In this document: positions 1 through 5,551 of the stretch, piece by piece
Numbering within the stretch: position 1 is the first letter of the stretch
Layout of the letters: the number at the start of each line of letters is the position of its first letter
Origin: a virus
Taxonomy: Duplodnaviria; Heunggongvirae; Uroviricota; Caudoviricetes
Direction: 5' to 3' (one strand)
Virus record (IMG/VR): IMGVR_UViG_2778261534_000003
Length of the DNA stretch: 5,551 bases
Program-made: the position numbers and the translations under genes
Notes under the pieces: generated by a model
Databases searched by the model: none
What the model saw: the letters and a program-made list of their open reading frames with translations, nothing else
Told to the model about the DNA's origin: nothing

Positions 1-26
1 TGACAAGATGTGTATCTACCTTAACT

Positions 27-50
27 TAATGATTTTGATAAAAATCATTA
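27..50. repeat. 10-bp perfect inverted repeat (taatgatttt / aaaatcatta) with 4-bp spacer gata, 23 bp upstream of the recombinase fragment
   Basis: Read directly: arms at 27-36 and 41-50 are exact reverse complements. Reverse complement of 31-41 is TTATCAAAATC, which resembles (from memory, unverified) the TTATCAAAAAC half-site of Hin/Gin-family crossover sites. Function unknown. Confidence 0.4.
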
Positions 51-72
51 GGGGATTCATCAGTGCTTAGCA

Positions 73-366
73 TTGGGTGGCATTGACCTGACCAGTCCAA
101 CAGGAAAAATGATGATGCAAGTAATTTCAGCAGTCGCTGAATTTGAACGAGACCTTTTACTTGAACGCACTCATTCCGGGATAGTAAGAGCCCGCGGCGC
201 AGGGAAACGTTTTGGTCGACCACCTGTGTTAAATGAAGAACAGAAACAGGTGGTATTCGAACGAATTAAGTCAGGTGTAAGTATAAGTGCCATTGCCCGG
301 GAATTCAAAACCTCGCGGCAAACCATTTTAAGAGCCAAAGCAAAACTTCAGACACCTGACATATAA
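73..366 (+). pseudogene. 5'-truncated serine recombinase (resolvase/invertase family) fragment: C-terminal ~97 codons only (E-helix plus helix-turn-helix DNA-binding domain)
   Basis: Translation ([35 protein letters not shown]...[21 protein letters not shown]) matches the C-terminal half of Tn3/gamma-delta resolvase and Hin/Gin/Pin-type recombinases. The N-terminal catalytic domain with the active-site serine is absent. In-frame stops at 1-3, 22-24 and 49-51, and the other two forward frames are also closed upstream. The ORF would have to start at TTG (73). Confidence 0.6.
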
Positions 367-387
367 AAAATAATCTCGGTGTGAGAT
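361..387 (-). terminator. Weak candidate intrinsic terminator downstream of the stf-tfa remnant: 5-bp stem atctc/gagat (373-377 / 383-387) followed on the minus strand by a T-rich run (complement of 361-372)
   Basis: Hairpin and U-tract read from sequence. The stem is short and AT-rich, so this is tentative; it could equally serve the convergent recombinase fragment poorly. Confidence 0.25.
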
Positions 388-463
388 GCTTTACGTCTTC
401 CAAGCCCCCTTCCTTGCCGTAAATGGAAAGATACATCTAATTATAGAATTTATATGTTTTACC

Positions 464-601
464 CTACGGCAGTGCTGGCCATTCAATATCCGGTACTACT
501 GATGTATTAACACGGTTCAGCAACACCCGATACTTTTTCCAGACTTCCAGCAACGAAGTTTCTTCCTCCGTTGCGATTTCCAGCTCAACAACAGTCTGAA
601 C
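464..601 (-). pseudogene. tfa: 3' remnant of a lambda-type tail fibre assembly gene (Tfa C-terminal ~45 codons), in the same frame as stf and immediately after its stop
   Basis: Minus-strand translation after the stf TGA (638-640) reads [57 protein letters not shown], stop at 464-466. [31 protein letters not shown] is the conserved C-terminus of lambda Tfa as I recall it. No start codon or N-terminal Tfa region is present. Confidence 0.65.
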
Positions 602-637
602 GTACCAGGAACAGCCTCCTTCAGGGCTTGAAGGATA

Positions 638-1075
638 TCAATGTTCGCTTCCTGTTAACTGCCCGACAAGTGCAACCAGTTCGCTTACCTGATTTTCCAG
701 AGTGCTGATCCGGGTGCCTGCTGTTGCCAGATTTTTACGTAGCGTTATGTTTTCCTCTTCCAGCGCGGTAACGCGACCATCTGTTTCACGGGCGACCTGA
801 ACAAGTAACCCCGTCACGGCGGCGTAGTCAACATTCAGATAACGTGTTTCTTCACGTAATTCATTGCCGTCAACCGTTGGTCCCTGCAACTCTTCACCGT
901 AATGAGTAAACGATCCTACAGCTTCTGGTATCGCCTCCATTACTTCCTGTGCAATAACGCCAGCATAAGGCATCCCGTTTTCCCTGAGCGTGTAGGTGTA
1001 TCCGTTCATTTTACGGATTGCTTTCGTCGCGTCGCTGATAACGAGAATATCGTCTTTAAGGTCGCGGTCTGATGA
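638..1075 (-). other. Stf C-terminal intramolecular chaperone / autoproteolytic domain (peptidase S74-like, 'chaperone of endosialidase'), residues ~1058-1202
   Basis: SSDRDLKDDI has the Ser-x4-Lys dyad spacing of S74 chaperones. Hallmark blocks GVIAQEVMEAIPEAV and YLNVDYAAVTGLLVQVARE are followed by a coiled-coil-like tail, and the domain ends at the protein C-terminus as in endosialidase and T5 L-shaped fibre proteins. Confidence 0.7.
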
Positions 1076-4000
1076 CTGATTCAGCGTTGTGCAATTAATA
1101 GCGCCATTTACATCAAACAACTGGCCTGCTGACGTTTTTTGCGCATAAAACAGATACGCAGCAGACGTTCCAACCTCAAAAACGTTTTGTCGATCACTTG
1201 ATCCCCATACTTTTGCGGCAAATGATAGTTCTGTATTACCTAAGTTCTGTAAAACAAAACGATTGCCAGTCCCTGTTTGTTTTGTAAGAGTTAAATCAAC
1301 AGTTGAGTTAACCTCATCCTTGTTGATAGTGAGCGCCTGCGCTTTAGCCCCGTTAACAGCACCTGTTTTGAGTTGAACCGCGCCGTCATTACCATTTAAC
1401 AGTATCTCAGCTCCGCTAAAGAAATTTTTTAGCGACAGCATCTTACTTACGCCGACTGATGAACCCAACGCCCACGCGAGAGAATTACCGGTGCTATCAA
1501 ACCCACGTACAAAGCAATCCATTTTGCTATAGTCTGACGTGCTTCCAAGGACATCAATCCGCCCTCCGCCAGATTTTACCGGGTTAGATGTGGTTAATGA
1601 CCTGACAGCAAGATCGGTAGATGAATTGAGATCGTCTACTGTTAATAGTCGTTTCCATCCCTTATCAACCCCAGCCTCAAAGCTTCTTGCCCAAAATTTG
1701 GAGTTGCGACCGGCGAATTGTGTGACGTAATTACCGCTAAATTGAGCATGGAATCCGCCAACAACCATTGTTCCGTCAGGACCGCCTGCGCTCCCTGCTA
1801 TTGGCTTAAACTTATTTACATTCTCTGTATGTTGAGTGCTCCAGTTTTGCCCTGTGTGAACAACCAATCCCTGATAAGAACTGAAGGTACCATCAAGGTT
1901 AAAATTAAAGAACTTACTGTTCCCTGAATTATTTATGTCCCTGACAACAATTTCACCAGAAGCGTTAGCGGCCCTTAGTTCAGTTTGATCGACAACCGGA
2001 CCTCCTTCGGATTGTAATCTTTGAGAAACAAATGTTCTGTTTGAAGCGTCCGTACCGTACGCGGTGAAAGATTGTGTTGCTTTAATCTGACCATTGTTTA
2101 CAAATATAGGAATAGTGACGGTAAAATTTTTGTCAAAACTCAGGCCATTTGTTAATGCAATCCTTTCTGACACCCCTTGTCTGAACGGAAGGTTGCTGTA
2201 GAAGCCATGTTCACCGCCAGTGAAGTCAAGAACATTTTTAACAAAGTTCTTGTCGTTATCCTCCGTTGACGTTGATACACCAAACTTATATCTAACCCCG
2301 TTGTCACCAATTACGTAGTCTTCTGTTGGAACCTTAACTTTTGCCTTGTAGCCAGTTTGCACAACGACAGGAAAAGCGCTTTTATGGATGTAGAAAGCTA
2401 CATGCTGCGCATAATCTCTTTGCGACGCTTTAATGCAAAGTATCCCGAGTTCATTTTTTTCATAGCAAACAAATGACCCGTAAGCCACATCGCGAACGTC
2501 ACTCCAGCCACCACATCGAATGAACCCAAAAAATGAGTTACTATTAAGCGGATTTGATGCCGGACCTCCTGCTGTTTTTATTTCAACAGGACATAACATG
2601 GCACCGCTCCCATTCATTGCGGATGTGTCTATTATGACAGGGTAGTATTTGCCATCCACTGCACCACCAGGGGCATTAAGGGTCATTGCTTTTGTTAATC
2701 CACCCTCAGGGATTTGCAAATTAGTTTTGGCGTCATCAAGGCTATTTGCGCCAGTGCCACCATGAGAAACATCAAGTGGTATCCATTTTTTTTGTGTGTC
2801 GCTGTAACACCCCCATGTTGATCCGGTTAACCCCAGGCGCATGGATTTATCATGGTTATATAACCATGTTTCGCTATTCCATTGGTCAAGACGGTCCACT
2901 TCATTTTTGCGAGCGTGGCGTGTCCATTGCGGGCCTGTTGTCGGACTCCAGCGATAGGTATAAAGCGAGCGAGTAGTCCATCCCTGAAATACACCTGTAT
3001 ACGCTGGAGTTCCATCTACCTGACTAATAAACCCCGTAAGACTGCTTTCACCGGATGCAATAGACGGGAAACCTGTTGCATCAGCCATGATGCGCATAAA
3101 GCCAATATAACCTGATGGATTTCCTGAGATGTCAGAGCAACCACGCGGTGATGATCCCAAACCGATGTTAGTACCAACAATACCCTGGGCCTGGTTGCGA
3201 TAATTAAGTGCGTCCGCCGCAGATTTCGCCGCGTTTGTTTCACTGGATTTAGCATTAGTTTCGCTGGCTTTAGCGTTGGTTTCGCTGCTCTTTGCTGCTG
3301 CCTCGCTATTTTTCGCGTTGGTTTCTGATTTTTTGGCTGCTGTCGCGGAGTTTGCCGATGCAGTTTGTGAGTCTGCTGCCGCCTGTGCGCTGTTATCCGC
3401 ATTCGTCTCAGACGTTTTTGCGGCCTTCGCGGAATTTCCTGCCGCCGTTGCCGAGGAAGCGGCACTGCTGGCGCTCGAGGCAGCGCTCGTTTCTGATGAT
3501 TTTGCCGCCTCTTTTGAAGCCGACGCATCCCGGGCTGAGGTGGCAGCTTCTGACGCTTTCGTGGTCGCGGTGGATGCAGAAGTGGCTGCTGATTGTTGTG
3601 ATGCTGCAGCATTCGTTTCTGACGTTTTCGCCGCACCGGCACTGGTGGCTGCCGCGCTTTTTGAGGACTCTGCTGCGGCAGCACTTTTTAATGCTTCAGT
3701 GGCCTTTGTTGATGCCGTTCCTGCGCTGGAAGACGCTGACTGAGCCGACGACGCGGCCTGTCCGGCTGACGTGCTGGCTGCGCGTGCTGAGCCTGCAGCA
3801 TCAGTCGCATGGGTTGCCGCCTCACGGGCTGATGTGCTGGCATCGCCGGCTGACTTCTTCGCGGCTGCCGTGTCCTGTGCCACTGCGGACGCGTTACGCG
3901 CCACCTCTTCCACCATCAGTTCAAAACGGCGCAGTGCCTCCGGACGGGCATCATCCTCCGTCATGGCACCGAGAAAATCATTCAGCGTACCCGGTTGAGA

Positions 4001-4240
4001 ATCTTCATACACGGTGATGGTCCCGGCATGTGACGGCGGGAATCCCTCCACCAACAGAATAACGCTGTACTGGCCGTGCTCAACGTCCATGCTGTAACGC
4101 CCTGCTTCATCCGGATTTTCAGATGCCACCGTGTTCACCACCACCGTGGTGCTGTTACGTTTTGCTTTCAGCTGGATTGTGCAGTTCTGTACCGGTTTAC
4201 CTGCACCGTCTTTCAGTACACCTGAAATCTTTACTGCCAT
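638..4240 (-). CDS. stf: Side tail fibre protein (lambda Stf family N-terminus, Ala/Ser/Thr-rich shaft, divergent distal domain, C-terminal intramolecular chaperone)
   Basis: 1200-codon ORF. The N-terminus MAVKISGVLKDGAGKPVQNCTIQLKAKRNSTTVVVN... closely matches lambda Stf. ATG at 4240-4238 gives the lambda-like MAVKISG start; the ORF track's start at 4246 is a GTG two codons upstream. Possible Shine-Dalgarno GGGGTG just upstream. Contains a PLDVSHGGTGANSLDDAKTNL motif typical of phage fibre proteins. C-terminal 145 residues are an S74-type chaperone domain. Confidence 0.9.
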   Translation of the reverse strand: MAVKISGVLKDGAGKPVQNCTIQLKAKRNSTTVVVNTVASENPDEAGRYSMDVEHGQYSVILLVEGFPPSHAGTITVYEDSQPGTLNDFLGAMTEDDARPEALRRFELMVEEVARNASAVAQDTAAAKKSAGDASTSAREAATHATDAAGSARAASTSAGQAASSAQSASSSAGTASTKATEALKSAAAAESSKSAAATSAGAAKTSETNAAASQQSAATSASTATTKASEAATSARDASASKEAAKSSETSAASSASSAASSATAAGNSAKAAKTSETNADNSAQAAADSQTASANSATAAKKSETNAKNSEAAAKSSETNAKASETNAKSSETNAAKSAADALNYRNQAQGIVGTNIGLGSSPRGCSDISGNPSGYIGFMRIMADATGFPSIASGESSLTGFISQVDGTPAYTGVFQGWTTRSLYTYRWSPTTGPQWTRHARKNEVDRLDQWNSETWLYNHDKSMRLGLTGSTWGCYSDTQKKWIPLDVSHGGTGANSLDDAKTNLQIPEGGLTKAMTLNAPGGAVDGKYYPVIIDTSAMNGSGAMLCPVEIKTAGGPASNPLNSNSFFGFIRCGGWSDVRDVAYGSFVCYEKNELGILCIKASQRDYAQHVAFYIHKSAFPVVVQTGYKAKVKVPTEDYVIGDNGVRYKFGVSTSTEDNDKNFVKNVLDFTGGEHGFYSNLPFRQGVSERIALTNGLSFDKNFTVTIPIFVNNGQIKATQSFTAYGTDASNRTFVSQRLQSEGGPVVDQTELRAANASGEIVVRDINNSGNSKFFNFNLDGTFSSYQGLVVHTGQNWSTQHTENVNKFKPIAGSAGGPDGTMVVGGFHAQFSGNYVTQFAGRNSKFWARSFEAGVDKGWKRLLTVDDLNSSTDLAVRSLTTSNPVKSGGGRIDVLGSTSDYSKMDCFVRGFDSTGNSLAWALGSSVGVSKMLSLKNFFSGAEILLNGNDGAVQLKTGAVNGAKAQALTINKDEVNSTVDLTLTKQTGTGNRFVLQNLGNTELSFAAKVWGSSDRQNVFEVGTSAAYLFYAQKTSAGQLFDVNGAINCTTLNQSSDRDLKDDILVISDATKAIRKMNGYTYTLRENGMPYAGVIAQEVMEAIPEAVGSFTHYGEELQGPTVDGNELREETRYLNVDYAAVTGLLVQVARETDGRVTALEEENITLRKNLATAGTRISTLENQVSELVALVGQLTGSEH
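3212..3904 (-). repeat. Low-complexity Ala/Ser/Thr-rich coding repeat region of the Stf shaft (residues ~115-345), including degenerate tandem ~21-nt units encoding K(S/T)SETNA heptads (clearest at 3224-3340)
   Basis: Protein shows AAKTSETNA, AAKKSETNAKNSEAAAKSSETNAKASETNAKSSETNAAKSA. DNA shows reiterated tttagcgttggtttcgctg-like units at 3241-3330. The region is GC-rich and open in several frames. Confidence 0.6.
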
Positions 4241-4249
4241 ATTCACCCC

Positions 4250-4278
4250 ACAAAAAAGCCCGCCTGAACCAGCGGGCT
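4250..4278 (-). terminator. Intrinsic (rho-independent) terminator downstream of lom: 7-bp GC-rich stem (4257-4263 / 4272-4278), 8-nt loop, then a run of six T on the minus strand
   Basis: agcccgc / gcgggct are exact reverse complements. On the minus strand the hairpin is followed by TTTTTTGTG (complement of 4249-4257). It lies about 27 nt after the lom stop and about 10 nt before the stf ATG. Confidence 0.65.
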
Positions 4279-4304
4279 GTCATAACACTGTGTTACCTGG
4301 CTAA

Positions 4305-4904
4305 TCAGAACTTATAACCAACACCCACGATGAACCCGTCAGTGCGCCAGTCGCCACTGCCGGAGCCTTCATAAGCGACATCAATGGCCACCGATTCGGT
4401 CGGGTTAAACTGCACGCCAGCTCCCCACGCCAGAGACGTGTTGCTGTGGTGACCGTCATCACTTCCGGTCAGCACATCATGCGTTTTCCCCTTGTTGTCA
4501 GTTACGCGGAGATAATCCCCGGAGAAAGTCGACACACGGCTGTAAGCCACACCCGCCATCGCATACGCGCTGAACCATTCATTCACGCGCACAGACGGTC
4601 CCGCCATCACGCTGAACCAGCGGTTACGCACGGAATCCTCATGCCAGCGGGTATCGCTGTAATGCGTTTTTTGCTCATCTTCAGCGTTGGCATAACTGAA
4701 TGACGTAATCAGCCCCAGCGTGTCCGTAAACTCATAACGGTATTTCACGTTAATCCCGTTCAGATTATCGCTGCCGGGAGCGTTCGTACGGGCATGAAGA
4801 TACCCTGCGCTCAGTGTGGCCTGCTGCTCAGACGCCCATGCAGGCGCACCGGATACGGCCAGACAGATGGCTGCGGACAAAATGGCTGCATAAACTTTAC
4901 GCAT
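4305..4904 (-). CDS. lom: Lom outer membrane protein (Ail/Lom/OmpX family beta-barrel; lambda lysogenic-conversion 'moron' gene)
   Basis: 199-aa product MRKVYAAILSAAICLAVSGAPAWASE...GINVKYRYEFTDTLG...WRTDGFIVGVGYKF is near-identical in pattern to lambda Lom as I recall it. Has a signal peptide with an AWA-S cleavage motif and a C-terminal aromatic residue typical of outer-membrane barrels. Shine-Dalgarno GAGAGG at 4910-4915, 5 nt upstream of ATG (4902-4904). Confidence 0.92.
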   Translation of the reverse strand: MRKVYAAILSAAICLAVSGAPAWASEQQATLSAGYLHARTNAPGSDNLNGINVKYRYEFTDTLGLITSFSYANAEDEQKTHYSDTRWHEDSVRNRWFSVMAGPSVRVNEWFSAYAMAGVAYSRVSTFSGDYLRVTDNKGKTHDVLTGSDDGHHSNTSLAWGAGVQFNPTESVAIDVAYEGSGSGDWRTDGFIVGVGYKF

Positions 4905-4925
4905 AATTACCTCTCGCTTTTCTGC

Positions 4926-4952
4926 AATAAAAAAGGCGCCATTTCTGGCGCC
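4926..4952 (-). terminator. Intrinsic terminator between J and lom: palindromic stem GGCGCC (4935-4940 / 4947-4952), 6-nt loop, then TTTTTTATT on the minus strand
   Basis: Read directly: ggcgcc atttct ggcgcc, with the A-run at 4929-4934 on the plus strand giving a U-tract on the minus transcript. Begins about 20 nt after the J stop. Confidence 0.65.
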
Positions 4953-4971
4953 CGTATTGGGGTTATAAAAT

Positions 4972-5551
4972 TCAGCTGATACTGATGCCTGCGGTGGCTT
5001 TCTTCATCACCACAACCAGCAAATCGCTGATACTTGCTGTGGGATACCAGTCATTTACCAGCCATGCTGACACCGAAAACTCCAGCGTCATGTGGCCGCG
5101 ACCAGCTGGCATATCAATAACACCACTGTAAATCAGCGTATTATCCAGCGCGGTATGGTTATAAATTTCAGCACCGTTTTTCCGTACTATCAGGCGGCAT
5201 GAGGAGTAGATATCAGTATGATCTTGCTCATGTTTAGCGCCACTGAATGCCACCGCCGGGATAACAATTTGCCGGTCAAACGGCTGATCGTCATAAACCC
5301 TGACGGTAATGGTCCCTGATGGCCACCGCTCCGGTGCACGGGAGTCCCGGGGGAAAGCCTTACCCACTGTTTTGACAATATCACCTTCAATCTGGTTGGC
5401 TGACAGTTTCCCCTTAATCTGACAGTTCTCATTAATCGTGACATTGTTGAGCGTCCCGGCGTTCGCATTCACACTGCCACTGATATCTGCATTTTTAGCG
5501 GTCAGCTTTCCGTCTGATGTCAGGGAAAATACCGGAGGACTGCCACCGCTG
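4972..5551 (-). CDS. J: Host specificity / central tail fibre protein J, C-terminal (receptor-binding) portion; 5' end lies beyond the window
   Basis: The frame stays open from the window edge to the stop at 4972-4974. My translation of 5473-5550 continues [27 protein letters not shown] into [16 protein letters not shown]..., matching the lambda J C-terminal region as I recall it. The listed 166-aa ORF merely starts at an internal GTG. The extreme C-terminus differs from lambda J. Confidence 0.85.

Follow-up and report, generated by a model that had tools for sequence, protein, structure and literature searches.

The 5551-bp stretch of DNA analyzed here (the window) begins with the remainder of a serine recombinase gene that converges on the tail-fibre genes of a prophage. 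How this gene came to lack its catalytic part is the question raised by the locus. A first-pass annotation had read it as a decayed recombinase, left over either from a former fibre-switching system or from a transposon. The results described below make it very probable that this is the pinQ gene of a lambdoid prophage residing at the Qin (ydfJ) site of E. coli, and that it was cut by a recent insertion of IS10 at a hotspot.

The recombinase remnant and its intact counterparts

In a mechanical six-frame list of open reading frames the remnant appears as a 97-aa ORF with a TTG start (73-366, plus strand). When this ORF was compared with Pfam, only profile positions 102-144 of the 145 positions of Resolvase (PF00239) were matched (E 7e-10), followed by positions 1-44 of the 45 positions of HTH_7 (PF02796; E 1.4e-11, 44.8 bits against a cutoff of 23.8). 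Because of these partial Resolvase and HTH_7 matches, the ORF represents the C-terminal portion of a protein with two domains and not a stand-alone helix-turn-helix protein; an independent HTH family is contradicted by the end of the Resolvase domain that the fragment carries. The same Pfam result bears out the earlier description of a recombinase gene without its catalytic N-terminal part.

The extent of the remnant was established from Pfam, from identity to intact PinQ and from an alignment with the Gin invertase. It is a truncated 3' fragment on the plus strand (pinQ', window 64-366, with the stop codon at 364-366) and comprises codons 97-196 plus the stop. Residues 97-196 are identical to those of the 196-aa PinQ encoded at two intact loci (L001 and L004) and align to Gin residues 93-176. 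The recombinase sequence thus starts at window position 64, which is nucleotide 289 (codon 97) of the 591-nt pinQ gene, and not at position 73; the TTG at 73 is merely the first possible start of the listed ORF and corresponds to Leu100 in the intact protein. Of the catalytic domain, the fragment retains the last strand and helix E; these are followed by the GRPP arm and the C-terminal resolvase-type helix-turn-helix (HTH_7). The N-terminal catalytic domain with the serine nucleophile is present in intact homologues and absent from the window: Ser9 of Gin aligns with Ser11 of PinQ, which falls in the missing 96 residues. The first-pass description of a C-terminal DNA-binding half at 73-366 therefore holds for the truncation, and approximately for the word half, whereas the start has to be moved to 64 and helix E is retained.

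The intact allele is identical to K-12 PinQ at 194 of 196 residues, the only differences being R3Q and V159A, of which V159A is the one that falls inside the fragment. RefSeq annotates the intact gene as pinQ. Comparison with K-12 showed that the intact loci have the order ydfJ'-ynfT-ydfK-pinQ-tfa'-stf-lom-J, which is that of the Qin attachment region. The order in the window is pinQ'-tfa'-stf-lom-J, and the upstream part ydfJ-ynfT-ydfK is known from the loci with 100% identity rather than from the source genome. K-12 carries the same gene in the same ydfJ'-ynfT-ydfK-pinQ-tfa neighbourhood as PinQ and PinR (b1545 and b1374) of the cryptic prophages Qin and Rac. Compared with K-12 Qin, pinQ is here split at codon 97 by IS10, and the adjacent prophage keeps J, lom and a full-length S74-type stf, where Qin has only stfQ and tfaQ remnants. 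An identical PinQ is further encoded by the isolated lambdoid Escherichia phage HannyBb, in which the gene lies just past the tail-fibre genes and has integrase and tail genes as neighbours.

An IS10 end and its target site

The sequence to the left of pinQ' is not recombinase sequence. Bases 1-66 of the window matched 686 plasmid records; in 594 the identity was at least 99%, and the top listed matches were identical at 66 of 66 positions. In one of these plasmids (L002) the same 63 bp terminate an element of 1329 bp (1735-3063) that has imperfect terminal inverted repeats (CTGAGAGATCCCC, at the inside end, and CTGATGAATCCCC) and encodes a protein annotated as 'IS4-like element ISVsa5 family transposase', with its start codon 108 bp from this end. 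The element adjoins tet(B) and tetR(B), which is the context of Tn10. Because the 63 bp terminate this 1329-bp element in a Tn10 context, window 1-63 (minus strand) was identified from the plasmid matches and from the element end in L002 as the outermost 63 bp, or outside end, of IS10 (IS4 family; ISVsa5 in PGAP nomenclature). The IS terminus ...GGGGATTCATCAG finishes at base 63, and the body of the element with its transposase gene (minus strand) lies to the left of the window. A near-perfect palindrome, AATGATTTTGATAAAAATCATT, is located inside the IS10 end (window 20-50); it was also seen in L002 and is an ordinary feature of the outside end.

The hotspot consensus of IS10 is 5'-NGCTNAGCN-3', and insertion generates a 9-bp duplication (as quoted in PMC4574204). 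The last IS base (63) is directly followed by TGCTTAGCA (window 64-72, no strand assigned), a perfect fit to NGCTNAGCN, which was recognized as the IS10 target site from its fit to the consensus and its continuity in intact pinQ. By our own arithmetic, about one random flank in 4096 would match at all six specified bases. The heptamer GCTNAGC is found only twice in all 5551 bp of the window, and one copy is the one immediately next to the IS terminus. Intact pinQ is unbroken here and reads ...AGAGTGCAT|TGCTTAGCATTGGG, that is, ...AGAGTGCAT TGCTTAGCA TTGGGTGGC... across the target site.

The boundary was also seen in genome comparisons. A megablast search with window 1-700 against 5426 complete E. 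coli genomes gave 4800 matching records, the best of which begin at base 61-64; bases 1-60 were covered by none of these best matches. In the pinQ loci with 100% identity, homology starts exactly at position 64. The insertion sequence boundary that the first-pass annotation had proposed to look for upstream is therefore found inside the window, at base 63/64. The missing catalytic domain is not contiguous with the remnant either, as the IS10 end occupies window 1-63.

Based on these results, the following course of events is proposed. IS10, either as a lone element or as one arm of Tn10 within which the window opens, would have transposed by cut-and-paste into the perfect hotspot TGCTTAGCA at pinQ codons 97-99. 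Helix E and the HTH would thereby be cut off from the first 96-99 residues, among which is the nucleophile Ser11, and a second copy of TGCTTAGCA together with the other half of pinQ presumably lies beyond the IS. With respect to the identical terminal 63 bp and the perfect 9-mer hotspot in the flank, the locus resembles known IS10/Tn10 hotspot insertion mutants; nothing about it is unusual in comparison, apart from only one end being visible.

To the right of the IS, the locus shows no sign of ageing. The exact 1200-aa Stf protein (ATG start) of the window was indexed in 213 blocks of an assembly collection, of which 24 contigs were read and 10 places were listed. Nine of the 10 listed places with the same Stf have an intact 196-aa gene with Resolvase and HTH_7 domains alongside. 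Window 64-5551 is identical at 5488 of 5488 positions to three E. coli loci (L004, L006 and L011), all with an intact 196-aa recombinase, and differs by one mismatch from six other loci. Since not one base beyond the IS end separates the window from the three fully identical loci, in which pinQ is whole, the insertion is recent. The term 'decayed' does not fit a gene whose remaining 303 nt are, like the rest of the window, 100% identical to loci with intact pinQ; the comparison with intact homologous prophages that had been proposed as a check argues against decay with its identity of 5488/5488.

An independent insertion into pinQ was found in another assembly (L013, GCA_012482435.1). Here an IS66-family element with TnpA, TnpB and TnpC genes (14236-16955) is flanked by an 8-bp target duplication at about nucleotides 223-230 of pinQ, and the sequence on either side matches the intact locus at every position. 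The gene tolerates disruption, as seen in this assembly. pinQ has thus been struck repeatedly by mobile elements, by IS10 here and by an IS66-family element in L013, and its codons 97-99 (TGCTTAGCA) are a perfect IS10 hotspot.

Adjacent deletions and inversions are known to be promoted by IS10 and Tn10. In a variant of the proposed course, such an event would have removed or relocated the 5' half of pinQ, perhaps together with ydfK and flanking genes. The window shows nothing of the other side of the element, and a secondary deletion on that side would leave the visible junction unaltered. Simple insertion is, however, by far the commonest outcome, and the flank starts with the complete 9-bp hotspot, as is expected of a primary junction; the variant is therefore regarded as unlikely.

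Even less probability is assigned to the junction being a chimeric assembly artefact without any real insertion. Consistent with an artefact, the exact junction is absent from the 5426 complete E. coli genomes, the right IS10/pinQ junction gave no match in GTDB species-representative genomes or in JGI metagenomes, and the left junction, modelled with either type of IS10 end, gave none in JGI metagenomes. Furthermore, the window starts only 63 bp into the IS, like contigs that are broken at repeats, and a short, chimeric-looking contig breaks near the same place. On the other hand, a join at the exact last base of the IS to a perfect NGCTNAGCN hotspot is the signature of true transposition and not of a k-mer-mediated misjoin, and IS10 and pinQ share only three bases (CAG/TGC), with no other common sequence that could have mediated one. 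An IS end of 63 bp at a contig edge is also the remnant that an assembler is expected to leave at a repeat boundary, which is consistent with a real insertion.

The short contig mentioned above was the sole match in an exact look-up of the 97-aa ORF. It is a 516-nt ENA metagenome scaffold (L003, 1-516), in which unrelated phage-like DNA gives way to pinQ at window 61, almost where IS10 does; several bases at the transition are mismatched. The DNA that precedes pinQ has a match in just one E. coli genome, NZ_CP123310, where it falls within a hypothetical gene. This scaffold is probably a chimeric assembly, or possibly the product of a second rearrangement at the GCTTAGC site.

The fibre locus and the affinities of PinQ

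All genes to the right of pinQ' lie on the minus strand. The first is a tfa remnant (464-583) that consists of the C-terminal 39 codons plus the stop and was recognized by Caudo_TAP (PF02413) and by RefSeq. It is followed by stf (638-4240), encoding 1200 aa from the ATG and identified by PF08400 and PF13884, by lom for an Ail/Lom outer-membrane protein (4305-4904; from the ORF list and annotated loci) and by the 3' end of the tail-tip gene J (4972-5551), which is cut by the window edge and was assigned by comparison with intact loci. With the tfa remnant, stf and lom all on the minus strand, the first-pass annotation was correct in placing the recombinase on the opposite strand to the fibre genes and converging on them.

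Stf is composed of a phage_tail_N domain, Ala/Ser-rich repeats and a C-terminal Peptidase_S74 self-chaperone domain. For the version that starts at the GTG (1202 aa), no exact-protein record was present in the collection. The Ala/Ser-rich repeats are overlapped at window 3016-4017 by long ORFs in other frames, of 222 aa on the minus strand and of 155 and 241 aa on the plus strand; their low-complexity translations suggest that they are by-products of a repetitive, GC-rich coding sequence and not genes. Two related loci carry internal prophage deletions. In L009 (7656-9269) a 537-aa protein fuses minor-tail and J C-terminal domains, and in L011 (6000-9337) there is a gap between the tail gene U and lom. 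From these deletions, in prophages with the same stf and pinQ, it follows that the prophage is degrading in several independent ways across strains.

According to the first-pass annotation, the recombinase fragment and the tfa remnant together would be what is left of an inactivated fibre-switching system. In this reading, an old fibre-tip inversion system of the Pin/Gin/Cin type would have lost the N-terminal half of the recombinase and most of tfa by deletion or erosion. The arrangement of the genes accords with it: the recombinase gene is located just downstream of, and convergent with, stf and tfa, and a tfa remnant is present. The invertase genes of Mu, P1 and e14, the last of which was also inspected for its layout, have the same placement beside fibre genes. 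Against this reading stand the lack of any substitution in 303 nt or in 5488 nt relative to intact loci, a break that matches the IS10 terminus and the hotspot to the base, and the tfa remnant itself, which is unchanged where pinQ is intact.

The same 39-aa Caudo_TAP product was found in L006, L007, L011 and L012, all of which have an intact pinQ, and RefSeq describes it as 'tail fiber assembly protein, incomplete, missing N-terminus'. DNA homology to the pinQ-tfaQ region of K-12 Qin ends at window position 600, just before the end of the S74-bearing fibre gene. The truncation of tfa would thus reflect a swap of the fibre-tip module and not the loss of an inversion system, and it looks as if tfa became superfluous through this swap and lost its 5' part. 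Judged from the loci compared, the tfa remnant is older than the IS10 event. Since it is unchanged in loci with intact pinQ, the lesions in tfa and pinQ are unrelated.

Moreover, the fibre tip lacks flanking crossover sites. A search of the intact locus for inverted repeats bracketing the fibre tip yielded nothing convincing; the best candidates, of 14-37 nt with 70-93% complementarity, were scattered and chance-like. The crossover repeat of e14, TTGGTTTGGGAGAAGG, was absent from the window at up to three mismatches, and among the loci retrieved only e14 itself contained it. In this respect the locus differs from those of the Gin, Hin, Cin and Pin invertases, as it has neither an adjacent invertible segment nor crossover repeats. 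In known invertase systems the Fis-dependent recombinational enhancer is located towards the 5' end within the recombinase gene, a portion of pinQ that falls outside the window, and Fis sites are highly degenerate. A scan of window 1-800 detected no terminator between the convergent genes, and the promoter-like matches had weak consensus.

The known activity of PinQ is directed elsewhere. K-12 PinQ was reported to be active and to invert in trans the 1797-bp P segment of e14, which is the substrate of PinE (Kirigo et al., NAR 2025; PMC12529663). Inversion of this segment yields the chimeric StfE2, which blocks T2 adsorption, and natural inversions were found only in e14 and not in Qin or Rac (PMC12529663). 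Taken together, the identity to intact loci, the precise break, the shared tfa remnant, the missing crossover repeats and the restriction of reported inversions to e14 leave very little room for an old, decayed switching system at this locus, and the interruption of pinQ by IS10 remains the preferred reading.

For the affinities of the recombinase, scores against solved structures were compared. The fragment (window 64-363) scored 46.7 bits against the Gin invertase and 31.8-32.8 bits against the γδ and Tn3 resolvases. For full-length PinQ the corresponding values were 105 and about 82 bits, and for the canonical invertase PinE 312 and 95-112 bits. In its arm motif the fragment reads ...GRPP..., as in invertases, versus ...GRKRK... 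in resolvases. PinQ and PinE share 37.7% identity. From the Gin and resolvase scores, the arm motif and the identity to PinE it follows that PinQ and PinR form a lineage of their own. By these sequence measures they are somewhat nearer to the invertases than to Tn3-type resolvases and lie outside the tight Gin/Cin/Hin/PinE cluster. Like Gin, Cin, Hin and PinE, PinQ is a small serine recombinase that has an HTH as well as a GRPP arm and is encoded beside tail-fibre genes, whereas it fails to show the high mutual identity of the Gin/Hin/Cin/Pin (Din) family (105 bits to Gin, compared to 312 for PinE and Gin). In NCBIfam no family was matched at its cutoff by the fragment or by full-length PinQ, the best being the Mpi master invertase with 85 bits against a cutoff of 272, so NCBIfam yields no finer classification.

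The impression that the fragment is closer to Tn3-type resolvases than to Pin is thereby reversed: asked whether it is Pin-like or TnpR-like, the fragment scores higher with Gin than with the resolvases, and the intact allele and K-12 PinQ agree at 99% of their residues. An origin of the fragment from the resolvase (TnpR) of a Tn3-type transposon is next to impossible, because the common ground, namely the generic Resolvase and HTH_7 architecture and a homology to γδ/Tn3 resolvase that is detectable from helix E through the HTH at 32-33 bits (E about 1e-6), is outweighed by the higher Gin scores, the invertase-like arm, the prophage residence of PinQ in K-12 and, at 100% identity, in HannyBb, the position of the intact copy between ydfK and the tfa remnant of a lambdoid prophage without tnpA, res region or transposon ends, and the fact that IS10, the sole transposon present, carries no resolvase.

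One residue of intact PinQ stands out. In the gene at L001 (5716-6306), Cys76 replaces the conserved Arg of the active-site motif KLDRLGR of Gin and γδ resolvase, PinQ reading KLDRLGCNAMD where Gin reads KLDRLGRSMKH; a cysteine at this position is odd for a recombinase that is reported to be highly active. In pinE mutants the P segment was locked (PMC12529663), and PinQ may accordingly depend on PinE.

Fate of the remnant and consequences of the insertion

An outward-facing promoter of IS10, pOUT, reads through the end of the element that is seen here (Simons et al., 1983, as cited in PMC4574204). Because pOUT points in the direction of pinQ', the remnant could be transcribed, and transcription from pOUT may run into it. 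The frame that enters pinQ' from the IS has stop codons at window 1-3, 22-24 and 49-51; these close the frame, so no IS-encoded fusion protein is made. Candidate internal starts are TTG73 and ATG109, the latter with AGGA 3 nt upstream. A transcript from pOUT with internal initiation would give a catalytically dead PinQ fragment, which could occupy sites or poison subunits and in this way hinder inversion of the e14 P segment by PinE or PinR in trans. We consider this highly doubtful; if true, the insertion would be a modulator of a phage-defence switch and not a simple null.

Because the serine nucleophile and most of the active site are split from helix E and the HTH, pinQ is expected to be null for catalysis, and the pinQ' remnant by itself is predicted to be unable to catalyze recombination. 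The view that the gene had been inactivated therefore stands, with IS10 as the agent that cut off its catalytic part, and PinQ activity has presumably been lost in the source strain. A known gene (pinQ), a known insertion sequence (IS10) and a known target consensus make this an ordinary gene knockout. The correct label for the locus is pinQ::IS10, an interrupted pseudogene, plus an IS10 end, and neither a decayed invertase nor a Tn3 remnant.

Apart from correct annotation the finding matters little, other than in providing a clean natural null allele of pinQ. If the activity reported for K-12 PinQ (PMC12529663) generalizes, this allele would make its carriers natural nulls for pinQ. Such nulls would sit in an otherwise identical prophage background, for which the intact loci with 100% identity are a possible natural control.

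Follow-up and report, generated by a model that had tools for sequence, protein, structure and literature searches.

A 3′ fragment of tfa behind a side tail fibre gene with a C-terminal chaperone in a Qin-type cryptic prophage

What is the end of a tail fibre assembly gene doing, in frame, behind the stop codon of a side tail fibre gene? The question is raised by a 5,551-nt stretch of tailed-phage DNA (IMG/VR record IMGVR_UViG_2778261534_000003), referred to here in its entirety as the window. The TGA of stf (640-638) is followed on the same, minus, strand by 57 in-frame sense codons (637..467) and then by TAG (466-464). The initial annotation, made from the sequence alone, assigned the last 40 or so of these codons to the conserved C-terminus of Tfa; it proposed that they are the scar of a module replacement and that low-level UGA read-through could append them to the fibre. 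The count of 57 codons was confirmed and the Tfa peptide quoted there is exact. In our analysis 464-600 is very probably a non-functional 3′ fragment of tfa, left behind when the fibre tip was replaced and later serving the incoming cassette as a homology arm.

The remnant and its surroundings

The late-type genes of the window all lie on the minus strand. The list of open reading frames gives the 3′ end of the tip-attachment gene J (ORF 5472..4972) and lom (4904..4305). They are followed by stf (4246..638 including its stop, 1202 aa; ORF and Pfam), a 37-nt spacer (601..637), the tfa remnant (464..600) and, beyond an intergenic region (367..463), the converging serine recombinase gene pinQ on the plus strand. 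The 3′ 303 nt of pinQ are present (64..366; Pfam Resolvase and HTH_7), the gene being truncated by an insertion sequence of IS10/ISVsa5 type. The terminal 63 nt of this element (1..63) are 100% identical to positions 36132-36194 of plasmid R100, which adjoin an IS4-like ISVsa5-family transposase gene. The IS10-type end breaks pinQ after nt 288: window position 64 is nt 289 of the 591-nt pinQ of E. coli TUM1887, where a 100% match starts, and pinQ is uninterrupted at the equivalent site in other strains. TUM1887 is identical to the whole of window 64-5551 (100%), and the window's strain is unlike it solely by the IS10-type insertion in pinQ. The TUM1887 copy sits between ydfJ′-ydfK-pinQ and gnsB-ynfN-cspI, at the site of the Qin cryptic prophage. 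In TUM1887 the tail genes reduced to truncated pseudogenes include J and the tape-measure gene, thus the window's copy sits in a decayed Qin-type prophage. We note a 38-aa ORF with an ATG start (386-502, plus strand) that runs opposite the intergenic region and the last part of the remnant; the equivalent ORF of phage HannyBb carries a hypothetical-protein annotation, and the call is probably spurious.

Residues 14-57 of the peptide encoded after the stf stop match Pfam Caudo_TAP (PF02413; E=8.5e-18, 65.2 bits against a gathering cut-off of 22.1), the match being restricted to profile positions 87-130 of 131; as 146 codons are gone and there is no start codon, this is a gene fragment and not a member of Caudo_TAP in the functional sense. 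Tfa proteins combine a variable fibre-binding N-terminal domain with a conserved C-terminal helical trimerisation domain (PMC9608196). The remnant, 45 codons and the TAG, is the conserved C-terminal helical domain of tfaQ and lambda tfa, so that the assignment of the end of the frame to Tfa was borne out. Across window 61-600, which covers pinQ, the intergenic region and the last 137 nt of tfa, DNA identity is 96.7% to PhiR42_1 and 95.9% to K-12 Qin, the prophage that carries tfaQ; lambda tfa is 85% identical across 474-600. This similarity to tfa is far beyond chance. Alignment to the three tfa genes places the homology breakpoint at 600/601, at about codon 147 of a 191-codon tfa. Relative to tfaQ and the tfa of PhiR42_1, 146 of the 191 codons (the 5′ 439 nt) are missing, including the N-terminal fibre-binding domain, and a scan of the locus for ORFs and starts found no start codon for the remnant, which lies 37 nt past the stf stop on the strand of the fibre gene.

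Intact stf-tfa-pinQ loci with the same flanks exist in PhiR42_1 and K-12 Qin, the intact arrangement at this position that the scar reading had called for. In PhiR42_1 the order is J-lom-stf-tfa, then converging pinQ. BLAST aligns its DNA with window 61-600 and 3399-5010, leaving 601-3398 as the part that differs, and alignment shows the intergenic region 367..463 to be the same as in the intact loci. The differing block (601..3398, minus strand; BLAST against PhiR42_1 and K-12 Qin) stands where the stf 3′ end and the 5′ 439 nt of tfa would be. It carries the 3′ two-thirds of stf, including a foreign receptor-binding region, the C-terminal intramolecular chaperone (IMC), the stop codon and the spacer. 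With both flanks shared with intact loci and a foreign block between them that ends in Peptidase_S74, the proposal of a module-replacement scar is supported. The left boundary of the block, at about 3398, lies within a region of direct repeats in stf (periods 21, 63 and 84 nt; 3231-3865) that encode an Ala/Ser/Thr-rich stalk.

The domain content of Stf bears on why tfa could be lost. Residues 3-136 are Pfam phage_tail_N (E=1.6e-71) and residues 1059-1110, at the C-terminus, are Peptidase_S74 (PF13884; E=2.6e-12). In the alignment to the S16 long-tail-fibre distal subunit (PDB 6f45), SSDRDLKDDI is paired with SSDRRIKKDI. The IMC part (641..1072, minus strand; Pfam and the 6f45 alignment) starts at residue 1059, the Ser that opens the SDRDLK motif. 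The PGAP name of the product is accordingly ‘prophage tail fiber N-terminal domain and S74 family endopeptidase-containing protein’. In T5 pb1 the C-terminal domain acts as a trimeric intramolecular chaperone and is taken off once folding is complete, and by family membership the IMC of Stf is inferred to be self-cleaving as well (PMC4690869). A fibre with its own chaperone makes the fibre-specific N-domain of Tfa redundant, and truncation of tfa would thus be tolerated. Across carriers of the junction the last 40 IMC codons (641-760) hold 2 synonymous and 10 nonsynonymous variants, and the 60 codons before them 44 and 17; the extreme C-terminus of the IMC may be under relaxed constraint.

The first 12-13 codons after the stf stop (601-637) are not tfa. 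A protein alignment put ‘SPEG’ and a Trp of the spacer opposite Tfa residues about 101-115. Local DNA alignment of the spacer to the 5′ 439 nt of tfa was no better than that of shuffled sequences (P=0.33), and its derivation from degraded tfa was rejected. The spacer contains a 6-bp hairpin and AAGGAGG (613-619) with no start codon after it. A terminator or structured RNA was likewise rejected, there being no terminator-like site and a fold z-score of −0.09, and no promoter was found. We also considered an invertible segment of the Pin type. With the published crossover site TTGGTTTGGGAGAAGG as query (PMC12529663), the window gave no match at up to three mismatches and has no long inverted repeats; it holds a single fibre tip and no second, inverted copy of fibre tip and tfa, and this candidate was rejected.

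One junction in many carriers

The stop-spacer-remnant junction recurs base for base in phages mEp460, Ayreon and PhiR70_1, in which the DNA 3′ of the remnant and the length of Stf differ. The same junction is present in 51 IMG/VR contigs and, counted with a 161-nt probe spanning it, at 1382 places in 805 of 5426 complete E. coli genomes (about 15%). In 805 of the 806 matching E. coli genomes the remnant is tied to this IMC 3′ end. mEp044 and SLUR26 carry the closest IMC relatives outside this junction; the spacer is not present after their IMC genes, where the downstream DNA is unrelated. The spacer pattern is also absent from GTDB species representatives, which suggests a junction restricted to E. 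coli strains and E. coli phages. No donor of cassette and spacer was found among these IMC relatives or the GTDB representatives, and it is for this reason that we infer the illegitimate first step of the mechanism set out below. The breakpoint is the same throughout, and judged by sequence all copies appear to be one old event. The initial annotation had taken this point for the right-hand junction of a recombination event. The replacement stands; that it was made in this locus does not, 600/601 being one old junction common to many carriers.

On either side of this fixed junction the homology between the window and other carriers ends at different places. To the right it ends at 503, at 473-478, at 458-459 or runs on into pinQ; the left-hand limits are 1081 (start of the IMC), about 1350-1410, 1606, 1855 or the end of the sequence compared. 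The remnants also carry different tails, including ..PALP, ..PAVPVME, ..PTNPVRE, ..PANPVRE, ..PVAPIG and ..PEEPDTV. At least seven tfa tail families are common to remnants and intact tfa genes in the same sample, and for six of seven families remnant-bearing and intact loci do not differ in the 40 nt past the stop. The simplest reading of these sequence comparisons would be repeated homologous crossovers inside or just beyond the remnant, which probably acts as a passive right-hand homology arm in the spread of the cassette.

The state of the remnant frame has to be read in the same light. One of 36 distinct remnant versions is frameshifted and the rest are open to the natural tfa stop. Such an open frame could suggest constraint; exchange with intact tfa explains it equally well, the near-universal openness following from repeated exchange with functional tfa alleles. 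Our first count of ‘private variants’ in the remnant was distorted by tails with frameshifts or indels and by unsampled tfa families and was not used; the later count was limited to junction-specific codons.

Other scars were seen in the same survey. A second type of tfa 3′ remnant is present in HannyBb (4075-4300) and PhiR63_1 (2419-2640), and also in Tritos. It follows a separate short fibre gene of IMC type and a 99-aa membrane-protein ORF, has a 1-nt deletion and is out of frame. Its tfa homology begins within about 10 nt of the window's breakpoint and it is independent of the window's junction. In three IMG/VR loci (L063, L077 and L139) a 5′ fragment of pin (..KRLQKGDALVVWKLD*..HLVVLV) runs into the tfa 3′ end at EAWKKYRV, both in one orientation, which indicates an inversion or deletion with ends in pin and tfa. 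Another tfa 3′ remnant follows ‘FYIQEF’. Given tfa 3′ remnants with different upstream partners, such scars arise repeatedly. The junction itself has been reworked in IMG/VR 2908572912_000001 (L035; about 3737, minus strand), where a lom-like ORF passes after about 50 codons straight into spacer and remnant (..NGINVKY joined to PSSPEGG..) and the whole of stf is deleted, apparently at an ATATC microhomology. In IMG/VR 2703718837_000003 (L072) a 4-nt deletion immediately before the stf stop gives one long ORF in which stf is fused to an intact tfa; a true mutation or an artefact of assembly may lie behind this.

Selection, read-through and re-initiation

If the remnant is a homology arm, has it been kept as one? 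Selection at the DNA level could have maintained it as a portable arm, or as a cis element making the IMC cassette mobile. The near-invariant linkage to this IMC 3′ end, the many tfa tails and downstream contexts found alongside the remnant, and the truncation of independent remnants close to the start of the conserved block are all in keeping with this. The same pattern is, however, expected without selection, as homology is a precondition of recombination and recombinants that have lost the arm go unseen. Moreover, neither a promoter, a terminator nor an unusual fold was found, no Pin crossover site was found, and chance alone can preserve a 137-nt fragment for long. We regard a selected arm as unlikely, though it fares best among the alternatives to a passively retained fragment.

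Much less probable is a functional UGA read-through that adds a 57-residue Tfa-helix tail to the IMC and so aids nucleation of the fibre trimer. The idea draws on the shared frame, on the remnant frame being open in almost all copies, on the TGA shared by all 55 IMG/VR and phage copies with stf ahead of the junction, and on the C-domain of Tfa being a trimerisation module (PMC9608196). One junction is ancestral to all copies, however, and the shared frame thereby counts as a single one-in-three event; the chance of one in three was already given in the initial annotation and we agree with it. The stop is not invariant either: at the equivalent of 638-640 E. coli 4/2-1 (L173) has TAA, in an stf that is a truncated pseudogene. 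The base after the stop is U, and in E. coli a U in this position favours efficient termination. The independent HannyBb-type remnant is out of frame, and the related IMC fibres of mEp044 and SLUR26 have no such tail. Finally, the IMC is predicted to be cleaved off after folding (PMC4690869), in which case the tail would never be on the fibre. With the extension on a chaperone fragment that would be cleaved off, mass spectrometry of virions is not expected to detect it.

The variants between the stop and the tfa tail bear most directly on translation. The junction-specific codons are not shared with intact tfa genes and are thus not refreshable by exchange with them. Nine distinct variants fall in these 18 codons, all nonsynonymous and none synonymous in the read-through frame. 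For the IMG/VR loci the search pattern itself fixed 30 of the 54 nt; positions not covered by it account for six of the variants, and BLAST-retrieved E. coli copies for the remaining three. In the same loci the final 100 codons of stf have 46 synonymous and 27 nonsynonymous variants, a ratio from which the 0:9 of the linker differs (Fisher p=3e-4), while 0:9 is compatible with neutrality (P=0.10). Between the linker variants, the TAA allele and the predicted placement of the extension on a released chaperone fragment, the suggested read-through found no support. On these sequence grounds we would not expect translation of the remnant beyond a rare leak of the stop codon. That low-level read-through has turned the scar into an auxiliary folding module on the IMC is correspondingly very doubtful; if true, the co-option would explain the open frame in almost every copy.

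A short independent Tfa protein translated from within the remnant can practically be dismissed: the AAGGAGG at 613-619 speaks for it, but there is no ATG, GTG or TTG at a usable distance, the sole in-frame start-like codon, a TTG without a ribosome-binding site, would yield 27 residues, and the linker variants are all nonsynonymous.

Proposed origin of the scar and related systems

The preferred reading, a dead tfa end retained as a passive homology arm, can be put as a sequence of events. A single past illegitimate recombination would have joined a foreign fibre-tip cassette, consisting of receptor-binding region, self-cleaving S74 IMC, stop codon and 37-nt flank, to a lambdoid tfa at about codon 147. 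The same event would have removed the resident stf 3′ end and the N-terminal three-quarters of tfa, whose fibre-binding part a self-chaperoning fibre would no longer require. The junction would thereafter have been inherited within the cassette. Among tfa genes, no domain is better conserved in DNA sequence than the one encoded by the retained 3′ end, which makes this end a ready right-hand homology arm; the left arm would be the conserved stf 5′ end or the IMC. Homologous recombination through both arms could then have carried the cassette into many lambdoid phages and prophages, the present cryptic prophage of Qin type among them.

The closest known counterpart is tfaQ of K-12 Qin, which occupies the same position as the remnant, between stf and converging pinQ. 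The C-terminal peptide of tfaQ and of lambda tfa (orf-194) is the same as that of the remnant over 26 residues. tfaQ has 191 codons, whereas the remnant has the last 45 and lacks start codon and N-domain; the remnant is preceded by the 37-nt foreign spacer, tfaQ and lambda tfa by an stf/tfa overlap. The partial tfa pseudogene QVM92_RS11925 of TUM1887, annotated by PGAP, is the same feature as the window's remnant.

The fibre itself resembles the T5 pb1 L-shaped fibre, the K1F endosialidase and S16 gp37 in having a C-terminal IMC (Peptidase_S74), and by analogy with these the Stf of the window would need no separate Tfa. Unlike them, it has a lambda-type anchor (phage_tail_N) as its N-terminal third. 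Mosaic exchange of tail fibre genes at conserved blocks has reportedly been described for lambda, P2, Mu, P1 and the T-even phages by Haggard-Ljungquist in 1992 and Sandmeier in 1994. As in those genes, a variable receptor-binding module lies between conserved blocks in which crossovers cluster; in contrast to them, the right-hand block here is a dead gene fragment. The A1 protein of Q-beta is a programmed UGA read-through extension, and the TGA of the window is likewise followed by an open in-frame extension. In contrast to the A1 case, the linker of the window shows no constraint of a coding kind, the stop also occurs as TAA, and an extension would be on a fragment that is presumably discarded.

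A search of the literature found no paper describing this junction. In all six RefSeq genomes checked PGAP annotates a partial tfa pseudogene, the entry equivalent to window 464-589 reading ‘tail fiber assembly protein, incomplete, missing N-terminus’. The remnant is in this sense already known and an ordinary feature, and because the fragment is routinely annotated as a pseudogene it carries little weight as a discovery. It is of use as background for the engineering of lambda-type side tail fibres and for the annotation of prophage tail-fibre regions. Its interest lies in illustrating cleanly how receptor-binding modules pass from one lambdoid phage to another, in a case where the dead end of a chaperone gene would still give the homology by which a cassette lands in other stf-tfa loci.

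Follow-up and report, generated by a model that had tools for sequence, protein, structure and literature searches.

The window analysed here, a 5,551-nt stretch of DNA, is the tail-fibre end of an E. coli lambdoid prophage that codes mainly on its minus strand. Its stf gene is best explained, with high confidence, as encoding a mosaic lambdoid side tail fibre that carries an S74-type self-chaperone in place of Tfa. The gene order J, lom, stf is that of a lambdoid tail module, and stf is followed by the remains of tfa, by part of a DNA invertase gene, and by the end of an insertion sequence (Table 1).

Table 1. Features of the window, in order of position (residue numbers count from the GTG start at 4246)
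Feature	Position	Strand	Basis or remark
IS10/ISVsa5-type (IS4 family) terminal end, inserted in pinQ	1-63		Cut at 63/64
pinQ, DNA invertase gene, 3' part, 5' side truncated	64-366	+	ORF list; TUM1887 annotation
tfa stub, last 45 codons and stop, no start codon	464-601	-	tblastn; Caudo_TAP; RefSeq pseudogene
Cassette unlike classic stf-tfa	601-3398		Bounded by Ala/Ser repeats and tfa stub
stf, side tail fibre gene	638-4246	-	ORF list; identical TUM1887 locus; mEp460 homologue
Intramolecular chaperone domain, aa 1059-1202 (144 aa), predicted released	641-1072	-	15.8 kDa
Long C-terminal helix, aa 1141-1199, presumed trimeric coiled coil	650-826	-	AF2 helix 104-162, pLDDT 84-94
Peptidase_S74 match, aa 1059-1110	917-1072	-	Pfam PF13884, 'Chaperone of endosialidase'
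SSDRDLK motif, predicted scissile bond Ser1058-Ser1059	1055-1075	-	Sequence, conservation, T5 pb1 spacing
Predicted general base Lys1064	1055-1057	-	
Predicted nucleophile Ser1059	1070-1072	-	
Distal fibre, presumed receptor-binding module, aa 361-1058	1073-3166	-	Common to lateral fibres of virulent siphoviruses
Ala/Ser/Thr-rich repetitive shaft, aa 137-360	3167-3838	-	Low complexity, 68% A+S+T
N-terminal tail-attachment domain, lambda Stf type, aa 3-136	3839-4240	-	Pfam phage_tail_N
Strong intrinsic terminator-like hairpin after lom	4257-4278	-	Annotated as terminator at same position in mEp460
lom	4305-4904	-	Between J and stf
Strong intrinsic terminator-like hairpin after J	4934-4953	-	Annotated as terminator at same position in mEp460
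J, tail-tip gene, 3' end	4972-5551	-	

The N-terminal anchor and the C-terminal chaperone domain

The stf open reading frame encodes 1202 residues when read from a GTG at 4246 and 1200 when read from an ATG at 4240. The ATG is the likelier start, as it is the one used by lambda Stf and by RefSeq, and with it the dyad discussed below would be numbered Ser1057/Lys1062 rather than Ser1059/Lys1064; the longer numbering is kept here. The lambda-type attachment module that the first-pass annotation had placed at the N-terminus is confirmed by the phage_tail_N profile (E 1.6e-71) and by a HMMER match (E 5e-51) in which residues 3-96 are near-identical to a solved 94-residue 'Tail fiber protein' chain, PDB 9e7m. 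NCBIfam returned no family match. The shaft that follows the anchor is repetitive at the DNA level, with spacings of 21, 63, 84, and 126 nt, all multiples of 21 nt.

At the other end of the protein, window positions 638-1075 on the minus strand encode the last 145 residues of Stf, starting with SSDRDLK. The proposal that these residues bear the signature of an endosialidase-type chaperone holds far beyond chance. The Pfam Peptidase_S74 profile matches Stf over positions 1-57 of its 58 with an E value of 2.6e-12 and 47.3 bits, against a curated gathering cut-off of 22 bits, and it matches the 145-residue fragment alone with an E value of 4.7e-13. PHROG tail-fibre families also span the C-terminus of Stf (up to E 2.5e-68). 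The S74-type domain thus forms the extreme C-terminus (residues 1059-1202 of 1202) of a protein with a tail-fibre anchor.

The individual motifs named at first pass are equally real. SSDRDLK is present and aligns with SSDRRIK of Salmonella phage S16 gp37 (PDB 6f45), and GVIAQEV...PEAV aligns with the equivalent motif both in S16 gp37 and in the intramolecular chaperone auto-processing (ICA) domain of MyRF. In an alignment of 20 sequences whose identity to the query ranges from 50 to 96%, Lys1064 is present in 100% and Ser1059 in at least 90% of homologues; the search behind it returned mainly fragments of fewer than 300 residues, which are adequate for judging conservation and not for a census of architectures. 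The spacing of Ser1059 and Lys1064 is that of Ser1264 and Lys1269 in T5 pb1, where the Thr1263-Ser1264 bond is cut, the S1264A mutation blocks cleavage, and the Ser/Lys dyad has been proven experimentally (PMC4690869). In T5 and K1F, the catalytic site is completed by upstream Arg and Asp residues (Arg1250 and Asp1239 of the triple beta-helix in T5), and Stf has candidates for such partners, among them Asp1019/Arg1020 in SSDRQNVFEV.

An AlphaFold2 monomer model of residues 1038-1202 (pLDDT 74) is made up of short helices, a long beta-hairpin, and a C-terminal helix of 59 residues, the region of which also gave weak matches to coiled-coil profiles; a model of the core only (aa 1055-1150) reached a pLDDT of 54. 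When the model was compared by Foldseek with 350,542 PDB chains, the MyRF ICA domain came first (probability 0.96-0.99), followed by the endosialidase 'Intramolecular Chaperone' 3gw6. MyRF (PDB 7DC3), which shares GVIAQEVxEhLPEAV with Stf, is a eukaryotic membrane-bound transcription factor, and this best structural match matters here only because it is a homologue of the domain with a solved structure. The K1F endosialidase chaperone (PDB 3GW6) is the founding member of MEROPS/Pfam S74 and belongs to the same Pfam family as Stf, but it serves an enzymatic tailspike rather than a fibre and is only 11-13% identical to Stf in the Foldseek alignments. In the monomer model, the order of the elements appears to be the one described for the T5 and K1F chaperones, and the description of the T5 pb1 chaperone includes the same C-terminal coiled-coil element (PMC4690869).

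Family membership and these precedents suggest that the domain is cut off after it has acted. It could instead be retained, so that it remains in the mature tip or becomes the adaptor of a separate adhesin. For the latter there is a precedent in phage S16, where the adhesin gp38, a separate protein, has been solved in complex with the tip of gp37 (PDB 6f45). Such retention is extremely unlikely for Stf, as the Ser/Lys dyad is conserved and stf is followed by no adhesin gene. In addition, the fibres of related BASEL phages show no cryo-EM density for the S74 or coiled-coil parts, which are absent from the mature virions (bioRxiv 10.1101/2024.10.28.620165).

Replacement of the distal fibre and the scar of tfa

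A lambdoid locus of the classic kind is provided by phage Turner, in which stf (1119 aa) is followed by tfa (191 aa) and an invertase gene. The locus in the window shares with it, and with classic lambda stf/tfa, the position of the gene after J and lom, the N-terminal domain, and the Ala/Ser-rich shaft. The pin invertase neighbour is also shared with Turner (locus positions 1216-1806), and in both loci it lies tail-to-tail with stf/tfa. What differs is everything between: the classic distal domains of Stf and the intact Tfa are both replaced. By blastn, only window positions 61-600 (96.7%) and 3399-5551 (87.9%) align with the Turner locus, and the intervening stretch, 601-3398, is therefore a replaced cassette. 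These boundaries bear out the suggestion, made from the window's letters, that a lambda-type N-terminus had been fused to another distal module. Turner Stf, used as a control, lacks an S74 domain; its domains are Gp34_trimer, Collar, and Phage_fiber, and the gene downstream of it encodes an intact Caudo_TAP Tfa of 191 residues. In profile searches, the Collar and Phage_fiber domains were absent from the Stf of the window, as was an intact Caudo_TAP tfa downstream.

The first-pass annotation was also right that no intact tfa follows stf, since only a 45-codon 3' stub is left. By tblastn, the stub is 80% identical to residues 147-191 of Turner Tfa. It matches positions 87-130 of the 131 in the Caudo_TAP profile and no others, and RefSeq records it in the identical locus as a pseudogene with a missing N-terminus. 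Judged from the alignment, the cassette exchange removed both the Tfa-dependent distal fibre and tfa codons 1-146, or three quarters of the gene. The 5' junction of the cassette, at about 3398, falls within the Ala/Ser/Thr-rich shaft, which suggests that the shaft repeats act as a substrate for recombination.

The scar seems to travel with the cassette. S74-type stf genes with the tfa-stub pseudogene occur in five different chromosomal contexts, and every S74-type lambdoid stf examined (these five contexts and phage mEp460) is accompanied by the stub. It is quite unlikely that the stub is something other than debris, namely a fixed 3' homology arm for swaps of S74 cassettes into stf-tfa loci or, less likely still, an extension that stop-codon read-through adds to a fraction of the chains. 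The stub is in frame with stf (window 464-640) and is parted from it only by the stf TGA and then a T, an arrangement that is the same in mEp460. This placement is probably a coincidence, as it has a one-in-three chance of arising and the copies are of one ancestry.

Beyond the stub, pinQ is cut by the IS10-type element. The nine bases at 64-72, TGCTTAGCA, fit NGCTNAGCN, the Tn10/IS10 target consensus, and TGCTTAGCA occurs once in the intact pinQ of E. coli TUM1887. The IS10/pinQ junction is absent from complete E. coli genomes and, in an exact search, from species-representative genomes; matches in the complete E. coli genomes stop at window position 61-64. An invertible fibre segment flanked by Pin sites was also considered, but an inverted-repeat scan of the window gave only short, imperfect pairs at the level of chance. 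With no convincing inverted crossover sites in the window, the invertase is here without an obvious invertible segment.

Related fibres and the folding of Stf

The distal part of Stf has relatives outside the lambdoid phages. The lateral tail fibre of FritzHoffmann (Bas20; Nonagvirus, Queuovirinae) shares 78% identity with residues 320-1175 over 864 aa, and the fibre of the T5-like phage slur09 shares 70% identity with residues 441-1183 over 746 aa. The FritzHoffmann fibre has both the SSDR(R/D)LK motif and the chaperone in common with Stf. It differs in its N-terminal anchor, which is only 35% identical, and the phage itself is virulent and of another family. In slur09, the fibre gene sits after that of a "collar tail protein for L-shaped tail fibre attachment". 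Neither FritzHoffmann nor slur09 has a tfa gene behind the homologous fibre gene. Since the authors of the BASEL collection have proposed O-antigen glycans as targets of such lateral fibres (PMC8594841), the receptor of Stf is probably also a surface glycan, such as O-antigen. Immediately before the chaperone, the stretch WGSSDRQNVFEVGTSAAYLFYAQKTSAGQLFDVNG (window 1084-1230, aa ~1005-1055) gives a match to a motif in the shaft of gp34, the proximal long tail fibre of T4 (PDB 4uxe/5nxh; family profile, E about 2e-4), and it appears to be a fibre repeat common to very different phages.

Taken alone, the chaperone domain gives tblastn matches in 441 phage records, which include rV5-like, T5-like, Queuovirinae, Klebsiella, and Vibrio phages, and an S74 domain with a coiled-coil tail is common in fibres of Markadamsvirinae, Vequintavirinae, and Queuovirinae (bioRxiv 10.1101/2024.10.28.620165). 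T5 pb1 is a known counterpart: this siphovirus lateral fibre ends in a chaperone of ~133-144 aa that has a Ser-x4-Lys dyad and, besides a beta-hairpin 'tentacle', a C-terminal coiled coil. However, T5-like chaperone domains are only ~28% identical to that of Stf, and pb1 is anchored by a collar protein rather than by a lambda phage_tail_N domain.

The same gene as in the window is carried by the isolated phage mEp460. Its side tail fibre gene (JQ182728, AFM76057) shows 96.5% nucleotide identity over window 478-4989, the C-terminal 165 residues of the two proteins are 100% identical, and the same tfa stub lies downstream. The surroundings differ, with stf adjoining dinI and int in mEp460 and an IS10-cut pinQ here. 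By tblastn, the 44.5-kb mEp460 genome contains no Tfa-like sequence besides the stub, which supports a built-in chaperone that replaces Tfa. Lambda PaPa plates without side fibres, and as lambda is viable without them, the viability of mEp460 is no proof that its fibre assembles.

The mEp460 genome also bears on whether the fibre, despite its S74 domain, needs a trans-acting chaperone of the Tfa type, such as one from another lambdoid prophage. An E. coli genome usually contains several lambdoid prophages with tfa, and the window finds matches at a median of 3 places per genome. We nevertheless regard dependence on a donor as very unlikely: mEp460 has no tfa beyond the stub, the Collar/Phage_fiber distal region of the Tfa-accompanied Turner Stf is absent here, no tfa adjoins the homologous fibre genes of T5-like and Queuovirinae phages, and T5 pb1 folds and cleaves itself when expressed alone (PMC4690869). 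From family membership, we infer that Stf is independent of any Tfa supplied in trans.

The self-chaperoned mosaic fibre would then be assembled as follows. The N-terminal domain would dock the Stf trimer on a lambda-type tail, with the Ala/Ser-rich shaft next, and the distal ~700 residues would form a fibre and receptor-binding module that also circulates among T5-like and Queuovirinae lateral fibres. Following the precedents of K1F endosialidase and T5 pb1, three chaperone domains would trimerise through their C-terminal helices, and they would act as the template on which the triple-stranded fibre ahead of them folds. When the correct trimer has formed, Lys1064 would activate Ser1059 and the Ser1058-Ser1059 bond would be cut, freeing a fragment of 15.8 kDa and leaving a mature chain of 110 kDa (residues 1-1058). 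Both the autocleavage and its exact site are, like the templating, predicted from the family and its precedents. With help in folding built in, a separate Tfa would be dispensable, and tfa was deleted by the same recombination that delivered the cassette, leaving the stub of 45 codons.

The prophage, its spread, and what the locus means

Window positions 64-5551 are 100% identical to the locus of a Qin-like prophage beside ydfK/ynfT in E. coli TUM1887 and NCTC9088. With the hairpins behind both J and lom, expression of stf would need read-through, for example by late-gene antitermination. The TUM1887 prophage (locus 8909-10827) is a deletion remnant despite its intact stf: its J, tape-measure, and tail protein genes have each been truncated and lie directly against a terminase gene.

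Such decay raises the question of whether stf is used where it lies. In a decayed Qin-like prophage, the gene could be no more than an inert passenger that is intact only by recency and serves at most as a reservoir with which incoming phages can recombine. Along with the truncated genes of the identical TUM1887 locus, the IS10-type element that cuts pinQ and the position next to ydfK/ynfT, a cryptic-prophage site, are in favour of this reading. Conversely, the 3.6-kb open reading frame is uninterrupted, and near-identical copies are present in prophages with a full-length J and in the isolated phage mEp460, which implies that the module is functional somewhere. We consider an inert stf possible but doubtful. 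The question concerns use in situ only and is compatible with the chaperone mechanism.

The novelty implied when the domain was first noticed did not survive comparison with the databases. RefSeq already names WP_097431425, which lies within the 100%-identical match, as a 'prophage tail fiber N-terminal domain and S74 family endopeptidase-containing protein', and of 5426 complete E. coli genomes, 810 carry the 438-bp module at a nucleotide identity of at least 80%, the median being two copies in a genome. A lambdoid Stf that ends in an S74 domain is thus an already known and ordinary design in E. coli prophages. Our search of the literature found general treatments only and no paper devoted to a lambdoid Stf with an S74 domain; within a single phage group, the intramolecular chaperone and Tfa have been described as alternatives (PMC11990801). 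Two details are mildly curious, and only these: the in-frame tfa scar that accompanies the cassette, and the insertion of IS10 into pinQ.

The value of the analysis is mainly that of correct annotation, with little beyond it. For the lambdoid phages, the locus is a textbook case of two interchangeable solutions to fibre folding that have been swapped by a single cassette exchange, with the scar of tfa still visible. For the engineering of host range, the distal fibre and its chaperone are evidently movable as a self-sufficient unit among lambda-type, T5-type, and Queuovirinae anchors, a mobility that is already appreciated in the phage literature.

Follow-up and report, generated by a model that had tools for sequence, protein, structure and literature searches.

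A base-composition shift probably marks a recombination joint in the chimeric side tail fibre gene of a Qin-type lambdoid prophage

Introduction

That unrelated phages exchange tail fibre segments horizontally has been known since the early 1990s. The side tail fibre gene (stf) of phage lambda follows J and lom, and is represented by orf-401 and orf-314 in lambda PaPa and by an intact gene in Ur-lambda; its distal part (orf-314) needs the assembly protein Tfa. A second type of fibre is found in virulent siphoviruses, and the lateral (L-shaped) fibres compared here are those of FritzHoffmann/Bas20 (Nonagvirus, QXV79286.1), slur09 (Tequintavirus, YP_009202114.1) and the T5 pb1 type. These fibres follow the same plan as the one analysed here: a phage_tail_N-like start, a SETNA-type shaft, a variable distal part and an S74 end. 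First-receptor binding to O-antigen or surface glycan has been proposed for the lateral tail fibres of T5-like phages and Queuovirinae (PMC8594841; PMC11990801). Lambda is known to recombine with the stf/tfa genes of Qin and Rac through relaxed homologous recombination (PMC3945230). Our literature search for the mEp460 fibre or for lambdoid S74 fibres found no specific description, and one 2024 paper on recombination did not cover the phage groups concerned here.

Prophage locus and domain layout of the fibre

The window (the whole 5,551-nt stretch of DNA analysed) is the tail end of a Qin-type lambdoid prophage of Escherichia coli. It contains the J C-terminus, lom, stf, a tfa remnant and a pinQ invertase gene, which lies 271 nt downstream of stf and is interrupted by an IS10-type end.

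4972..5472 (-), tail tip protein J, C-terminal receptor-binding part (Pfam Ig_GpJ_C, E = 1.9e-39)
4305..4904 (-), lom, upstream neighbour of stf (Pfam Ail_Lom, E = 8e-124)
638..4240 (-), stf, side tail fibre gene (ORF list; ATG at 4240, 1200 aa)
464..637 (-), remnant of tfa (tail fibre assembly gene), about the last 44-57 codons (blastn, PHROG, annotation)

Residues are numbered from the GTG at 4246, the start chosen by the ORF lister (1202 aa); RefSeq and the initial annotation start at the ATG at 4240, which corresponds to the residue number minus 2. The locus, a chromosomal lambdoid prophage of E. coli, was found at 99.96-100% identity in strains TUM1887 and NCTC9088; in TUM1887, stf is carried in a decayed Qin-type prophage. 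The RefSeq CDS there, WP_097431425.1, carries the name 'prophage tail fiber N-terminal domain and S74 family endopeptidase-containing protein'; this very gene is thus public already, and its domain architecture is spelled out in the NCBI annotation. The whole Stf protein had no match in NCBIfam.

The Ig_GpJ_C and Ail_Lom ORFs stand immediately upstream of stf in the order seen in lambda, mEp460 and Ayreon. Like a lambda-type Stf, the fibre gene follows J and lom in a lambdoid tail module and begins with the phage_tail_N domain that attaches to the tail tip; unlike it, the gene has no separate Tfa chaperone directly downstream, and an S74 domain is present in the fibre instead. The tfa remnant is 85% identical in nucleotide sequence to the 3' end of lambda tfa, keeps roughly the last 127 nt, is matched by PHROG tail-fibre-assembly families with their C-terminal ends only, and is recorded as a partial pseudogene at the locus with 99.96-100% identity. 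The fibre cassette has its right joint at about 601-637. The reduction of tfa to a remnant is probably explained by the predicted self-cleaving S74 chaperone domain at the end of the fibre.

The layout of the fibre was as follows.

3839..4240 (-), N-terminal lambda-type attachment domain, aa 3-136 (Pfam phage_tail_N, PF08400; E = 1.6e-71, full profile)
3227..3871 (-), Ala/Ser/Thr-rich heptad-repeat shaft with SETNA(K) motifs, aa ~126-340 (composition and autocorrelation)
3133..3268 (-), left recombination joint zone (blastn piece ends, DNA and protein alignments, CUSUM)
1388..3166 (-), distal module common to lateral tail fibres of virulent siphoviruses (blastn, tblastn, identity runs)
1073..1387 (-), fibre tip just before the predicted cleavage site, aa ~954-1058 (windowed identity)
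641..1072 (-), C-terminal Peptidase_S74 intramolecular chaperone domain, aa 1059-1202 (Pfam PF13884)

In the PDB sequence search, matches were limited to a lambda N-terminal fragment (the 94-residue 'Tail fiber protein' chain of 9e7m/9mgh, aa 3-96, E = 5e-51) and one S74 domain, with no T5 pb1 chain. The shaft consists of Ala, Ser and Thr at 74-78% of residues, with a residue autocorrelation of 0.45 at lags 7, 14, 21 and 28 compared with ~0.17 elsewhere; SETNA motifs occur at aa 209-335, a 21-nt tandem repeat at 3237-3287, and repeat families are spaced by multiples of 21 nt. The shaft is expected to form a coiled coil. The PF13884 match (aa 1059-1110), to the domain that typifies chaperone-bearing fibres and spikes such as K1F endosialidase and the T5 pb1 type, scored 47.3 bits against a Pfam gathering cut-off of 22. 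Its motif SDRDLK has the S-D-x-x-x-K pattern, with a putative catalytic Ser1059 (codon 1070-1072) and, five residues downstream, Lys1064, which we take to be the catalytic dyad of the S74 family. It aligns with 'SSDRRIKKDI' in the S74 region of PDB 6f45, and self-cleavage at Ser1059 is predicted. The distal part would bind a glycan, probably O-antigen.

Homology breakpoints

The composition shift described below most probably marks a recombination joint in a chimeric stf; we place the probability of the overall reading, a fibre built from separate modules as set out below, at about 0.85. When each part was searched separately by tblastn, different phage groups were found. The proximal third matched lambdoid and Stx phages only, its N-terminal domain being more than 88% identical in amino acids to these phages compared with 33-37% to Queuovirinae. 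The distal part (aa 361-1058) matched FritzHoffmann at 83% and slur09 at 69% amino acid identity; many further T5-like phages and Queuovirinae matched 87-100% of its length at 36-46%. For FritzHoffmann alone, amino acid identity was 34.5% in the N-terminal domain and 78% distally. The distal fibre is thus homologous to lateral tail fibres of the T5-like/Queuovirinae family, without their own type of N-terminus and without residence in a virulent genome of that family.

The ends of these similarities fell close together. Ayreon and 640R1, which carry other distal alleles, were 92-95% identical over 3267-5551, through J and lom, and then diverged. From the other side, FritzHoffmann matched 751-3133 at 83% and slur09 matched 758-3166 at 74-82% nucleotide identity. 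Lambdoid identity therefore ends at about 3268, within the last SETNAK repeats, and continuous lateral-tail-fibre similarity begins at 3166/3133. This left joint, spanning aa 326-371, includes the position near residue ~350 at which the initial annotation had set the junction. A linker at nt 3150-3240 had no close match in lambdoid or virulent-phage fibres, which means that the actual recombination partners are not among the sequences compared.

Within the distal module, near-identical blocks were shared with FritzHoffmann at 1388-1957 (99%, 570 nt) and 2618-2857 (97%, 240 nt) and with slur09 at 1628-1837 (95%), and exact identity ran for 198, 131 and 115 nt. The fibre tip differed in its affinities: over aa 961-1080, Ayreon was 82-98% identical in nucleotides compared with about 59-71% for FritzHoffmann. 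The tip and S74 end are nearer other lambdoid S74-type fibres than virulent-phage fibres. By these identities, the distal two-thirds is a patchwork and not a single block. The initial annotation had suggested a different lineage as the source of the distal receptor-binding part, which agrees with the lateral-fibre homology.

The chimeric origin that had been proposed is thus supported by independent homology breakpoints and by different phage groups for each part. The separate searches suggested earlier did separate these groups, but only in the second tier of matches: the very best ones, from mEp460 and some 80-100 E. coli prophages, align collinearly across both halves because these carry the same chimera. 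Exchange of tail-fibre segments is real here but ordinary, and already known in kind.

Base composition and codon usage

The GC shift reported within stf was reproduced, with 0.575 over aa 1-330 (nt 3257-4246) compared with 0.454 for the remainder. GC was 0.445 for aa 361-1058 (nt 1073-3166) and 0.498 for the S74 end (nt 641-1072); in 300-nt windows, it peaked at 0.637 (3701-4000) and was lowest at 0.40 (1901-2200), and the fibre tip was the most AT-rich stretch. AAA/TTT runs, cited as a mark of the distal part, were indeed enriched at 1200-1320 (90.9 per kb, GC 0.372), but overall the difference was modest (58.5 per kb distal, 47.5 proximal) and the runs are a weak discriminator.

Synonymous codons were shuffled among positions of the same amino acid as a null model. 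Of the proximal-minus-distal GC difference of 0.120, 0.071 was retained under shuffling, which assigns ~59% to amino-acid composition. The GC peak is due to the Ala/Ser/Thr-rich shaft through second codon positions (GC2 0.76-0.84), and since this shaft produces most of the visible shift, raw GC is weaker evidence than it appears. The remaining ~40% is synonymous and significant (z = 4.7, reached in 0 of 5000 shuffles). GC3 was 0.524 in the proximal and 0.393 in the distal part. Over aa 1-125 it was 0.576, similar to J (0.55-0.59) and lom (0.61, used as the lambdoid composition reference), and it was 0.378 in the distal module compared with 0.365-0.366 in the homologous part of FritzHoffmann. 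Codon usage was heterogeneous (chi2 94.6 against a null of 40.9 ± 8.3, 0 of 1000 shuffles), being lambdoid-like in the proximal part (+0.21 bits/codon), Nonagvirus-like in the distal part (-0.20) and neutral in the S74 end. A discontinuity in both GC and codon usage, for which the initial annotation had proposed a plot as a check, is therefore significant.

The CUSUM change point of the synonymous residual lies at aa 354 (nt 3184; 0 of 2000 shuffles), within the homology breakpoint zone of nt 3133-3268. Raw GC declines over roughly 800 nt, and its change point at nt 2908 was rejected as a marker of the joint because amino-acid content dominates it; the synonymous residual was used instead. The shift called sharp is thus gradual in raw GC. 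Other lambdoid stf alleles have a likewise low distal GC3 (0.33-0.48), as do lambda orf314 (0.48) and tfa (0.46), and low GC3 may be a general trait of distal fibre modules and not the sign of one recent import.

Assembly of the gene and routes of exchange

We propose that the side tail fibre of this Qin-type prophage was built from modules of different histories. The first 125 or so residues are a lambda-type domain for anchoring the fibre to the tail tip, followed by the Ala/Ser/Thr-rich heptad-repeat shaft and, from about residue 330-370, by a cassette of the lateral-tail-fibre type of virulent T5-like/Queuovirinae siphoviruses. The S74 intramolecular chaperone at the cassette terminus would be expected to fold the trimer and then remove itself at Ser1059, making a separate Tfa unnecessary. 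The cassette (about nt 601/637 to 3268) was probably joined on by recombination within the last SETNAK shaft repeats, and as these repeats also occur in the fibres of virulent phages, the exchange is likely to have relied on homologous or short-homology recombination. The GC shift has two causes: Ala, Ser and Thr codons raise GC in the shaft, and the cassette keeps an AT-richer codon usage, like that of a ~43% GC genome and unlike that of its lambdoid neighbours.

Either lineage may have been the donor. It is possible, if somewhat doubtful, that the gene is chimeric but that the recent transfer went in the reverse direction, FritzHoffmann and slur09 having taken the distal module from prophages of their hosts; the module would then reside in the S74-type fibre pool of lambdoid prophages, with low GC3 as a general feature of distal modules. 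Other Nonagvirus phages share only the 5' 555 nt of the FritzHoffmann fibre gene and have nothing close to its distal 2.4 kb, for which 535 E. coli genomes gave matches (at best 90% identity across 74% of the gene), always annotated as prophage fibres. The distal segment 1073-3166 of the window (the FritzHoffmann-like module and tip) is covered to at least 80% in 106 E. coli genomes. Among T5-like phages, slur09 alone is close and the rest reach 37-46% amino acid identity; GC3 of the slur09 module (0.335) exceeds that of the remainder of its fibre gene (0.17-0.18), and the low distal GC3 of other lambdoids also favours this direction. However, codon usage of the module fits a Nonagvirus background, its GC3 is ~0.15-0.2 off that of its lambdoid neighbours, and relatives at 36-46% amino acid identity are widespread in T5-like phages and Queuovirinae but rare in lambdoids. 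Sampling is also heavily skewed, as 5426 genomes are from E. coli and only a few dozen from Queuovirinae.

Site-specific exchange of the cassette by the adjacent Pin-type DNA invertase, as proposed for the tail-fibre genes of Mu, P1, e14 and p15B, is very unlikely. Sandmeier (1994) is cited in PMC3945230 as having proposed invertase-driven exchange of stf segments, pinQ is nearby, and related phages carry fibre, tfa and invertase together. Against this route, the left joint lies inside 21-nt shaft repeats common to both partner types, and mEp460 has the same chimera without an adjacent invertase; its similarity ends at nt 478, where the pin-bearing flank begins, so that pin is part of another segment. 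A scan of the window for a gix/pix-like core (AAACCNNGGTTT, with up to one mismatch) found none, and invertase-mediated exchange was rejected as the main mechanism.

That stf is no chimera, the shift in a vertically inherited gene arising solely from protein composition (a shaft of Ala/Ser/Thr and a globular distal part rich in Asn/Lys/Gly), is hardly tenable: it fits the share of the GC difference reproduced by shuffling and a change point of raw and amino-acid-expected GC (nt 2908) away from the homology joint, but not the significant synonymous residual changing at nt 3184, the codon-usage heterogeneity never reached by shuffling, or an amino acid identity to the same partner that rises abruptly from 34% to 78% or drops from 95% to under 40%.

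We suggest tentatively, at slightly less than even odds, that the fibre gene of the TUM1887 prophage takes part in ongoing segment exchange with strictly virulent Nonagvirus and T5-like coliphages, with the SETNAK heptad repeats and collar motifs, both conserved, as footholds. If so, cryptic prophages would be a reservoir of host-range modules for virulent phages, or possibly the reverse. As tail-fibre cassettes set phage host range, joint positions are useful for fibre engineering and help to gauge how readily therapeutic virulent phages swap receptor-binding parts with resident prophages. The present case offers a precisely mapped joint in shared heptad repeats and near-identical blocks that link a prophage to virulent phages of two groups.

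Among 84 E. coli phage genomes surveyed in 2014, no recent temperate-virulent mosaics (>90% identity) were found (PMC3945230). In contrast to that survey, the blocks here span 570 nt (99% identity) and 240 nt (97% identity).

Comparison with known phages

The closest system is the side tail fibre of mEp460 (YP_007112094.1), collinear over all 1202 residues at 98% amino acid identity, and likewise accompanied by lom, J and the tfa stub; about 80-100 E. coli genomes also carry the whole gene. PHROG 6578 matched all four query segments from residue 35 to near the C-terminus. Nucleotide identity to mEp460 was uneven, at 86-97% over aa 1-420 and 97-100% beyond, and the downstream flank differs: pinQ cut by IS10 in the window, dinI and an integrase gene in mEp460.

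Ayreon, vB_EcoS-640R1 and PhiR70_1 have the same N-terminus and shaft (92-98% nucleotide identity in 60-residue windows, aa 1-300). In Ayreon and PhiR70_1 the likeness extends to the S74 end (87-96%, aa 1081-1202) and to the tfa stub, whereas the match of 640R1 reaches only about aa 1042 and nt 1134. The central distal module is wholly different in Ayreon and 640R1 (<40% amino acid identity, aa 361-900) and deleted or replaced in PhiR70_1.

Compared with the lateral fibres of virulent phages, the distal part has an amino acid identity of 78-83% with FritzHoffmann and of 69-70% with slur09 and includes blocks of 95-99% nucleotide identity, whereas their tip and S74 end have diverged from those of the window (55-71%). 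The host element here is a temperate or defective prophage; FritzHoffmann and slur09 are virulent. Lambda orf-401 is 86-87% identical to the N-terminal domain and shaft (aa 3-286), and the place of the lambda distal part (orf-314), with its need for Tfa, is taken here by a lateral-tail-fibre-type cassette with a predicted S74 self-chaperone.

The chimeric side tail fibre gene and its surroundings

The side tail fibre gene stf is a real chimera, and this reading, first proposed from base composition, is supported by independent evidence that also shows the joint to have been correctly placed. The window contains the following genes; stf residues are counted from the GTG at 4246, and numbers based on the ATG at 4240 are lower by 2.

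4972-5472, minus strand: J, C-terminal receptor-binding part of the tail tip protein
4305-4904, minus strand: lom
638-4240 (ATG) or 638-4246 (GTG), minus strand: stf, 1200 or 1202 codons
464-637, minus strand: tfa stub
73-366, plus strand: Pin-type invertase, C-terminal part (pinQ sequence at 63-366)

A Qin-type defective prophage beside ydfK/pinQ in the E. coli genomes TUM1887 and NCTC9088 matches the window from ~61-64 to 5551 with 99.96-100% identity, and stf is annotated there as 'prophage tail fiber N-terminal domain and S74 family endopeptidase-containing protein'. Window 1-62 differs from pinQ and is interpreted as an IS10/ISVsa5-type (IS4 family) terminal inverted repeat ('CTGATGAATCCCCTAATGATTTT...' on the reverse strand). 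The invertase gene is therefore truncated after about codon 98 in the source of the window, whereas pinQ is intact in TUM1887 despite the otherwise 99.96-100% identical locus. In E. coli strain MB50, an ISVsa5 transposase gene directly adjoins a pin gene.

Terminator-like hairpins were observed on the minus strand at 4257-4278 (lom/stf gap) and 4934-4953 (J/lom gap), and rho-independent terminators are annotated at matching positions in the records of the lambdoid phages mEp460 and Ayreon. Expression of stf would therefore require read-through. In TUM1887, the prophage that harbours the intact stf shows heavy decay: beside terL, only fragments remain of J, of a tail protein gene, and of the tape measure gene (TUM1887 locus 10909-12827). 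This genome also carries a second S74-type stf elsewhere (record 3207690-3210051), with 85% identity to the fibre of FritzHoffmann, a virulent Nonagvirus (Queuovirinae).

Domain organization of the fibre

The recognizable parts of the stf product are listed below.

aa 3-136: Pfam phage_tail_N (E = 1.6e-71)
aa ~126-340: shaft with strict seven-residue periodicity
aa 1059-1110: Peptidase_S74 (Pfam)

Residues 3-96 match a 94-residue lambda-type fibre fragment (PDB 9e7m/9mgh). The shaft carries repeated SETNA(K) motifs, with 21-nt tandem repeats at 3237-3287, and its autocorrelation was 0.45 at lags 7, 14, 21, and 28 vs ~0.17 elsewhere. This small-residue heptad pattern suggests a coiled-coil-like trimeric rod. 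The GC-rich repeats also give rise to long ORFs within 3016-4017, both in alternative frames and antisense to stf (222, 155, 241, and 75 aa), which are probably composition artefacts; a comparable antisense ORF (orf206b) is annotated within orf-401 in the lambda record.

No Pfam domain was found in aa 361-1058, but a search with this segment alone revealed clear homology to lateral tail fibres. Peptidase_S74 acts as an intramolecular chaperone in endosialidases and T5-type fibres, and S1059-D-R-D-L-K1064 aligns with the equivalent motif in PDB 6f45. Of tfa, no more than the final 44-57 or so codons remain; they match lambda tfa at its 3' end with 85% identity. This decay is probably explained by a self-chaperoning fibre having no need of Tfa. 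The same tfa stub lies downstream of S74-type stf in mEp460, Ayreon, and the lambdoid phage PhiR70_1, and this common stub suggests that the distal part of stf and most of tfa were replaced in one ancestral event.

Base composition and codon usage

The GC shift reported in the initial annotation was confirmed, although most of the raw signal reflects amino-acid composition. GC content was 0.575 over aa 1-330 (nt 3257-4246), 0.445 over aa 361-1058, and 0.498 over the last 144 residues; in 300-nt windows it ranged from a maximum of 0.637 (3701-4000) to a minimum of 0.40 (1901-2200). The shift had been called sharp, which overstates it because raw GC falls gradually, with a change point at nt 2908. 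Similarly, 1200-1320 is indeed the most AT-rich patch, but the AAA/TTT runs ascribed to the distal part are only slightly denser there.

In the highest-GC region, Ala, Ser, and Thr make up 74-78% of residues and GC2 is 0.76-0.84; the high GC of this region is thus carried by the second codon position. When synonymous codons were shuffled among positions with the same amino acid, 0.071 of the observed proximal-minus-distal difference of 0.120 was retained, and thus ~59% of the shift is attributable to protein composition. The synonymous remainder was significant (z = 4.7, reached by 0 of 5000 shuffles), with a GC3 of 0.524 in the proximal vs 0.393 in the distal part. Synonymous codon usage also differed from part to part (chi2 94.6 vs null 40.9 ± 8.3), and the CUSUM change point of the synonymous residual fell at aa 354, nt 3184 (0 of 2000 shuffles).

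Position of the joint

Breakpoints were determined by local blastn of the window against fetched partner loci.

Nucleotide similarity between the window and partner loci
lambda: 3399-4432, 86%
Ayreon: 3267-5130, 92%
640R1: 3267-5551, 95%
FritzHoffmann lateral tail fibre: 751-3133, 83%
slur09 fibre (virulent Tequintavirus, T5-like): 758-2765, 74%; 2894-3166, 82%

Ayreon and 640R1 are lambdoid phages with different distal alleles. In an alignment across the joint, near-identity to them ends at ~nt 3268, inside a SETNAK repeat, and the repeat unit after this break matches FritzHoffmann at 19 of 21 positions. The linker at ~3150-3240 is close neither to lambdoids nor to lateral fibres, and unbroken lateral-fibre similarity starts at 'IGLGSSPRGCSDISGNPSGY'. 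The lambdoid break and the lateral-fibre start place the joint at aa 326-371, an interval that includes the synonymous change point and agrees with the originally proposed residue ~350. Protein identity to FritzHoffmann was 34.5% in the N-terminal domain vs 78% over aa 320-1175. On the right side, lambda tfa similarity restarts at nt 600, directly past the stop codon; together with the left break, this delimits an exchanged cassette from ~nt 601/637 to 3268.

Just beyond the joint, 2987-3166 (aa 361-420) is the segment least conserved against otherwise near-identical relatives, with 86% nucleotide identity to mEp460 and PhiR70_1 vs 96-100% nearby, which hints at an additional small exchanged patch.

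Relatives of the two parts

Separate searches with the two parts, as originally suggested, gave the same collinear top match for both halves only because mEp460 and ~80-100 E. coli genomes have the same chimera; the separate origins are visible one tier below. The N-terminal 125 residues matched 317 phage records, 235 of them with at least 80% identity; the matches listed among the latter are lambdoid or Stx-converting phages, followed by Queuovirinae at 33-37%. The best matches of aa 361-1058 were mEp460 (98.6%), FritzHoffmann (83%), and slur09 (69%), in this order, with many T5-like phages at 37-46% and Queuovirinae at 36-42%. Besides mEp460, the sole mEp-named lambdoid among the best 40 records was mEp044, a partial match (57% over 73% of the query).

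By alignment, the distal part is a patchwork in its own right. FritzHoffmann identity is 99% over 1388-1957 (exact runs of 198, 115, and 96 nt), 97% over 2618-2857, ~75% over 2018-2677, and 55-71% across the tip and S74 end, and slur09 reaches 95% over 1628-1837. For the tip and S74 end, the nearest sequences are instead fibres of the S74 type from other lambdoids (Ayreon, 82-98% nt over aa 961-1202; PhiR70_1, 89-96% over aa 1081-1202), and identity to mEp460 is 86-97% for aa 1-420 and 97-100% past aa 420. Such block-wise uneven identity requires several recombination events, some of them very recent.

Direction and mechanism of exchange

Synonymous codon tables of lambdoid and Nonagvirus phages were compared by log-likelihood. 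Residues 1-330 scored +0.21 bits per codon (lambdoid-like), aa 331-1202 scored -0.20 (Nonagvirus-like), and the S74 end scored about 0.

GC3 of the distal module and of candidate source backgrounds
Window distal module: 0.378
FritzHoffmann, homologous part: 0.365-0.366; other genes: 0.26-0.42
slur09, homologous part: 0.335; remainder of fibre gene: 0.17-0.18
lom: 0.61
J: 0.55-0.59
lambda orf-401: 0.53

Codon usage suggests that a genome of ~43% GC is the native background of the distal module and that the module is foreign amid its lambdoid neighbours. The distal parts of other lambdoid stf alleles likewise have low GC3 (0.33-0.48). For the recent blocks, in contrast, distribution suggests the opposite direction. 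The distal 2.4 kb of the FritzHoffmann fibre gene (locus 3820-7002) lacks close relatives among other Nonagvirus phages, whose similarity to this gene is limited to the 5' 555 nt (74-91%); its close matches are confined to E. coli prophage fibres, mEp460, and slur09, and it matched 535 E. coli genomes (best 90%), always at prophage fibre annotations. By these comparisons, the FritzHoffmann lateral fibre is a chimera too. The evidence on direction therefore conflicts: the claim that the distal part came from another lineage holds insofar as the modules have separate histories, and either side may have donated a given block.

The cassette would have been exchanged by homologous or short-homology recombination, a route that fits because the joint sits in repeats common to all partner types. 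Recombination of this type has been shown experimentally between lambda and Qin/Rac stf/tfa regions (PMC3945230). Invertase-mediated exchange, suggested by pinQ adjoining the stf region, was rejected as the main route: no gix/pix-like core (AAACCNNGGTTT, one mismatch allowed) was found in window 1-5551, the chimera also occurs in mEp460, where there is no invertase, and similarity to mEp460 stops at nt 478, at the start of the pin-bearing flank. Window 1-5551 contains the invertase gene but no second fibre end, and the invertible segment of the related phages Turner, 2H10, and Kati is absent from it.

Comparison with known systems

The blocks of 95-99% identity common to a temperate or defective prophage and virulent phages are mildly notable. 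More recent large-scale studies have described gene flow across phage lifestyles, and such blocks are therefore unsurprising today. A 2014 survey of 84 genomes had found no such recent temperate-virulent mosaics in E. coli (PMC3945230). Public catalogues already include the gene: it is present exactly in RefSeq and phage mEp460, and each of the four query segments matches PHROG 6578, between residue 35 in the N-terminal domain and a point near the C-terminus. The kind of feature is also known, as the textbooks already describe how unrelated phages exchange parts of their tail fibres horizontally (Haggard-Ljungquist 1992; Sandmeier 1992/1994; as cited in PMC3945230). In the BASEL studies, the lateral-fibre loci of Drexlerviridae, Queuovirinae, and T5-like phages are described as varying downstream of a conserved 5' end, the lateral fibres as likely O-antigen binders, and fibre parts as often horizontally transferred (PMC8594841, PMC11990801).

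Follow-up and report, generated by a model that had tools for sequence, protein, structure and literature searches.

The question raised by this locus is what the outer half of its side tail fibre (Stf) consists of, and what that half does. The window (the whole stretch of DNA analysed, 5,551 nt, from IMG/VR virus record IMGVR_UViG_2778261534_000003) includes an stf gene. A reading of the sequence alone had placed between its repeat shaft and its chaperone a single large domain of some 700 residues without a recognisable family, proposed to be a receptor-binding or enzymatic module. The region consists of four or five beta-rich, exchangeable modules in series, and makes up the outer half of the side tail fibre of a prophage. 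The fibre itself is an allele of a known class of chaperone-bearing lateral tail fibres, found almost unchanged in a sequenced phage, and no new kind of system is revealed by the analysis.

The stf open reading frame (638..4246) lies on the minus strand, as do all the parts of the fibre described below, and encodes 1202 aa from a GTG start. An ATG two residues further on (MAVKISG) would give a protein of 1200 aa. Both the RefSeq annotation and the PF08400 match begin there, and the ATG at 4240 is probably the true start. The residue numbers used here follow the GTG start, whereby residues 350-1057 correspond to positions 1076-3199 of the window; the end at 3200 given previously for this region is one base out of frame. 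Starting at the N-terminus, residues 1-140 (3827..4246) form the virion-attachment domain, which is of the lambda type. PF08400 (phage_tail_N) covers residues 3-136 (E 1.6e-71), and residues 3-96 match the N-terminus of the lambda tail fibre in PDB 9e7m (E 5e-51), the first ~95 residues being nearly identical. The chain then continues as an Ala/Ser-rich repeat shaft (residues ~141-349; 3200..3826), assigned from the translation. A shaft of like type is present in the lateral tail fibres (LTFs) of T5-like phages and in IrisVonRoten gp22. The GC content of the shaft DNA climbs to 0.55-0.62, and a single short tandem repeat of 21 nt was detected within it. The shaft region, where the GC content reaches 0.62 with a strong AT skew, gives rise on both strands (window 3016-4017) to long spurious reading frames of 222, 155 and 241 aa, in other frames or on the opposite strand; they should not be taken for genes.

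The genes that precede stf are arranged as in lambda-like phages, as judged from the reading frames and annotations. Of the tail tip gene J the window contains the 3′ end (4972-5551, minus strand); lom (4305..4904, minus strand), which encodes an Ail/Lom outer-membrane protein, comes next and lies directly upstream of stf. On the minus strand lom lies between two strong terminator-like hairpins that carry T-runs, at 4934-4953 and 4257-4278. Rho-independent terminators are annotated at the same places in the record of phage mEp460, and this coincidence suggests that lom and stf are transcription units separate from J.

The general character of residues 350-1057 is as the sequence-only reading described it. 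Gly, Ser, Thr and Asn together make up 36.6% of the residues (G 11.7, S 9.5, T 8.2 and N 7.2%), and there are eight cysteines, at positions 370, 480, 552, 578, 594, 604, 911 and 1052. The beta-rich character is evident from DSSP analysis of an AlphaFold2 model, which contains ~50 strands and only a few short helices. The lack of a family also stands, since searches of the region against Pfam, NCBIfam and PDB sequences are all without a match. Within these, the 708 residues match no Pfam family at E<=1, the whole protein has no NCBIfam match, and the best match of the region to a PDB sequence has an E value of only 0.39. When the whole protein and the region were compared with Pfam, NCBIfam and the PDB there was no match inside residues 350-1000. 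PHROGs does include a family that covers the region almost in full, phrog_6578 ‘tail fiber protein’ (E 1e-299); positions 506-1210 of its profile match residues 473-1189 (E=0, 1557 bits).

The description as one domain is not sustained. The region is a string of at least four mutually unrelated modules, and on the basis of homology breakpoints and AlphaFold2 five can be delimited: M1a (350-448), M1b (449-515), M2 (516-690), M3 (705-872) and M4 (873-1057). BLAST comparison with phage homologues and 224 database proteins reveals many relatives that match only from residue 350 to ~872 and diverge beyond. A HMMER search run exhaustively over 1.84 billion representatives returned only 198 clusters at E<=0.001, and the stretches matched, numbered from the start of the region, are of four kinds: 1-165, with a small recurring unit at 96-165, then 170-336, 364-525 and 524-708. 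AlphaFold2 predicts beta domains with confidence at model residues 10-160, 170-335 and 360-520, and has low confidence at 545-708. The limits of the predicted domains, the HMMER stretches and the BLAST breakpoints thus coincide, indicating several modules rather than one domain. Profile–profile comparison with hhalign shows M1, M2 and M3 to be mutually unrelated (probability 0.3%). An origin by internal duplication was rejected on the same hhalign probability between modules and on self-BLAST, which finds no repeats. The AlphaFold2 prediction was made for the monomer only, using an alignment of 61 sequences (mean pLDDT 72.5, pTM 0.40). At this pTM the relative orientation of the domains is arbitrary, and a Foldseek search with the multi-domain model is consequently of limited use. 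No curated domain family takes in three of the modules, M2 above all; when 79 module relatives were scanned against Pfam, only those of M4 gave an informative result.

M1a (2903..3199) is an autonomous beta domain, delimited by AlphaFold2 and homology, and also a variable cassette. Most of it is predicted with a pLDDT of 70-92, falling in the first ~10 residues and in the block 440-449, and the stretch 1-165 of the region to which it belongs recurs in other fibres. M1b (2702..2902) is a small recurring fibre unit that ends with the motif GGTGA..A..NLQI. The corresponding unit (96-165 of the region) is repeated in other fibres, up to nine times per protein, and the motif matches a ‘putative tail fiber’ in PDB 7z47 (E 1.5e-8) and LtfA of phage DT57C (8hqz). 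Searched against the PDB, the M1 alignment profile found nothing beyond this short GGTGA motif.

M2 (2177..2701) is a self-contained all-beta domain of ~170 aa and the most widespread of the modules. Its motifs GKYYPV, DPMNNC, GGWSD, ERAI and EARAFPV are kept in relatives from Escherichia, Salmonella and Aeromonas phages at only 25-35% identity, and P22, N54, F111 and P112 (module numbering) are invariant. This conservation of polar residues (N, D, E, W and Y) would fit a ligand, metal or catalytic site, and would also fit a trimer interface. A fold search with M2 alone found no close solved structure; M2 is therefore a widespread, confidently folding domain without a solved relative. The T4-like Aeromonas phage 25 encodes (at 2208-6125) a ‘gene 36’ tail fibre protein of 1305 aa with an M2-like domain in mid-chain, at about residues 432-554. 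M2 is by this token common to the side fibres of siphoviruses and the long tail fibres of myoviruses. M3 (1631..2134) is a beta domain with the conserved motif GGFHxxFSGNYxxQxAGRN and a pLDDT of 71-84, bar one low loop. The corresponding stretch of the region (364-525) recurs in other fibres, and M3 has no match in the PDB or Pfam. The matches of the M2 and M3 profiles in the PDB were to antibodies at chance level (E 0.035-1.7), and were rejected.

M4 (1076..1630) is the module for which profile homology leads to solved structures, and is assigned as a trimeric ‘triangular’ beta domain, which would lie at the far end of the fibre after maturation. The M4 profile aligns with the C-terminal region of T4 gp34 (5nxf, 4uxe and 9x3r; E 1e-10, gp34 residues ~960-1017) and T7 gp17 (7boz, E 9e-5; 4a0t, E 8e-4; gp17 residues 378-474), but the likeness to the two proteins covers just ~55-95 residues of M4. 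The sequence of the Stf itself matches gp34 at E 0.04. Seven of 11 M4 relatives match the Pfam family PF20744 (gp37_trimer); the M4 of the window has no match to it at E<=1. The gp34 residues concerned lie mostly in the P3 triangular domain, comprising three antiparallel sheets with a hydrophobic core, and extend into the first residues of the triple beta-helix that comes next, at 1014-1047 (Granell et al., PMC5537660). Triangular domains of the P3 type are also found in T7 gp17 and T5 pb1 (PMC5537660). The pLDDT of M4 in the monomer model is low (37-71), which fits an intertwined trimer. There is a difference of position, in that the triangular domain of gp34 is internal to the triple beta-helix, whereas M4 would be terminal once the chaperone had been removed.

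From the end of M4 the chain passes directly into the C-terminal intramolecular chaperone (residues 1058-1202; 641..1075), which ends with a coiled coil. Peptidase_S74 (PF13884) matches residues 1059-1110 (E 2.6e-12), a C-terminal domain as in the fibres and spikes of the T5 pb1 and K1F endosialidase type. The motif SSDRDLK (1058-1064) follows M4 immediately and contains the Ser...Lys (S-x4-K) dyad, S1059...K1064, with the spacing of the dyad in S74 chaperones. It aligns with SSDRRIKKD of PDB 6f45, a chain of a long tail fibre distal subunit, and is the predicted site of autocleavage, at S1058/S1059.

The side tail fibre of phage mEp460 (AFM76057.1) is 98% identical across all 1202 residues and follows J and lom in the same order. 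The proteins are essentially no different; the contexts are, mEp460 being a phage with a complete sequenced genome whereas the chromosomal copy that matches best belongs to a defective prophage at the Qin site. In the papers listed among those that mention mEp460, the name serves only as a label for prophage typing. Neither a receptor or structure for the mEp460 fibre nor a receptor for this allele was found in the literature on mEp460 and on the BASEL phages with this fibre. Among the latter, the lateral tail fibre of FritzHoffmann (Nonagvirus) is 81% identical in the region. Identity falls to 35-45% for the lateral fibres of the T5-like phages VAH1 and SP1a, the Seuratvirus OddieOddie and the Vequintavirus WalterGehring.

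The lateral fibres of T5-like phages (T5 pb1, DT57C LtfA and the Ltf of VAH1 and SP1a) have the same order of Ala/Ser-rich shaft, beta modules and S74 chaperone. The VAH1 fibre is 43% identical over residues 206-1183, and the C-terminus of DT57C LtfA matches the profile that includes the flanks (E 2e-18). The placing of a triangular domain before the chaperone in T5 pb1 (PMC5537660) is repeated in the Stf of the window, but the N-terminus of the latter is of the lambda (PF08400) and not the T5 type. T5 pb1 gave no sequence match in the PDB searches. The DT57C structure 8hqz was considered as a solved relative of the tip and rejected; only the N-terminus is modelled, and distal LtfA is absent (PMC10713586).

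With lambda Stf the fibre shares the ~95-residue N-terminus (9e7m) and the order J-lom-stf. The distal end of lambda Stf is gp37-like, needs the separate chaperone Tfa and binds OmpC. Unlike this, the distal end of the fibre described here comprises M1-M4 and an intramolecular S74 chaperone, and a gp37-like end of the Tfa type is not found. The R2 pyocin fibre and the receptor-binding proteins of Staphylococcus phage K/phi812 (6cl6, 6cu2, 5m9f and 9euf) also rank among the nearest comparable proteins. T-shaped fibres with dual receptor-binding domains (IrisVonRoten gp24, Gordonclarkvirinae and Wifcevirus) combine a globular domain, a T5-like tip and a chaperone in one chain, and are non-enzymatic (PMC11990801). 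The same BASEL-2 paper proposes two receptor-binding domains within one chain, with horizontal exchange of modules across morphotypes (PMC11990801). The present fibre likewise has globular modules, a chaperone and exchangeable parts, but with three globular modules against one. Membership of the T-shaped Gp12-like/T5-like family was rejected, as similarity to gp24 is limited to the chaperone by BLAST and module HMMs and there is no gp12-type Pfam match.

The way in which the modules vary between close relatives bears on their function. Prophage Stfs that are near-identical, with 94-100% identity in the N-terminus, shaft, M4 and chaperone, differ by the replacement of single blocks. The block 360-445 (M1a) has 57-88% identity between Stfs that are otherwise >=95% identical. 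The block 452-497 (M1b) is swapped independently (about 52% identity in P0091), and in the block 523-765, which runs from M2 through the linker into M3, the identity of M2 is about 76%. The edges of the blocks are sharp and located at conserved joints, such as GGTGA..NLQIPEGGL at 496-517. The relatives P0226 and P0228 are without M2-M3 while retaining M1a and M4. This pattern of block replacement is the cassette exchange expected of determinants of host range. Published work treats the LTFs of T5-like phages and of small siphoviruses as O-antigen binders, essential when the host is smooth but not when it is rough (PMC8594841, PMC10713586, PMC4690869 and bioRxiv 10.64898/2026.05.19.726188). We consider it probable that the distal half of the fibre is host-recognising, and that it attaches reversibly to a variable surface polysaccharide, which it leaves uncleaved, so speeding adsorption before J acts.

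The assembly and action that we infer would proceed from the C-terminal end. The S74 domain (1058-1202) would nucleate homotrimerisation, and would then cut itself off at S1059...K1064 (S1058/S1059) to leave M4 as a free tip, its three chains intertwined in a triangular beta domain of the kind seen in T4 gp34 and T7 gp17. M1a, M2 and M3 would be autonomous beta domains, present in three copies each as beads along the distal shaft, with short trimer joints between them, of which the GGTGA..NLQI motif in M1b is an example. One or more of these three, together with M4, would bind O-antigen or a similar variable polysaccharide reversibly. This would precede the engagement of an outer-membrane receptor by J, and specificity would be altered by recombinational exchange of whole modules. 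A more particular proposal, which we hold only tentatively and think may well be wrong, is that M2, and possibly M1a and M3, are undescribed families of lectin-like beta-sandwich, the Asn/Asp/Glu/Trp cluster of M2 being a sugar- or metal-binding site. The fibre would then be a multi-valent adhesin of multiple specificity with up to four receptor-binding modules per chain. If true, this would extend the idea of the dual-RBD T-shaped fibre to lambdoid prophages.

Other roles for the region can be set against reversible binding by the distal half. The earlier proposal is partly supported, with receptor binding the probable function and an enzymatic module improbable. A pectate-lyase-like beta-helix was sought as that reading had suggested, and no long right-handed parallel beta-helix catalytic domain was found. 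Pfam searches, and structure searches with the multi-domain model and with M2 alone, gave no match to a pectate-lyase beta-helix, an esterase or a credible sialidase anywhere, so that a depolymerase, glycosidase or deacetylase that degrades or modifies surface polysaccharide is highly improbable here. Matches to sialidase and beta-propeller structures were rejected (probability <=0.21, TM <0.1). It is less improbable, although still unlikely, that M4 alone binds the receptor, with M1a, M1b, M2 and M3 serving as structural beads or spacers that set the length and stiffness of the fibre. The receptor-binding domain of T5 pb1 is the part directly before its chaperone (PMC4690869; also cited in bioRxiv 10.64898/2026.05.19.726188). 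The invariance of the M2 core motifs in distant relatives, the mid-fibre location of the M2-like domain in the Aeromonas protein, and the existence of P0226 and P0228 would all suit a spacer. Yet it is M1a, M1b and M2 with its linker that are swapped, while M4 is mostly 94-100% identical, and this is the pattern expected of specificity determinants; the proposal of two receptor-binding domains per chain in the BASEL-2 paper also argues against spacers. We retain reversible recognition of polysaccharide by the distal half as the preferred reading. Side and lateral tail fibres set the O-antigen or capsule types that can be adsorbed, and their parts are swapped in host-range engineering. Many E. 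coli prophages carry this type of fibre, as do several phage families, and a module map with exact boundaries and conserved joints would guide the design of chimeras.

A further alternative concerns the gene rather than the protein. In TUM1887 (NZ_CP128963.1, 1-17488), which is 100% identical from window position 64, the gene is at the site of the Qin cryptic prophage, between pinQ and lom, with ydfJ, ydfK, pinQ ... gnsB, ynfN and cspI as neighbours of the locus. There stf and lom are intact, while three tail genes (J, the tape-measure gene and one other) are pseudogenes. The surrounding prophage is thus defective in the best-matching complete genome, and this copy may never reach a virion. 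Downstream of stf lies a 126-nt tfa remnant (464-589, minus strand), at the place where CP128963 has a RefSeq pseudogene ‘tail fiber assembly protein, missing N-terminus’. It is followed by the 3′ part of a pin-type invertase gene (pinQ; 64-366, plus strand). A tfa remnant and pin next to an S74-bearing stf look like a former invertible stf-tfa cassette in which the distal end has been replaced by the S74 type; with its own intramolecular chaperone the Stf should not need Tfa. The cryptic prophage site, the pseudogenes, the tfa remnant and the IS-disrupted pin gene would suit an inert relic, of use only as a store of fibre modules with which incoming phages could recombine. Against this, the 3.6-kb reading frame is intact, and is 97-100% conserved in the 79 complete E. 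coli genomes that contain >=80% of the window. A single cluster at 90% identity contains 1361 member sequences. The same protein is present in mEp460, a phage with a complete sequenced genome. We regard an inert relic as quite improbable, and it would in any case bear on this copy and not on the role of the protein in recognising the host.

The remaining end of the window (1-63) is the end of an IS4-family element (ISVsa5/IS10-like) that abuts the pin gene; in the source genome, pinQ has lost its 5′ third to this insertion. Alignment of the window to other genomes begins only at 61-64. A 66-nt query taken from the IS end is found in 733 E. coli genomes, in up to 42 copies each, by genes annotated ‘IS4-like element ISVsa5 family transposase’.
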